DNA from: an uncultured Desulfobacter sp. | Lineage (GTDB): Bacteria; Desulfobacterota; Desulfobacteria; Desulfobacterales; Desulfobacteraceae | DNA: 64,000 bases | Assembly: GCA_963665095.1 (NCBI GenBank) | Contig: OY762069.1 | Coordinates: forward strand, 5,792,001 to 5,856,000 | Reading direction: 5' to 3' | In this document: positions 1 through 64,000 of the stretch, in pieces | Layout of the letters: each line of letters starts with the position of its first letter | How positions within the stretch are numbered: the stretch's first letter is position 1 | The notes under the pieces: model-generated | The model's input: only the letters and a program-made list of their open reading frames with translations | Database searches by the model: none | What the model was told of the DNA's origin: nothing | Position numbers and translations under genes: made by a program

Positions 1-54
1 TATGCCGTGGAAGGAAAAATAAGAGAGTGGCTTAAAAAGGAACTTGACGTATAA
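1..54 (+). CDS. 3' end of an unidentified gene entering the window (YAVEGKIREWLKKELDV*)
   Basis: Open frame from base 1 to TAA at 52-54, followed by a terminator hairpin. Confidence 0.45.
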   Translation, partial: YAVEGKIREWLKKELDV

Positions 55-95
55 CCCGCCAGTTACACACCACCTCCATCAGGTCCCTTAGCCGC

Positions 96-134
96 AAACC
101 GGAAGACGAAACCCTGCTCGTCTTCCGGTTTTTA
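96..134. terminator. Bidirectional intrinsic terminator
   Basis: AAACCGGAAGACGA-loop-TCGTCTTCCGGTTT hairpin with T tail, between convergent genes. Confidence 0.75.
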
Positions 135-147
135 TATTCAGCAGCGC

Positions 148-1005
148 TTATTCGCCGTTTTTAGCGTTTTCAATAAAATCTTTGACCATCATATCGCCCA
201 GCTCTTTGGACCGTTTGGTGGCGGACTCCACGGCATTGATCAGGGTGGTGCGCAGCCCGCCCTGTTCCAGGGTGTGGATCCCGGCGATGGCCGTACCGCC
301 GGGGGATGCCACCCGGTCTTTAAGCTGTCCCGGATGCTCTTTGGTATCCAGAAGCAGGCGGGCAGCCCCCAGGACCGTCTGGGTGGACAGAAACAAAGAA
401 TCCTTTCTGGAAAGACCCATTTTGACCCCGGCATCTGCCATGGCATCTACAATGGTGAAGATATATGCCGGTCCGGATCCGCTTAAGCCTGTGAACGCAT
501 CCATAAGCACATTTTCCTGTATGAATACCGTTCTGCCCACGGAATCAAAAATGGCCCGGGCCAGTTCCACATCCCCTTCCTGTACAAATTCGCCTGCGGC
601 AATGGCTGTGGCGCTCTCTTTAACAAAAGCGCAGATATTGGGCATGACCCTGATCAGGCGCAGTTCCTGTTTCAGGCCGGCGGCAATGGCAGCAAGCGGC
701 ACGCCGGCTGCAATGGAGATAATCAGCTTTGATTTGTCCAGGGCGGATGCGGTCTGTTTAAGCACTGAGCCCAGGATCTGGGGTTTGGTTGCATAGATGA
801 TGATGTCAGACTGCTTGCATACTTCTATGTTATCGGTTGTGGTCTGGACCCCGTATTTCACCTTAACCTCTTCAAGGGTGTCCGGAGAAATATCAGAACA
901 GATGATGTTTTCCGGTTTGGCCGCTTTAGACAGTACAAGCCCGCTGACCAGCGCTTCACCCATATTCCCGCTGCCGATGAATCCTATTTTTTTATCTTGA
1001 AGCAT
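148..1005 (-). CDS. proC: Pyrroline-5-carboxylate reductase
   Basis: IGFIGSGNMG Rossmann motif, RVMPN, TGLSGSGPAY, VASPGGTAIAG. Confidence 0.97.
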   Translation of the reverse strand: MLQDKKIGFIGSGNMGEALVSGLVLSKAAKPENIICSDISPDTLEEVKVKYGVQTTTDNIEVCKQSDIIIYATKPQILGSVLKQTASALDKSKLIISIAAGVPLAAIAAGLKQELRLIRVMPNICAFVKESATAIAAGEFVQEGDVELARAIFDSVGRTVFIQENVLMDAFTGLSGSGPAYIFTIVDAMADAGVKMGLSRKDSLFLSTQTVLGAARLLLDTKEHPGQLKDRVASPGGTAIAGIHTLEQGGLRTTLINAVESATKRSKELGDMMVKDFIENAKNGE

Positions 1006-1163
1006 CCTGCCTCCTTCAGTTCATAAGTGATAGTGGAAGAATATACTACGGCTGTGCCGGAAATACTGTCAAGGCAATTATCAGGTTGGCGTCAATTAAA
1101 GTGTCGGAACCCCACTGGTGGGGGGGGATGCTTCTTGGCCCCCATCTTGCTTTGTTATGACGT

Positions 1164-1958
1164 ATGAGAATTGCACGACATAAATTAAAAGCCAAACTGG
1201 ACCAGCTTTACGTGGCATATAACTGCAGATCGTATGTGGATCCGGATCCGTTGCTGTTTCTTTACAACTATCCGGAGATCCGGGACCGGGAAATTGCCGG
1301 ATTGATTGCTTCCAGTCTGGCATATGGCCGGGTATCCATGATCATGACAGCAGCCTCTGAGGTGCTTGATATTTTAGGGCCGTCTCCCTTTGAGGGAATT
1401 ATGATGGCGGACTTAAGAAAAATGGCCCGGGAGCTGAATTTTTTTAAATACCGGTTTGCCACCGGGGAGCATGTAAGTGCTCTGATCATGGGGATCCGGG
1501 AAATTTTAAATGAGTATGGATCCATAGGGGCCTGTTTTCGTTCTGATACATCAGGGGACAAGTGTGTCTCAGATGGGTTGTGTCGGATCCGGAACACGAT
1601 TTGCCGGGCAGGGGATGTCGGGCATCTTTTAGCGGACCCGCTTAAATCCTCTGCCTGCAAACGAAGCCATCTTTTTTTGAGGTGGATGATTCGGCAGGAT
1701 GAGGTAGACCCGGGTGGCTGGGAAGGGGTAGATCCATCAGGACTGATTTATCCTCTGGATGCCCATATGTTCAGGATCGGGCAGATGCTTGGGTTTACCA
1801 GTCGGCGCACCCCGGACAGACGATGTGCCCGGGAAGTGACTGAAGGGTTCAGGCGTATTAATCCGGATGATCCGGTAAAATATGATTTCTGCCTGACCCG
1901 GTTTGGTATTCGGAAGGGGTTTGATTTTAAGGCCCTTGAAAGGTTTTTGAAAGAGTAA
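1164..1958 (+). CDS. TIGR02757/DUF2400 family protein
   Basis: DPL..., SSLAYG, SACKRxx[19 protein letters not shown] motifs. Confidence 0.88.
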
Positions 1959-1992
1959 TATCCGGCAGCGTACAGCTTGGAAGGAGGAGGGT

Positions 1993-2768
1993 ATGTATTG
2001 TGGTGAATCACATGTTGGGGAAACGGCACAGCCTGCCCATGACAGGTATCAGGGATATGAACTGCCTGATCTGATTCAGGGGCGTCTGGTCAGGCGGTAT
2101 AAACGGTTTTTAGCGGATATTGAACTTGAAGACAACCGGGTGGTAACGGCCCATTGTCCCAATTCCGGATCCATGAAAGGGTGTGCTGTGCCCGGGTCAA
2201 AGGTGTGGATCTCCCGGAGCAGCAACCCCAGGCGCAAGTTGAAATACACCTGGGAGGTGACACAGGTAGACGGTATCTTTATCGGCATTATACCATGGTG
2301 CCAAACCGGCTGGTCAAAGCGTCTGTGGAGAACGGACTGATTCCTGAACTTGGGGGCTACAGCCGGGTGGTTCCGGAGATCAAAACCTCTGAACATACCA
2401 GGCTGGATCTGATGCTGGAGGACAGCGAAAAAAGACGCTGCTATGTGGAGATCAAAAACTGCACCCTGGTAGAAGACGGGGTGGCCATGTTTCCGGATGC
2501 CGTGACAGTCCGCGGGCAAAAACACATCCAGGAGCTTGTATCCCTGGCCTCCAACGGGCACCGGGCTGTCATGTTTTTCCTTGTTCAGCGCACCGATGCC
2601 CATGTGTTTGCCCCGGCTGCCGGGATTGATCCGGAGTATGCCCGAAAACTTGCCCTGGCAGCTGAAAATGGGGTTGAAATTATCATCCGGGATGTAACCT
2701 TTGACCTTTCAGCCACACCTGGGCTTATCCGCATCAACAATACGCCTCTGGGGATCCTGTCGATGTAA
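1993..2768 (+). pseudogene. sfsA: DNA/RNA nuclease SfsA, split by a 1-nt frameshift near 2290 (true pseudogene or sequencing error)
   Basis: RYKRFLAD and AHCPNSGSM in ORF 1993-2340; RLD, VEIKNCTL, FPDAVTVRGQKH in ORF 2154-2768; ATT-ATA-CC appears to lack one A of GINT. Confidence 0.88.
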
Positions 2769-2925
2769 GGGTGTATTTTTGCTTTAGAATCCGGATCGTT
2801 GATTGACACATGATACAATGCAGTACGTTATTGAAAATGCTGTTTTGCGGCAGGCAGATAATGATACTGCCTTTTCATGAAATCAGGACCGGCGTTTCCC
2901 ATTTATCTCAACAGGACTGAGGATC

Positions 2926-3454
2926 TTAACTGATACGATAATCTGCGGCTATTTCTTTTTCAAGCAACTGGAAAAACGCGATAAGATCGTTGTAATCACA
3001 CCCATCTTCCAAAAACGTGGCCCTCACAATATTCTTACTTCCCTCTTTGTGAATATACCGGGGGTTCATTTTGATTTTTACAGAATGTTTTGTTTGTGGA
3101 ATTTCAAAAGAGACGATTAATGTTTGATAGCCCGGAAAGATGCCTTCCGGAATGTGGTGCCTGGGGTCAAATGAGAAAGAGATGCCGTTCATGGAAATGG
3201 TTTTTTAATTTCCAGGGAATCCTTGCGTCGGAAGCATCACCGGCGAACTGGAACTGGAGCTTGGCATCCCAGTTCGTCTTTTTGCGGTCATATTTTCGCA
3301 TTTCCGATAGATCGTTTTGGGGGGTCTGTTTTTCGTACTGGTCTGCATACTGGAAAATCATTTTCCTGGTTAACCCCTCAACAGGTACATTTTGCCTGAA
3401 AGCAAGCTCTTTAAGCATCCGCAACGCATCGTCGTGAATGACCAAAACACCCAT
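2926..3454 (-). pseudogene. PilZ-domain protein with N-terminal RHH-like helical region; frameshift near 3200
   Basis: RxxxR (RKYDR) in ORF 3167-3454; ISMNGISF (D/NxSxxG-like) in the adjacent frame 2926-3192; A6 run at the switch. Confidence 0.6.
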
Positions 3455-3721
3455 GATACCTCCTGTAATCTTTTTTAAATTAAGATGTAATGGCGAAATC
3501 CCATAAATAACTGGAAAGTATCGAATCGTCCGGAAAATTGATTAAACATAAAAAAGAAGCAGAAAAGGGCCTGCATAACCGGTGTTGCCTGTTATGACTC
3601 ATGCGCCATTGTTTTTAAGGGTAAGTCAGATAAAGGCGTTTTGCCAAGAAGAACTAAACTCAGGGCCTCGCATGCGGTTTGCCGCAAGTTTAGTGGCAAT
3701 TCACAGGCGTAACCCCATAAG

Positions 3722-4597
3722 CTAATTATATTTTGAATGCACCGTTGTATCCCATATGTAAAGGATGACCCCTGTCCAGATAAAGATAAAGGTGACAAGG
3801 TTATGCCGGGTAAAGGGTTCCTTATACACAAAAACCCCGAGGACAAAGGCAATGGACGGTGCCAGATATTGCAGAATGCCGATGGTGGACAAATTTAAGC
3901 GCTTGACCGCCGCAGCAAACCAGAGCAACGGCAGGCTTGTTACCACGCCGGAACCCGCACACCACAGGGAGATACCTGTCTGCTCCAGAAAGGGACTTCC
4001 CCCCATGGCCACCCTGAAGGAGACATAGGCCAGAGCGGGAATGAACAGCACCAGGGTTTCAATCAGAAGCATGGGGATGGGTTTGGCATTAATTTTTTTC
4101 CGGGTAAATCCGTAAAAGGCAAAGCTGAAGGCCAGTGCCAGGGCAAACATGGGCAGTGAACCGTAGGCGCCCAGGGCGTATATTACCCCTGCCAGGGCAA
4201 GGAGTACCGCTGTCCATTGAAACCGGCTGAATCGTTCCTGGAGCAGGATAAAGCCTAAGGCAACATTGATCATTGGGTTGATGTAATATCCAAGGCTGGT
4301 TTCCACCACCCGGTCTGAATTCACTGCCCAGATATAGATAAACCAGTTGAAACCGATCAACATCCCGCTTAGAACAAGCCATCTGACTGCCTGCGGGTTG
4401 TGGATAATGTCTATAATTTCACGCCAGCGCCGCTGCCAGGAAATAATGACCGCAAGAAAGATGCAGGACCAGACAATGCGGTGGCATAAAATTTCAAACG
4501 CATTGACTGTCTGAAGTTGTTTCCAGTATGCAGGTAAAAAGCCCCAGGCGCTAAAGGCTGCCAGCCCGAATAAGACCCCTTGTAAATTCTGTTTCAT
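3722..4597 (-). CDS. rarD: EamA-family transporter RarD
   Basis: WGFLPAYWK, EILCHRIVWS, ETSLGYYINP, GILQYLAP. Confidence 0.93.
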   Translation of the reverse strand: MKQNLQGVLFGLAAFSAWGFLPAYWKQLQTVNAFEILCHRIVWSCIFLAVIISWQRRWREIIDIIHNPQAVRWLVLSGMLIGFNWFIYIWAVNSDRVVETSLGYYINPMINVALGFILLQERFSRFQWTAVLLALAGVIYALGAYGSLPMFALALAFSFAFYGFTRKKINAKPIPMLLIETLVLFIPALAYVSFRVAMGGSPFLEQTGISLWCAGSGVVTSLPLLWFAAAVKRLNLSTIGILQYLAPSIAFVLGVFVYKEPFTRHNLVTFIFIWTGVILYIWDTTVHSKYN

Positions 4598-4652
4598 CTA
4601 TTCCTCTGGAATTAAAAGGACTATTTTATGCTTTTAATCCAGGTTGGCAAGC

Positions 4653-4706
4653 AAAAAAAAGGCCCGGATTTTTCAGACACCGTCATCAGTCTGTCAAATA
4701 CCGGGC
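4653..4706 (-). terminator. Intrinsic terminator after the kinase-REC-REC/FNT operon
   Basis: A8-GGCCCGG...CCGGGCC stem, giving a U tail on the minus strand. Confidence 0.55.
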
Positions 4707-4762
4707 CGTCAGGGGGTTTAGGCCGTCAGGTCAGATGAACAATTCATGGCCTGTCTGATGGG

Positions 4763-6016
4763 TTATCTGGCCGCATCCGCCCTGGGCCTAAGATAGGCGC
4801 CCCAGTACCCTACACCAACGAACAGGGCACCGCCAATGATATTGCCCAGGGTGACCGGGACAAGATTATCAACAATAAATGCGGTCCATGTCAGATCCGG
4901 GGACCCGGTAATGCCGGCCCAGTGGCTGAGAAAAATCCCGGAAGGGATGAAATACATGTTGGCCACGCAGTGCTCAAATCCAATGGCCACAAACCCCATG
5001 ATAGGAAAAAATACAGCAAAGATTTTAGAAATGGTCTGGCGGGAGGCCAGCGCCATCCATACGGCCAGGCAGACCATCCAGTTACATCCCACAGCCCGGA
5101 TAAAAGCCTCTGACCAGGAAAGATGCACCTTGGCAAGGGCAATGCCAACAGCTGCCTGGCCAAGCTTTCCGCCACCGGCCTTCCACAGACCGGACCCGTA
5201 AAAGAGCAGGGCCAGAAGTATGGATCCCAGAAAGTTGGCACCATAAACAATGCCCCACTGGGCTGCCATTTTTTTAAAGGTGATTTGTCCGGTCATTACG
5301 CTGGAGACCATCAGGCTGTTGCCGGTGAACAGCTCGGCACCTGCAATGACCACCAGCATCAGTCCGATACTGAATGCCGCCCCGCACACCAGCTTTTTCA
5401 ATCCCAGCCCCAGAACCGGGGAGAAATCAAAGGTCACGGAAGTTGAGAAAAGTCCCCCAAATCCTATATATGCCCCGGCCAGTACGCCCAGGACAAACAG
5501 GGATATCCAGGGGGAGTTGGCTTTGGCCACACCCACATTCTGTGCCACGGTCTCTGCAATGATGCTTGGCCCCTTGTCATCCAGGCTTGGGACGGGAAAT
5601 TTCCCCAGCACCTGCTGGGCCCGGCTGATGGCTTTTTTCTCCTGCCGGATTTTGCCGTCCATGGCCTTGCGGACCACCTGGGTGAGTTCCTCCGGGGTAA
5701 AGGGCTTGGTCAGAAACTCCATGGCTCCGCGTTTAATGGCCTCGGCAGCCCGGTCCGGTGAGGGAAACCCGGAAAACATCACCACCGCCGCTTCCGGGCA
5801 CCGTTCCTCCAGTTCGGACACCACATCCATGCCGTTGAGCCCAGGCATTTTCCAGTCGCACAGGATCACCGTATAGTTGCCCCGGGTGCTCATTTCAAGA
5901 CCTTTCACAGGATCTGTGGTGGTATCCACCTCAAAGCCTGAGTCCCGGAAAATCGCCTGGCAGGAAATCAGTACGGCATTGTCATCGTCAATTACCAGCA
6001 TCCGGTCTTTTTTCAT
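4763..6016 (-). CDS. Fusion of a response-regulator receiver domain and a formate/nitrite transporter (FNT) channel
   Basis: N-terminal VIDDD...LCDWKMPG...FSG...LTKPF; C-terminal GAELFTGN, GCNWMVCLAVW, GFEHCVANMY, LGNIIGG; one continuous frame. Confidence 0.92.
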   Translation of the reverse strand: MKKDRMLVIDDDNAVLISCQAIFRDSGFEVDTTTDPVKGLEMSTRGNYTVILCDWKMPGLNGMDVVSELEERCPEAAVVMFSGFPSPDRAAEAIKRGAMEFLTKPFTPEELTQVVRKAMDGKIRQEKKAISRAQQVLGKFPVPSLDDKGPSIIAETVAQNVGVAKANSPWISLFVLGVLAGAYIGFGGLFSTSVTFDFSPVLGLGLKKLVCGAAFSIGLMLVVIAGAELFTGNSLMVSSVMTGQITFKKMAAQWGIVYGANFLGSILLALLFYGSGLWKAGGGKLGQAAVGIALAKVHLSWSEAFIRAVGCNWMVCLAVWMALASRQTISKIFAVFFPIMGFVAIGFEHCVANMYFIPSGIFLSHWAGITGSPDLTWTAFIVDNLVPVTLGNIIGGALFVGVGYWGAYLRPRADAAR

Positions 6017-6088
6017 TTTCCATTCTCCCCTTATAATCCCCTTCATGGGGACAATTCCCCGGAATTTAATAGATTCCGGGATGTTTGG

Positions 6089-6487
6089 TTATTCATTGCC
6101 ACCCCTGCGGCGTGTCATTGTTCTGGCCGCTGTCTCCATTGTCCTTTTTACTGCATCTGTCAGCTCCTTCGGGGTAAAGGGTTTGGCAACGAAACCGAGT
6201 GCCCCGGCACCAGTCCCTTTCGTTTCTATTTCCGGCATAAGATATCCTGTCATCATCAGCACCGGGATCTCGGGATGTGTTCTGGTTATCTGTTCCACCA
6301 GAAGAATGCCGTCCTCACCCGGCATCATGATATCCGATAAAATCAGATCCACAGACCCTGCCGTTTTAAGAATGTCCCGGGCGGTTTGTGCATCCGGTGC
6401 TATAAGAATCCGGGTATTTTCATCCGAAAGGATCCTGCAGCAGCTTTCCAGCACCATGACGTTGTCGTCCACCACCAGAATGTTCAT
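6089..6487 (-). CDS. Stand-alone response regulator (receiver only)
   Basis: VVDDN, LSDIMMPG, MTG, AKPF; ATGA overlap with the kinase stop. Confidence 0.92.
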   Translation of the reverse strand: MNILVVDDNVMVLESCCRILSDENTRILIAPDAQTARDILKTAGSVDLILSDIMMPGEDGILLVEQITRTHPEIPVLMMTGYLMPEIETKGTGAGALGFVAKPFTPKELTDAVKRTMETAARTMTRRRGGNE

Positions 6488-8325
6488 CTTGCCTCCTTGT
6501 TTTCCGGCCCCGGGCAATTGCAGGGCAGCCAGATAAAGAAGACCGATCCCTGACCCGGAGTACTCTCCACCCGGATTTTGCCATTGTGACGTTCCACAAT
6601 GCCAAAGGATACGGCAAGCCCGAGCCCGGTACCCTCTCCGGCCGGTTTGGTTGTAAAAAACGGCTCAAACAGCTTATTTATATTTTCCGGACTGATGCCT
6701 GATCCTGTATCCCGGACCTGAATCTCAATGCCCTGCTCCTGCTCTGAGTTTTTGGGACGGGCTGACACCTCCACCCTGCCTCCGGAAGGTGTGGCATCCA
6801 TGGCATTGAGAACCAGATTCACGACGACGCTCTGGATCTGATTTTTATCCATCCGGACCCGGGGCAAAGAGGCATTCCCGGAATAGAAGAGGTGTACCCC
6901 CTTGAGCAGGGCCTGGTTCTTCATCAGCTCCACGGTGTCAGCCAGCATGGGATCCGGCTCAAAGGTTTCCCGGTCCAGTTTGGGCTGTCGGGAAAAGTCC
7001 AGAAGGCCTTTCACGATTTTTCTGACCCGCTCTGTCTGAAAGGCAATGACTTCCAGGTCTTTGCGAACCTGGTCCGGCAGATCCTTGCGGGCCAGAATCA
7101 GGTGGGTGAAGGTTAGAACCGGGGTCAGCGGGTTGTTGATTTCATGGGCCACACCTGCCGCCAGTTTGCCGATACTGGCCTGTTTTTCCGAACGGATCAG
7201 TTCCCGGCGGCGTTCTTCCAGCTGGGCCTGGTTTCGCTGAAACAGGGCGTGGGACATGGACATGAACGCCTTTTGAAGCAGCCCGATATCCCCCGGGCTG
7301 ACAGGGCCGATATCCGGTGACAGGTTGCCTGCGGAAATTTCCATGGACGCCCTGAGCAGGTGGTTGACCGGCTGCATGATCCGGTCAGCCAGGAATGTTC
7401 CCGCAGCAATGGCCAGAACAAGGCCTGCCAGGATCACGGCGGAGAATACCCAGATGGTCTTGTTCCGGACATCCCTGTATTTTGCTTCCAGAACGCCTAC
7501 ATAAAGCATCCCCACCCGTTTCCCGAAAATATCTGTGATGGGTTCATAGGCGGTAATGTACCAGTCATTCACCACCAGAGCCCGGTCTGTCCAGTTGTCT
7601 CCCTTTTCCAGGACCTGGCGGGAAACCTCTTTGGACGCCCGGGTTCCCACAGCCCTTGATCCGTCTTTCATGAGCACGGATGTAGAGATCCTCAGGTCAT
7701 TGAAAAAGATGGTGGCCGTGCCCACATTCCGGCCCCGGTAAATTTCGTTTCTGAATACCGTATCCCCGATTTTATCAACAATGGTTTTATCCTGATTCAG
7801 AACCATGCCCCCGAAGATAACCGCTGTGACCCGGCCACCCGCCATGACGGGAACTGCTGCCCCGGCCACAAGGTTCGAACCGGAAACAGCGGTTCCTGAA
7901 ACGGTCTTTTTTCCGGCCAGTGCCTGCCAGGCTATAGGCAGGTGGCTCTTTCCGGGCTTGGGCTGGTTTTTAAATCCGGTGCAGGTATATATCCGGTCCT
8001 CAGGAATGAGAATGCCTGAGAAATCAAGATCGAGTCTTTGGGCCAGTTGTCTGATCCGGTCCATGGGAAGGGTGGCATTGCCTGTGGCCAGAGCAGATGT
8101 CAGATCATCAGCTCTGGCAGCGGTTTCCAGGGAGATGCGGATGGTACCCACCCGGTCGTCGTAAATCAGTCTGGCCACATTGAGATCCTGACGGACCCGG
8201 TTAAAGGCTTCGTTGAGTACGGATTTGTAAAGCAGTGACCAGCCAGCGGCAAAGGAGATGCCTGCCACAGCCAAAGCCACACTGATCAGGCTGAATATGA
8301 GCTTGGACCGGGTTGAATAAAGCAT
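6484..8325 (-). CDS. Sensor histidine kinase (TM-Cache-TM-HAMP-HisKA-HATPase)
   Basis: Two TM helices, ATIF..RISTSV..RAVGT..YITAYEPI..GMLYVG Cache-type motif, AHEINNPL, DTGSGI, GTGLGL. Confidence 0.93.
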   Translation of the reverse strand: MLYSTRSKLIFSLISVALAVAGISFAAGWSLLYKSVLNEAFNRVRQDLNVARLIYDDRVGTIRISLETAARADDLTSALATGNATLPMDRIRQLAQRLDLDFSGILIPEDRIYTCTGFKNQPKPGKSHLPIAWQALAGKKTVSGTAVSGSNLVAGAAVPVMAGGRVTAVIFGGMVLNQDKTIVDKIGDTVFRNEIYRGRNVGTATIFFNDLRISTSVLMKDGSRAVGTRASKEVSRQVLEKGDNWTDRALVVNDWYITAYEPITDIFGKRVGMLYVGVLEAKYRDVRNKTIWVFSAVILAGLVLAIAAGTFLADRIMQPVNHLLRASMEISAGNLSPDIGPVSPGDIGLLQKAFMSMSHALFQRNQAQLEERRRELIRSEKQASIGKLAAGVAHEINNPLTPVLTFTHLILARKDLPDQVRKDLEVIAFQTERVRKIVKGLLDFSRQPKLDRETFEPDPMLADTVELMKNQALLKGVHLFYSGNASLPRVRMDKNQIQSVVVNLVLNAMDATPSGGRVEVSARPKNSEQEQGIEIQVRDTGSGISPENINKLFEPFFTTKPAGEGTGLGLAVSFGIVERHNGKIRVESTPGQGSVFFIWLPCNCPGPENKEAR

Positions 8326-8406
8326 GTGGTTTCCTTTGCTTTTCCGGCAACCACCCTGTTTTTGTCCTTTAGGATGCGGTTGCCCTGTTATTCTAAAGAA
8401 AACAGG

Positions 8407-8422
8407 AGCAAGTTGAATACCA
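8407..8422 (-). promoter_or_regulatory. Putative sigma54 (-24/-12) promoter
   Basis: TGGTATTCAACTTGCT on the minus strand (GG-N10-GC), ~80 nt upstream of the kinase ATG. Confidence 0.55.
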
Positions 8423-8744
8423 CAGGGGAAACCATAGTGAAATTAACGGCTCAATATGAAAGAGAGCCTTTTATATAAGGGCTTTTCAGGTTTTATTTGC
8501 CTTTTAATATAAGCCGGGCGTTGCCGTGGTGTGAAAGGGGCAGGACACAAAGGGTTTCCATGGTGTAAAGAAAAACGACACCAGGTTTTTCTCTGCTGGC
8601 TTTTATTTTGGGGATTTGTAATTGGCGTCCGCAGTTTTCACGCAGTCTTTTTTGTTCAATCCAGCCTTACAGTTCAGTCTGTGTTATTTTCTGGTGTCCG
8701 GTTCAGATGTGCAAACTGTTTTCGTCAGGGAGCTTTTGAAATAG

Positions 8745-9650
8745 TTATTGCTTTCTGTTATCCGGAACGGGGTGGTTCACTTCAGGAAAGTGTTTCTTCA
8801 GGCATTCAGGGCAGATGCCGTGACTGATACTGGCACTTGAATGGTCTTGAATATAGTCCTCCACCTGATCCCACGTTCCTTTCTCATTCCTGATTTTTTT
8901 ACAGAATGAGCATAAGGGCAGGATGCCTTTGAGCACCTTGATTTCGTCCATGGCTTTGTGCAGGTCTGCGTTGCTTTTTGACAGCTTGTCCCGCTGGTTG
9001 CTTACTTCATTTATCAGCCGTGCCATGGCACGGCGGTAGGAAAGGATGGTCACGCAGGACACAATGAAAAAATAGGCGATACAGAAAATGTAAACGGTCC
9101 AGTGTAAAGGGCTGGTCAGCAAAAGGCCCGTGTCTATGTTAAGTACTACCTGGTTTGAAATAAATCCGGCCCCGATCAGTGAAAGGGAAGTTATAACCAG
9201 CAACACAAAAATTCCCACTGCCTGTTCTGAGTAGAAAACCGCCATGATGACGGCAGCCAACTGGAAGAATATTAAGCCTGCCGATAATATGCCAAGGGTT
9301 AGGATTCCGCAAAGGGCGAGGCCCAGGTTCATTATAATCAGAATGAGTGCCTTGGTTTTCGTTGGTATTTTTTGACGATAAAGCGCCGTTCCCACTATAC
9401 TGACGAAAATCAGAATCTGAATAATATCCCGTACACCCCAGCCAATATATAAAGCCCTGGCCTGGGACATTAGAAGGGCGACTCCGCCACAAACAGCCCA
9501 TATTATGACGATAAGATTGATCAGACGATCACGGAAAAGATATTCACCGGACAGGTGTTGATTCTTTCTGGGATCTGCCTTAAATATTTCGGGGATATCC
9601 TGCCAGTTGCACGGAAAAGATTCGGCCTTGCCATATAGAACCTGTTTCAT
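8745..9650 (-). CDS. Polytopic membrane protein with a coiled coil and a C-terminal CxxC...HGICxxC putative Zn-binding domain
   Basis: ~6 hydrophobic helices then LKGILPLCSFCKKIR...SHGICPEC. Confidence 0.8.
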   Translation of the reverse strand: MKQVLYGKAESFPCNWQDIPEIFKADPRKNQHLSGEYLFRDRLINLIVIIWAVCGGVALLMSQARALYIGWGVRDIIQILIFVSIVGTALYRQKIPTKTKALILIIMNLGLALCGILTLGILSAGLIFFQLAAVIMAVFYSEQAVGIFVLLVITSLSLIGAGFISNQVVLNIDTGLLLTSPLHWTVYIFCIAYFFIVSCVTILSYRRAMARLINEVSNQRDKLSKSNADLHKAMDEIKVLKGILPLCSFCKKIRNEKGTWDQVEDYIQDHSSASISHGICPECLKKHFPEVNHPVPDNRKQ

Positions 9651-9894
9651 TTTTAACGCTCCAAAAGAGATATCATCTGTCTGGTTACAAGAGTGATATA
9701 ACAGAACCTGAAAGAGGGCAGTTCACCGTGTAGCCAAGTGCTTTTTTACTGAACCATGAAAAATTTGAATACGAACTCTACCTATAGGACAGGACTCTGC
9801 TTTTTGTCAACCATCAGTTTCCGGAGGGTGAGAGTTGGTATGGTTTTATGATACAGTGGCAGGGTTGCGGTTTTATTTGCGTTCTGCAACTGGG

Positions 9895-9957
9895 CAACTT
9901 TTCGTCCAAACGCCGAGGTCAAGTCTAAATATGGGGTTTTTGTTCAGGCACTATTTA
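9895..9957. repeat. Decayed copy of a dispersed intergenic (MITE/REP-like) element
   Basis: Shares CAACTTTTCGTYCAAACRCC and GGGGTTTTYGTTCAGGCACTATTTA with 57861-57911. Confidence 0.6.
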
Positions 9958-9967
9958 TTTGCCATGT

Positions 9968-10369
9968 TTATTGAGGATGGTTTTCCTGCAGCGTTTCAAG
10001 CAAAGCCTTAAACACATCGCAGTTGCGGCATGTTTCCATTTTTTCCTCCCAGGATCCAAAGTTTTTTCCCCTGCATTGCGTGCCGTTGACAAACCAGCAC
10101 ATATCCCCGGAGTGAAATTCGTAGGCCGGACATTGGTTCATCCGGTCCTTTGGGCATTGCATAAGATCCCAACACGGCGTTGCATCTGCCGGGCTGTTCA
10201 TGATACGTGACAGCAGAAAATAGACCTGTCGTTCAACATGGCCCGGGATTTTCCGCCATCCCTGTTCATAGCTGTGGATGGCTTTGATAGAAACGCCTAA
10301 AAGCTGGGCTATCCCTTTTTGTGTCCTGCCAAGGCGGAATCTGACAGATTTGAAATCCTGGCTGGTCAT
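9968..10369 (-). CDS. XRE-type HTH regulator with a Cys-rich two-CW-like domain
   Basis: LGRTQKGIAQLLGVSIKAIHSYEQG HTH; CW..C..CPAY..CW..C..CxxC. Confidence 0.8.
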   Translation of the reverse strand: MTSQDFKSVRFRLGRTQKGIAQLLGVSIKAIHSYEQGWRKIPGHVERQVYFLLSRIMNSPADATPCWDLMQCPKDRMNQCPAYEFHSGDMCWFVNGTQCRGKNFGSWEEKMETCRNCDVFKALLETLQENHPQ

Positions 10370-10464
10370 AGGTCTGAACTCCTTGAAAAGTACGAGTTAT
10401 CCTGCAGGTTATGCCACAATGCGGTGACTGTCAATTTGCAAAAAAAGTTCTGGCAAATTGCATA

Positions 10465-10517
10465 AAAAAGCCCTGAAAAAAACGTCCTGATACTCAGCCT
10501 GTTTTTTCAGGGCTCTT
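10465..10517 (-). terminator. Intrinsic terminator after the DsrE-family gene
   Basis: AAAAAAGCCCTGAAAAAAAC...GTTTTTTCAGGGCT stem. Confidence 0.6.
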
Positions 10518-10582
10518 TGTTCTTGCTGATTCCGGCCGAATTATTTCAGGCGGGACCAGGCGTATGTGAATTATCGGGTGTT

Positions 10583-10933
10583 TTAGAAGTTAAACACCTT
10601 TGCCTCTGCACTCATATCAATGAGATGGGGGCCACCGTCCAGCTGCATGTTGGTAAAGAAACTGGCTTCATCCAGGCCGCGGTTCTTGGCACAGGGGGTG
10701 CAGATGCCAGTGGTGACTTCATTTTCAACAAGATAAGGCAGGTAATCAGCCGGACAGTCGCCTGTATCTGTTTTGATGGAGAGATCTCTGTTTTTATCAG
10801 CCCACATCACACCGCCGTCAATAAAAAACATATCCACATGATGACCTTTGGTATGGGCGATTTTGGCGAACTGAAAGCATCTGGTGGCTGACTCGTTATT
10901 ATCTTTGCTGAGAACAAACAAAAAATTGGCCAT
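10583..10933 (-). CDS. DsrE/DsrF-like protein
   Basis: GHHVDMFFIDGGV, ICTPCAKNRG; typical size. Confidence 0.85.
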   Translation of the reverse strand: MANFLFVLSKDNNESATRCFQFAKIAHTKGHHVDMFFIDGGVMWADKNRDLSIKTDTGDCPADYLPYLVENEVTTGICTPCAKNRGLDEASFFTNMQLDGGPHLIDMSAEAKVFNF

Positions 10934-11050
10934 AATTTTATCTCCTGTATCAAAATGTTAAACGTATTAAAAAAATCCCCTGGATTGCGAAAGGGGGAAC
11001 CAATATTTTCCTACCTCTTTATCAGGCAGATAGATAAAAGTCTAACAAAA

Positions 11051-11962
11051 TCAAGTGTCCATGAGCAGCCATATTCCGGCCACAGCCACCAGGGCGCCGG
11101 TAAATGCCCGCATGGAAACCGACTCCTTGTGGATGTAGATGGAAAAAGGAATAATGCAGACCGGTGTCAGGGACAAAAAGGTGGAGGCCACCCCCGTGGT
11201 CAGGTAGTGAAGCACCAGGAGCGAAAGGGATACCCCGATGAACGGTCCGATCAGGGAACCTGTCGCTGTCATAAGCACGGCTTTTTTGTCCCTTATGCCC
11301 GATGCCACAATCTGCCACCTGCGGGTAAAGGTAAAAAAAAGAAGAAAACAGCCCATGGCGGCAAGGGCGCGGATCTGAGTGGCGCTGAATGCATCAAGAT
11401 ATCCGTTGGCTGTCTGCATGCCTTTTTTGCTCAGCACATAGCCCACGGCCTGACCCAGCATGGCGCCTGTGCCAAAAAGTACGCCCGTCAGATTGGCGGT
11501 CCTGCGGGTTTTGCCCCGGGCCGGAGCCGCTGGTTTTTCCATGATAACCAGGCCTACTCCGGACAGGGTAATAATCATGCCTGTCCACTGAACCGGTGTA
11601 TAGAGTTCGTCCAGGAAAGCCCATCCAATAATGGCTGAAGCAGGTGCTGACAGACTGAAAATAAGTAAAGACAGCCTGGGCCCTAAAGCCACAAGCGCTT
11701 TAAATAAAAATATATCACCTAAAAAAAATCCAATGCATCCGGACAAAGAGAGAAAGACCCAGGCATGCATGGGAAAATCAAGGGGGATCAGCTGGCCGTT
11801 CCGGAAAAGAAGCAGGGCACTGAAAAGAACCAGGGCGCAGCAAATCCGGATGATGTTAACGGAAAGCGCCCCGATTCGCCTGGACGCTGCTTCAAAAAAC
11901 TGAACGCTGACGGTCCAGCAAAGCACTGTGGTCAGTGCGATGAATTCTCCGATAAGGGGCAT
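11051..11962 (-). CDS. DMT/EamA-family transporter
   Basis: 10 TM helices in two EamA-like repeats. Confidence 0.88.
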   Translation of the reverse strand: MPLIGEFIALTTVLCWTVSVQFFEAASRRIGALSVNIIRICCALVLFSALLLFRNGQLIPLDFPMHAWVFLSLSGCIGFFLGDIFLFKALVALGPRLSLLIFSLSAPASAIIGWAFLDELYTPVQWTGMIITLSGVGLVIMEKPAAPARGKTRRTANLTGVLFGTGAMLGQAVGYVLSKKGMQTANGYLDAFSATQIRALAAMGCFLLFFTFTRRWQIVASGIRDKKAVLMTATGSLIGPFIGVSLSLLVLHYLTTGVASTFLSLTPVCIIPFSIYIHKESVSMRAFTGALVAVAGIWLLMDT

Positions 11963-11977
11963 TATTACACTTTAGAT

Positions 11978-12529
11978 TTATTGGTCTTCCAATTCTTTGT
12001 TGATCTGTTCCATCCAATCCGGACTTTTCAACCCGTCAACCTTCATATAGCTTTGATGGTATGGCTTGATGTCGATAATGGGACTGCCGTCCACGGCGTC
12101 CAGCCCCTGAACCGTGAGGATATTTCCATTGCGCTTTTTCAGTGCCACCACCGTTACCAGTACCGGGTTGGGCCGGGCCGGGCTGCAGGTAGCATAAATG
12201 CCCTGCTCAGGCAGGTCTTCCCTTCCCATGGGGTGCACTTTTTTAAGTTGCCTCCGGTCAGGGTCAACCAGATGGGGCCAGTAAAGCACCAGTATGTGGG
12301 AAAATTCCTGGATACCATCCAGCAATTCCTCCCACTGGGTATCAATAATCAGCTCACTGATACCGCCTTCCACTTCTTTGCGGTGTTCTTTGACCTTTTT
12401 CATGCCCATACCAAGGGAAAGCCCGGATTTTTTGGCAGTGAGCATGGGGGATTTGATAGGGCTGCGTACAATGCCCACGGGGTGCAGGATCATCTGGGTT
12501 GGTGACGTGGTCTGCATGGGTTTATTCAT
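11978..12529 (-). CDS. tsaA: tRNA t6A37 N6-methyltransferase TrmO/TsaA family
   Basis: PVGIVRSP, GIYATCSPARPNP, GLDAVDGSPIIDIKPY. Confidence 0.88.
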   Translation of the reverse strand: MNKPMQTTSPTQMILHPVGIVRSPIKSPMLTAKKSGLSLGMGMKKVKEHRKEVEGGISELIIDTQWEELLDGIQEFSHILVLYWPHLVDPDRRQLKKVHPMGREDLPEQGIYATCSPARPNPVLVTVVALKKRNGNILTVQGLDAVDGSPIIDIKPYHQSYMKVDGLKSPDWMEQINKELEDQ

Positions 12530-12835
12530 TTCTCTTTCCTTAAACAAGCTGTCACAGTTTTATTTTATCCGGATGGGCTTGGCAGTATCCGGCTGCTTGT
12601 GTGCATCTCTTCCTCGGGGTTTTTATGTTCCGTTCAGAACTTTTATGTAAACATAGGGCCTTTATAAACGCTTGAAACAGATTTTTGTCAAGGATTTATC
12701 GGGATGAAATTTTGAACGAGCTTCTAAAAATGTTAGGAAAGAGGTTGCATAATTGCCGACATAACCGCCTGCTCCTTTATTGATTCGCTGCAAAGCGGCA
12801 AATTATGTATATCGACAGGTAACTGTCTGATGCAG

Positions 12836-13816
12836 CTATCTGATAATTTGGGCTTTACTCAGTTGTTTGAGTTCAAGGACGACCCCGATATTTCGGCCGA
12901 TTTTCATATTGATGACCAAAGAGGACAGCCTGTTGTTTACGATGCTGATGCTGGAAGGGGATGCGCCGTCAAGGATTCTCAATGCCATTTTGGCTGCCAC
13001 CATTCCCTGTTCTTCCGGCAGTTTGGCCACCGTGTAAAGTACATAATCCGCCATCCATGCATTGTGTGAGCCTGTGGGAATCGTGGTGTTTGCCTGGAAA
13101 AAAGTTTTGGCTTCTTTTTCGTTCCAGTCCGGCAATCCGGCGTTATTTGAAAAATAGAGCTGATCATTTTCTTTCTGAGCTTTGAGAAACAGCTGTTTCA
13201 GTTCGGCAACGCTGCTGGCAAAGTATGATTTCATTTTGCCTTTAAAAAATAGTTTGTTGTAAATCTCTACAATTTTTCGCTCTGTCGGAGCGTCTGCTGA
13301 AATATAACCTATTCTGTCTCCCTTTGCGTATCTTTTTAAAGTATCAACCATCTGTCTTACCAGGTCCACTTCCACCACGCCGGTTACATTACTGTATGGG
13401 TATCCATACACCTTTTCATCCCAGTTGACCCCGCAAAAGACAAAGGGGGTTTCTGCATCTTTATAATAAGGCATAATCAGATACTTGGAGGCATTGTCAT
13501 CCGACGCAATGACCACATCGGGTTTGAGTCTTTCAATAAGCGATTTGGCTCTGAGAGCAGCATCTTTTATATAGTTTTCGTCATTATGTCGCTTGGTGTC
13601 CATGTGAAAGCTTTGAATTTCGGCATTGGTTCCGTGAAGCATCATCCTGATTCCATCGGCAATCCCGTTGCTCCATGCATACCCCTGATGGTAGGAATCC
13701 ACATACAATATGATTTTGCCTGCATAGTTACCCGGGGCTGCCCATGTCCTGCTGCCGTCGGTTATCAGTAGAAATACCAGGGGAAAAAAAGCAAAGATCA
13801 TCAGATGTCTTTTCAT
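12836..13816 (-). CDS. Orphan ABC-type substrate-binding/periplasmic sensor protein
   Basis: Signal peptide; DSYH, MDTKR, SDDNA, PFVFCGVN, EEQG motifs; no permease nearby. Confidence 0.8.
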   Translation of the reverse strand: MKRHLMIFAFFPLVFLLITDGSRTWAAPGNYAGKIILYVDSYHQGYAWSNGIADGIRMMLHGTNAEIQSFHMDTKRHNDENYIKDAALRAKSLIERLKPDVVIASDDNASKYLIMPYYKDAETPFVFCGVNWDEKVYGYPYSNVTGVVEVDLVRQMVDTLKRYAKGDRIGYISADAPTERKIVEIYNKLFFKGKMKSYFASSVAELKQLFLKAQKENDQLYFSNNAGLPDWNEKEAKTFFQANTTIPTGSHNAWMADYVLYTVAKLPEEQGMVAAKMALRILDGASPSSISIVNNRLSSLVINMKIGRNIGVVLELKQLSKAQIIR

Positions 13817-14109
13817 TTAACTATCCTCAGTAATAATAAATAATTTAGGAATGCCTGACTGCAGATATAATCTGCCGCTGTTAGGAGACTGGTAACTTTT
13901 AATCAGATACGAAATCTGATTATATGATTCAATTGATAGAGTCTAAAAATTCTGTTGCCGGCAATACCGGATAACGTGCACTATGTAATCTGTCATATCA
14001 TAATGAAATTATTAAATAAAATAAATCTATATTATTTTACAGCATACTTGCGTTAATGCCTGGTTTCTATTTTGTACCAGGTCATTCAAAGAGCCCGGTG
14101 GGGCTTTGC

Positions 14110-15033
14110 TCATTTGGTCAGGCAGGAACAGAAATCGACAAACATATGTCTGCTGTATTTACCGGCAATAACCTCATTTTTTAATACCTGCAAAGAGTGA
14201 AACGGCTTCTGGGGCTCGGCAAAACTGCTGGTTCCCCGGTAGGTCAAGGGTTCATAACTGATAATCAGTCCGATGAGCTGGGCTGCCTCAGAGATGTCGG
14301 TTTTCCCCTTGGGGTAGCCGGAACCGTCCAGCTTTTCATGATGTTCCAGAGCGACCATGGCAATTTCCGGTTCAAAGAATGAACTGTTTTTTATGGTCCT
14401 GTATCCCTTGACCGTATGGCTTTGATACGCCTTAAACTGGTCGTCTGTCAGTTTCCCTCCTTTGGTTGTGATCAGCTCGGAAGGCAGCTGGGTGCAGCCA
14501 GTGTCATGAAGTATGGCACTGACGCCAAGCCGGTGCATGTCTGCCTGGGAATATTTATGAAACATACAGAAATGCATGGTTAAAGACAGAATATTGACGG
14601 TATGCTCAACCACCTGATCTGAAAAACTGGACATTTTTGCCAGAGATTCCAGCAGGGATTTGTTTTTGCTGTAACCTTGAAACAGAAGTTCCATGGTCTC
14701 CGGCAGTTTTTGGGCAGATATGGTTAACGGGCCTTCCAACGCTTCCTGAACAATGGAAGATAATGCTTCTCTGGTGGAGACAATCCCTTTGGAGAATATT
14801 GCTTCTTCAAGGTAGGCGTTCATAGTCCGGAAAAGGGCTTCTGATGCCTTTTCCCGGTCTGACTCCCTGATAAAAAGATCTGGAAACTGGTTGCCGTTGA
14901 TTCTGGTGTCTTTAAGATTATCTCCCTCTTTTTTGTAAAGCAGAGGCTCTTTCTCCTTGGAAAAATAATAAAGAGGGAAGCGCTTAAAAAGAGTTACTTG
15001 GGATCTTTTAACAGGTATGTAGTCTTCTTGCAT
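14110..15033 (-). CDS. HD-GYP domain protein
   Basis: LHDTG, HTVKG, HHEKLDGSGYPKG. Confidence 0.88.
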   Translation of the reverse strand: MQEDYIPVKRSQVTLFKRFPLYYFSKEKEPLLYKKEGDNLKDTRINGNQFPDLFIRESDREKASEALFRTMNAYLEEAIFSKGIVSTREALSSIVQEALEGPLTISAQKLPETMELLFQGYSKNKSLLESLAKMSSFSDQVVEHTVNILSLTMHFCMFHKYSQADMHRLGVSAILHDTGCTQLPSELITTKGGKLTDDQFKAYQSHTVKGYRTIKNSSFFEPEIAMVALEHHEKLDGSGYPKGKTDISEAAQLIGLIISYEPLTYRGTSSFAEPQKPFHSLQVLKNEVIAGKYSRHMFVDFCSCLTK

Positions 15034-15273
15034 GGTAAATCATATGCTTGGTTGTAATTGGGCAAATAGTAACAATGTCTATATAATATAGTAAAACCTC
15101 AATTTATAGAAAGTTTTAAATAGCATAATATAGTTTTGTTTTAAATTAGTTTTCTGTTTGGCTGTTGATATATGAATTTTATCAAAATTATCAGAAAGTC
15201 ATTGACGAATTAAAAAGCGTCATTACTTTTTATGAAAAGTTTTAATAAAGTAATGCAATTCAGGAGAAGCATA

Positions 15274-17889
15274 ATGAATTTTGATAAATTGACGGTGAAA
15301 TCCCAGGAATTATTCCAGCATGCCCACAGCCTTGCGGTTGAAAAAGGGCAGCAGGCCATAGAGCCTATTCACTTTTTGGGTGCCATGCTGAAAGATGACC
15401 AGGGGATTACAGTCTCCATTTTTAATAAAATTGGGGTCAGTCCCCAGGCTGCGACAACCGCTGTGACTTCCGCCCTGGATGGTATGGTCAAGGTATCCGG
15501 GGGGCAGCCCTATCTCTCCGAGGCCGGACGGAAAATGCTGGATATAGCCTTTAAAGAGGCCTCAAAGATGAAGGATCAGTATGTCAGTGTTGAACATATA
15601 CTGATCAGTCTGACCCAGGGAAAGGATAAGGCTGGTGAAACTCTGGCCGGACTGGGGGTGACCCGGGACGTGGTCCTTTCCGTGCTCAAGGATATCCGGG
15701 GCAACCAGCGGGTAACAGACCAGCACCCCGAGGACAAATACCAGTCTCTGGAGAAGTTTGGCAAAGACCTGACGGAACTTGCCCGTCAGGGAAAGCTGGA
15801 TCCGGTGATCGGTCGGGATGATGAAATTCGGCGGATCGTACAGGTGCTCTCCCGGAGGCGGAAGAACAACCCTGTACTCATAGGTGAGCCCGGCGTTGGT
15901 AAAACCGCCATTGTAGAGGGGCTGGCCCAGCGAATTGTGGAAGGGGATGTGTCGGATACCCTGAAAAACCGGCGGGTTATTGCCCTGGATATGGGCGCTT
16001 TGCTGGCAGGTGCTAAGTTCCGGGGTGAGTTTGAGGACCGTTTGAAGGCTGTGTTAAAGGAGGTGGAAGCAGCTGAAGGTGAGATTGTCCTGTTCATTGA
16101 TGAGCTTCATACTGTGGTCGGGGCAGGCGCAGCCGAAGGGTCTGTGGATGCCTCCAACATGCTTAAGCCGGCACTGGCCCGGGGCAGCCTGCGCTGTGTG
16201 GGTGCCACCACTCTGGATGAATACCGCAAGTATATAGAAAAAGATGCTGCCCTGGAGAGAAGGTTCCAGCCGGTCATGGCCAAAGAGCCCACCGTGGAGG
16301 ATACCATCTCCATCTTAAGGGGGTTGAAGGAAAAATATGAGGTTCACCACGGCATCCGGATCAAGGATTCTGCCCTGGTGGCGGCTGCCACCCTGTCCCA
16401 CCGGTATATTGCCGACCGGTTTCTTCCGGATAAGGCCATTGACCTGATTGATGAATGTGCCTCACGGCTGAGAATTGAAATTGACTCCATGCCCCGGGCC
16501 ATTGATGAAATTCAGCGTCGGCTCACCCAGGCGGCCATTGAGCGCCAGGCCCTGATCAAGGAGAAGGACAAAGCTTCCAGGGAACGCCTGGAACATCTGG
16601 AGAAAAATATTGCAGCCATGGAAGAAGAGGTCCGGCCTTTGAAGCTGCACTGGGATAATGAAAAGTCCATTATCCGTGAGATCTCAGGCATCAGGGAAGA
16701 CATTGACCGGTTCCAGACTGAAGCCCAGCTCGCGGAACGCGCAGGTGACCTGGAAAAGGTGGCCCAGATTCGCTACGGAACCATCACAGAGTTGAACAAA
16801 CGCCTGGATGAGAAAAAGCACGCCCTGGACACCCTTCAAAAAAACTGCAGGATGCTTAAGGAGGATGTTGAGGAGACTGATGTGGCCGAGGTGGTCTCCT
16901 CCTGGACCGGAATTCCTGTTTCCAAAATGCTTCAGGGTGAACAGGAGAAACTGGTCACCATGGAATCCTATATTGCAAAACAGGTGATCGGGCAAAGGAA
17001 GGCCATTGATGCTGTATCCAATGCGGTGCGGAGGGCACGGTCAGGCCTGCAGCCCGAAGACCGTCCCATTGGTACCTTTATTTTTATGGGGCCCACAGGT
17101 GTGGGCAAAACCGAACTGGCCAAATCCCTGGCCGAGTTCATGTTTGACTCCCAGCAGGCCCTGGTTCGGATAGATATGTCCGAGTACATGGAGAAACATA
17201 GTGTGGCCCGTCTCATTGGTGCCCCTCCCGGATATGTGGGATATGACCAGGGCGGATACCTGACAGAGGCAGTGCGGCGCAGGCCTTACAGCGTGATTCT
17301 GTTTGATGAAATTGAAAAGGCCCATCCGGATGTGTTTAATATTCTGCTTCAGGCCCTGGATGACGGCCGGATGACCGATGGTCATGGCCGGACCGTGGAT
17401 TTCAGGAACACCATTATTATCATGACCTCCAACATCGGATCCAGAATTCTGCTGGAGGCCGGAAACGGGGGACAGGAATCGCCGCAGGCGGTTGAGCAGG
17501 CAGTACAGCAGGCCCTCAAGGCCGCGTTCCGGCCTGAATTTTTAAACCGGATTGATGAGGTAATCACCTTCCATGCCCTGGCGCGTGACCATATCCTGGA
17601 TATAGCCGCCATTCAGATTGCACAGCTTAACCGGCGGCTGGCCCAGAGAAATCTTTCCATCCGCCTGGATGAAGAGGCCATGGCCTTCCTGGGTGAGAAA
17701 GGATATGATCCGGGATTTGGCGCAAGACCGTTGAAACGGGTCATTCAGCAGGAAATTGAAAATCCGCTTTCAATGGCCTTGCTTCAGGGTGAGTATCTGG
17801 AAGGGGAGACGGTTTGTTTCCGTCTGGATAAGGAGAATGGCCGGCTGGTTCCCGGGCATGGTCCTGGAAATCCTGAGATACCCAATTAG
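15274..17889 (+). CDS. clpB: ATP-dependent chaperone ClpB
   Basis: Two AAA+ modules ([16 protein letters not shown]), long M-domain coiled coil, GAPPGYVGY. Confidence 0.98.
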
Positions 17890-17913
17890 ACAATTTACCA
17901 GATGTTTTCCGGT

Positions 17914-17978
17914 GTAAAAAAAATCCCGGTGCTGCTGACAGGTTAAAAATTCTGTTCACTCAGCACCGGAATTTTTAC
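17914..17978. terminator. Bidirectional terminator between clpB and the receiver gene
   Basis: GTAAAAAAAATCCCGGTGCTG...CAGCACCGGAATTTTTAC inverted repeat. Confidence 0.65.
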
Positions 17979-18054
17979 TTTGCACTCATCCATCGGGATT
18001 TTCATCCGCCTTAATATTGGGGACAAAAGGCCTGGTTATGGATGAATTGCAGGA

Positions 18055-18411
18055 TTACACGTCGAGGGTCTGTTTAATAATTTCCAACAGTTCGCCCCGG
18101 TCAAAGGGTTTTGAAATGGATGCCACAGCCTTGGGAACAGCATACTGCTGGCCGGCCAGCCCGGAAATGATAATTACCGGAATCTCTTTTAATTCCTTGT
18201 CCTTGCTGAGCTGGCGGTAAAACCGAGGCCCCCATTCCCCGGGCATCTCAATGTCCAGGGTGATCAGGTCCGGGCCCTGATTTTTAGCTATATTCATGCC
18301 TTCTTCAGCATCAGCAGCCACGGCGACTTCATATCCGTTATCTGTCAGCAAAGCGGACAAATAGTTTCTAATGGCAGGGTCATCATCAACAACCAGTATT
18401 TTTTTGTCCAT
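18055..18411 (-). CDS. DVU0259-like single-domain response regulator
   Basis: LITLDIEMPGEWGPRFYR signature. Confidence 0.85.
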   Translation of the reverse strand: MDKKILVVDDDPAIRNYLSALLTDNGYEVAVAADAEEGMNIAKNQGPDLITLDIEMPGEWGPRFYRQLSKDKELKEIPVIIISGLAGQQYAVPKAVASISKPFDRGELLEIIKQTLDV

Positions 18412-18511
18412 ATCAACCTCACAGGATGGTTAAATGCCTGTCTCTTGATTTACCATGGTCAGCCTTGCCTGACAATACTCATTCCATAATTTTGCATCCA
18501 GTCAAGTATCC

Positions 18512-19900
18512 TTAAATTGTATCAGAAAAGGACTTGATTTCTGAGTTCTGGGTTAAATATCGGTAAAGGGTTGCCCGGCCAACACCTAAAACCCGGGCGG
18601 CTTTGGACTTATTACCCCCTGTTTTCACCAGGGCTGCCCGCACATTCTCTTCATTGAGCTTTCCCCGTATATAGGGGGGGGGAGGATCGGAAGGAAGCTG
18701 CGGGGCTTCCGGTACCGGGCGCAGGGATCGGGTGCCTGATGCAAAGGGCAGGTCTGTGGGTAAAATGGTGTTCCCTCTGGACCGGACCACGGAAAACTGA
18801 ATTACGTTTTTTAACTCCCTGACGTTTCCGGGCCAGTGGTGGTCCATCATCCGCCGTAACGTGTCATGTGCTAACTGTGGCACGGGGTTGCCACTCTCCT
18901 GTTCAGCCTCCCGCAGGAAATGCTCAGCCAAAAGCGGAATATCGTTTTTCCTTTCCCGCAACGGCGGCAGATGAATGGGAATTACGTTGAGCCGGTAGTA
19001 AAGATCTTCCCGGAACCTTCCGGTCCGGACCTCCTCAGCCAGATCTTTATTGGTGGCGGAGATGATTCTGACATCCACGCTTACCTTTTTTTCTCCACCC
19101 ACCTTTTCAAAAGACCCTTCCTGGAGAAACCGCAACAGCTTTACTTGTGTTTTCAGGGGCAGTTCCGCCACTTCATCCAGAAACAATGTGCCTTTGTGGG
19201 CCAGTTCAAACCGGCCTTTGCGCTCCTTGACCGCGCCTGAAAACGCCCCTTTAACATGGCCGAACAATTCGCTTTCCACAATCCCTTCCGGGATGGCACC
19301 ACAGTTGACCGGGACAAAACTGCCGTTGCCGTAGGATGAAATATCATGAATGGCACAGGCTACCCGTTCTTTGCCGGTTCCGGTCTCCCCGGATACATGG
19401 ACCGGGTAATTATACAGGGCCACATCCCGGATCTGCCGGAAAATGTCCTGCATGGCTTTATCCTTTCCGATAATACCGGCAAAGTTGGACAGGTCTTCGG
19501 CTTTCAGGGAAAGCCGGATGGAGTCGGTCAAATCCCTGAATGAGGCCACAACCCCGCGAATTTCTCCTTCGTGGTCCTGGATGGGGGAGACGGTCATTTC
19601 AAGATGCCGGGTCTCTCCCTCTTTGGTGACAATGGCCACGGGATACTCCTTGGTGTCAGGGGTCAGTTTGGGAGCGTCTTGGCAGAAAGAGCATTTTGTG
19701 CCGCAAAAAGGGGCTTGAAAGACATCGTGGCAGTCTTTGCCTAAGACCTCTTTTTTGGAATAGCCGGTTATTTTTTCTGCTTCTCTGTTGAACAGCGTTA
19801 TGAGGCGGTCCGTGGTATGGGCCATGACGCCAAGTTTAAGATTGTCCAGCACCAGTAGGAGATTGTGGCGATCAAGCAGAGAGTGTGTAAATTTTTCCAT
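18512..19900 (-). CDS. PAS-domain sigma54-dependent transcriptional activator
   Basis: PAS, GETGTGKE, ESELFGHVKGAFSGA, WPGNVREL, Fis-type HTH. Confidence 0.95.
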   Translation of the reverse strand: MEKFTHSLLDRHNLLLVLDNLKLGVMAHTTDRLITLFNREAEKITGYSKKEVLGKDCHDVFQAPFCGTKCSFCQDAPKLTPDTKEYPVAIVTKEGETRHLEMTVSPIQDHEGEIRGVVASFRDLTDSIRLSLKAEDLSNFAGIIGKDKAMQDIFRQIRDVALYNYPVHVSGETGTGKERVACAIHDISSYGNGSFVPVNCGAIPEGIVESELFGHVKGAFSGAVKERKGRFELAHKGTLFLDEVAELPLKTQVKLLRFLQEGSFEKVGGEKKVSVDVRIISATNKDLAEEVRTGRFREDLYYRLNVIPIHLPPLRERKNDIPLLAEHFLREAEQESGNPVPQLAHDTLRRMMDHHWPGNVRELKNVIQFSVVRSRGNTILPTDLPFASGTRSLRPVPEAPQLPSDPPPPYIRGKLNEENVRAALVKTGGNKSKAARVLGVGRATLYRYLTQNSEIKSFSDTI

Positions 19901-20105
19901 TTTTGATTTTCCGGCAAAAGAATTTTTGTGTGTCCATCTGTCTGTCTTGGGTTTCTAAATGGCACGTTTGTGTATCAGGTGCAATGTTTTTTTGCCTTAA
20001 AAAGATAAAAAATCTAAGTTTTGCGAAATGGCATCGGAAGACCGGGAAAGGGAATCGGGCACGGTATGCGCCTTTGGGAAGGAAAGTATTTAAATGTAAA
20101 AAAGG

Positions 20106-20300
20106 TTACTCCCAGAAAATGCAGTCCTTTGGGCAGTTTTTGACAGCTTCGTGAATATCATCGTCCTCATAGCTGTCTAATGGAAGCACATCTACATATC
20201 CTGCGTCATTGAACTCAAATGCATGAGGAGCCAGATCTATGCAGACCTCGCATAGAATACAGCAGCCTAAATCTATTGCCGGTTTTTGGGGCAGCGTCAT
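20106..20300 (-). CDS. Single-cluster ferredoxin
   Basis: CxxCxxC...CP, 64 aa. Confidence 0.88.
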   Translation of the reverse strand: MTLPQKPAIDLGCCILCEVCIDLAPHAFEFNDAGYVDVLPLDSYEDDDIHEAVKNCPKDCIFWE

Positions 20301-20305
20301 CAGAA

Positions 20306-20530
20306 TTATCCTTTCTTAAGAGACTCCACCCACCATCCTTTTTTCATGTGGGCCTGTTTTTCCTTCTGGGCCAGATCAAGAATTTTGTAGCCGGTATCTA
20401 ACAGGATGCCGTAAAGCACACCGCATCCAGGGTCTTCATGATCCTCATACCCCTTCTGAGCCAGTTCAATCATCTCATTGGCAAGTTTTATAGTGAGCGC
20501 AATGTTGTTGTCACATTTTTTTTTCAGCAT
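20306..20530 (-). CDS. Small conserved hypothetical protein
   Basis: 74 aa, EDPGCGVLYG motif, tightly spaced in an operon. Confidence 0.7.
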   Translation of the reverse strand: MLKKKCDNNIALTIKLANEMIELAQKGYEDHEDPGCGVLYGILLDTGYKILDLAQKEKQAHMKKGWWVESLKKG

Positions 20531-20549
20531 GGCAAGGTCTCTTTAGTTG

Positions 20550-21239
20550 TCAGGCAGATGCCCGTTCAGGGGCTGTGCTGTTTGCCATATCCAATATCCG
20601 GACAGGGGTGAAATCCCAGCCTGTGAAGATTTCAATACAAGCCGTGTCTGTCAGGATGGACTCAGGCAGGTTTGTGTTGTCAAGGGTCTTTGCATTGACC
20701 AGGGCTCTGAGGCTATACCCGCGTTTTACAGGGTCTGCTGAACCTAAATGCGCAAGTACCTGCTGCCGGGTCTCTTCTGTCAGGTCGTGGGGCGCCGTGC
20801 CAAGATAGGTGCCTATACCCCAAAGCACGCCGCGCTGCAGTATTTCATGCTCAATATGATTTCCCCTGTGATCAAGATATGAAAAAAGGATGCTTTTAAA
20901 TTCCCGGGCCAGATCCGGACTTTTACTTAAAATTTCTCCCATGGCCTCAGGAGAGCCCCATCCAATGCCGCCGGATTCATCATTGAGGTTCCACATGATT
21001 CGCCGCAGGATGATTCTGGCTTTTTCCATGGATGTATCGGCAATCCTTGCAACAAGTTCTCCCATGGCCGTGACACTGCGGAACTTGATCAGTTCATCCA
21101 TGTGATAAAAATAGGAGAAAAGATGCCCGGTGAGCTGGGCATCCGGAATCTTTGCCAGCCGTTTCAAGGCGTAACTTGGAACGTCTTCGGCAAGTATCTG
21201 TCCCACTTGTTTTTTTATTTTTCTGCCGTAGGGTTTCAT
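20550..21239 (-). CDS. DVU0298-like HEAT-repeat protein
   Basis: RRIMWNLNDESGGIGWGSPEAMGEI signature. Confidence 0.8.
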   Translation of the reverse strand: MKPYGRKIKKQVGQILAEDVPSYALKRLAKIPDAQLTGHLFSYFYHMDELIKFRSVTAMGELVARIADTSMEKARIILRRIMWNLNDESGGIGWGSPEAMGEILSKSPDLAREFKSILFSYLDHRGNHIEHEILQRGVLWGIGTYLGTAPHDLTEETRQQVLAHLGSADPVKRGYSLRALVNAKTLDNTNLPESILTDTACIEIFTGWDFTPVRILDMANSTAPERASA

Positions 21240-21316
21240 GGTGCCCCCCCCCCTTGTCATGATTGTCCTTCTGTCAGGTTCCTGCTTCTACTCATAGCAA
21301 TACTGATAGTAGTCCC

Positions 21317-21332
21317 AGCACAAATTATGCCA
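21317..21332 (-). promoter_or_regulatory. Putative sigma54 promoter of the DVU0298-like/small protein/ferredoxin operon
   Basis: TGGCATAATTTGTGCT (GG-N10-GC) on the minus strand. Confidence 0.65.
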
Positions 21333-21365
21333 TAGCCTACAGCCGCCTGAAATCAGGCCGCATCG

Positions 21366-21746
21366 TTACTGAATAAACTGTCCCACGGCACTGAATCGGG
21401 TTTTTAGCTTATGGATATAGCTGTCATAGGTACGCATCTTTATGACTGCCCTTGTGATCAGATAGCAACCTAATACAATCAGCCCGAGGTTGAGAACCGC
21501 AAAGGGGATGATAAGGTGCAGTACGTTGAATACATTGTAATATTTGGATGTGGCAATTAAAACGCTGATAACGGACAGCGGCAGGGCCAGCACTGCGATG
21601 CCTGTTCTCATTACGGCCAGTGAGGTGCGTTTTTCAGCCAGAAGCAGCTGTACTTCGTTGATAACGATGCCATCGGACGGTTCAAGCTTCTCACTATTAT
21701 CATTTGTTTGTGTCAATTCCATCTCCAGAATGTTCTTATTTTGCAA
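21366..21746 (-). CDS. DUF202-like membrane protein
   Basis: LAEKRTSLAVMRTGIA followed by two TM helices. Confidence 0.75.
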   Translation of the reverse strand: MQNKNILEMELTQTNDNSEKLEPSDGIVINEVQLLLAEKRTSLAVMRTGIAVLALPLSVISVLIATSKYYNVFNVLHLIIPFAVLNLGLIVLGCYLITRAVIKMRTYDSYIHKLKTRFSAVGQFIQ

Positions 21747-22205
21747 GATTTAATCATCTGTCTATTTTATTACCCCTCATTGGCTTTTAATCTCTCGGGG
21801 CTTCTTTCTTAACTTTTGGGCTCTTTCCGAATTGGTCTTTCGATCAGGTGCCTTTTTATGGGGATTCCCTTCTGCATGAATCAGGCCGGACATTACAGGT
21901 GTGCTCCCGGCAGATACAACGCAGCCTGAAGAACAGCCGCATGACTGTGGAAAAGCAGCTGGACAGGTTCCGGGCCAGTGTCTGGTACAGCTTGTCTGTC
22001 TCAGGCCTTGTGGCACAGAAATGTATCCTGATACAGATATCGCAAGGCTTATATTCAAATGCTAATTAAAAAATAAGGGTTTTCATGGTAGACATAGCCA
22101 ACTGGCTTTGTTAATCTCTCGAACGTTCCAGGCTCAATTTGTTCTATTTCATTATTTTTTTCGCCCTGAACAGTAAAAGGGGTATTTCAACGCAAAGGAG
22201 ATCCT

Positions 22206-22460
22206 ATGAAGCAGATCCTATTTTTTGATTCCATGCTGGTTCCTAAAATCATTACATTTGTTTATTGGCTGCAGCTGGCATGCACAGTTCTTTTCGGGCT
22301 GGGTACGATATTTAAGGGCGGATTTGGCCTGATGGCTATTTTTATGGGGCTTGTGATCATGGTCACAGGGGCCGTGGGTTCCCGCATTTTTTGTGAGTTG
22401 TCCATTGTCCTTTTTAAAATTCATGAAAATATAAAAAAACTTGCTGACAAACAGATATAA
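22206..22460 (+). CDS. DUF4282-like membrane protein
   Basis: FFDSMLVPKIITFVYW...RIFCELSIVLFKIHEN; good RBS. Confidence 0.8.
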   Translation: MKQILFFDSMLVPKIITFVYWLQLACTVLFGLGTIFKGGFGLMAIFMGLVIMVTGAVGSRIFCELSIVLFKIHENIKKLADKQI

Positions 22461-22558
22461 TTGTTAATCTGTTCAAGGTGGTTAAAGCCGGCGCAAAATT
22501 GTTTTGCAAATGATTTTCACCGGCTTTATTGTTTTTAATTTTATTTTTGGGGATACCT

Positions 22559-23236
22559 ATGGATAACAGTTCACTTGCCCGGTATTGTTCGCCTACGTTT
22601 TTCATTGATTCAGACCACAAGGATATTATTGATTTTTCGTCCCGCCATGTGGGAAATGCAGAAGGTGATTTAGATAAGGCCGTAAATCTATATTATGCGG
22701 TCCGGGACCGGATCCGTTATGATCCCTATGAAATCCCCACCCATCCCGAAGGCATGAAAGCCAGCTTTGTACTGGCTGCGGGCAAGGGCTTCTGTGTAGC
22801 CAAGGCCGTACTGTTGGCTGCCTGCCTCAGGTCACAGGCTATCCCGGCCCGGCTGGGATTTGCTGATGTAAAAAATCATCTCTCCACGCCCAAGCTCAGG
22901 GCTAAAATGGGAACTGATCTTTTTGTCTGGCACGGATATACCGAAGTTTTCCTGGAAAACAGATGGGTCAAGGCAACACCGGCATTTAATTTAAGTTTGT
23001 GCGAGGCATTCGGGGTGCTGCCCCTGGAGTTTGACGGCAAAGAGGACAGCGTATTTCATCCCTTTGATGCAAAGGGGCACCGCCACATGGAGTATGTCAC
23101 TGACCACGGACATTTTGCCGACCTGCCCCTGGATAAAATGATTGTGGCTTACCAGGCTGCCTACCCCCTGTATTTTAAGGCCGGTCAGGATCGTGGTGAT
23201 TTCAGTGCCGAGGCCAGAGCACTTAAGAATTCCTGA
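22559..23236 (+). CDS. Transglutaminase-like protein
   Basis: VRDRIRYDPY, GFCVAKA (Cys), WHGYTE, WVKATPAFN. Confidence 0.88.
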   Translation: MDNSSLARYCSPTFFIDSDHKDIIDFSSRHVGNAEGDLDKAVNLYYAVRDRIRYDPYEIPTHPEGMKASFVLAAGKGFCVAKAVLLAACLRSQAIPARLGFADVKNHLSTPKLRAKMGTDLFVWHGYTEVFLENRWVKATPAFNLSLCEAFGVLPLEFDGKEDSVFHPFDAKGHRHMEYVTDHGHFADLPLDKMIVAYQAAYPLYFKAGQDRGDFSAEARALKNS

Positions 23237-24290
23237 CCGCCTGGGACAGATCCCGGGTGAGTTCCAGCACCCGGGTGGCTGAACCTATGTCCAGGGAGCC
23301 TGTGCCGCAGCTGGGAGTAATAAATATCTGCTCCAGAAGGCGGTTTCTGTCCAGATCAAGATTCACAAGCTGGGACACCTGGGCATCAAATTTGGCCTTC
23401 AGGGTGTCCACGGTCTGGGCTGCAATAATTTCAGCACTGTCCGTGGGTACAATACCCAACGCCAGTATGCCGCCCCGGTTTACAAACGCCTTGATAGTTT
23501 CCGGGTAAAGGATAAACCGGTCAAAGTAGGAAAAGGCATCAAAATTAATGATGTCAATGTCTGTTTCCAAGAGCATATCCCACTGGGTGTTGGCGCATAC
23601 ATGAATTCCTGCAAGCCCGTTTTCCCTGTGGATAAAACTTGTAATCTCTTCAACACAGGCTGCCACATCCTCTTTTGTGATGGTGATGTATGCAGACGTG
23701 CCGAATCCGGCCAAAGCGGGCTCGTCCAGGAAGATGATGGGTTGTGCCTCTTTCTGGGCAAAGTGCCGGGTCTGCCAGGCAGCGTTCAGGGCCAGGCGCT
23801 TCACGGCAATATCCCTGAGCTGGTCATTATAAAAAATGTCGCGACCCTGCTCATCTTTTACTGCTGTGGCAAAGGTGATGGGGCCGGTGATCTGGCCTTT
23901 TAACGCTTCAAATTCATTATTGCCGGTCTGTTTTAAAAATTGGGCAAATCCTTTGCCGGTCTTTTCTGTAAATGCAAACCTGGAGTCGTCCAGGGGAGCA
24001 TCCGGCTCACTTAGCATCAGGAAATCTTCAAAAAAGGAAAGCACCTCAGGCTCAAAATCGGAAGAGACAGAATCAATAAAAGATTTATCCCCTTTCCGGG
24101 TAAGGCCTGGCATGCCCGGCAGAAACTGTTCAATCATGCCTTCTTCCCTGTACAGGGGAAGCTGCACCCACAACGGAACTTCAGGGGTATGGTCCATGAC
24201 CAGGTTCAACGCCTGTTCATGGTCGGTGAGAGGCAGACTGCCCACAAGTAACGGCTTTGCATTTGGTTTAAAGGCACTCATAAAACCCAT
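23223..24290 (-). CDS. Single-domain (core MetE / MesB-like) methionine synthase
   Basis: GSLP, WVQLP, KGQITGP, DEP, Zn ligands HVC and ITPSCG; no N-terminal folate-binding barrel. Confidence 0.75.
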   Translation of the reverse strand: MGFMSAFKPNAKPLLVGSLPLTDHEQALNLVMDHTPEVPLWVQLPLYREEGMIEQFLPGMPGLTRKGDKSFIDSVSSDFEPEVLSFFEDFLMLSEPDAPLDDSRFAFTEKTGKGFAQFLKQTGNNEFEALKGQITGPITFATAVKDEQGRDIFYNDQLRDIAVKRLALNAAWQTRHFAQKEAQPIIFLDEPALAGFGTSAYITITKEDVAACVEEITSFIHRENGLAGIHVCANTQWDMLLETDIDIINFDAFSYFDRFILYPETIKAFVNRGGILALGIVPTDSAEIIAAQTVDTLKAKFDAQVSQLVNLDLDRNRLLEQIFITPSCGTGSLDIGSATRVLELTRDLSQAVRNS

Positions 24291-24432
24291 CCTTTTTGTC
24301 CGGTAAACTCTGAATTAAAAAACGAAACATATAAACATATAAGCATAAGTTGATTTGTTATGCAAGCCCCTAAACAATAACAATTGGGAAGGGTGTTCCT
24401 GCTTTGGGTTTGGTTTTAATGTCCTGCAACGT

Positions 24433-24711
24433 TCAGTCTTGTTTGTATGACATACCATTGTCCCACTCTTTTTTAGCATAATGTGTCATTAAGTTGATAA
24501 AATCTTTTTCAATGGCTGCCAGGGCATGGCCAGTTGAGGTCGGAATCAACCCCTGGGGAAATCGTGTGAATAACTGGACGCCCAGCTCGCTTTCCAGTTT
24601 GGAAAGATTCTGACTGATGGCGGACCGGGTCACGTTCAACGTTTAGGAGGCTCTTGATGTATTGCCGCATTCATACAGGGTTTTAAATATATGTAGTTTG
24701 TTCAGGTTCAT
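24433..24711 (-). pseudogene. LysR-family regulator remnant (in-frame stop, large internal deletion)
   Basis: MNLNKLHIFKTLYECGNTSRAS*TLNVTRSAISQNLSKLESELGVQLFTR then jumps to a short C-terminal tail. Confidence 0.75.
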
Positions 24712-24829
24712 TGTTAAGAAAATATAAACAGGTTGGTTAAAAAATATGGTTTTGATTAATCATATTTTTCTGCCATTCTGTCAAGCAGGGTTTTGGAAGT
24801 GATTCATTTATTGGGTGTTGGACCGAACT

Positions 24830-25186
24830 ATGAACTATACGGCTATTTTAGGTTTACTGGGAATAATCATTGGATTGACTCGGGCGCTGCCCCAGCTTCT
24901 GGGCCTTCTGCGTTCCGGGAAAGCATGGGGAGTCTCTTCGGATTCGGCAGCCACCAGTTCCATTGTCAGTTACGGTTGGGCTGTATATGGGATGATGACG
25001 TCCCAACCCTTTGTGACACTTGCCACCGGGGCGTCCGGTACGGTTTTCCTGTTAATTACCATTTTTTCCATTCGTTTCGGACGCAGGATCAGGGAGATTA
25101 AAGTGGCTCCCATCTGGCTTTTTGTTCTGATTCTGGCATTCAAATTCTCTTTTCCTTTCCGAAAGCCGTGCTTTTCGTCTGGCTGA
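24830..25186 (+). pseudogene. PQ-loop/SemiSWEET-like membrane protein, 3'-truncated
   Basis: RALPQL...GVS...WAVYG; tail overlaps the convergent thioesterase. Confidence 0.55.
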
Positions 25187-25633
25187 GGCCTCCTTGAAGC
25201 GGCGCTTTTCTTCCGGTGTCTCAGGTACCAGTGGCGTCACTTCACTTGGCCGCTGGTCATCACCCAATGCCACAAAGGTAAGGTAAGCAGATGCCAGGTG
25301 GGTGATCTTTCCCGTTAAAAGATCCTCAGTTTCCACCCGCGCACCGATCTCCATGGAGGTCTTTCCGGTCATGTTTACAGCTGCCTTGACCGTGACAAGA
25401 TTACCTATAAAGGCAGGTTTATGAAAATCCAGCCGGTCAATGGACGCCGTAACACAGATCTTGCGGGTATGGCGGACCGCGGCCACGCCAGCCGCATTAT
25501 CTATCTCTTTCATTATGACGCCGCCATGGACAATGCCCGCAGGATTAGCGTCTTCAGGCAGCATAACCCGGGAGATAAGAACGGATGAATCAGATGCAGA
25601 TTTACAGACAGGTTCATTTTGATTATCAGACAT
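25052..25633 (-). CDS. Acyl-CoA thioesterase (hotdog, YciA-like); C-terminus probably chimeric
   Basis: DANPAGIVHGG, VTASID, GKTSMEIG, AYLTFVAL. Confidence 0.88.
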   Translation of the reverse strand: MSDNQNEPVCKSASDSSVLISRVMLPEDANPAGIVHGGVIMKEIDNAAGVAAVRHTRKICVTASIDRLDFHKPAFIGNLVTVKAAVNMTGKTSMEIGARVETEDLLTGKITHLASAYLTFVALGDDQRPSEVTPLVPETPEEKRRFKEASARRKARLSERKREFECQNQNKKPDGSHFNLPDPASETNGKNGN

Positions 25634-26078
25634 GGTTGTCTCCTGTAATATTTTTGTTTTTTACTGGCCCGGCCTGTACTGGTGATGGCAGTTTGTCAGG
25701 CAAGAAAGATTTCAAGAGGCCGTGAATAAAATATGCCAGAATCGTACCATTCAGATGAATTCTCTCTGTTTGATTCGCTGAAACAGACGATTTCCCGAAG
25801 TTTATCCAGTTTTCAATGAAATGGTCTTGGTCCCCCCAGGGGAAAATCCGTGGTTCAACCCGTTCGCTGAAATTCGTTTGCACAAGTTCTAAATTTGCTT
25901 CGCTAAACTGCAAAACATATTGCCCGTGCCCGGGGGATTATAAAATCTGAACAGGGCCACCTGGAAAAGACTTACTGCTGTCACACCAATGATGATCCGT
26001 AACAGCAGTTTTCTGATCCAGCTGGATATGGTCTTTTTTAAGTTGAGGCCCATAAGGTTTTATTACTCAGGAGAAATT

Positions 26079-26379
26079 ATGGTACAGATTCATGACACCA
26101 CCCAAAATCAGTCCAATGAATATATCAACATGACGATTAATTTGCCAGACCTGGATTTTGACACTGTCAAACAGATGGCAAAAGAGAAGGCGATAGAAAT
26201 TAGCCCCCATTCCATGATCCTGTCCTGGAAAAACAGCATCACCGGCCAAGACCTATCCTGATTATGAGTGCGGGGTGGATAAAGAGCCGTTCTGGATACG
26301 CTACGCCAAGGGACGCGGGGCCAATCTTACCATTGATGTTAATGATGGCGACTACATATTTATGGTCCTTAAAATTTGA
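26079..26379 (+). pseudogene. AF1514-like protein with a +1 frameshift near 26246
   Basis: MILSWKNSITG then, in the next frame, TYPDYECG..PFWIRYAKGRGANLTIDVNDGDYIF. Confidence 0.6.
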
Positions 26380-26437
26380 GCCCAAAGTTGGCCACCTGCG
26401 GCGTTGCAGAAAACTGTGTAACTTTGGACTCAAATTT
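26372..26437. repeat. Inverted-repeat element (collapsed MITE-like)
   Basis: AAATTTGAGCCCAAAGTT / AACTTTGGACTCAAATTT, 17 of 18 paired. Confidence 0.6.
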
Positions 26438-26515
26438 AGAAATTGAGACGTTTAGCCCTTTTTAACCGCCTTTTAAAAAGTCATGAAATTTCCGGGTCAG
26501 ACTGCTTCCTGTCCG

Positions 26516-28174
26516 TTATGGATAGACATAGCTCTGGTAAACGGCCCGGATCTGTTTTTTCTTTTCCTCTTCAGACCAGTTCAACTGCTTTGCTGCAATG
26601 TCGGCGGCCTGTTCAATAACAGAACGGGGAGGGCAGCCCAGCCATCCCATGCCGGTTCTGCGGAAAAATATATCAGTGAGCTGCTGGGCCATTTCATGCC
26701 TGACGGCAAACAATACCTGGGCCATGATCTCTTTATCCTGGGTGACGCAGGTGGTAAGGTTTCTTTTTTCACCTGACCGGGTTGTCAGATCCAGGACGGC
26801 TTGATATTCCGTTCCGTAATGCCGGACCAGATAATCAATGGTGGCAGGGTCAACTGTGGCAGGGTTAAGGCCGTGGGTTTGCCGGTTGCAGGTTTCTCTT
26901 TGGGCCTGGGCAATTTGAGTTTCAATATCAGGCAGGGCGCAGCCATAAAGAGGCGTGCTTGCGGAAACACAAGGTCCTGGTTTTTTTTCTGCTTTTCCAG
27001 CCACTGCCGAAATAATTTTTTCAGCAAAATCCCGGCTGGTGGTGTATTTGCCGCCGGCTGCGGTGATCAGGCCTGAAATCCCCTCTTTTTCATGGTCATG
27101 CAGTTCCGAGCGCCGGGAGGCGTTATAGCTGTCATTGGCCGTGATCTCGGTTAAGGGGCGCAGCCCGCCGTAGGCAAATAAAACATCCCTGGGGGTTAGT
27201 TTTTCCCTAAGGCCTGCGGCCCGGTTGATCACCCCAAGGAAATTGTCAATGGCTTTGCCGGTGATGTGCCAGTCATCGGGGTGGCCGTAGTAGGGGGTCT
27301 CGGTGGGGCCGATCAGCGAGTGATTCCGCCAGGGGGCAAAGCTGAAGTGGCCGTGGTCTCCCACCACCAGAAACATCTGGTCTGTGATTTTCCGGGTCAC
27401 CAGATAGATGCCTTCCGAGCGCATGGGCGGCATCGGGGTGCAAGTTTCAGGCGTTTGGTTTAACAGGGACTGGGTCCAGGGGCCTGCGGCATTGACAGTC
27501 ACCTTTGCCTGGATTTCCAGGGTCTGGCCGGAAATGGTGTCGGTGACCCGGGCACCACAGACCCGGTTGTTTTGAATCAGTAGGTGGTCGGCCCGGGCAT
27601 AGTTGGCTACACAGGCCCCGTGGGCTGCAGCCGATTTAATAAAGGCAAGGGTCAGTCGTTCAGGGCTTAGGCACAGGCAGTCGTAGTACCGGATGCATGT
27701 GCAGTTAGGGGGACGACCTCCGGCAGGGGCTGAGGCCCTGGCATCCGCCTTTGTCATTACCTTGAATCCGGGAATCTTTTTGGACCTGTCCCACACCCGG
27801 TTGCGGTCAAAGGAGAGCAGGTCATAGGCGGTGAGCCCTGCTTTTTCCACCAGCCCTGTATCCGGCAGGACAATGGGAAAAGGGTAGACCAGATTCGGGG
27901 CAATATTGGACAGAATCCGCCGTTCCCGTAAAGACTCTCTAACCAGACCGATGTCCAGCTGTTTGAGATAGCGCAATCCCCCGTGGATCAGCTTGCCTGT
28001 GGCTGCAGAGGTGGCAGCACCAAAATCACTTTTTTCCACAAGGGCTGCTGTATAGCCCCTTGAGGCCGCCTCATAGGCAAGGGCCGCCCCAGTGATGCCG
28101 CCGCCCACGATCAAAAGGTCAAAGGGGCCGGTATGGTTTTTTGCGGTAAACCGTTCAAGAGTCAAAGGGGTCAT
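26516..28174 (-). CDS. FAD-dependent glycerol-3-phosphate dehydrogenase/oxidase family
   Basis: IVGGGITG, KLIHGGLRYL, NAAGPW, GGLRPL, GGKYTT, RRTG. Confidence 0.9.
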   Translation of the reverse strand: MTPLTLERFTAKNHTGPFDLLIVGGGITGAALAYEAASRGYTAALVEKSDFGAATSAATGKLIHGGLRYLKQLDIGLVRESLRERRILSNIAPNLVYPFPIVLPDTGLVEKAGLTAYDLLSFDRNRVWDRSKKIPGFKVMTKADARASAPAGGRPPNCTCIRYYDCLCLSPERLTLAFIKSAAAHGACVANYARADHLLIQNNRVCGARVTDTISGQTLEIQAKVTVNAAGPWTQSLLNQTPETCTPMPPMRSEGIYLVTRKITDQMFLVVGDHGHFSFAPWRNHSLIGPTETPYYGHPDDWHITGKAIDNFLGVINRAAGLREKLTPRDVLFAYGGLRPLTEITANDSYNASRRSELHDHEKEGISGLITAAGGKYTTSRDFAEKIISAVAGKAEKKPGPCVSASTPLYGCALPDIETQIAQAQRETCNRQTHGLNPATVDPATIDYLVRHYGTEYQAVLDLTTRSGEKRNLTTCVTQDKEIMAQVLFAVRHEMAQQLTDIFFRRTGMGWLGCPPRSVIEQAADIAAKQLNWSEEEKKKQIRAVYQSYVYP

Positions 28175-29025
28175 TTCAATTCTCCGGTGCCGGATAAAAG
28201 GGCGAGGATTTCACTTTTCAGCCGGTCTCTTTCACTGTCAATGTCCCACAGGCCTAAGCGCAGCACCAAGATGGGCAGGCGCCACAGGTCGATGGCCTTC
28301 ATGGAAAGGCCGCTTTGGGAAAGGTAGCATTTTAAATATTTTTTTAAGATATACCGACGGACAATTTCATAAAAGGTCTCCTTGGCCTTTGAGATTCCCG
28401 GCATCAGTTCGGCATCCCGTAACAGAAACACAGTGGCAGCCACATCAGCCGCCGGAACCCCCCGGGCAGCAGTCATCCAGTCTATGGGCACAAGATCGGT
28501 GTCCGAGACCAGGACGTTTTCCGGATGAAAATCCATGTGAAGCAGGGTTTCGCCTTCAGGCAGGGCCTCAATGGTCTGCCGGGTCTGCGCTTTTTGATCC
28601 GGGCCTAAAAATTGAAGCGGTGTCCTGTCAAGGGTTTGGGATGCAACCAGCCTTATATCGGGCAATTTTTCGGTCCGGGCCTGGTGCAGTTGCAAATGCA
28701 GGTCCGCAAGGATGTTGGGAAGTTTGAAAAAATAAAGGGGATTTTTTTCCGGCATCCGGGTCAAAGAGATGCCGTCTATTCTGTCTAAAACAATGCCGGA
28801 TCGGTTTTGGGCAATCACCTTGGCATGGCAGTCCATGGAACAGACGCCTAAGTCTGATGCCTCACAGGTATTTCGGAATTCAGCCTGGATCTCCTGATCG
28901 GGAATGGTGTCCCAGAAAAGTTTAAGGACCCGGTTGTTTTCAAAGGCATAAATCTGGGCAGACCTGCCTAATGCAATGGGGGAAGAAAGTGCTTCCATCT
29001 GGATTGTTCGGGTGTTGTTGGTCAT
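28171..29025 (-). CDS. APH/choline kinase-like phosphotransferase
   Basis: LGRSAQIY, VLKLF, HMDFHPENV, IDW; ATGA overlap with the GlpD-like gene. Confidence 0.85.
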   Translation of the reverse strand: MTNNTRTIQMEALSSPIALGRSAQIYAFENNRVLKLFWDTIPDQEIQAEFRNTCEASDLGVCSMDCHAKVIAQNRSGIVLDRIDGISLTRMPEKNPLYFFKLPNILADLHLQLHQARTEKLPDIRLVASQTLDRTPLQFLGPDQKAQTRQTIEALPEGETLLHMDFHPENVLVSDTDLVPIDWMTAARGVPAADVAATVFLLRDAELMPGISKAKETFYEIVRRYILKKYLKCYLSQSGLSMKAIDLWRLPILVLRLGLWDIDSERDRLKSEILALLSGTGELK

Positions 29026-29119
29026 GGTGGCTGGTTCACCTTTTTTAGTTGGTTTTTCAAAAACTTACCGGGTGGCATGGGCCTTAAAAACTGCTTAAAA
29101 AATTATGACAAACGTTAAG

Positions 29120-29133
29120 GTAACGCATGTTAC
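29120..29133. promoter_or_regulatory. Palindromic operator candidate for the divergent TetR
   Basis: GTAAC-GCAT-GTTAC between divergent genes. Confidence 0.45.
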
Positions 29134-29301
29134 TTTTACCCAGATACTGTACCGGTATCCAAAAGTCAAGCACTGGTTGATTTCCGTTCAGATCTATGCC
29201 ATGTAAGCAAAAAGGGTCGTCAAAAAAATGCCGGCTTGAAACCTGTCAAAGCCAAAAGTCAACGCAAACAGTGCAAAGGAAAGTCATACAGGTCAGATCC
29301 C

Positions 29302-29976
29302 ATGCCCAAACCGCCGGCAACGCCCGCTGAAATAGAAGCCACCCGGGAAAAGATCATCCGGGAAACCATCTGCCTGATCAATGAGGCCGGATTTGCCGGT
29401 TTCAGCATGCGCAAATTAGGCACCCGTTTAGGGGTGGCAGCCAAAACCATTTATAACTACTTTTCCGACAAGGATGAACTCTATCTCAAGGTCCTGTCCA
29501 AGGGGTTTTCAAGGCTCTACCGGCAGATGGCGGCAGCCATTGGGCAGAACCGTTTACCTGAAGACCGGCTTTTAGCCATGGCCCGGGCCTATGTGACATT
29601 CGGCCTTGATAATCCGCATTATTATAATGTGCTGTTTAATCTGGACCTGCCCCGGTTTCAGGACTATATCGGTACCCGGAACCAGGCCCTGGCCGATGCC
29701 CAGAACAAAGAAGCCCTGGAGGTGGCAGGCCTTGTCCGGGAGGCGATCGGGCCGATGATTCCGGACACCTGCCCGGATGGGGCGGCAACGGCGGATGTTT
29801 TGCTCATGCAGCTGTGGAGCAGCCTTCACGGCATGATCTCACTGAACAACAGCCGGGTGACCCTGGAGGTAGGGGCGTTTAAAGACAATATAGAGCGTAT
29901 GACCCTTTATGCTGTGGCCGACATCTGTGCCCAGGCCAGGGGGGCTGAAACACGCCTTTGGCAGGCAGATCATTAA
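29302..29976 (+). CDS. TetR family regulator
   Basis: FSMRKLGTRLGVAAKTIYNYFSDKDEL; WSSLHG in the C-terminal domain. Confidence 0.9.
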   Translation: MPKPPATPAEIEATREKIIRETICLINEAGFAGFSMRKLGTRLGVAAKTIYNYFSDKDELYLKVLSKGFSRLYRQMAAAIGQNRLPEDRLLAMARAYVTFGLDNPHYYNVLFNLDLPRFQDYIGTRNQALADAQNKEALEVAGLVREAIGPMIPDTCPDGAATADVLLMQLWSSLHGMISLNNSRVTLEVGAFKDNIERMTLYAVADICAQARGAETRLWQADH

Positions 29977-30027
29977 AAGAATTCATTGGCCCGTGAATAA
30001 CCTAAAAGTTTATGAAAGGAGAGAACC

Positions 30028-30598
30028 ATGGATCTAACACTTCTGGTGGACAATAATACGTTCATTGACAGGTACCTGACTGCAGAGCCGGGGCTTTCCA
30101 TGCTTATTTAAGATGAGGATGTCCGGGTGCTGTTTGATCTGGGCTATTCAGACCTGTTTCTGCAGAATGCCGCAAAGCTTGGGAAGGATCTCTCACATCT
30201 CGATTACCTGGTTCTCTTCCACAGCCACCTGGACCATACCTGGGGCCTTGATCCTTTTATCCGGTACCTGGCCGAAGGCGTTATTGAAGGACGGCCTGTT
30301 CGGCCTCCCACACTGGTGGCCCTCCCTGAAGTGTTCTGTTCCGTCAGTATCGGGGGCCTTTTTGAAATCGGCAGCCTGGTTTCAAAGGAAAAGGCGGGCC
30401 GGCACATGGAACTTGCTTTAAGTAAAGCCCCGGTTGAATTAAGCCCGCGACTTGTTTTTTTAGGAGAGATCCCCAGAGAAACCGATTTTGAAGGCAAAAC
30501 CCCTTTGGGCATCAAGCAGACTGAAAAAGGGGCTGTGCCGGATCTGATTCTTGACGACACCGCCCTTGTTTACAAATCAGACCAGGAGATTGTGGTCC
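30028..30598 (+). pseudogene. MBL-fold metallohydrolase remnant
   Basis: LTLLVDNN..AEPGLS, in-frame TAA at 30109, LFDLG, HSHLDH, DDTALV; truncated at a junction. Confidence 0.8.
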
Positions 30599-31383
30599 TC
30601 GGGGGCCGCCACAATGGCCTCCTGCACTTTTTTCCCTAAGCTCTGGATGATCTCATTAAAGGCTGTGGCCGTCATGGCTGTGGTGATGATCTTTTTCTGG
30701 TCGGCAAAGTGGGTTTTGATAAACTGGTCCTGGGAGTGGCTGAAGTAGTCCCGGACAAAATCCACGGCTTTTTTCAGTTTTTTCATGCCAAGCCGGGCAA
30801 ACTCCTCCATGCCGATCTGGGCGTATTTTTCCATGACATGGACCTGGACATTTTTCTGGTCATAGTGCTGGGACAGGGGCTCGTAATCCCCCTTGGTGCA
30901 GGTGCGTTTTTTTGCCTCCTCTTCCAGGGCCAGGGTGAATGCCTGGCGGAACACCCCAAGACCGTTCTGCAGGGTGATCACCTTGGTGTCGTGGAGAAAC
31001 AAAAGACTTGCCTCCACCAGGCGGCCGGCATCGCCTCTGAACCCGGAAAGGGAAATATCCTCGTTCATGGCCTGGTGGATATCCGAGATAAAAAACCGGT
31101 ACAGGACTTCAGCCTGGCTGGACTTGAGTTCGGCCATAAGATCCGCCATGGCAAGCTCCATGCGGGAGAAAAGACCTAACAGCTCTTTGGCGTTGTGCTG
31201 CCCCTTGGGCCGGATAAACGCAGTCATAAAGCTGCCTTCCCGGATCAGCCCTGCGGGCAGTTTCAGCGCATTGTTGGGAAGTTTAAGCCGAACACCAAAG
31301 GTGCCGGAGGCGGCATCCATGACCTTGTCGACAATCACCACCTTGGCGGCAAAGCGCTCATTCACAGGCGCTTCAATCGGCAC
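30577..31383 (-). pseudogene. Chimeric ORF: RND membrane-fusion protein fragment joined to a RecQ/UvrD-type helicase fragment
   Basis: VDKVMDAASGTFGVRLKLPN..LPAG then LQNGLGVFRQA..LSQHYDQKNVQVHVMEKYA..QEAIVAA..NLLV. Confidence 0.6.
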
Positions 31384-31804
31384 ATCCGCCGTATCTCCCT
31401 AAAGCCGAACAATGTCCTCGTTTGACAGTTCAGTGTCCGTGGAGATTAATGCCAACTATTCTTTTTTGCACCTGTCTCGAATGAACACGAGTTTAGAAAG
31501 TTGTGCAGACGGATTTCAGCGAACGGCAGGCGGGCGGCCCGGAACGGATTGAACCACAGGATTTCAACGCCGAGGCCGAAGCCCAAAATTTTGCTCTCTG
31601 TACAAAAATCCGTTCTGTTTTTTCCCATACCCCGGGTATTCTTGTTAAAGTTGTGAAAAAGGCGATCTGCAGAAAAGTTCTCATACCGGAAATACTTTTG
31701 TGTGTTTTAAATCCTGACTGCCTGATGGGAAAAGGTGAATCCTTGTATCATTCGTGATATCCTGAAATCCGGAAAAAGGAACCCAAGGGGAAAGGAAGAA
31801 AACC

Positions 31805-32593
31805 ATGACGCAGATTAAAAGAAATCCCTGTCTGCCATTTATGGAGATCAAAACAGGAGATGATACCGCCTATTCGGTGCGGGAACATTCACACAATGAA
31901 CTTTCCATAGGATTTGTGGAAGAGGGCAGCAGTCTTATTTCGTGTAAAAATCTTAAATTCGAACTTGATGTGAATTCCGCCATGGTGTTCCCCCCTGATA
32001 CCATCCATCTTTGTGAGCCTGAAGATAAAACCCGTTTCAGATTTTTAATGATCTATATCGACAGCCAGTGGTTTGTTTCTGAATTCGGGTTTGATGCCTC
32101 ATCCATAGCGCCGGAAGCAATTACGCTGACCAGCATGCAGGCTGGATTGAAAGACCGGTTTGTCTGTGAGTTTGAAGAGTTTGATGATCCGTTTTCAGGG
32201 ATCAGCAAAGCCATCAGTTTTATCGGGGCGGTCCTGTTTGAGATGTTTGGTATTGAGGAGCCGTGTGTCCCGCCTTCTGAAAATACAGGTGACCTATATG
32301 CCGTTAAAACCTTTATGGATGAGAACTTTATGGCGCCCCTGGGTCTTGATGAGCTGGCTTCACGCCATGGCACAAACAAATATTCTTTTTTAAGGCATTT
32401 CAAAAACAGGTACCGGCTGACACCCCATGCATATCTGCTCAATCTGCGGATCAATAAAGCCAGACAGCTGCTGCTGGAAAATCAAAGTGTGGCCCATACA
32501 GCTGCAGAGTGCGGTTTTTTTGATCAAAGTCATTTTGTTAAGGTATTTAGACAGTATGTGGGTATGAGTCCGGTTGATTATAAAAGCCCATGA
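31805..32593 (+). CDS. AraC family regulator
   Basis: HSH cupin N-terminus; LTPHAYL..RINKAR..GFFDQSHF. Confidence 0.93.
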   Translation: MTQIKRNPCLPFMEIKTGDDTAYSVREHSHNELSIGFVEEGSSLISCKNLKFELDVNSAMVFPPDTIHLCEPEDKTRFRFLMIYIDSQWFVSEFGFDASSIAPEAITLTSMQAGLKDRFVCEFEEFDDPFSGISKAISFIGAVLFEMFGIEEPCVPPSENTGDLYAVKTFMDENFMAPLGLDELASRHGTNKYSFLRHFKNRYRLTPHAYLLNLRINKARQLLLENQSVAHTAAECGFFDQSHFVKVFRQYVGMSPVDYKSP

Positions 32594-32690
32594 AATCTTT
32601 TCCCCTGGATTTGCGAAGGCCGCCAAATCAGGTGTTTCCGTCCTTTATCCCGAACCCTGTCCAGTTTTTTTCACGCCTGTCAATGGGCTG

Positions 32691-33566
32691 TTATGCCCTG
32701 TTTAAATGTAAAAACTTGCTGACAGCCTGACGTACTTCGGTGTTATGGGTAAAGATGGTCATGTGCTCTCCTCTCCGGGCAAGACAAAGTGTGCTGTTGG
32801 GCAGCCGTTGTGCCAGCCTTTTGCCGTGGGCTTCAAAGGGAACAATCGGGTCATCGGTTCCGTGGACCACAAGTGCCGGTGTTTTAATGCTTTCCAGCGG
32901 ATATTCTGTTTTTTGTGTTATCCGAATGTCATTCATAGTCCCTGGCATGCGTTCTGCCATCCGGTCAAGGGTGGCGTGGGTCAGTTCTCTGTAAAGAGTC
33001 ATCATTTCAGGATCATTGAGCATTTTTTCAGCAATGTCCGGGTGGGTGACGGATCTTTTGAGTGACCGGGCCATATTTTTGTCAAATTTTGCTTTCATTG
33101 ATTTGGCAAACAGGGGAATCCGGGCTGCAAGCCGCATAATGTGAAAGGCTGCGGGAACTGGCTCTGTAATTTTGCCGCCTGTTGTGGAGCATAGAATGAG
33201 AGATCTGCATCGTTCAGGGAAACGATGGGCAAAGGTGAGCGCTGAATAACCGCCGCCTGAGATGGCCATAATGATCACATTTTCCAATCCCAGTGTATCA
33301 AGCAGGGCCGCGATCAGATCGGCCTGGGCTTCAGGGCTTTCCTGTCCCTTGAGCGGGGTGCCGGGGTAGCCAGGCCTTGAGATGGCAAGATAGTTGCAGT
33401 GGGCAGGCCCCACTGCCCGGCCCAGGATATCTGACTGCTCATAGCCGCCCATGGCCCCATGGATGGTAACGATGGTGCAGGCAGATGGTGCCCCTTCTCT
33501 TACTCTGTGCAGATATTCAATGGGCCCGCGATCTGTCTGGGCAATGTGTGCCTTCTGTTTATACAT
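32691..33566 (-). CDS. Alpha/beta hydrolase
   Basis: HGAMGG, SRPGY, AISGGG nucleophile elbow, HGTDD, GEH. Confidence 0.9.
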   Translation of the reverse strand: MYKQKAHIAQTDRGPIEYLHRVREGAPSACTIVTIHGAMGGYEQSDILGRAVGPAHCNYLAISRPGYPGTPLKGQESPEAQADLIAALLDTLGLENVIIMAISGGGYSALTFAHRFPERCRSLILCSTTGGKITEPVPAAFHIMRLAARIPLFAKSMKAKFDKNMARSLKRSVTHPDIAEKMLNDPEMMTLYRELTHATLDRMAERMPGTMNDIRITQKTEYPLESIKTPALVVHGTDDPIVPFEAHGKRLAQRLPNSTLCLARRGEHMTIFTHNTEVRQAVSKFLHLNRA

Positions 33567-34212
33567 CTGTACTGTTCCTCTCAATTAAAAACATATGGTA
33601 AAGCAGTTCAAGGGGGGGCTGCCGGGCAGTTTTTCCATACATCACCTGGTGCTGGGCCATGCCGTTGATATTAACCCAGAAGAAGAAGGATAAGTCTTCA
33701 GAACGCCCGGGGCGGACAGTGCCCAGCTGCTGACCCTTTTCCATGATCTGAGCCATGACCTCATAGGGAATACGGCGTTTGGCATCAAGAATCTGTGCCG
33801 CCTCCTTCGGGATATTTTTTGCGGCAATGGCCTGGGTGACAAACAGATGATAGCGTCCTGCGTCCGGATTGGTGCGGATGGTTTTCACAAGTTCGTCAAT
33901 GGCATATTTGATTTTTTCATGGGGCAAAAGGGGCAGGGCGGCAAGGTGGCGGCAGGCCTGCTCAAGCCGGTCCAGGGCCGTGCGGATCAGTTCGGTATAG
34001 ATCTCTTCCTTTGAAGCAAAATAGTGGTAGACCAGGCCGTTTGACATGCCTGTGTGTCTGGCAATGTCGCTGATTTTTGTTCCCGGGGCACCGTTCAGTG
34101 AAAAAAGCTCAAGGGCACCGGCCAGAATTTTCTGCCGCCTCTCCTCTTTTACCTTCTCGTTGACTTCTTTATTTCTTCCCATAAGACCGCCTTTGCATTT
34201 TTCGGTGTTCAT
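33559..34212 (-). CDS. TetR family regulator (start may be 34182)
   Basis: TKISDIARHTGMSNGLVYHYFASKEE. Confidence 0.9.
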   Translation of the reverse strand: MNTEKCKGGLMGRNKEVNEKVKEERRQKILAGALELFSLNGAPGTKISDIARHTGMSNGLVYHYFASKEEIYTELIRTALDRLEQACRHLAALPLLPHEKIKYAIDELVKTIRTNPDAGRYHLFVTQAIAAKNIPKEAAQILDAKRRIPYEVMAQIMEKGQQLGTVRPGRSEDLSFFFWVNINGMAQHQVMYGKTARQPPLELLYHMFLIERNSTDV

Positions 34213-34242
34213 GCCATATGGAGATTTCAGGATTTAACACTG

Positions 34243-34260
34243 ATTGAATATTTATTCAAT
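34243..34260. promoter_or_regulatory. Palindromic TetR operator candidate
   Basis: ATTGAATA-TT-TATTCAAT just upstream of tetR. Confidence 0.55.
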
Positions 34261-34624
34261 GAAAAACTGGAAAAAGTTCTATTTGACAAACCATTTCAGT
34301 AGATGATAGTCAAGGCACCTGATTGATTTAAAATAATTATCAAAGGATTTTTTTGAACCTCAACTCAATGGATATTGTGCCGCATTCTGCTGATTAGAAC
34401 AGATCAGTGGCGGCATGCTGTCAGACTCAATTCATTTGACTGATTAAAATTACAGGATGCAAAGGCTTTGTTCTTTCTTGGGCAATGACCCTGTGCTCTT
34501 TTTGTTGAACTGTTCTCATCTGCAGGCCCCCTTTCATTGCACATAAAAAATAAAAAAAATCAGGCGAATTGCTCTTTCATGCAGCATTGCCTGACATTTG
34601 AAATTAAATTGAAAGGATTTAACA

Positions 34625-35075
34625 TTGAAAATCAGACAATCCAATAATGTCGACAGGTTACATATTGAAAAATTCATAACGCCGCATTTGGCAAAACCAA
34701 AGGCCCTGAAATCGCAGACCTTGTCAATGGCATGTTTGAAGACAGGACAGCCGAACCAAGACTCTCTCTTGTGGCTGAGGAAAACAGCAGACTGATCGGG
34801 CACATCCTTTTTCCAAAGTCAGGTTGTCCCACTCCCCAGTTCCGGTATCAGCAAGTATTTTAGCACCCCTTGCCGTGATTCCTGAACAACAGGCAACAGG
34901 CATTGGTGCCGCTTTAATAAAGCAAGGCCTTGCCCTGCTGAAAACATCCGGTGTGGAGCTGGTTTTTGTCCTGGGACACCCGGGGTATTATCCGCGTTCA
35001 GGTTTTACACCGGCCGGCGTGCTCGGATTTGATGCCCCCTATCCGATTCCTGTTTATTATGTAGATATATTTTAA
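34625..35075 (+). pseudogene. GNAT (YhbS-like) N-acetyltransferase, frameshifted near 34810 and 3'-truncated
   Basis: LSLVAEE..LIGHILF then LAPLAV..Q..GIG..VFVLGHPGYYPRSGF. Confidence 0.75.
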
Positions 35076-35084
35076 TGTGTTATC

Positions 35085-35245
35085 TTTGTTCGCGGCAATA
35101 TGTCCGGCACCATCTCCAGCCAGTCCGGGCACCAAATGGCCCAGCTGGGTGCTGAAATTGACAAACAGCTGGTTAAAAGATGTAATGAAAACAGGTGATG
35201 TATGAAGCCATCAAATGGGGTGAAAAGGGCGCGTGTGTGAAATCC
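35085..35245 (+). pseudogene. SDR oxidoreductase internal fragment
   Basis: ISSQSGH.. and KRCNE..YEAIKWGEKGA.. segments brought together by a deletion. Confidence 0.5.
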
Positions 35246-35374
35246 TTTGCCCCTTTCGGCCATACAGCGCCATTCATGTGGAAGGACATTGTCATCATCG
35301 GACTGCCTGAGCCGCAGATCAGGCAGTTAAATTTCTAAACGCGCCTGTTTTATCTGTTGCTATTATTTTAGAAC

Positions 35375-35397
35375 TTTGCTACTGTTTCAGTAGCAAA
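35375..35397. promoter_or_regulatory. Palindromic operator candidate (HxlR-type)
   Basis: TTTGCTACTG-TTT-CAGTAGCAAA upstream of the tautomerase-hxlR pair. Confidence 0.55.
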
Positions 35398-35423
35398 TGA
35401 CAAATAGATACAAGGAGAAAATA

Positions 35424-35624
35424 ATGCCTGTTATTACTGTGGGAATTCATCCCATTGACAAGGACCAGAAAGCCCATCTGATAAAAGAGCTCACTACCAC
35501 TGCCGCAGAAATCACAAGTGTTCCCGAGGATAAATTCGTGGTGTTCATTGACGAATTTGACAATGACTCCATTGGACTGGGCGGGAAAACACGTGCCCGG
35601 ATAATCTCTAAGGCGCCCATCTGA
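35424..35624 (+). CDS. 4-oxalocrotonate tautomerase family protein
   Basis: N-terminal Pro (MPVITV), QKAHLIKELT, IGLGG. Confidence 0.88.
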   Translation: MPVITVGIHPIDKDQKAHLIKELTTTAAEITSVPEDKFVVFIDEFDNDSIGLGGKTRARIISKAPI

Positions 35625-35625
35625 T

Positions 35626-36009
35626 ATGACGTCGCCTGCACCCGGGAAAAAAGTCAGGGGCTCAGAGTCCGGGTCTCCGCTCAACGCGCTGTTCGATCTG
35701 CTCGGACAGCGCTGGGCGCTGGGCATCCTCTGGTATCTCGGGGAAAATCCATGCACATTCAGAACCCTTCAGACCCGCTGCGGCGGAATCTCGCCATCGG
35801 TTCTCAACAGCCGCCTTAAAGCGCTGCGCCAGGCCGGTATTGTCGACAGGAACCTGGATGGCTATGTGTTGACGGAAAGAGGTCAGGAGCTGCGTTCTTT
35901 TATTGTGCCCCTTGCAAAATGGTCGGCCCGATGGTCAAAAGAGGTCTATGGGTATGAGCGGCCCGGCATGGCGGAAAGAATTATCCGGGAGGATGGCGAT
36001 CCGTCCTGA
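35626..36009 (+). CDS. HxlR-family winged-helix regulator
   Basis: DLLGQRWALGIL..ISPSVLNSRLKAL..YVLTERG. Confidence 0.9.
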   Translation: MTSPAPGKKVRGSESGSPLNALFDLLGQRWALGILWYLGENPCTFRTLQTRCGGISPSVLNSRLKALRQAGIVDRNLDGYVLTERGQELRSFIVPLAKWSARWSKEVYGYERPGMAERIIREDGDPS

Positions 36010-36037
36010 ACTCTTTTGACTTATAATTCATATCAAC

Positions 36038-36067
36038 GAAGACCCCGGGCAAACGCCCGGGGTCTTC
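36038..36067 (+). terminator. GC-rich hairpin after hxlR
   Basis: GAAGACCCCGGGC-AAAC-GCCCGGGGTCTTC. Confidence 0.6.
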
Positions 36068-36264
36068 TCTTCAATTCCTGAATAGTTCCTGATCCCTTCA
36101 CTAAGGCGTATCTGACAGAGGCTTATCTGCCAGTTCCCCTGTCGAATGACTGTCTAACTCTATTTCATAATGTTTCGCAGAATCAGGCAAGAACCCTGGA
36201 GGATCGGTCTACCCCAGTTGCCGGATTCTGCCTTAAATGCAAAAAGTGAAATTTTATGTCCCGG

Positions 36265-36425
36265 ATCAATAATACCATCCGGGCCGTGGACGCCCTGGGG
36301 GCATGAAAAGATTTGCTTCAAAGCAGGCAAAAGTGGCGTTGCTGATCAACTCCAATCAGAGTAATCCGGGCGCTTTCGTAAAACCGGACATTGTCCTAGG
36401 CGTGGTCCGGATGTGTCTTGATGCC
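36265..36425 (+). pseudogene. DUF362-family fragment
   Basis: RAVDAL(G)GMKRF..KVALLINS..PDIVLGVVRMCLDA. Confidence 0.5.
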
Positions 36426-36652
36426 ATGGAGATGCTTACCTCCAACGGTCCTTCCGGTTCAGGCAGCCTTACCCGGTCCCAGCGGGTTTTCGCAGCATTG
36501 ATGCCCTGGCCGCAGATTGTTATGGTGGCGATCTTTCAGGCCTTGCCGGCAAAGAGATCCTGGCCGGATGGCCTGTGAACACGGTTTGGGGCGGCTGGAT
36601 TTATCAAAGGTGACTATCTCTGAGGTGACGCTTTGAAAAATATACTGCTTTT

Positions 36653-36707
36653 GTAACTATTCAGCAAAAAAAATGACATCAAATGCATTTTTTTGCTGAA
36701 TAGTTAC
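36653..36707. mobile_element. 55-bp miniature inverted-repeat element
   Basis: GTAACTATTCAGCAAAAAAA..TTTTTTTGCTGAATAGTTAC terminal inverted repeats, short spacer. Confidence 0.6.
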
Positions 36708-36732
36708 GATCAGTGCTGACAACCGGCCGATT

Positions 36733-37590
36733 TTGCAAAAAACCGCCGTTCCCGTGGCCGTGGAACGTGACGGCTTTTTTCCGGGCCCCGGGGAAAAAGT
36801 TGCCTTTAGATGTTATTCATCTGGGAAAAAAATGGGTTCCCTCATGATGATTTATTTTCACGGCGGCGGATGGGTGCCGGGTGGTCTTGACTCCCATGAC
36901 AATGTCTGCCGTTTCCTGGCCCATAAAACAGATTCCATCATTATTTCCGTGGACTACCGCCTTGCCCCGGAAGCTGTATTCCCTGCGGCGGCGGATGACG
37001 CCTATGCCGCCCTGGAATGGGTCTACCGGTATGCCGACACCCTGAAAGCCGACCCGTCCAAAATCATTGTGGCCGGAGACAGTGCCGGCGGCAACCTGGC
37101 GGCCGCGGTTGCTTTAATGTCACGGGATAAAAAGGGGCCTAAGGTGTCCGCCCAGGTCCTGATCTATCCTGCCACCAACCCGTCGGCCATGGATACCCAA
37201 TCCTATCAGCAGTTTGCCAAAGGCTATTTTCTGACAAAATTCTATATGGAGCATTTCAGGGCATTGTACCTTCCCGACGGCAAAACCTGGGAAAACGTCT
37301 ATGCTTCCCCGTTGCTTGCAGACTCTTTCAAGGATCTGCCCCCGGCCGTTGTGATTACGGCCGGGTTTGACCCCCTTAAAGATGACGGGCGTTTATATGC
37401 AAAGAAATTAGAAAAAGCAGGCGTCCTTGTATCTTACATCTGTTTTGATCAAATGATGCACGGGTTTGTTTCCATGGACCGTTTTTTTGACGAAGCCGAA
37501 CAGGCCGTTGACACCATCGCAACCCGGCTTAAATTGTTCATATCAACGCAGGGAAAAAGCGATGGGGTTTTACCTCCGTGGGCAAACTGA
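36733..37590 (+). CDS. HSL-family esterase/lipase, probably 5'-truncated
   Basis: HGGGW, DYRLAPE, GDSAGG, DPL, HGF; no clear start or RBS. Confidence 0.85.
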   Translation: MQKTAVPVAVERDGFFPGPGEKVAFRCYSSGKKMGSLMMIYFHGGGWVPGGLDSHDNVCRFLAHKTDSIIISVDYRLAPEAVFPAAADDAYAALEWVYRYADTLKADPSKIIVAGDSAGGNLAAAVALMSRDKKGPKVSAQVLIYPATNPSAMDTQSYQQFAKGYFLTKFYMEHFRALYLPDGKTWENVYASPLLADSFKDLPPAVVITAGFDPLKDDGRLYAKKLEKAGVLVSYICFDQMMHGFVSMDRFFDEAEQAVDTIATRLKLFISTQGKSDGVLPPWAN

Positions 37591-37871
37591 TCACGATTTT
37601 TTTTGTCTTGATTGCAAACTCCTCCAGCGCCCTGAGCGCTGTGGCGTCTATCATCAGAATGCGGCAAAGCAGGGGCTCCGGGATTCGATAGCGGCCTGAC
37701 CAATAGGCAAACAGCTGTATTCATGGCTGCTTTTTGCTGGCGATACATTTCATCGGCTTTTTTCGTAAGATTTCGCTGAAGTTTTTTATCTTGTTTTTTC
37801 AAGAAGCAACGAAGTAATCGGCAAAATTTACGGTTTTCGGTCGGGCTCTAAATAGCCATGAAATGTCCGGG

Positions 37872-40800
37872 CTATACGCCCCCAAGATCTATCTTGAGTG
37901 TCCGGCAAAGTTCTTCCAGGGTCTGTTTGGCCTGATCAAATTCATATCCGCTGATCTGCCGGGACATTTGATCAAGCATCTCCCGGCCTTCCCCAACGCT
38001 GTTTGTCAATTGTCTGACCAGGTCTGAAGCTGCCGTGTCATCCTCGTTTAACAGTGCTGCTAATTCATGGAGCAGCGGCTGGATGGATTGGGTATCTGCC
38101 GGGTTGTCCCGGGAACCGGTTTCAGGGTCCTTGTTTTTTTCAAGTTGGCTTACTGCCTGGATGACCTGTTGCAAATGTCCGGAAAAAACGGGCAGAATTG
38201 ATTTTGCTGTTTGGATATCTGCCGATTTTAAGGCAGCATCCAGGTCTGACGCGGTTTCAAACAATGGCTGTGCGCTGATATTGCCTGCCACACCTTTAAT
38301 TGTGTGGGCAAGTCGCCGGGCGGTTTCCAAATCATTTTCCCCGAGGGCCTGTTCAAGTTTTATATCTGTTTGTGCCTGGTTAACGGCAAATTTTTTCAAC
38401 AGCGCCCTGTACAGGCCGGCATCTCCCGCCAGACGTTCCAGTCCCTGGCGGGCATCAATGCCTTCCAGGTCTTTAAACTGGTCATATGCCTTGTTCTCCG
38501 GCATGTTCTCCCGATCAGCAGTCCTCTCCTGTTCCGTGGAAAGCCCCTTAGGTGTTTTCTTTACCCACTTATGAAGAACATTGAGCAGCTCCCGGACATT
38601 GATGGGTTTTGCCACATGGTCATTCATTCCGGCTGCCAGGGCTTTTTCCCGGTCTCCGGCCATGGCGTTGGCTGTGGCGGCAATAATGGGCAGATCCTTA
38701 AATGCATCATTTTCCCGTATGGCCCGGCTGGCCGCATATCCGTCCATTTCCGGCATATGAATATCCATGAGCACGGCATCATAGGCCTTTTTTTGAACCG
38801 CTTCCACGGCCAAGCGTCCGTTGCCGGCAATATCAACGATAAATCCGCTGTTTTCCAGAATCCCTTTTGCCACCTGCTGATTGACTTCATTGTCTTCGGC
38901 CACCAAAAGCCTTGTCCCCCGGACAGCCTGCATTCCTTGCAGGGCACTGTCTTTTTGATGCATCCCCACCCGGAAGTCGGCTTTTACGCCCAGTGCCGCC
39001 ATTATGGTGTTGAACAGCAGGCTGGGAGAGACAGGCTTGACCAGATACCCGTCAAGCCCCATGGCAGCGGTATTCTGCATCAGCTCCTCCCTGGCATAGG
39101 CCGAGACCATGATCACCCTGGGTACATTCATTTTCATGGTCTCCCTGATCTTTCTGGATGCATGCAGCCCGTCCATGCCCGGCATCTGCCAGTCCATGAG
39201 CACCAGCTTAAAGGGATCATCCTTTTCAACGGCCTCTAATTCGGCAAGGCCGGCCATGGCACCATCTGCCTGGGTCACCCTGAAGGACATGGACTCAAGC
39301 ATGGTGGACAGCACCGTGCGGCTGATATAATTATCATCCACCACCAGCACCTTGCTTTGGTAAAGTTCGGAATCCGGTTCCAGGGAACAGGCCGGTGTCT
39401 TGCCTGCCTTTTCAAGGCAAACGGTAAAAAAGAAGGTGGTGCCCCGGCCGGACTCACTTTCCACCCAGATACGGCCGTTCATCATCTCCACCAGGGATTT
39501 GCTGATAACAAGGCCAAGTCCTGTGCCCCCGTATTCCCGGGTGGTGGAGGTATCAGCCTGGGAAAAGGCCCGGAACAGCTTTGCCTGCTGTTCGTCGGTC
39601 ATGCCGATGCCGGTGTCCTGGACAAAAAATTTGAGTTCAACATCATCTTTACTTTCCCTGATCAGGGAACATCCCAGGACAATTTCACCGTTTTCGGTAA
39701 ATTTAACGGCATTGTTGGTCAGGTTGATCAATATCTGCCCCAGCCTTAAAGGATCACCAAGGAACAGCCACGGCAGGGCCGGCCCGATATTAAAAACCAC
39801 TTCAAGCCCCTTTTGCTGTGCCTTGACTCCCACCAGGGTGGTGACATTATCCAGGACTTCGTCAAGGGAAAATTCAATGGTCTCCATACTCAGTTTGCCG
39901 GCCTCAATCTTGCTGAAATCAAGGATATCGTTGATAACCCCCAAAAGCGCTTTTGAACTGTTCTGTATTTTTTTAATATAATCAGACTGCAGATCGTCCA
40001 GCGGTGTCTGCAACGCCAGGTAGGCAAACCCGATAACTGCGTTTAAAGGGGTCCGGATTTCATGGCTCATATTGGCTAAAAATTCACTTTTGGCACGGGT
40101 GGCTTCTTGGGCGATCTGTGTGGCCCTGGCAAGATCTGCGGTACGTTCGACAACCAGGGCCTCCAGGTGGTCTTTGTAATCGTTGAGCTCCTGTTCCGCC
40201 TGTTTGAGTTTGGTGATATCCTTGGTAATGGCGGCAACACCAATGGGTTTGCCGTCATCATTGTGGAGCAGGGCAAAGGTTAAAAGAACCGAAACAATGG
40301 TGCCGTCCTTTTTTTTTCGCCGCCACTCCACATCCCGGACGATTTCCCCGTCCAGGCAGCGTTTGAATAGCCGGCTTCCCTGTTCATAGATCTCTTTGGG
40401 TACAATCATTGAAATTGATTCGCCCAAAAGTTCCTGTCTTGAATACCCGTAATCTCTAACCGTGGCGTCATTTACCTCTATAATGCGGTGTGAAAGATCA
40501 AGTACCTGGATGGGATCTTTGGTGTTCTCAAATATTTTAGCCATCAGGTTAAACTCACGTTCCGCCTTTTTCTGGCTGGTGATGTCCTTGGATATACTGG
40601 CAATCCCTGAAACCTGGTTGTCCTCATCCAAGACCGGTTCAAGGGACATATACACCCATGCCCGGGTGTCATCTTTTTTGCGTATGCGCACCCCGAACTC
40701 CTGGCGGCCGGCACCATGCCGGGCCAGGTCATTGTGCCGGTCGTACAGGTCCAGGTCCCGGGAATCTATCAATGGGCGGGGGTAGTCGGCCATTTCCATG

Positions 40801-43133
40801 CATTCATCCGGGGGGTAGCCGGTGATGCGCTCAACAGCCTGGTTCACCCACTCAAGCTTGCCCGAAAGGTCATACCAGGCCTGCCAGTCATAGGTATGTT
40901 CGGAAATGATCCGCAATTGGGACCGGGCGTTTTCGACCTGTTCAAGCAGGCTTCTACGTTCCGTTATATCAATGGCAAGCCCCACGTGCCTGACAGGCTT
41001 GCCATGATCATCCCATTCAATGGCCCGGCCTACGGAATAGATCCAGACACAGCCAGACGGCCTGGTCTGAAGACGATACTCAATGATGAACAACTGCCCT
41101 GAATCGTCCCGGTGGGTATTTATGGCGGCCTCTTCAAATACTTGCCGGTCATCGGGGTGGATAAAGGCAATAAACTGTTCATGGGAATGGGGAACTTCGC
41201 TTTCCTGATACCCGTTTCGGGTGAAAAGAACCGCAGGAAAAAAATCAAGGTAATTATTTGCGAGATCATATTCCCAGTAACTGGCATTGGCCGTTTCCAT
41301 GGAGAACCTGAAACGCTCCCGGGTTTGGCGCATCTGCTCAAGAAGTTCCTGCTGCCGGGTAATATCAATGACCAGCCCTGCGGTTTTAACCACCTGTCCC
41401 GAGTCGTCCCATTCAACAGCCTGGCTGACGGTGTGGAACCAGACCCATCCGGTATTTTTTTTATTGGGAAGCCTGTAATCAATCCTGAAAATCGGCATTT
41501 CCCCGCCAAGGTGCCGGGCAATTTCCTGTTTTACCTTAACCAGGTCTTCGGGGTGAATCATGGAAAAAAACTGTGTTTGGTTTTTGGGCACATCTGTATC
41601 TGCGTATCCGATCTGTTCAAAAAGATGGTGTGAGTTGATTGTAATTTCGTCGGCAAGCACATCAAAATGCCAGTAAAATGCACCGGCGGTTTTAAGGGAA
41701 AAGTTAAGACGCTCTTCACTTTTTTTAAGGGCATGGACTGATTCCATGCGCTGTGTGACATCCCTGCAACTGACCCGGAAGCCAAAACCGGTGCCGTCAT
41801 CCTTGAAAACAGGGTTCCAGGACACAGACAGCCAGATCCGGTCACCATGTCGGGAATAAATTCTTAACGTCACATCATTGCCCGAAGAACCGGCCATGGC
41901 CGACTGGTTGATTTCCCGGCATTTGTCACGGTCCTGGGCGGCGACCATGGGCAGCGGGAATTCCTCCATGGCAAGGCATTGTTCTTCAGTGTACCCGGTC
42001 AGGTGCCGGGCGGCCCGGTTGATCCAGCGCAGCTTTCCTGTTTCGTCATGCCAGGTCTCCATGCCGGTGGTATAATCGGCAATGATCCTGAATTTTTCCT
42101 GGGACCGGACGGCTTTTTTTTCTGCTTGTTCACGCATGGCCATCTCTTTTTTCAGGCGCCTGTTGGCGAAAAACATAAAGGCAATAATGGATAGCGCAAG
42201 CGTTGCCCAGGGCAAGGCCATCCTGAAAAATCTGCCCCAGTCAAGCTGTTTTTTGAATTCAATGGTGACCCATCTGCTGTGAATGGCGGCATGCTCCTCC
42301 GGGGTTAAAGAGTCAAGGGTTTTATTTAAAATGGATACCAGCACCGGCCAGTCTTTTCGAACGCCGATGTGCAATTGGGAATCAATGTCCTCCACCCAGC
42401 AGGCGATTTTCAATTGCTGGAACTTGCGGTGGCTGATCCAGAAGGCAGCATCGGCCGCATTGGCGAAAAAGGCGTCGGCCTGGCCCCTGGCCACACGGGT
42501 CAAGCCGTCAAGGGGGGATTCAACCCTGACGATATCCAGTTCAGGATGCAGGTCAGATAGTCGTTTTGTACTGGGATAGGGTCCCACGGATGCCACTTTT
42601 TTGCCGTAAAACTGTTTTATACTGTCAGCAGATTCTTTGGACCGTACAACCAGAACCCAGGGGAAAGTAATATATGACCGGGTAAAATTTAAAAACTTTT
42701 CCCGGCTCCGGGTTTTGATTAAACCGGGAAGGAGATCGATTTTTTTTTCAGCGGCAAGCGTTAAAATCTGTTTCCATGAATAAAAGCCGCCGTCCTCTTT
42801 TTCAGTCTGTTTAAAATCAACATGAAGGCGTTTGGCAAGCAGTTCAAAATAGTCCGGGACAATCCCGTGGGGGCCTTTGGCGTCAATAAATTCAAAGGGC
42901 GGCCGTTCAGGGGAAAACCCCACCCGGATTACAGGATGGGATTTAAGCCAGAGGCGTTCCTCTTTGGTGAGTATTTTATGGAACAATGAATGGTCCGGGC
43001 CCTGTGCTTCCCGGTCATCATGAATTACGGCGTGATCTGTGGACTTCCCATTGTCGTTGCCATAACACACCCCCGGGCCATAGTATAAGAAAGATATGCC
43101 CAGAATAATCAGACACCCCTTAAAGATACGCAT
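37872..43133 (-). CDS. Large hybrid sensor kinase (SBP_bac_3, TM, ~5 PAS, HisKA, HATPase, REC, REC, Hpt)
   Basis: [21 protein letters not shown], two MD..MP receivers, AHTIKG Hpt. Confidence 0.95.
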   Translation of the reverse strand: MRIFKGCLIILGISFLYYGPGVCYGNDNGKSTDHAVIHDDREAQGPDHSLFHKILTKEERLWLKSHPVIRVGFSPERPPFEFIDAKGPHGIVPDYFELLAKRLHVDFKQTEKEDGGFYSWKQILTLAAEKKIDLLPGLIKTRSREKFLNFTRSYITFPWVLVVRSKESADSIKQFYGKKVASVGPYPSTKRLSDLHPELDIVRVESPLDGLTRVARGQADAFFANAADAAFWISHRKFQQLKIACWVEDIDSQLHIGVRKDWPVLVSILNKTLDSLTPEEHAAIHSRWVTIEFKKQLDWGRFFRMALPWATLALSIIAFMFFANRRLKKEMAMREQAEKKAVRSQEKFRIIADYTTGMETWHDETGKLRWINRAARHLTGYTEEQCLAMEEFPLPMVAAQDRDKCREINQSAMAGSSGNDVTLRIYSRHGDRIWLSVSWNPVFKDDGTGFGFRVSCRDVTQRMESVHALKKSEERLNFSLKTAGAFYWHFDVLADEITINSHHLFEQIGYADTDVPKNQTQFFSMIHPEDLVKVKQEIARHLGGEMPIFRIDYRLPNKKNTGWVWFHTVSQAVEWDDSGQVVKTAGLVIDITRQQELLEQMRQTRERFRFSMETANASYWEYDLANNYLDFFPAVLFTRNGYQESEVPHSHEQFIAFIHPDDRQVFEEAAINTHRDDSGQLFIIEYRLQTRPSGCVWIYSVGRAIEWDDHGKPVRHVGLAIDITERRSLLEQVENARSQLRIISEHTYDWQAWYDLSGKLEWVNQAVERITGYPPDECMEMADYPRPLIDSRDLDLYDRHNDLARHGAGRQEFGVRIRKKDDTRAWVYMSLEPVLDEDNQVSGIASISKDITSQKKAEREFNLMAKIFENTKDPIQVLDLSHRIIEVNDATVRDYGYSRQELLGESISMIVPKEIYEQGSRLFKRCLDGEIVRDVEWRRKKKDGTIVSVLLTFALLHNDDGKPIGVAAITKDITKLKQAEQELNDYKDHLEALVVERTADLARATQIAQEATRAKSEFLANMSHEIRTPLNAVIGFAYLALQTPLDDLQSDYIKKIQNSSKALLGVINDILDFSKIEAGKLSMETIEFSLDEVLDNVTTLVGVKAQQKGLEVVFNIGPALPWLFLGDPLRLGQILINLTNNAVKFTENGEIVLGCSLIRESKDDVELKFFVQDTGIGMTDEQQAKLFRAFSQADTSTTREYGGTGLGLVISKSLVEMMNGRIWVESESGRGTTFFFTVCLEKAGKTPACSLEPDSELYQSKVLVVDDNYISRTVLSTMLESMSFRVTQADGAMAGLAELEAVEKDDPFKLVLMDWQMPGMDGLHASRKIRETMKMNVPRVIMVSAYAREELMQNTAAMGLDGYLVKPVSPSLLFNTIMAALGVKADFRVGMHQKDSALQGMQAVRGTRLLVAEDNEVNQQVAKGILENSGFIVDIAGNGRLAVEAVQKKAYDAVLMDIHMPEMDGYAASRAIRENDAFKDLPIIAATANAMAGDREKALAAGMNDHVAKPINVRELLNVLHKWVKKTPKGLSTEQERTADRENMPENKAYDQFKDLEGIDARQGLERLAGDAGLYRALLKKFAVNQAQTDIKLEQALGENDLETARRLAHTIKGVAGNISAQPLFETASDLDAALKSADIQTAKSILPVFSGHLQQVIQAVSQLEKNKDPETGSRDNPADTQSIQPLLHELAALLNEDDTAASDLVRQLTNSVGEGREMLDQMSRQISGYEFDQAKQTLEELCRTLKIDLGGV

Positions 43134-43963
43134 TATAGCTCCCCTTTGAAAATATCCGGATATTTTTTAATATAATGTTTGTCCATGCAGTCGGGACAGA
43201 CACTGTGGCTGACATCTGCCTGGGAGTATTTGCCCAGGTAAACATCAACACGCTCCCAATATCCCTTATCATTTCGGATTTTTTTACAAAATGAACATAA
43301 GGGCAGAATGCCTCTTAATACTTTTAATTCGGACAATGCGCGTTCAAACAACACGTTTTGATCTTCCTGTGCCTTACGCATCTCAAGTATCCGGTGGGCA
43401 TTGGTCAGATAGGCTGTAAGCTGTTTAATATCATTGACGTCATATGGGGCATTTTTATTAGCCACACACCCTAATAAAACGATTTTGCCCTGGTTTGAAA
43501 AAACAGGAACCGACAAAAGCCCGGTTATTTTCACATGTCCGTCAGGCACCCCCCTTTTGTTCTCAAGATCCTGGTTATAGTCATTATAAATGACAGGTTT
43601 TCTATGCCTGACTGCGTTTCCCCAGATTCCGGATTTTTCAATGGAAAAGCTGATGGGTTTGGTGTGAATGGTGCAATCATGAAAAACAGCTTCGGACCAG
43701 GAAAAAATCTGCATACGTGTTTCATCATCATTGATAAATCCAAAAAAGCCGTACTGGCTTTCCGACATGAGAACAATTTCTTCCAAAAGTGTATCGCACA
43801 CTGTTTTAAACGCACTGTTCGTCATGCTTGCAAGCTTCCAGAGGGATTTAAGGCGTTTCTGGTTGAGCCTCAATGTTGCTTGATCCGCCTCTTTTTTTGC
43901 CAGTTCCTCCTGAAGCAGGGTTATCTTTTTTTTAAGTTCCCGGTATGTGGGATGTTTTGCCAT
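43133..43963 (-). CDS. GAF-domain protein with a C-terminal CxxC...HSVCxxC domain
   Basis: SQYGFFG..PDGHV..VANK GAF; LRGILPLCSFCKKIRNDKGYW..SHSVCPDC; TAATG overlap with the kinase. Confidence 0.85.
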   Translation of the reverse strand: MAKHPTYRELKKKITLLQEELAKKEADQATLRLNQKRLKSLWKLASMTNSAFKTVCDTLLEEIVLMSESQYGFFGFINDDETRMQIFSWSEAVFHDCTIHTKPISFSIEKSGIWGNAVRHRKPVIYNDYNQDLENKRGVPDGHVKITGLLSVPVFSNQGKIVLLGCVANKNAPYDVNDIKQLTAYLTNAHRILEMRKAQEDQNVLFERALSELKVLRGILPLCSFCKKIRNDKGYWERVDVYLGKYSQADVSHSVCPDCMDKHYIKKYPDIFKGEL

Positions 43964-44252
43964 AAATATCCTTATTTAATGTGACATGGTCCGGGACATT
44001 GCCCGATGCTGCGCACCAGCAGTAAATTTATGGAAACAACACAAGGTCAGCTATATTCGAGGAAATTATTATAAATTCAACAATCCGATGTTAACATATT
44101 CATATGAAAGGGCTCAATGGCTTATTGAACTCTTTCATACAACGGCCATGGGCCATGCTGGTCAAATACAGACCGTCTTGTATGGTAGAACTGAAGACCA
44201 TGATAGCTCAGACTTTTTGCCTGTTAAAAAACGTTGACTAAATCACAGGTTG

Positions 44253-44276
44253 AGTGTATTACTAAATTAGTACACT
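44253..44276. promoter_or_regulatory. YtrA/GntR-type operator overlapping a sigma70 promoter
   Basis: AGTGTATTA..TAGTACACT inverted repeat; TTGACT at 44234. Confidence 0.6.
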
Positions 44277-44303
44277 ACAACGCAGCAGAAAAAGAGGAGG
44301 CCC

Positions 44304-44666
44304 ATGCGGCCGGCACTGAACCAAAGCAAATTTCTTGATATTGCCGAAGCACTTATGGAACAGATCATTGCAGGGAAGCTGTCCACCGGGGATAAAATTC
44401 CCTCTGTCAGGGAAACCGCAATGAAAATGGGGGTCACGCCAAATACGGCAGCTAATGCACATGCCAGGCTGCGGGATCTTGGGATCATAGAACCGGTGCA
44501 CGGCACAGGCAGTATCATTCAGCCGGCTGCCCGGGAAATGTGCCGGTCTTTTATTTACAAGAAATTTATTGACCAGGAACTTCCTGTGGTACAGCGCAGG
44601 ATGAGTCTGCTTGGATTGTCTGAAAAACAGGTCATGACATTGTTAAAAAAAAAAGGAGATAAATAA
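44304..44666 (+). CDS. GntR (YtrA subfamily) regulator
   Basis: GDKIPSVRE..GVTPNTA..GTGS; 120 aa. Confidence 0.9.
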   Translation: MRPALNQSKFLDIAEALMEQIIAGKLSTGDKIPSVRETAMKMGVTPNTAANAHARLRDLGIIEPVHGTGSIIQPAAREMCRSFIYKKFIDQELPVVQRRMSLLGLSEKQVMTLLKKKGDK

Positions 44667-45085
44667 TGAGAGCAGCATATTACTGCGGACTGGGTTTAAT
44701 CATATTTTTGGCGGCAGGGGCAGTCTGGCTTTCCGGCAATTCCACATACTATCTTAATCTGCCAAGCTTTTTGATGGTAACCGGAACCTGCATTGGCGCC
44801 CTGATCTGCAACTTTGGCCTGCGGGGAAGCCTGAGTGCAATCATGGCCATGCTTTATCCGGACAATGCTGCAGCCACAGGATTTCGTAAATCTGCTGCCA
44901 AGACCGTTATGCTTTCCGCCGTATTTGCTGGCCTGTTCTACATGATCATGGGGATTATCGCAGCCCTGGCCAATGTACAGGATCTGTCAAAATTAGGCCC
45001 CTGTCTTGCCACAGGTTTTATCAGCCTATTATATGGGTGTTTTCTGGCGCTTCTGGCAGTTCCGAATTATGTTTCTGAAGAATAA
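44666..45085 (+). CDS. Small MotA/TolQ-like membrane protein
   Basis: YLNLPSFLMV..GIIAALAN..LGP.LATGFISLLYG; TAATG coupling to gntR. Confidence 0.6.
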   Translation: MRAAYYCGLGLIIFLAAGAVWLSGNSTYYLNLPSFLMVTGTCIGALICNFGLRGSLSAIMAMLYPDNAAATGFRKSAAKTVMLSAVFAGLFYMIMGIIAALANVQDLSKLGPCLATGFISLLYGCFLALLAVPNYVSEE

Positions 45086-45089
45086 CCCC

Positions 45090-45152
45090 CCAGAAGAGAA
45101 AACCATTATCACACAAATTGATGATAGCTTTGATTTCCTTGGCTTCAATCTA
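45090..45152 (+). pseudogene. Short fragment of a group II intron reverse transcriptase/maturase
   Basis: PEEKTIITQIDDSFDFLGFNL matches the EKT.I....GFDFLG motif. Confidence 0.6.
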
Positions 45153-45700
45153 ACGCCCCGTCTTTTATTATTGAATGCAGGGGGATGAACGTGGTGCCTA
45201 ACAAGAGCAAAAGAGATGAAATAAGAACAACAGGTCTGAAATATTTATCTTGAACCCATAAGCCTGCCTTTTCCCCCATATTTTTATTCCCTGATTTGCT
45301 TTTCAGCCCTGCTTTCTAAAAGACGGGTTTTTGCCAGTTTTTCAAGTTTTTTCCGGATAAAATCATTATATGAAAAAGGAGGCTGGTCAAAGATTTGATT
45401 ATACTGGTCCAGGTACTTTCTGGCATGGGCAGTTTTTTTTGAAAAAACAGTATATGCGTAGATCGGCTTTTCCGGAAGGGGGAGAATCTTGACCTGATCC
45501 AGAACCCCCATTTTGCATGCTTTATATTTCAGTCTTACATCGTTGAGATCATAAGCGGCGACCAGTCTGTTGAGAAGCACTCTTTTGATGTTCTGTGCCA
45601 CCTAGTCCGGCCTTCTTATATAGTCCATTTTAAAGCTATTGATGTTTTCTTTTATGAATTTTGACAGATTTGCGTCCCTGAGAAATCCAACCCGAAACCC
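45152..45700 (-). repeat. Diverged partial copy of the SBP/kinase junction at 54259-54807, with a nonsense codon
   Basis: Colinear over ~549 bp with ~30 substitutions by hand count; TGG>TAG at 45602-45604. Confidence 0.9.
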
Positions 45701-45940
45701 GATATCCCAAAGCCCAAGATGACGCAATATTTTCTCGATGATGTCAAGTTCTTCGATGAAACTGATGATATGCATCTGGCCCCAGCATTTTGGACAGATC
45801 AGCGGGTCCACTTCATAAATTTTCTGAATCAGCCTGGCCCAGTTTTGCCGGGATTCTTTGGATGACATCTCATTTGGAATAACAGCAAGAATGTCATCAT
45901 CCACCTCCGCCTTTTTCCTCATACCCCGTGATTTATTCAA
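45701..45940 (-). mobile_element. IS91-like (Y2) transposase C-terminal fragment
   Basis: WARLIQKIYEVDPLICPKC..M.IISFIE..KILRHLGLW. Confidence 0.8.
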
Positions 45941-45944
45941 ATAT

Positions 45945-46226
45945 GATCAGAAAATTGACACCAGCACTGCTACTGGAAAAGCATTCTTGCAAATGCTTGG
46001 TGTTTTTGCTGAGTTTGAAACAAACCTGCGTAAAGAGCGGCAAATGGCTGGCATCAACGCTGCCAAAGAGCGGGGAGAGCATTTGGACAGGAAGCCTTCA
46101 CTGACACTTACCCAGAAGACCGAAATAAGGACAAAAACTAAAAACGGCATGAGCCCCAGCCAGTTGAGCAAGGAATATGGCGTCAGCCGAGGCACGATAT
46201 ACAATATCCTGAAAGAGGTTGCTTAA
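45945..46226 (+). pseudogene. Serine resolvase/invertase C-terminal fragment
   Basis: IDTSTATGKAFLQMLGVFAEFETNLRKERQ..HTH; catalytic N-terminus absent. Confidence 0.82.
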
Positions 46227-46634
46227 ATCCACATACGGAGGCTGAGAATGTTTATCGAAGTACCCGGCCTTACCTGACTAGCCTATTCGCAAAAAGAATT
46301 TTACAGGACGACAGGCACAATTAAAATTGATTCTTGGCTTTTAAGGACAGGCACAATATACGGTGGCCGGATAATTTCCTGAAAAGCATAAATACCATTT
46401 GTGGCGTTTCGATTTACTTGTAATTACTATCACTAAAATCAGAACTACTATCGTATGACGATGAGACTTCTTGACTGCGTGAGCGTTTATTTGTATTAGA
46501 TAATTTTGTGATTGCCAATCTTTTAAATGCAATTTTAAATTGTCATTTCATTTTCTGAAAATCTTGATATATAATTGGAAACCACATGTTCAAAGCCGTA
46601 ATTCTAAATCGTCGTATATGGTAAGGAAAAATAA

Positions 46635-47798
46635 ATGTTTTACGCAATTTCAGCTCATAGTGAAGAGGTTGACACTGATCTGGCGGTTGAAGAGATCATG
46701 GATCAATGCAACAAAAAATTGGAAGGGCGCATCCCGAAAGCCGGACTGCTTTTTGCCAGCATTGATATGGAACATGAAGAGTTGGTTGGTGCTATCAATA
46801 AAGCATGGCCCGGTATTCAACTCATCGGCTGTTCGACAGATGGCGAATTATCATCTGATTATGGTTTTTGTGAAGACTCGGTGGCATTGATGTTGTTTTC
46901 GTCAGAACACATTGATATGACAGCGGGGGTAGGGCTGAATATGAGCAAAAATATTCTGCAGGCATGTGAAAATGCAAGAGACATTGCGCTGTCAAGAACA
47001 GGGCAGAAGCCGGCCTTTTGTATCATAACCCCTGATAGTTTAACTGCGAGTGGGCATGAAATAGTAAAGAGTTTAAAACTCTCCTTAGGTGATGAGATTT
47101 CTTTTTTTGGTGGTACAGCCGGTGATCAGTGGCGATTCAAAGGAACGTATCAATATTTTTGTGATGAAGTTTTAACGGATTCATTGCCTTTACTTTTATT
47201 CTCAGGAGATCTGCTTTTTTCGGCTGGTGTATCAAGCGGCTGGCGCCCGGTAGGCTCCCCTGGAGTAATAACCCGTAGCCAAGGGCCGATCGTTCATGAA
47301 ATTGACAATATTCCAGCGATAGAATTCTATCGGCGCTATTTAGGAGAGGACGCAACACCTGGCGGTGAGTTTCCGTTGGCAATTTTAAACGACAAGGATG
47401 AAATGCTGTACCTTCGAGCCACAGGCGGTTTTGTGGATGAGGACTCAGGTGCAATCACATATTTTGCTGACATGCCAAACGATACGAAGGTGCAAATAAC
47501 AGTGGCCGACCGGGACGGTATAATTGAAGGGTGCCAAAATTCTATTGAGATGGCCCTGAAAAATTATCCAGAGGGTAAAACACCAGATGTGGGAATTATT
47601 TTTAGTTGTTCCGCCCGAAAGCTTTTGTTGGGTACCCGTACAAAAGACGAACACAGCCTACTGGTGGAGAAACTTGGCGGTGACACGGAACTGATCGGTT
47701 TTTACGGGTATGGTGAAATCGGCCCATCATTGTCTGACAAAGATAAAACAGAATTTCATAACGAAACTTTTATTTCACTTTTAATCGGTACAAAATAG
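46635..47798 (+). CDS. FIST-domain sensory protein
   Basis: LIGCSTDGE, FGGTAGD, SGWRPVG, FSCSAR, GFYGYGEI, HNET. Confidence 0.92.
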   Translation: MFYAISAHSEEVDTDLAVEEIMDQCNKKLEGRIPKAGLLFASIDMEHEELVGAINKAWPGIQLIGCSTDGELSSDYGFCEDSVALMLFSSEHIDMTAGVGLNMSKNILQACENARDIALSRTGQKPAFCIITPDSLTASGHEIVKSLKLSLGDEISFFGGTAGDQWRFKGTYQYFCDEVLTDSLPLLLFSGDLLFSAGVSSGWRPVGSPGVITRSQGPIVHEIDNIPAIEFYRRYLGEDATPGGEFPLAILNDKDEMLYLRATGGFVDEDSGAITYFADMPNDTKVQITVADRDGIIEGCQNSIEMALKNYPEGKTPDVGIIFSCSARKLLLGTRTKDEHSLLVEKLGGDTELIGFYGYGEIGPSLSDKDKTEFHNETFISLLIGTK

Positions 47799-47836
47799 CA
47801 GCCAACGTTTCAAATACACTTTAGAGAAATTTTATT

Positions 47837-49972
47837 TTGATAGAAGACCTTGAAAAGAAAATTGCAAAATTAGAACGGGAGAATCGTATTCTCAAAAAAA
47901 AACTGGAACGGTCTGAGAACAACCAGGTGAATCTTGAGGATGCAAAAGATCGTTTTGATAAAATTTATCGATCTGTCATAAAAGAGTTGGACGGTCAAAA
48001 AAAATTTTTGCAGGATATTTTTGATTTTTTACCTGATTCTACAATGGTTATCGACGAAGACGGTCAAGTTATCGCTTGGAATAAGGCAATGGAACAGCTT
48101 ACAGGTGTGGCCGCCGATGATATGCTTGGTAAAAAAAACAATGCTTATTCCATACCATTTTATGGTGAACCGCGTCCAATTCTAATAGATCTCGCTAGAA
48201 AATGGGATGACTCCGCAAAAGATCAGTATATCACCTTATCTAAGAAAGCTGACGGAACCTTAATATCCGAGTCCTTTTATCCAAAACTGAAGGACGGAAC
48301 ATATATTTCAGCCAGTGCAAGGCAGCTGTTTGACACCTCTGGAAACCCCAAAGGAGCGATTGAGTCTCTCCGTGATGTGACTGAAAAGCGGCTGATCGAA
48401 CAGGAAAACCTGGCAAGTCAGCGCAAAATGCAAGCCATGAGTCGAGCGGTGGATGATGCACTGATTATGATAAACAGCAAGGGCGAAATACTATTTTGGA
48501 ATCCATCCGCTGAAAAAATGTTTGGCTATTCTGAAAAAGAAGCCTTGGGGCAGGATATCCATGGCCTTATTGCAGCGTCTCAAACAAAACAGATTGTCCA
48601 TGATGGGATGAAACAGTTTGGGCAAACCGGCGAGGGTAAAGTAATAAATGCTGTACGCCAAACCGAAGCTGTAAATCGGGAAGGAGAAATCTTCCCTGTA
48701 GAAGTCACAACCGCAGCATTTCAAATCGATGACGAATGGTTTGCCGTTGGTACTGTTCGGGACATCACTGCAAGAGTTCGGGCTGAAAGAAGGTTGCGTT
48801 TTACGCAATATGCCATGGATCATGCCTTTCACTCGGTCTTTTGGGTCGATCCGTCAACGGGTAAATTCATATACGTCAATGAGGCAGCCTGTAAGAGCCT
48901 TGGCTACACCAGAGAGGAATTGTTGGGTATGGTTGTTCCCCAGATCGACGTGGATTTCCCGGCAGACAAATTGGGGCAGTTTATTCAGGCACTTCGTGAC
49001 CATGATTTCATCCCAACACAGGGCCGGCACCTTACAAAGTCAGGAAAGTTTCTCGACGTGGAGCTGACCTGTTACCTGAGCGATTATATAGAAAGTGAGG
49101 TTATCGTCGTTTTTGCACTGGACATCACTGAACGGTTAAAGGCCCAGCTGGAAAGGGATGAGGCATTCCAGGTCATCAGTTCGTCAATAGAATACGCCAG
49201 TCGGATTCAACGCTCCGTTCTGCCCCCGGTAGAATTACTGGATAAAATGGTCAAAGACTATTTCGTATTATGGGAACCCAGGGACGTGGTCGGAGGAGAT
49301 ATTTACTGGTGTTTGGAATGGGGCCAGGGCGTATTGGTTATACTGGCAGACTGTACGGGACACGGTGTGCCTGGGGCATTTATGACCCTAATTTCATCGG
49401 GAGCTCTGGAAAGAGGCATACTGGATGTGCCTGTGGGGGATCCAGCAGCCCTTATTCAGAGAATGCATCAATTGATACAAATTGTCTTGGGTCAGGATTC
49501 AAACGCCGGTCAATCAGATGATGGCCTTGAAATGGGGATGTGTTATATTCATCCCGACAAAAATCGGATAACTTTTGCAGGGGCAGGATTTCCTCTATTC
49601 AAGTTGAATGGAAAAAATGTAGAAATAATCAAAGGGAAGAAAATCGGTATCGCCTATAGACATATTGATTTCGATTCGACCTGGATTAATCAGGAAATTG
49701 AAGTGTCAGACGGAGATCTATTTTACATGTCATCGGATGGCATCTTCGATCAAATTGGTGGAGACAAACGAATGGGTTTCGGAAAGAAGCGCTTTAAAAA
49801 CCTTCTGGCCTCTATCCAGGATGTTCCCATGACCCAGCAGGGAAAAAAGATCTATGAAGAGCTGGAAAAATATCAGGGCAGTGAAAAAAGGCGCGACGAT
49901 GTGTCCGCCATCGGCTTTACAATACGATCTAAAAAAATCCCTGATCAAAGTCTGTTTCTAAAAGAATCTTAA
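47837..49972 (+). CDS. Coiled coil-3xPAS-SpoIIE (PP2C) phosphatase
   Basis: YASRIQ, VGGDIY, ADCTGHGVPGA, SDDGLE, SDG..DQ, RRDD. Confidence 0.92.
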   Translation: MIEDLEKKIAKLERENRILKKKLERSENNQVNLEDAKDRFDKIYRSVIKELDGQKKFLQDIFDFLPDSTMVIDEDGQVIAWNKAMEQLTGVAADDMLGKKNNAYSIPFYGEPRPILIDLARKWDDSAKDQYITLSKKADGTLISESFYPKLKDGTYISASARQLFDTSGNPKGAIESLRDVTEKRLIEQENLASQRKMQAMSRAVDDALIMINSKGEILFWNPSAEKMFGYSEKEALGQDIHGLIAASQTKQIVHDGMKQFGQTGEGKVINAVRQTEAVNREGEIFPVEVTTAAFQIDDEWFAVGTVRDITARVRAERRLRFTQYAMDHAFHSVFWVDPSTGKFIYVNEAACKSLGYTREELLGMVVPQIDVDFPADKLGQFIQALRDHDFIPTQGRHLTKSGKFLDVELTCYLSDYIESEVIVVFALDITERLKAQLERDEAFQVISSSIEYASRIQRSVLPPVELLDKMVKDYFVLWEPRDVVGGDIYWCLEWGQGVLVILADCTGHGVPGAFMTLISSGALERGILDVPVGDPAALIQRMHQLIQIVLGQDSNAGQSDDGLEMGMCYIHPDKNRITFAGAGFPLFKLNGKNVEIIKGKKIGIAYRHIDFDSTWINQEIEVSDGDLFYMSSDGIFDQIGGDKRMGFGKKRFKNLLASIQDVPMTQQGKKIYEELEKYQGSEKRRDDVSAIGFTIRSKKIPDQSLFLKES

Positions 49973-50014
49973 TGAAACAAGCGTAGAATAAGGGGTTTTA
50001 GGCATTCCGCACTG

Positions 50015-50035
50015 CGAGTCCCTGCGTCGGTACCA
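50015..50035 (+). other. tRNA(Leu-like) 3'-end fragment, probable att site of an integrative element
   Basis: CGAGT-CCCTG-CGTCGGT-A-CCA = partial T-loop, T-stem, acceptor strand, discriminator, CCA; no 5' half. Confidence 0.65.
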
Positions 50036-50046
50036 GAATCTACAAT

Positions 50047-50070
50047 GCCCCCTGTCTTCAGGGGGTTTTT
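50047..50070 (+). terminator. Terminator after the tRNA fragment
   Basis: GCCCCCTG-TCTT-CAGGGGGT-TTTT. Confidence 0.65.
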
Positions 50071-50147
50071 CGTTACGGATAGGAACTTCCATTTTTACCG
50101 AAAAGGTATAGCAAAGAATGAAAAGATCATCAAGAACCTTGAATATG

Positions 50148-50197
50148 GCCCCAGCCGGTCATAGCCCCAACATGTTGGGGCTATGACCGGCTGGGGC
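50148..50197. repeat. Perfect 50-bp palindrome
   Basis: GCCCCAGCCGGTCATAGCCCCAACA|TGTTGGGGCTATGACCGGCTGGGGC, no spacer. Confidence 0.95.
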
Positions 50198-50344
50198 ATC
50201 GACTCCGGAACGGCCACGGATGCCAGAAATAACACCAGAGAGAAACAATAAAATCCGGCCTGCGCCACTGAAAAAGCGCTGAACAGCTATCATTTTTGAC
50301 TGATTTTGAGCATACCCCACCGGAAATCCCCCAAAGTGCTGGAA

Positions 50345-50848
50345 TTAATGCCAGCCACTGGTTGGGATTTGGGGCATGTAGTGAAGCTTGCGCTCGTCAG
50401 AAAAATCATAAATCAAATCAGGGATAGAGTTGGAAGTAACAGGTTGCGGCGGATCATGGTTACGGATATCCCAAAGCCCAAGATGACGCAATATTTTCTC
50501 GATGTTGTCAAGTTCTTCGATGAAACTGATGATATGCATCTGGCCCCAGCATTTTCATCAGACACGGTGGATTTCAGATATGCTTTGATAACCTTCCAGG
50601 CACAAATGGATAATTTTGCCAGCAGTTTTCTGTTAAAGAGAAAATAAATCCTCAATCGTTTAGGAGTGCTGAAGACCCACTGCCGGTGGGGCACATCCTT
50701 TAAAACATTGGTAAGCAGCCATTCTCCGTATTCAATGACTCTTTTCTGATGGCAGGAGGGACAGACTTGGCACCGCTTACAAGAAAAAGCAAGCAAATAC
50801 TCGTGACCGCAATTCTCACAACAGACCCTGGCAAACCCCATATGAAGA
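50345..50848 (-). mobile_element. IS91-like transposase remnant (Zn-binding N-terminus joined to C-terminus; catalytic core deleted)
   Basis: GFARV.C..C..FSCK..CPSC..PHRQWVF then IISFIE..KILRHLGLW..PP. Confidence 0.82.
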
Positions 50849-50849
50849 T

Positions 50850-51425
50850 CATGAAACCCTTGGTCAGTTTAATGTAGACATCATTGCAGGCACCTGTCCT
50901 GTAACAAAGGATAATGTACCGCACAACCAGGCATTTCTCTGGACCCGGGAAAAAGGTGTAAAAAGGGTGCATGACAAGTATTACCTGCCGGATGAAGAAG
51001 GTTTCTGGGAAGCCTCCTGGTACCGGCGGGGGGATGGCGGGTTCAGCACGGCCGTTCTGGACGGTGTCACCTCTGGTTTTTTAATCTGTACGGAGTTCTG
51101 GTTCAACCACCGGGCCCGGGAGTACGGCAGGGCAGATATGGACATTCTGCTGTGCCCGAGGGCGACCCCGTCATCTTCTTCGGACACCTGGGTGGTCGGG
51201 GGCAGGGCTGCTGCCAATCTGTCCGGAGCATATTGCCTGTCATCCAACGTTAACGGGCCAAACACAGCCCAAATGGATTTTGGAGGAACCGGCTGGATCA
51301 TTGAGCCGGAGGAGGCAGAGCTTCTGGGCACCACATCTTTGACCCGGCCTTATTTGACAGTGGATATTGATCTGCAGGCGGCAAAAAAGGCGAAAAACAC
51401 CTATCCAAGGTATGTTGAAGATTAA
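50850..51425 (+). pseudogene. Carbon-nitrogen hydrolase (nitrilase superfamily), 5'-truncated
   Basis: HNQAFLW, HDKYYLPDE, ICTE, SSN, GG.GWII; frame open from the junction at ~50850. Confidence 0.78.
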
Positions 51426-51462
51426 CTGCTGAATCAGCCGGCTGTCTGAATGGGAGAAAAAA

Positions 51463-51657
51463 ATGAGAGTGCTGTTCTGGTATTGTGACAGATTTGCCTG
51501 GACCCCTACAATCAAAACACTTGAACATGTCGCTGATGCTGCCCCGGATGTTCTGGAAAAAGTGGTTGTGGCCTTTGTTCATGTTGAACCCCAGGATAAT
51601 GATCTTGATATCAAAGCACAGGGCCACCCGCTGGCAAGGATTTATAAAGAGTTTTAA
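51463..51657 (+). pseudogene. Stand-alone threonyl-tRNA synthetase editing-domain protein with an internal deletion
   Basis: MRVLFWY..VVVAFVHVE (N-terminal) joined to DIKAQGHPLARIYKEF (C-terminal); 64 aa. Confidence 0.6.
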
Positions 51658-51713
51658 AAAGTAGTTTTAACCCGGGGCGGCCCGGATGCAGGATTAAAAT
51701 CTATGAACAGACA

Positions 51714-52259
51714 ATGAAAATCAGATACAATTCTCCGGTGGTTCTCACATTTGCAATTCTCTATTTGGTATTTTTGACCCTGCCGGTTGCAAAGACCATG
51801 GGACTGAACCCTGCTTCTCCTGCCAGGCTTGCCTTTTCAGACATTCAGTTTTATCCAAGGCTTTTCACCCATGTTTTCCAGCATGGATCCTGGTCCCATT
51901 TTATGGGCAACTTCATGATTATTCTTTTTGTGGGGCCGCTTCTGGAAGAAAAATACGGGTCATGGCTGTTATTTGAAATGATGGCAGTAACCGCTGTTGT
52001 CACAGCCCTGGTCAATGCGGCTGTTTTTCACACAAGCCTGATCGGTGCCAGCGGCCTTGGCTTTATGATGATTCTTTTAAGCTCCTTTGCCAATTTCAAG
52101 GCAAGGCAGATTCCTTTAACCTTTATTCTGGTTGCTGTTCTTTATATTGGATTCGAGGTTGCAGCCACCCTTAAAGTGGACCAGATCTTACAGTTCAGCC
52201 ATCTGGCAGGAGGTTTTTTTGGGGCTGCATTTGGATTTTTACGGGTTGGAAAACGGTAA
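51714..52259 (+). CDS. Rhomboid intramembrane protease
   Basis: H..W.H..GN, GASG, SHLAGG. Confidence 0.88.
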   Translation: MKIRYNSPVVLTFAILYLVFLTLPVAKTMGLNPASPARLAFSDIQFYPRLFTHVFQHGSWSHFMGNFMIILFVGPLLEEKYGSWLLFEMMAVTAVVTALVNAAVFHTSLIGASGLGFMMILLSSFANFKARQIPLTFILVAVLYIGFEVAATLKVDQILQFSHLAGGFFGAAFGFLRVGKR

Positions 52260-52280
52260 GGACCGGAATACAGGTCAAAC

Positions 52281-52670
52281 ATGATAAAAAATATTTCAAA
52301 GGCAATGGACCCGGCCCGGCTGATTAAAAAACTATGGTTTAAGAACTATCTGTTTGCCGGGGATACGCTCAACGCCATGAACCAGGGGCTTATGGAATGC
52401 GAAAAAATTAATGAAGCCTTTGGCCGCTACGTAGACCCCCGGATCCGGGACGAAATCCTTTCCGGCCGGGTCTCCTTGGACGGGGAGAGAAAAGAGGTCG
52501 CCATTTTGTTTGCTGACCTGCGAAATTTTACCCCTTTGGTGGCAGTGACCCCTGCCAAAGGCCTGATCTATATGCTCAACTCCTATTTTGACGAGGTGTC
52601 CAGGGAAAAAGTACGCCTGTCCAGGTGTATGGCCTTGCCCATGAGCAGCCGGGAAAATCCTTTTGACTGA
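52281..52670 (+). pseudogene. Class III adenylate/guanylate cyclase remnant with two internal deletions
   Basis: FGRYV..ILFADLRNFT..LNSYF, then out-of-frame VQGKSTPVQVY tail. Confidence 0.75.
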
Positions 52671-52706
52671 CACACGGCAAAATCAACAGCACGGCTCCGC
52701 AGTGAT

Positions 52707-54386
52707 TTATTTTGAGTCCCTCCTGTGTAACTCATTTTGCAAAGCGATTCCAAGTTCCTCTATGGCATAGGGCTTTCTGATAAACCGGCCGGCGCCTAAT
52801 GCCTGGGTGTCTCTCACCTGCTCGGATTCAGTAAAGCCGCTGACAATGATCGCTTTTTGACCCGGATGAAGGCTGATAATCTTTTTATAGGTCTCAAATC
52901 CGTCCATGCCGCCCTCCATGATCATGTCCAGAATGATCAGGTCGGCTGAGTTACCGGTCAAATATTCAACTGCTTGTTCACCACTGTTGACACAGTGTGC
53001 TGAATAACCCAATTTTTTAACAATTTTTGTGCACAGATCTCTTTGTAGATTATCATCATCAATAATCAGGATGGATTCGCCGCTGCCGGTATAATCTTGT
53101 GGAGTCAGGCTGGGCTCCCTGCTGGAAATATCTTCATCTGCAACAGGAAAAAAAAGTGTAAAGGTCGTGCCTTCTCCTTTTCTGCTTTGAACATCCACAT
53201 ATCCATCATGGTCTTTTACCGTACCCCAGACAATGGCTAAACCAAGTCCGGTCCCGCTTCTTCCCATGACTTTTTTTGTATAAAAAGGTTCAAAAATTCT
53301 ATTTAGATCTTCTTTAGAAATGCCCGGCCCGTTATCTGACACTGTAACAGACACATAGCTGCCTTTATTCATAACTTCATAGGTATCACAGGATTTGTCC
53401 ATGGCAGCACCTGCAGTGGTTATGGTGATATGTCCCCCCTTTGCCATGGCCTCCAGTGAATTTAACACAAGGTTCATGACCGCCTTTGACAGGTGAACTG
53501 GTGATCCGTACATGGCCGGCAGATCCTGCTGCAGGCTGGTTTCAATGGTTGTTCCGGGATAATTGCTTTCCATTTTTTTATATTCAGGCGAGTTTAAAAA
53601 ATCGGAAATAATATGATTCAGGTTGACGGCTGCGGCATTGATGATTCCTTTTCTGACAAGGGTAAGCAGGTCCTGTACCACTGCTGCCGCTCTTTGCCCG
53701 GAGTCCTGTATCGTTAAAAGGGGACCCCGTAAAGGACTGTCTTTGGAAATATCGAGCAGAAGAAGCTCTGGATAACTCATTATACCGGTAAGGATGTTGT
53801 TCAGATCATGGGCAACGCTTCCGGCCAGTATTCCAACCGCTTCCATTTTCTCTGCCCGCTTAAGGCTGAGCTGCAGCTTGAGTTTTTCTTCAGCCGTTTT
53901 TTTATTTTGCCGGATTTCCTGTTCGAGTTTTTTATTGCTTAGCATCAGCTCTTCAGTGCGCTTTTCTACTTGCTTTTCCAGTGTATCCTTGATTTCTATC
54001 AGCTCGGCTTCGGCACGACAGCGCTCTTTAAGTTCATGCCTAAGGCTTTTTGTCAGATCACGGATTCTGCCCACACCGCTGGTGATCAGAAATGTAATCG
54101 CATATTGGGGTATCCCGCTTGAAATGAGTTGATCCATGCTGCTTCCCACTGTTCTGGCAAGATTCATAAGAACCAGGGCGTGCAAAAACCAGAACACCAG
54201 GCCCAGGCGCAGCCCGAGCAGCCATCCGGCAAGGATTGGAAAGAGGCTGGAAAGGATGAACGCCCCGTCTTTTGTTATTGAATGCAGGGGGATGAACGTG
54301 GTGCCGAACAAGAGCAAAAGAGATGAAATAATAACAACAGGTCTGAAATATTTATCTTGAAACCATAAGCCTGCCTTTTTCCCCAT
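52707..54386 (-). CDS. Membrane hybrid histidine kinase (TM, HisKA, HATPase, REC)
   Basis: AHDLNNIL, SGTGLGL, ILDMIM, RKPY. Confidence 0.93.
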   Translation of the reverse strand: MGKKAGLWFQDKYFRPVVIISSLLLLFGTTFIPLHSITKDGAFILSSLFPILAGWLLGLRLGLVFWFLHALVLMNLARTVGSSMDQLISSGIPQYAITFLITSGVGRIRDLTKSLRHELKERCRAEAELIEIKDTLEKQVEKRTEELMLSNKKLEQEIRQNKKTAEEKLKLQLSLKRAEKMEAVGILAGSVAHDLNNILTGIMSYPELLLLDISKDSPLRGPLLTIQDSGQRAAAVVQDLLTLVRKGIINAAAVNLNHIISDFLNSPEYKKMESNYPGTTIETSLQQDLPAMYGSPVHLSKAVMNLVLNSLEAMAKGGHITITTAGAAMDKSCDTYEVMNKGSYVSVTVSDNGPGISKEDLNRIFEPFYTKKVMGRSGTGLGLAIVWGTVKDHDGYVDVQSRKGEGTTFTLFFPVADEDISSREPSLTPQDYTGSGESILIIDDDNLQRDLCTKIVKKLGYSAHCVNSGEQAVEYLTGNSADLIILDMIMEGGMDGFETYKKIISLHPGQKAIIVSGFTESEQVRDTQALGAGRFIRKPYAIEELGIALQNELHRRDSK

Positions 54387-54390
54387 GCTT

Positions 54391-55194
54391 TTATTCCCTG
54401 ATTTGCTTTTCAGCCCTGCTTTCTAAAGGACGGGTTTTTGCCAGCTTTTCAAGTTCTTTCCGGATAAAATCATTATATGAAAAAGGAAGCTGGTCAAAGA
54501 GTTGATTATACTGGTCCAGGTACTTTCTGGTATGGGCAGCTTTTTTTGAAAAAACAGTATATGCGTGGATCGGCTTTTCCGGGAGGGGGAGAATCTTGAC
54601 CTGATCCAGAACCCCCATTTTGCCTGCTTCATATTTCAGTGTTACATCGTTGAGATCATATGCCGCGTCCAGTCTGTTGAAAAGCACTCTTTTGATATTT
54701 TGTGCCACCCAGTCCGGCCCTCTTATATAGTCCATTTTAAAGCTGTTGATGTTTTCTTTTATGAATTTTGACAGATTTGCGTCCCTGAGAAAACCAACCC
54801 TAAGCCCTGCCACATTATCCACAGAAACGATCTTGTTTATTTTGCGGTCTTTTTTAAGGAGAAATACCGGTTGAGATGGAAAATGCGAATGGTCCGGAAA
54901 GTAGAGATATTCCATCCGCTTTTTATTTTTGGTTACCATCTGGGCACCGTCAACCGTTCCATCCTGAAGGTATCTGACAAGCCGGGGAAAAGGAAGCGGG
55001 CCTTCCCATTGTACGGTATGCCCCATTAATTTTGCCACTTCATTGAAAAAATGGACAGCTGCGCCATCAGCTGCCTTGTCTGTTGCATATGTATGGGGAT
55101 TTAAAATAAAATATCCCATTTTTATGGTATCTGCATAACCAGCCCGCGCAAATCCAAACACGATTATAAAAATCAAGACATAATATTTTTTCAT
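54391..55194 (-). CDS. Periplasmic substrate-binding protein (family 3-like)
   Basis: Signal peptide, LPFPR, NRLDA; 4 nt upstream of the kinase start. Confidence 0.82.
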   Translation of the reverse strand: MKKYYVLIFIIVFGFARAGYADTIKMGYFILNPHTYATDKAADGAAVHFFNEVAKLMGHTVQWEGPLPFPRLVRYLQDGTVDGAQMVTKNKKRMEYLYFPDHSHFPSQPVFLLKKDRKINKIVSVDNVAGLRVGFLRDANLSKFIKENINSFKMDYIRGPDWVAQNIKRVLFNRLDAAYDLNDVTLKYEAGKMGVLDQVKILPLPEKPIHAYTVFSKKAAHTRKYLDQYNQLFDQLPFSYNDFIRKELEKLAKTRPLESRAEKQIRE

Positions 55195-55400
55195 TGCTTC
55201 CCTCCTTTTCGCCGCCATGAGTGCAAATTTAAAAAGAAAAGACAATTGTAAAAAACAACATAAAAGTGATTTTTGACATCAATTTGTTATCATAGCTTTT
55301 TTTTAACACATCTCACAATATTAACTGTTTGTAAATGAGATATCCGGGACAGGAGAATCACAAAATTTGATATGGCAGAACACGCAGGTTTTTACGGATT

Positions 55401-55901
55401 TTATACGGCATAGGATCTTCTCAGAAATTTAGGGGGCAGTTTGTCTGCATGCATATAATCCACTGCATCGTCAATGGTCTGTTTGTTGTCTGTGACCATT
55501 AGTTTTGAGGTGGCATGGGCCAGCAGTTTATCCTCTTGACTGAACATGCGGGCTTGTGTGAGAAACAGGGTTCTTCCCGGTTTCAATAGTTTTCCTGTCA
55601 CATACACTTTATTTCCCGGTACAGGGGCAAGAAGGTCCACCTTCAGGTCAATGGTGACCAGCCCCTGGGTCTGTCCCAGGTTGCAATAGCCAGACCAGTA
55701 GGCAGCAGTATCCAGTAAAGAGGAGTATACCCCGCCGTGAATTCCGCCAAAAGGATTCATATGATTTTTGCTGATCACGGCAGTTACTTTTGAATGGCCC
55801 ATATCCAGTTCCGTGACCTTCATGGATATGTGCTGGAAAAAAGGCCCTTTATTGATACACTCAAGAACCGATCTGATATGTTCTGGATTTAAAGACGGCA
55901 T
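55401..55901 (-). CDS. PaaI-family thioesterase
   Basis: NPFGGIHGGVYSSLLD, TIDLKV. Confidence 0.9.
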   Translation of the reverse strand: MPSLNPEHIRSVLECINKGPFFQHISMKVTELDMGHSKVTAVISKNHMNPFGGIHGGVYSSLLDTAAYWSGYCNLGQTQGLVTIDLKVDLLAPVPGNKVYVTGKLLKPGRTLFLTQARMFSQEDKLLAHATSKLMVTDNKQTIDDAVDYMHADKLPPKFLRRSYAV

Positions 55902-55919
55902 AAGTCCTCCTCAGGCTGG

Positions 55920-56432
55920 TTACCCTGCCAGGCCCGGTCCATTGGGCCGGGCTGGTGTAATGGTCCGGTCCGGTTCATTGATTGGGTCAGATCCTCTGGC
56001 CCGGCCTGGTTCATTGATTTGGTCCAGGCGGGCAAGAAACTGCTGCATCTGCGACCATTCATCCCGGGTAAAACAGTTTAAAAATTTTTTGTTTGTTTTT
56101 TCAAAAAGTGTAAGAATGCTGTTTTTATGATCCAGGGCGTGCTGGGTAAGAAAGATTCTCAAGGAGCGGCGATCGTTATGGTCGGCTTTTCTTTTAATCC
56201 AGCCCTCTTTTTCAAGCCGGTCAAGCAGCCCTGTTGTTGTGGCCCGGTCCTGGGCAGTTTTTTCTGCCAGTTCACTGGGCAGCAGCCCGTCTTGCTCCAG
56301 AATCGCCACCATCATGAAAAACTGCCCGTGGGTCAGCTTATAGGCGGAAATTTCCTTCCGATATGCTTTGGATACCTGGCGTACGGTTCTGCCCAGTTGA
56401 AAACATACGCAATCTGTAAATGACACATTCAC
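55920..56432 (-). CDS. MarR family regulator
   Basis: LTHGQF..LDRLEKEGWI.R..DRR. Confidence 0.9.
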   Translation of the reverse strand: MNVSFTDCVCFQLGRTVRQVSKAYRKEISAYKLTHGQFFMMVAILEQDGLLPSELAEKTAQDRATTTGLLDRLEKEGWIKRKADHNDRRSLRIFLTQHALDHKNSILTLFEKTNKKFLNCFTRDEWSQMQQFLARLDQINEPGRARGSDPINEPDRTITPARPNGPGLAG

Positions 56433-56645
56433 CCCTTACATTTTTATATGAAAGAACTGTGCAAGCCCCTTAAATTCTTTCATGTTTTGTTGCGGGTAAC
56501 CCTTGGTCAAAGACCAGGGCGGCCCATGGCCGTTAGTTGGAAATTACCATTGTTGATGATGTGCTTAACATACAAATAGTTTAAATACAAACTATAATAT
56601 GAAATTGTCGGGCCAAGGCAGCAGGTAAAGGGGCTCAGCTCAGTT

Positions 56646-57476
56646 TTAACTGCAGGTTTCCGCCTCCAGGTAACGGATAAAAAGATCTCTGGCACTGTTT
56701 TTTTTGTGCTCATCTGCAAAGACCGCAATGGAAAAGACCGGCAGCTCCGGCAGGTCCAGGCGGGAGGGTGCTTTGTGCATGCCCTGTTTTACGGCCCCCA
56801 TGGGAAGAACCGACAGCCCCATTCCTGCCTGCACAGCGGTCTGAACACTTGAAATGGATGTTCCTGTGAAAACAATTTTCCATTTCTGGTTTTTCTGTTC
56901 AAGGGTCTGGGTGGCAAGTTTTCTGAAATGGCAGGGGGACGGCAGCACCACCAGGGGCAGGGTGTCATTCATGTTGAACTCTGCATTGTCCCCTGTGGCC
57001 CAGACCAGGGGCTCCTGGGTAAGCACCCGGCAGCTTCCCTGGTAAAGATCCTTGCCAGCCACCACCAGATCCAGGTCTCCTTTTTCAAAGGCAGGGACAA
57101 GGTCTGTGCCCAGGTCCATCTGCACTTCAAGATGGATATTGGGGTATTGTTTTCTGAACCGGATAAGGATGCCCGGCAAAAGTTCGGGTATGACATAGTC
57201 GATCAGCCCCACACGAAGAGGTCCAGAGGCCTTGGGCGCTGTCAGCTGGCTCACTGCCTCGTCATGGGCGGACAGAATCCGCTGTGTATGGGCCAGTAAT
57301 ATTTCACCCTCATGGGTCAGCGAAAGATTTTTACTTGTCCTGTTGAACACCTTGGCATCCAGGCGTTCTTCCAGGCGGCGGATTTTTGTGCTTACGCCTG
57401 CCTGGGTCAGGCCGATATCGTTTCCAGCTTTTGTAAAGCTGCCGGTTTCCGCAACCTGCCTGAAACAGCGCAGCAT
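56646..57476 (-). CDS. LysR family regulator (first few residues apparently missing)
   Basis: GSFTKA..TQAGVSTKIRRLE; LysR substrate domain. Confidence 0.85.
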   Translation of the reverse strand: MLRCFRQVAETGSFTKAGNDIGLTQAGVSTKIRRLEERLDAKVFNRTSKNLSLTHEGEILLAHTQRILSAHDEAVSQLTAPKASGPLRVGLIDYVIPELLPGILIRFRKQYPNIHLEVQMDLGTDLVPAFEKGDLDLVVAGKDLYQGSCRVLTQEPLVWATGDNAEFNMNDTLPLVVLPSPCHFRKLATQTLEQKNQKWKIVFTGTSISSVQTAVQAGMGLSVLPMGAVKQGMHKAPSRLDLPELPVFSIAVFADEHKKNSARDLFIRYLEAETCS

Positions 57477-57480
57477 GATA

Positions 57481-57505
57481 AGTTGTTATGAATCATATAA
57501 CAACT
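57481..57505. promoter_or_regulatory. LysR-type inverted-repeat box
   Basis: AGTTGTTAT-N7-ATAACAACT next to the lysR start. Confidence 0.5.
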
Positions 57506-57860
57506 ATTAATTTGTATTATTTTAAATTGATTATATAATTCACTCCAGTTACAGGTTGATCGTCAACCGGAATGGTTTACAGGTTGTTTTAAAAAACAGT
57601 GCCTTAACCGTTGGGCAATAAGGCCGCCCACTAAACCTGCCACCACAATAATTGCAATATCTGACGCGATACCCATTAGTCTCCCTGCCTGTACTGTGAA
57701 TGATTGGCTTGACACCTGAAAACCCGCAGCCCTTCCCGGCGGCGTTACCGGTCATCAGATGCTTGCTTTTTTCAGGAAACATAGTAATAAAATTTGAATT
57801 AGAAAGCCACTGACTTTAAATCAAAAATAAGATGGGGTGCATTGCACCTGCCCTGCTGGA

Positions 57861-57911
57861 CAACTTTTCGTTCAAACACCAAACAAGGGGTTTTCGTTCA
57901 GGCACTATTTA
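57861..57911. repeat. Second decayed copy of the dispersed intergenic element
   Basis: Same two blocks as 9895-9957. Confidence 0.6.
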
Positions 57912-57941
57912 ATTTCATTGGCAATTGTTGTAAATTAACAC

Positions 57942-57956
57942 TGGCATACAAAATGC
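57942..57956 (+). promoter_or_regulatory. Putative sigma54 promoter of the FIST-FIST-kinase operon
   Basis: TGGCATACAAAATGC (GG-N10-GC), ~75 nt before the start. Confidence 0.55.
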
Positions 57957-58031
57957 CGGGTCGGCCCCTGGCCGTTATCGAAAACATTTTATTAGATTCT
58001 ATAGACAGTCACCTAAGCGATAAGGAGAACC

Positions 58032-59192
58032 GTGATGCCCCATGCCGTTATTGAAAAAATCAAACGTGCAGAAGCAACTTCCCAGGATCCTGCTGTTGCA
58101 GTAGCATCACTTGCAGAGCAGCTTCACCAGGATGAACCGGCAGGTGTAATCTTTTTTTGTTCGGCAGAAAGCTATGACCCGCAAGCCCTGGAAGCTCAAT
58201 TCAAGTTAAAGTTCAACTGTCCGGTTGCCGGATGTACAACTGCCGGCGAAATCTGCACCTGTTACCAGAAAAACAGCATCGTTGCGCTCAGTTTCGCGAA
58301 ATCTCATTTCAGAATTCACCCGTATTTAATTTCCCCCCTGGCGAATTTTGATGCCGAGGCAGCCTTCTCATTGGCCAACAAAATGCGAGGCAACCTTGAA
58401 CTGTCCGATGACTTTGATCCTGGAAAAATGTTTGCACTGGGACTTTTTGACGGGCTCTCGCTTATGGAGGAAGCCGTAATACCGCATATCAGCGCAGCGC
58501 TCAACGGTGTCTGCCTCGTTGGCGGGTCTGCAGCTGACAACATGATATTTAATGAGACCAGGGTGTTTGCTGACGGAGAATTTCACACCGGTGCCGGGGT
58601 GTTGATCATAATCGAAACCCTGCTTGATTTTAAGATATTCAAACATCAGGATTTTGTCCCGACCGAGATTGACATGATCATCACAGAAGCAGACCCTAAA
58701 GTGCGAAAAGTGTCCGAAATTAACGGAATGCCGGCTGCTGAGGAGTACGCCAAAATTTTAGGATTAAAGGTCGAGGATCTGTCTTTTGAGGTGTTTGCCG
58801 ACAACCCGCTCATGCTTGAAATAGGTGACGGCTGGTATGTACGTTCCATTATGGAGGCCAACCCGGACGGCAGCCTCACCTTTTCCTGCGCCATCGACAA
58901 CGGTCTTGTGTTAGCCATGGGAAGGGGGGGAGGATTTGTGGAAAATCTGGAAGCCCATGCCGGAAAATTGAACACTGAATTTTCAACGCTTTTATGCACC
59001 ATCGGCTTTGATTGCCTCCATCGCCGTCTGGAATTGCAAAGAAACGGTGAGACCGCAGAAGTTGAAGCGGCATTGGCACAGATGCGCTTTGTTGGATTCA
59101 GCACCTATGGGGAACAAATTAATGCCGTACATGTGAACCATACGCTGACAGGGGTCGCTATCGGGAAAAAAATAGCTACAAAGGACAGGTAA
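58032..59192 (+). CDS. FIST-domain, NosP-like sensor
   Basis: IFFCS, GCTTAGEI, DGLS..EE, GGSAAD, GFDC..R, GFSTYGEQ..HVN.T. Confidence 0.92.
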   Translation: MMPHAVIEKIKRAEATSQDPAVAVASLAEQLHQDEPAGVIFFCSAESYDPQALEAQFKLKFNCPVAGCTTAGEICTCYQKNSIVALSFAKSHFRIHPYLISPLANFDAEAAFSLANKMRGNLELSDDFDPGKMFALGLFDGLSLMEEAVIPHISAALNGVCLVGGSAADNMIFNETRVFADGEFHTGAGVLIIIETLLDFKIFKHQDFVPTEIDMIITEADPKVRKVSEINGMPAAEEYAKILGLKVEDLSFEVFADNPLMLEIGDGWYVRSIMEANPDGSLTFSCAIDNGLVLAMGRGGGFVENLEAHAGKLNTEFSTLLCTIGFDCLHRRLELQRNGETAEVEAALAQMRFVGFSTYGEQINAVHVNHTLTGVAIGKKIATKDR

Positions 59193-60357
59193 AATGTCTT
59201 ATGGGAAAAATGAAAAAATCCAACGCGCTGAAGTACGTTCAACGGACCCGGTCCTTGCAGTGTCTTCTCTGGCGAAACAGCTTGATCAGGGGGATTTGGC
59301 CGGGGGTATCTTTTTTTGTTCGGCAGAGTATGACCCAGACACCCTTGCAGCTGAATTCAGAGCACATTTTGACTGCCCGGTTGCAGGTTGTACCACAGCA
59401 GGAGAAATCGGATCACGTTACCAGGAAAAAGGCATTGTGGCCGCCGGTTTTGCCAAATCCGATTTTCGTTTTCATCCCTTCTTTATCCCCGCCGTAGATG
59501 CCTTTGACGCCGGGGCAGCGTACAGGTTGAGAGACACCATTCGCGGCCAGCTTGAATTTTCAGCTGACTACGATCCAAACAAAATGTTCGGTATCCTCCT
59601 CGTTGACGGGTTGTCAATGCAGGAAGAATCCGTGTCTGCAAATATCAGTACTGTAATTGAGGGGGTTTCCCTTGTCGGGGGATCAGCCGGGGATGGTATG
59701 AATTTCAGGGAAACCCGTATATTTGCAAACGGGGGATTCCATACAAGCGCCGGTATTTTTATCATGATCGAATCCAGGCCGGATTTTAACATATTTAAAT
59801 TTCAGAACTATATTCCGTCTGATAATGAGTTGATTATTACCGAAGCCGATTCGGCAGCCCGAAAGGTAACAGAGATCAATGGCGGGATAGCGGCCGAAGA
59901 GTATTCCAAAGCCATGGGCAGCGATGTAACGGCATTATCTCCGGACATATTGCATCCCTATCCGATCATGGTTGAAATCGGGGACGAGTGGTACGCGCGT
60001 GCCCTTCGTCAAGTAAATCCTGACGGGAGCATGACATTTTTCTGCTCAGTTGATACCGGTCTGGTCATGACCCTTGGCCAACATATTGACTTTATAGATC
60101 ACCTAAAAAAAAGTGCCGCAGCATTGAAACAACGTTTTTCAACAATTTTATGCACCATCGGTTTTGATTGCCTTTCCCGGCGAATGGAACTGTTCAAGCT
60201 CGATAAAACAAAGGAAGCCGAAGCCGTCCTGGCCCCCTTGAATTTTATCGGATTCAGCTCCTATGGTGTATAATGGACCCCGAAATTTGAACCAGTTGCT
60301 AAGGTACATATGAGGTGATAAAAACCCGGTTCAAATTTGTACCGAAAAAGGAGGTCC

Positions 60358-60642
60358 ATGAGAAAAAATTATACCGGAAAGTTCAAAGCTAAAGTTGTAG
60401 TTGATGTGATTCGAGAAAATGAAACTCTTGCGGAGTTGTCATCCAAATACCAGGTTCATCGAACTATGTTAAACAGATGGAAGAAAGAAGCGATAGAGGG
60501 TCTTCCGACGTTGTTTTCATCAGCGAAAAAGAAAAGCCCAAATGATACTCAGAATCTAATAGACGAATTATATAAGAAAATCGGTCAGCTCGAAGTTGAG
60601 AATGACTGGTTAAAAAAAAAGGTTAATACAATCAATCTCTGA
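60358..60642 (+). CDS. IS3 OrfA (HTH)
   Basis: FKAKV..TLAELSSKYQVH..WKK..LYKKIGQLEVENDWLKKK. Confidence 0.9.
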   Translation: MRKNYTGKFKAKVVVDVIRENETLAELSSKYQVHRTMLNRWKKEAIEGLPTLFSSAKKKSPNDTQNLIDELYKKIGQLEVENDWLKKKVNTINL

Positions 60643-60652
60643 CAGAAGGGGG

Positions 60653-61459
60653 TTGATAGATAAACAACATCCTTCCATCAGCATTAACCGGCAGTGTGAA
60701 CTGCTTCAGGTTTCAAAAGGGGCGTTGTATTACAGGCCGGTAGCCATAAGCCCGTATACATTAACCCTTATGGATCTGCTTGATGAGCAGCATACCAAAA
60801 CCCCCTTTTATGGAAGCCGTAGGCTTACAGCCTGGCTGAACAATATGGGGTATCCGGTAAGCAGGAAACGAGTACAGCGCCTGATGAAGCTGATGAGAAT
60901 AGAAGCGATTTACCCAGGACCTAAAACAACAAGGAGGGATGAAAGCCATAAAGTTTACCCCTATTTGCTGAAAAATGCCGTAATTGACAGGCCAGATCAG
61001 GTATGGAGTACAGATATCACATACATTAGAATTGGAAACGGATTTATGTACTTATTGGCGGTTATGGATTGGTTTAGCAGATATGTCCTTTCATGGCGCC
61101 TCAGTAACACCCTTGAGAATACATTTTGTATTGAGGCCCTTGAGGAGGCATTGATTGTATCGACACCTGAGATTTTCAACACTGACCAGGGTAGTCAGTT
61201 CACTTCATTAAAATTTTTGAAGATACTCCAGGCTAAAAACATCAAAATCAGCATGGATTCAAAGGGCAGAGCCTTGGACAACGTTTTTGTGGAACGGCTG
61301 TGGAGAACGATTAAATACGAAGAAGTCTATTTGAAGGACTACAGAACGGTAAGAGAGGCTCAGCAATCGTTAAAAGCGTTTATCGGGTTTTATAATCGGG
61401 AGAGACTTCATTCAGCCCTGGGGTATAAGGTGCCGTTTTCGGTCTATCGAGCGGCTTAA
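60653..61459 (+). CDS. IS3 OrfB (DDE transposase)
   Basis: YGSRR, WSTDITY, NTDQGSQF, DN..ERLWRTIKYE. Confidence 0.93.
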   Translation: MIDKQHPSISINRQCELLQVSKGALYYRPVAISPYTLTLMDLLDEQHTKTPFYGSRRLTAWLNNMGYPVSRKRVQRLMKLMRIEAIYPGPKTTRRDESHKVYPYLLKNAVIDRPDQVWSTDITYIRIGNGFMYLLAVMDWFSRYVLSWRLSNTLENTFCIEALEEALIVSTPEIFNTDQGSQFTSLKFLKILQAKNIKISMDSKGRALDNVFVERLWRTIKYEEVYLKDYRTVREAQQSLKAFIGFYNRERLHSALGYKVPFSVYRAA

Positions 61460-61860
61460 AGGAAAGGCCTGATGCCTCCGGCGGCCCTACGGGGTATTGA
61501 TTTCGCGCTAAGGCGCGAGGATTTAACGCATTAAGGACAAAAACATGGGGGAAGGACAGCATACATTAAACGTATACTGCCCCCATGTCTTCGTCGCCAG
61601 CCACGGCGCTCAGGTTGCTTCCCAGCATTGCCCTATCCTCCGGGTTGGCGGCGGGAGGATAACATAGCGGTATTAAATATCAAGAAAAATATGCCGGAAA
61701 AGAGGGTCTTTAACAGGCTGATTCGAAATTAGAAACAGAGAAAATGTAGCTTAAAAAACGTTAAAATCGGTCTTGACATGGGGTCCACTTCAGTGAACAA
61801 TTCAACGCCATTCATGCCAACTTAACCTTGACCTGTGTGGTCATTAGAGAAAAATGAGTT

Positions 61861-64000
61861 ATGACTGAACAGGATGCATTGCTAAAAAAAATCGCAGACC
61901 TTGAAGCGGAGCTGGCCAGAGAAAAAAAAGTGGTGCTTGCACTAAAAGACCGGGTGAAAAAAAGTGTCAAATCCGCGGGCAACGCCTATGCACTGTTTGA
62001 GAGCAATATCCTGCTTCAGGATGCGGTTGCCAAAAAGACCAGGGAGCTTGAAAAAGCCATGGCTGAAGCGACCGCATCCACACAAGCCAAAAGTGAATTT
62101 CTGGCCAATATGAGCCATGAGATCCGCACGCCCATGAATGCCATCATCGGGATGACCTATCTTTTAAAACAAACTGACCCCACAGACAGGCAGCTGGACT
62201 ATATTTCCAAAATTGAATCATCCGCCGGATCTTTATTGGGGATTATCAACGATATTTTAGATATTTCAAAAATTGAAGCCGGCAGGCTGGATCTTGAAGC
62301 AATTGATTTCAATCTTCACAAAATCATCGAAGACGTTACCCTGCTTGTCGAAGAATCTGCGTTGGAAAAAGGGCTGAATTTTGTCGTCTCCTACGGCAAT
62401 CTTACCCATATGAATTTCCATGGTGATCCTTTACGCCTGGCCCAAGTGCTGACGAATCTGGCAAACAATGCCGTAAAATTCACGGAGCAAGGCCAGGTTG
62501 GTATATACATTGAACACCTGGCCATGGACAGGTATCGCTTTGAAGTAAGGGATACCGGTATCGGTTTGACCCGGGAACAACAGGACAGATTGTTTCGGTC
62601 TTTCAGCCAGGCCGATGCAAGTATCACCCGTAAATATGGCGGCACCGGTTTGGGGCTGTCCATCTGCAAACACCTGGTGGCGTTGATGGACGGAAGTATC
62701 TGGGTGGAAAGCGAGCACGGTAAGGGCAGCCAATTTATTTTTGAAATCAACCTTAAGACGCGTAACAACGAGGAACGGCAAGTCAGGCAGTTTGAGAACA
62801 AACAGGTGCTCATTGTAGATGACACCCATTCGTGGCAGCAGATATTAAAGACCATGCTTGCACGGTTTTCCATCAAGGCGGATCTGGCCGACAGCGGCGA
62901 ACAGGCGCTATCCATGATTGTTGACCGGAAAAAAGTTTATGATATGATCCTGTTGGATTGGCATATGCCGCCCGGCATAGATGGTCTCCGGACAGCCGGA
63001 ATGATACAAAAACACTGCAAATCCATGTCGCCGATCATTATGATGACCGCAAGCTGTCAAAAAGAATTGCTGCAACAGACAGCCACGGGAGATGAGTATA
63101 ATGCAATTCTGCTTAAACCTGTTGATCCTTCGGTGCTTTATAATTTGATTATTGCCTTTTTCGACACCGGGGTTGTCAAAAAAAAGCCCTCCGGGACAAA
63201 AACCAGTTCTTTGCAAAAAAAACTTAGCACACGCAGGGGCAGTACGCTTATGCTTGTTGAGGATAATGCCCTTAACCGGGAAATTGTCCGAGGCATGCTG
63301 GATAAAAGCGGTATTGTCATTGAAGAGGCGCTGAACGGCAAACAAGCCGTGCAGATGTATACAGCGGATCCGGACCGGTACGAAATGATACTCATGGATT
63401 TACAAATGCCGGTCATGGACGGATACACGGCAACCCGGGAAATTCGTAAGGTTGATCAAACGGTTCCCATTGTTGCCGTAAGTGCCAATGCCATGGCCGG
63501 AGACAAAGAAAAATCGAGTCAATGCGGAATGAATGATCATATTAACAAGCCCATTGAGGCTGAAGCACTTTTTGCGACAATCCTTGGCTTTATTCCCAAG
63601 AAGTGTGACGACATACAGTCCCCAAAAAACGAAGGCGCCGGATCAGACAAGCTATCCCCGGAAGGATTTCACTTTATTGATACCCGTGCCGGACTCAAAC
63701 AGATGTCCGGTAATGTGAAACTGTACACAAAAATTCTTTGGGATTTTTCCGAAAATTACGACCGCTTGGCTGATAAACTTGATTCTCTTATACGCCATGA
63801 CAGAAAAAAAGCAGCACGGTTAGTCCACACGATAAAAGGGTTAAGCGCCAATATTGGTGCCAAAGCCCTGTATAAGGAAGTTGTTCGTTTGGAAGAACGC
63901 CTCTCCGGGACTGCCGAAACTTCGCCGGCGCCGTTCACAAAAGCGTTGCAATGCGTGGTTGATGAAATAAAGGCAAACAAATTATACAGGGACGACTTCC
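61861..64000 (+). CDS. Cytoplasmic hybrid histidine kinase (coiled coil, HisKA, HATPase, REC, REC, Hpt); runs off the window
   Basis: Own translation: [54 protein letters not shown]; not in the ORF track because no stop falls inside the window. Confidence 0.92.

Follow-up and report, generated by a model that had tools for sequence, protein, structure and literature searches.

Two-component systems act mostly via transcription, and we know of no demonstrated case in which a receiver domain directly sets the activity of a channel. The question of whether such control might exist is raised by a three-gene cassette in the 64,000-nucleotide stretch of uncultured Desulfobacter sp. DNA analyzed here (the window). 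The sole visible output domain of this cassette is a formate-type FNT channel, to which a receiver is fused. Galperin's surveys of response regulators are said to include a “transporter output” class and, to our knowledge, no receiver-transporter fusion has been put to the test. One public record (P0059) already bears the name “response regulator receiver protein modulated with fnt.” Our literature search found no paper describing a REC-FNT fusion, and one may be listed in the Galperin 2006 or 2010 surveys or in supplementary files. The terms “response regulator,” “receiver,” and “fusion” are absent from the main text of an FNT family survey (PMC5525234), and PMC4395418 holds nothing relevant to such a fusion.

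Organization of the cassette and integrity of the fusion gene

The initial annotation described a compact operon consisting of a Cache/HAMP kinase, a stand-alone receiver, and a receiver-FNT protein in a single unbroken frame, and all three genes are indeed present at that place on the minus strand, as are all features described below. The span given for them, 4763 to 8422, holds for the genes, but its upper bound lies about 100 bases past the likely kinase start at 8325. The kinase gene (6484–8325) encodes 613 amino acids, wherein a transmembrane segment, a double Cache periplasmic domain, and a second transmembrane segment are followed by HAMP, HisKA (carrying His394), and HATPase_c domains identified by Pfam. 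Its TGA stop codon overlaps the ATG of the stand-alone receiver, a Pfam-recognized protein of 132 amino acids (6089–6487). The fusion ORF, running from 6046 to 4763, specifies 427 amino acids, with the Pfam domains Response_reg (residues 17–125) and Form_Nir_trans (169–415) in the same frame. Judging from the lengths of homologues and from a GGGGAG site, we favor a start at 6016 (Met11), which would give 417 amino acids; residue numbers for the fusion protein refer to the 427-amino acid version. As claimed earlier, the receiver catalytic set (D20, D21, D64, S92, and K114) and the channel motifs (F-T241-G-N, C-N322, and F-E-H359) are kept, and a domain search found no DNA-binding domain in any of the three proteins. 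Consensus scanning identified a candidate sigma-70-like promoter 5′ of the kinase gene (8506–8535, 10 of 12 matches) and a terminator-like hairpin with a T run 3′ of the fusion gene (4655–4678). The hairpin is weak evidence because it comes from the scan alone, with eight such sites found against 5.3 expected. No sigma-54 site was found upstream of the operon, and the eight matches across the window compare with 6.9 expected.

No stop codon separates the receiver from the channel. Contigs from four runs, each from a different study, cross the junction without an indel, and both Pfam domains occur in all 120 of the best homologues listed (kin that are not independent enter this and every other count of homologues or loci). 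Thus, an assembly artifact or read-through is ruled out as the source of the fusion. Among the fetched loci, none was seen to encode a receiver gene and a separate intact FNT gene. The unfused cases among these loci are channel losses.

Synteny ties the kinase to the fusion: the kinase gene lies directly upstream in 31 of the 32 other loci with enough flank. A further receiver between the two is missing from three of 31 loci. Across the loci compared, neither a DNA-binding regulator between kinase and fusion nor a conserved output gene other than the channel was found, and scans of the neighboring loci yielded no conserved flanking genes outside the cassette.

Formate-type features of the channel and the sensor

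The FNT domain (4763–5569) is FocA/FdhC-like. It passes the FNT profiles PF01226 (269.6 versus a cut-off of 34.6) and TIGR00790 (250.8 versus 232.3) and falls below those of the FocA equivalog TIGR04060 (228.5 versus 290.1) and NirC (130.6 versus 293). Its best structural match is FocA, the PflB partner from Escherichia coli, Salmonella, and Vibrio (PDB 3KCU, 3Q7K, 3KLY, and 9G49), which has the same fold and about 39 to 40% identity. The two share all pore residues tested, the P12, G23, and K26 equivalents of an intact N-terminal helix, and a C-terminal Y-L-R. Equivalents of FocA F75, L79, L89, T91, N121, K156, N172, V175, F202, E208, H209, A212, N213, and N262 are present in 141 of 141 fused proteins, all of which keep the pore His, the Omega-loop Thr, and both constrictions. 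Unlike FocA, the fused channel scores below the equivalog cut-off, bears a covalently linked receiver at its N terminus, and is encoded behind its own kinase rather than beside pflB. The genome has no pyruvate formate-lyase match over the cut-off (best TIGR01255 hit, 147.9 bits versus 994.2) and no pflB neighbor, and no nitrite reductase was found among the neighbors scanned.

The fused channel is the only FNT copy in this genome, which encodes three cytoplasmic formate dehydrogenases. Its nearest unfused relatives, which are 48 to 55% identical and share the same supported tree branch, are FNTs from formate dehydrogenase operons that we take to be FdhC-type, and nine of the nine closest adjoin formate dehydrogenase alpha genes. 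Unlike these relatives, the fused clade has gained a signaling cassette and resides mostly outside the enzyme operon, with a nearby formate dehydrogenase alpha gene at two of 23 fused loci; such genes also flank five of 20 related kinases from genomes or places lacking the fusion. The tree comprises 49 of 118 rows, with long branches left out after a long NirC branch had disturbed the topology. Other receiver-FNT arrangements exist, wherein the receiver is C-terminal (P0253) or is N-terminal with a longer linker (P0245). The latter falls outside the main clade, yet an independent origin was not adopted for it, as a single clade is not rejected (p-AU 0.31).

On the sensor side, the AlphaFold model of the kinase (pLDDT 90.9, pTM 0.86) displays two periplasmic modules, and the motif H394-E-I-N-N-P is present in 117 of 120 homologues (the other three are truncated) and in 20 of 20 syntenic kinases. 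The membrane-distal module (7831–8145) is CitA-like, with CitA aligning to model residues 21 to 150. It is poorly conserved (seven of 105 columns reach at least 95% conservation; in the proximal module, 52 of 118 do) and lacks about 34 residues relative to most homologues, with one segment of 16 residues where 76 of 120 have 50. The membrane-proximal module (7459–7800) corresponds to Pfam sCache_3_3 (residues 176–289), the only match to this family in the genome, and thus lies in the same operon as the single FNT. Its only significant matches among PDB sequences are 8PY1 and 8PY0, and these formate-bound structures also rank as the top two of 48,161 chains by structural comparison (Z 17.1 and 16.3).

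The residues that contact formate in the Cache pocket have been defined (PMC11804620), and T205, R212, T215, T228, and Y260 of the proximal module match them with the published spacing. The Arg, the three Thr, and the Tyr are thereby shared with the formate-binding domains of PacF, Atu0526, R3, and R6. All five are conserved in 120 of 120 homologues, and the key Arg (R212) is found in 29 of 31 syntenic kinases, the other two having Cys with the fusion intact. Conservative changes affect four hydrophobic pocket positions, where V217, W245, V251, and Y275 replace Ile, Tyr, Ile, and Phe. The published formate-binding members are almost all chemoreceptors that have a single module or bind distally (PMC11804620), as PacF does, whereas the present protein is a histidine kinase whose candidate pocket is in the second of two modules in sequence, adjoining TM2 beneath the CitA-like distal module. 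Of 401 genomes sampled from the phylum, 131 have a relative of the sensor domain and, because it is so common, the formate-type pocket is not specific to the cassette.

Where the initial annotation had left formate, nitrite, and hydrosulfide open, sequence and model evidence for both sensor and channel points to formate, and the kinase is predicted to recognize what is probably outside formate. The same circuit might instead serve mainly nitrite, hydrosulfide, or a larger carboxylate (acetate or lactate). FNT channels are broadly permeable, the four hydrophobic positions deviate from the formate-bound structures, and several cassettes have acyl-CoA synthetase genes nearby. In addition, the size-limiting Phe position, Tyr (Y275) here, is Ser, Gly, or Ala in seven of 31 syntenic kinases, leaving a small pocket floor. 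We nonetheless consider another anion quite unlikely, given that every polar formate contact is retained, that the channel scores 228 bits for FocA versus 131 for NirC and has the Y-L-R tail, and that its unfused sisters reside in formate dehydrogenase operons.

Two receivers and a constrained linker

The fused receiver (5657–6016) carries its phospho-acceptor D64 at codon 5855–5857. D20, D64, and K114 are found in all 120 of the best homologues listed, as is Ser or Thr at position 92, and the canonical phospho-site (acidic pair, phospho-Asp, Ser/Thr, and Lys) is intact in both receivers of the cassette. The two also have the alpha1 kinase-docking helix in common (identity 0.67 and 0.66). Among 176 receivers of the genome, the free receiver ranks first in overall similarity to the fused one, by a single point, and second at the alpha1 positions; there, the top two places go to the receiver of a hybrid kinase and to the free receiver, neither of them a transcription factor. 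The alpha4 output helix distinguishes them, with an identity of 0.82 in the fused receiver versus 0.35 in the free receiver (17 loci for the latter), where it is variable. The residues of the fused alpha4 face (P95, R99, E102, M104, R106, and M109) are rare among the genome's other receivers. The free receiver is a likely phosphate sink or buffer.

Neighboring genes readily fuse, and the fusion is patchy, occurring in 10 of 112 genomes of the family, so that the fused receiver could be a passenger or a membrane-tethered sink on a constitutive channel. This is highly improbable: the fusion is retained across several orders with a constant linker length, alpha4 exceeds the remainder of the fused receiver in conservation (0.82 versus 0.66), and two sinks with no output would leave the kinase purposeless.

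The linker (5570–5656) consists of an alpha5 extension followed by a conserved F-P-x-P-S-x-D-D-K that leads into the channel N-terminal helix. F150 and P151 are present in 120 and D156 in 119 of the 120 best homologues listed, and in 156 of 161 rows (with duplicates counted) KPF and AET lie 50 to 52 residues apart. A model of the fusion monomer (pTM 0.57) has a continuous helix over residues 107 to 137 and pLDDT below 50 over 133 to 166 (model numbering). This low-confidence linker, which gives the receiver no fixed position, would be compatible with indirect control, wherein phosphorylation, rather than moving the pore gate, alters how the channel assembles, how stable it is against proteolysis, or how a partner (a cytoplasmic formate dehydrogenase or REC-X, for example) docks on it. 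REC-X is a receiver with an 80-amino acid Franean1_4349-like tail, one or two copies of which are added in nine of 31 cassettes. An Atlas search gave no usable match for the tail, but P0257 also carries it on an FNT, a hint that the tail is a protein-interaction module. Indirect control is nevertheless rather unlikely, as the fixed length and sequence of the linker suit mechanical coupling of receiver to channel, and most cassettes, the present one included, have no REC-X gene (genome G000 has none).

Information might also flow in reverse. The receiver would register anion flux or pH through its channel and thereby tune the phosphate pool of the kinase, and REC-X or a sigma-54 regulator acting in trans would be the true output. 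At least three genomes keep the kinase and receivers after channel loss, which has left remnants in G277 and nothing in G254 and G266. Related kinases lack a channel in G196, G166, G293, and G223, with or without a free receiver, and related kinases pair with sigma-54 regulators. In addition, the pore of one fused protein (P0243) is degenerate, with the receiver intact. However, the pore is otherwise invariant (141 of 141), the cassette has no other conserved output gene, and the losses look like recent deletions in one family, the remaining members of which are intact. With the alpha1 matches also pointing away from transcription factors, we regard reverse flow as very unlikely.

A predicted circuit for formate exchange

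The indirect tests all fit a phosphorylation-controlled channel, namely the phospho-site, the linker length, the kinase synteny, the alpha4 face that is selected in the fused receiver alone, and the sink-like free receiver. With slightly better than even confidence, we predict from sequences and models that a formate-sensing two-component system sets channel activity post-translationally. Formate would bind the membrane-proximal Cache pocket, as the sequence and structure matches suggest, and the signal would pass via HAMP to His394, a route established for this kinase architecture. Phosphate would then be transferred to the fused receiver, at D64, and to the free one, the latter acting as a sink that may set threshold and reset. 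The alpha4 face and long alpha5 would act on the channel N-terminal helix, after which the pentamer would conduct formate between the periplasm and the three cytoplasmic formate dehydrogenases. In FocA, this helix is the PflB binding element and shapes the cytoplasmic vestibule. It regulates translocation (PMC12559229). We mildly prefer formate opening the pore for uptake over formate closing it against back-flux or uncoupling. Against the favored circuit, the channel can be lost while kinase and receivers are kept, the pocket differs from the proven one and is proximal rather than distal, such pockets are common in the phylum, few fused loci have a formate dehydrogenase alpha gene nearby, and the monomer model gives no contact between receiver and channel.

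Other small-solute channels are coupled post-translationally to signaling, as in the GlnK-AmtB channel block and the Amt-kinase fusions. In those systems, the coupling relies on a separate PII protein or is directed from the channel toward the kinase, unlike the present arrangement of a phospho-Asp receiver within the channel protein and a separate kinase as sensor. With response regulators whose output is not DNA binding, the fusion shares an N-terminal receiver connected to its effector via an extended alpha5. We give an even chance to the full proposition of a phospho-aspartate-gated channel in a transcription-free closed loop, wherein a kinase that senses formate gates the formate channel directly, the receiver takes the place of PflB on FocA, the system is widespread among sulfate reducers and syntrophs, and receiver and FNT were joined more than once.

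If true, the fusion would provide a built-in switch for the debated control of formate passage and direction by the FNT N-terminal helix, and it should be possible to trap each channel state for cryo-EM and flux measurements with BeF3− or by mutating one Asp. It would also predict a ligand for the large kinase family whose sensor domain recurs across the phylum, and would offer sulfate reducers and syntrophs a rapid point of control over formate exchange.

Receiver-FNT fusion genes and their cassette

The operon comprises three co-oriented genes on the minus strand of the window. The first encodes a 613-aa histidine kinase (8325..6484; Pfam sCache_3_3, HAMP, HisKA, and HATPase_c), and the second a 132-aa free receiver (6487..6089; Response_reg) whose ATG overlaps the kinase stop codon. 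The third, an ORF at 6046..4763 with a likely start at 6016, encodes the receiver-FNT fusion (Response_reg plus Form_Nir_trans; residues are numbered by the 427-aa ORF). The initial annotation described the fusion as one uninterrupted frame in an operon without a DNA-binding component. Both readings hold: the receiver-channel junction is spanned, with no indel, by contigs of four runs from four studies, and Pfam shows no DNA-binding domain in the three operon proteins. Upstream of the operon, a gene at 8745-9650 (minus strand) encodes a membrane protein of 301 aa that weakly matches MASE11 and ends in a Cys/His-rich tail; it is not kept next to the cassette (kinase, receiver or receivers, and receiver-FNT gene) in other loci. 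Elsewhere in the window, sfsA (1993-2768, plus strand) appears in two overlapping frames, 1993-2340 and 2154-2768, which suggests a frameshift or a sequence error.

The fusion is a conserved family. Both domains are present in all of the best 120 of 7,954 homologue matches (identity 64-100%). Receiver residues D20, D64, and K114 are invariant, position 92 is Ser or Thr throughout, and 14 FocA pore positions, together with the equivalents of FocA P12 and K26, are unchanged in 141/141 fused proteins. With duplicates counted, 156 of 161 rows have 50 to 52 residues between the receiver's KPF motif and the first channel helix. Other receiver-FNT arrangements are a protein cluster with the receiver C-terminal (P0253, 5 members) and another with an N-terminal receiver and a longer linker, which falls outside the main clade (P0245, 3 members). 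A different FNT fusion is a 430-aa protein carrying a ferritin/rubrerythrin-like domain N-terminal to FNT (L111:2647-3939, also L112-L115). It occurs in five genomes of one family and adjoins a glycosyltransferase (scan of L111 alone).

Named records of the fusion belong to Desulfobacterota, with further loci from one spirochaete and Myxococcota bins. Among 401 sampled genomes of the phylum, 72 carry an FNT gene and 18 of these, the window's genome counted, carry the fusion; the FNT matches left unfetched have open frames no longer than 395 aa, below the length needed for a fusion. Within the window's family, the fusion occurs in 10 of 112 genomes, and 7 have unfused FNT alone. By this distribution, the cassette is accessory and patchy. 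The fusion is the sole FNT of the window's 6.9-Mb genome.

Of 34 distinct fused genes fetched, two have too little flank: the short locus from the window itself and a gene at a contig end. In 31 of the 32 remaining loci, a co-oriented Cache kinase lies no more than 2.4 kb upstream of the fusion. In the exception, L010, a Cache kinase is farther off, on the opposite strand, with a sigma-54 regulator; the gene directly after its receiver-FNT gene joins a FeFe-hydrogenase-like domain to a histidine kinase (L010:9305-11341) and is followed by hydrogenase maturation genes. The kinase-fusion interval holds a free receiver in 28 of the 31 syntenic loci and is empty in three; a receiver-kinase hybrid sits there in one locus, and none of the 31 has a DNA-binding regulator in this position. 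No conserved flanking genes surround the cassette among the fetched loci. One or two copies of REC-X, a receiver whose 80-aa tail weakly resembles Franean1_4349 (Os1348-like), occupy the interval in 9/31 cassettes (L001:6369-7735, L008:5007-5633, and seven other loci). Because the same tail is found at the FNT C terminus in P0257, a Dehalococcoidales cluster of 28 members, its occurrence in cassettes suggests a connection with FNT channels.

Sensor domain and gene context

The significant PDB sequence matches of the periplasmic domain, by sequence and by profile search, are two, 8PY1 and 8PY0, which PMC11804620 describes as Cache domains with formate bound. The kinase model is confident (pLDDT 90.9), and a structure search ranks these two first and second among 48,161 chains (respectively Z 17.1 and 16.3, rmsd 2.1 and 1.8, 151 and 134 aligned), by a small margin over generic double-Cache domains (Z at most 15.5). 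Foldseek places 8PY0 seventh by E-value, but no other top row has a higher identity or a lower rmsd. The formate contacts published in PMC11804620, mapped by spacing, correspond to T205, R212, and Y260, and its two conserved threonines to T215 and T228; all five are present in 120/120 homologues. The hydrophobic pocket positions differ from those of the formate-bound structures, with V217, W245, V251, and Tyr275, the last in place of an acetate-excluding Phe. Exactly this set recurs in 23 of 31 syntenic kinases; in seven, residue 275 is small, and two of these carry Cys instead of Arg. Columns at least 95% conserved number 52/118 in the membrane-proximal (pocket) module versus 7/105 in the distal module, of which the window's lineage has lost about 34 residues. 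According to bioRxiv 2025.02.11.637667, a further sCache_3_3 domain, one that shares the same residues, binds formate. By sequence and model, the sensor resembles a receptor for formate, its putative ligand. The kinase is the sole sCache_3_3 match of the window's genome; elsewhere, the same domain occurs in open frames of about 355 aa with no room for a kinase domain (L154, L157, and L162, family f17).

Gene context also points to formate. A formate dehydrogenase (FDH) alpha gene adjoins 9/9 of the nearest unfused channels fetched (one of which supplied the query), and the four FDH alpha genes checked, with TGA read as selenocysteine, all exceed the TIGR01591 cut-off. FDH alpha matches occur at only 11 of 63 remoter FNT loci (6 weak) and at 5 of 20 related-kinase loci without the fusion, several of them kin, with NuoF- or NuoG-like genes at 3 more. 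We estimate the chance of such a gene in a random 13-kb stretch at below 1%, given three in the window's genome, where the FDH alpha genes are three cytoplasmic-type and two FDH-N-type and no pyruvate formate-lyase exceeds the cut-off. The FDH neighbor is kept in only 2/23 fused loci. A phylogeny of 49 channel domains places the 20 main fused rows together on a single branch (SH-aLRT 92), nested in a supported group with FDH-linked channels and away from FocA.

Receivers and channel losses

In receivers, alpha1 serves kinase docking and alpha4 serves output. Across 17 loci, the free and fused receivers are similarly conserved in the beta1-alpha1 segment (0.66 and 0.67) and in KPF-alpha5 (0.65 and 0.68), whereas helix alpha4 scores 0.82 in the fused versus 0.35 in the free receiver. 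The genome has 176 receivers besides the fused one; of these, the free receiver is its nearest match overall, with a lead of one point, and ranks second when alpha1 positions are compared. These patterns suggest that the cassette kinase would pass phosphate to both receivers, with the free receiver perhaps serving as a sink that some loci can do without and the fused receiver working on some target. Another non-DNA output is the receiver fused to a NuoE-like 2Fe-2S domain at L174:7104-8048, in a locus where a related Cache kinase and a larger regulator lie upstream of it.

Other results count against a kinase that works through the channel. Some genomes retain the kinase and receivers as open frames without an intact channel: the channel part is reduced to fragments in G277 and absent in G254, and in G266 the kinase, receiver, and REC-X occur without any FNT match. 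These look like channel losses because their relatives are intact. A natural deletion series comprises decayed channel remnants (L164:6792-7350), a clean loss (L165:4832-5203), and a locus with no channel (L166:3467-6409). In P0243, a fused protein, the pore is degenerate. Related kinases without the fusion also occur in G196, G166, G293, and G223. Because relatives of the sensor domain, found in 131/401 genomes, often accompany sigma-54 regulators, output of the kinase in trans is a possible alternative to action on the fused channel.

A putative phospho-aspartate gate

For action on the fused channel, the observed architecture, conservation, synteny, and pocket and pore residues frame a scheme in which we infer ligand, phosphotransfer, gating, and direction. 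Formate outside the cell most likely binds the proximal Cache pocket; binding would shift the kinase and alter D64 phosphorylation, and the receiver, through its alpha4 face and alpha5 extension, could then reposition the channel N-terminal helix. In an AlphaFold monomer (pTM 0.57), alpha5 continues unbroken to a helix length of about 30 residues, a low-confidence linker then leads to the channel N-terminal helix, and the receiver has no position on the channel. According to PMC12559229, the FocA N-terminal helix is flexible and can block or reshape the vestibule, PflB (the pyruvate formate-lyase partner of FocA) binds this helix, and two-way flux needs K26.

The individual parts are already known, and the receiver-FNT combination is labeled in one public record. 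Our literature search, whose scope lay outside Galperin's surveys and supplementary files, found no paper describing the fusion; those surveys reportedly list transporter output domains. The chances are about even that the cassette represents a new mechanism, a channel with predicted gating by phospho-aspartate.
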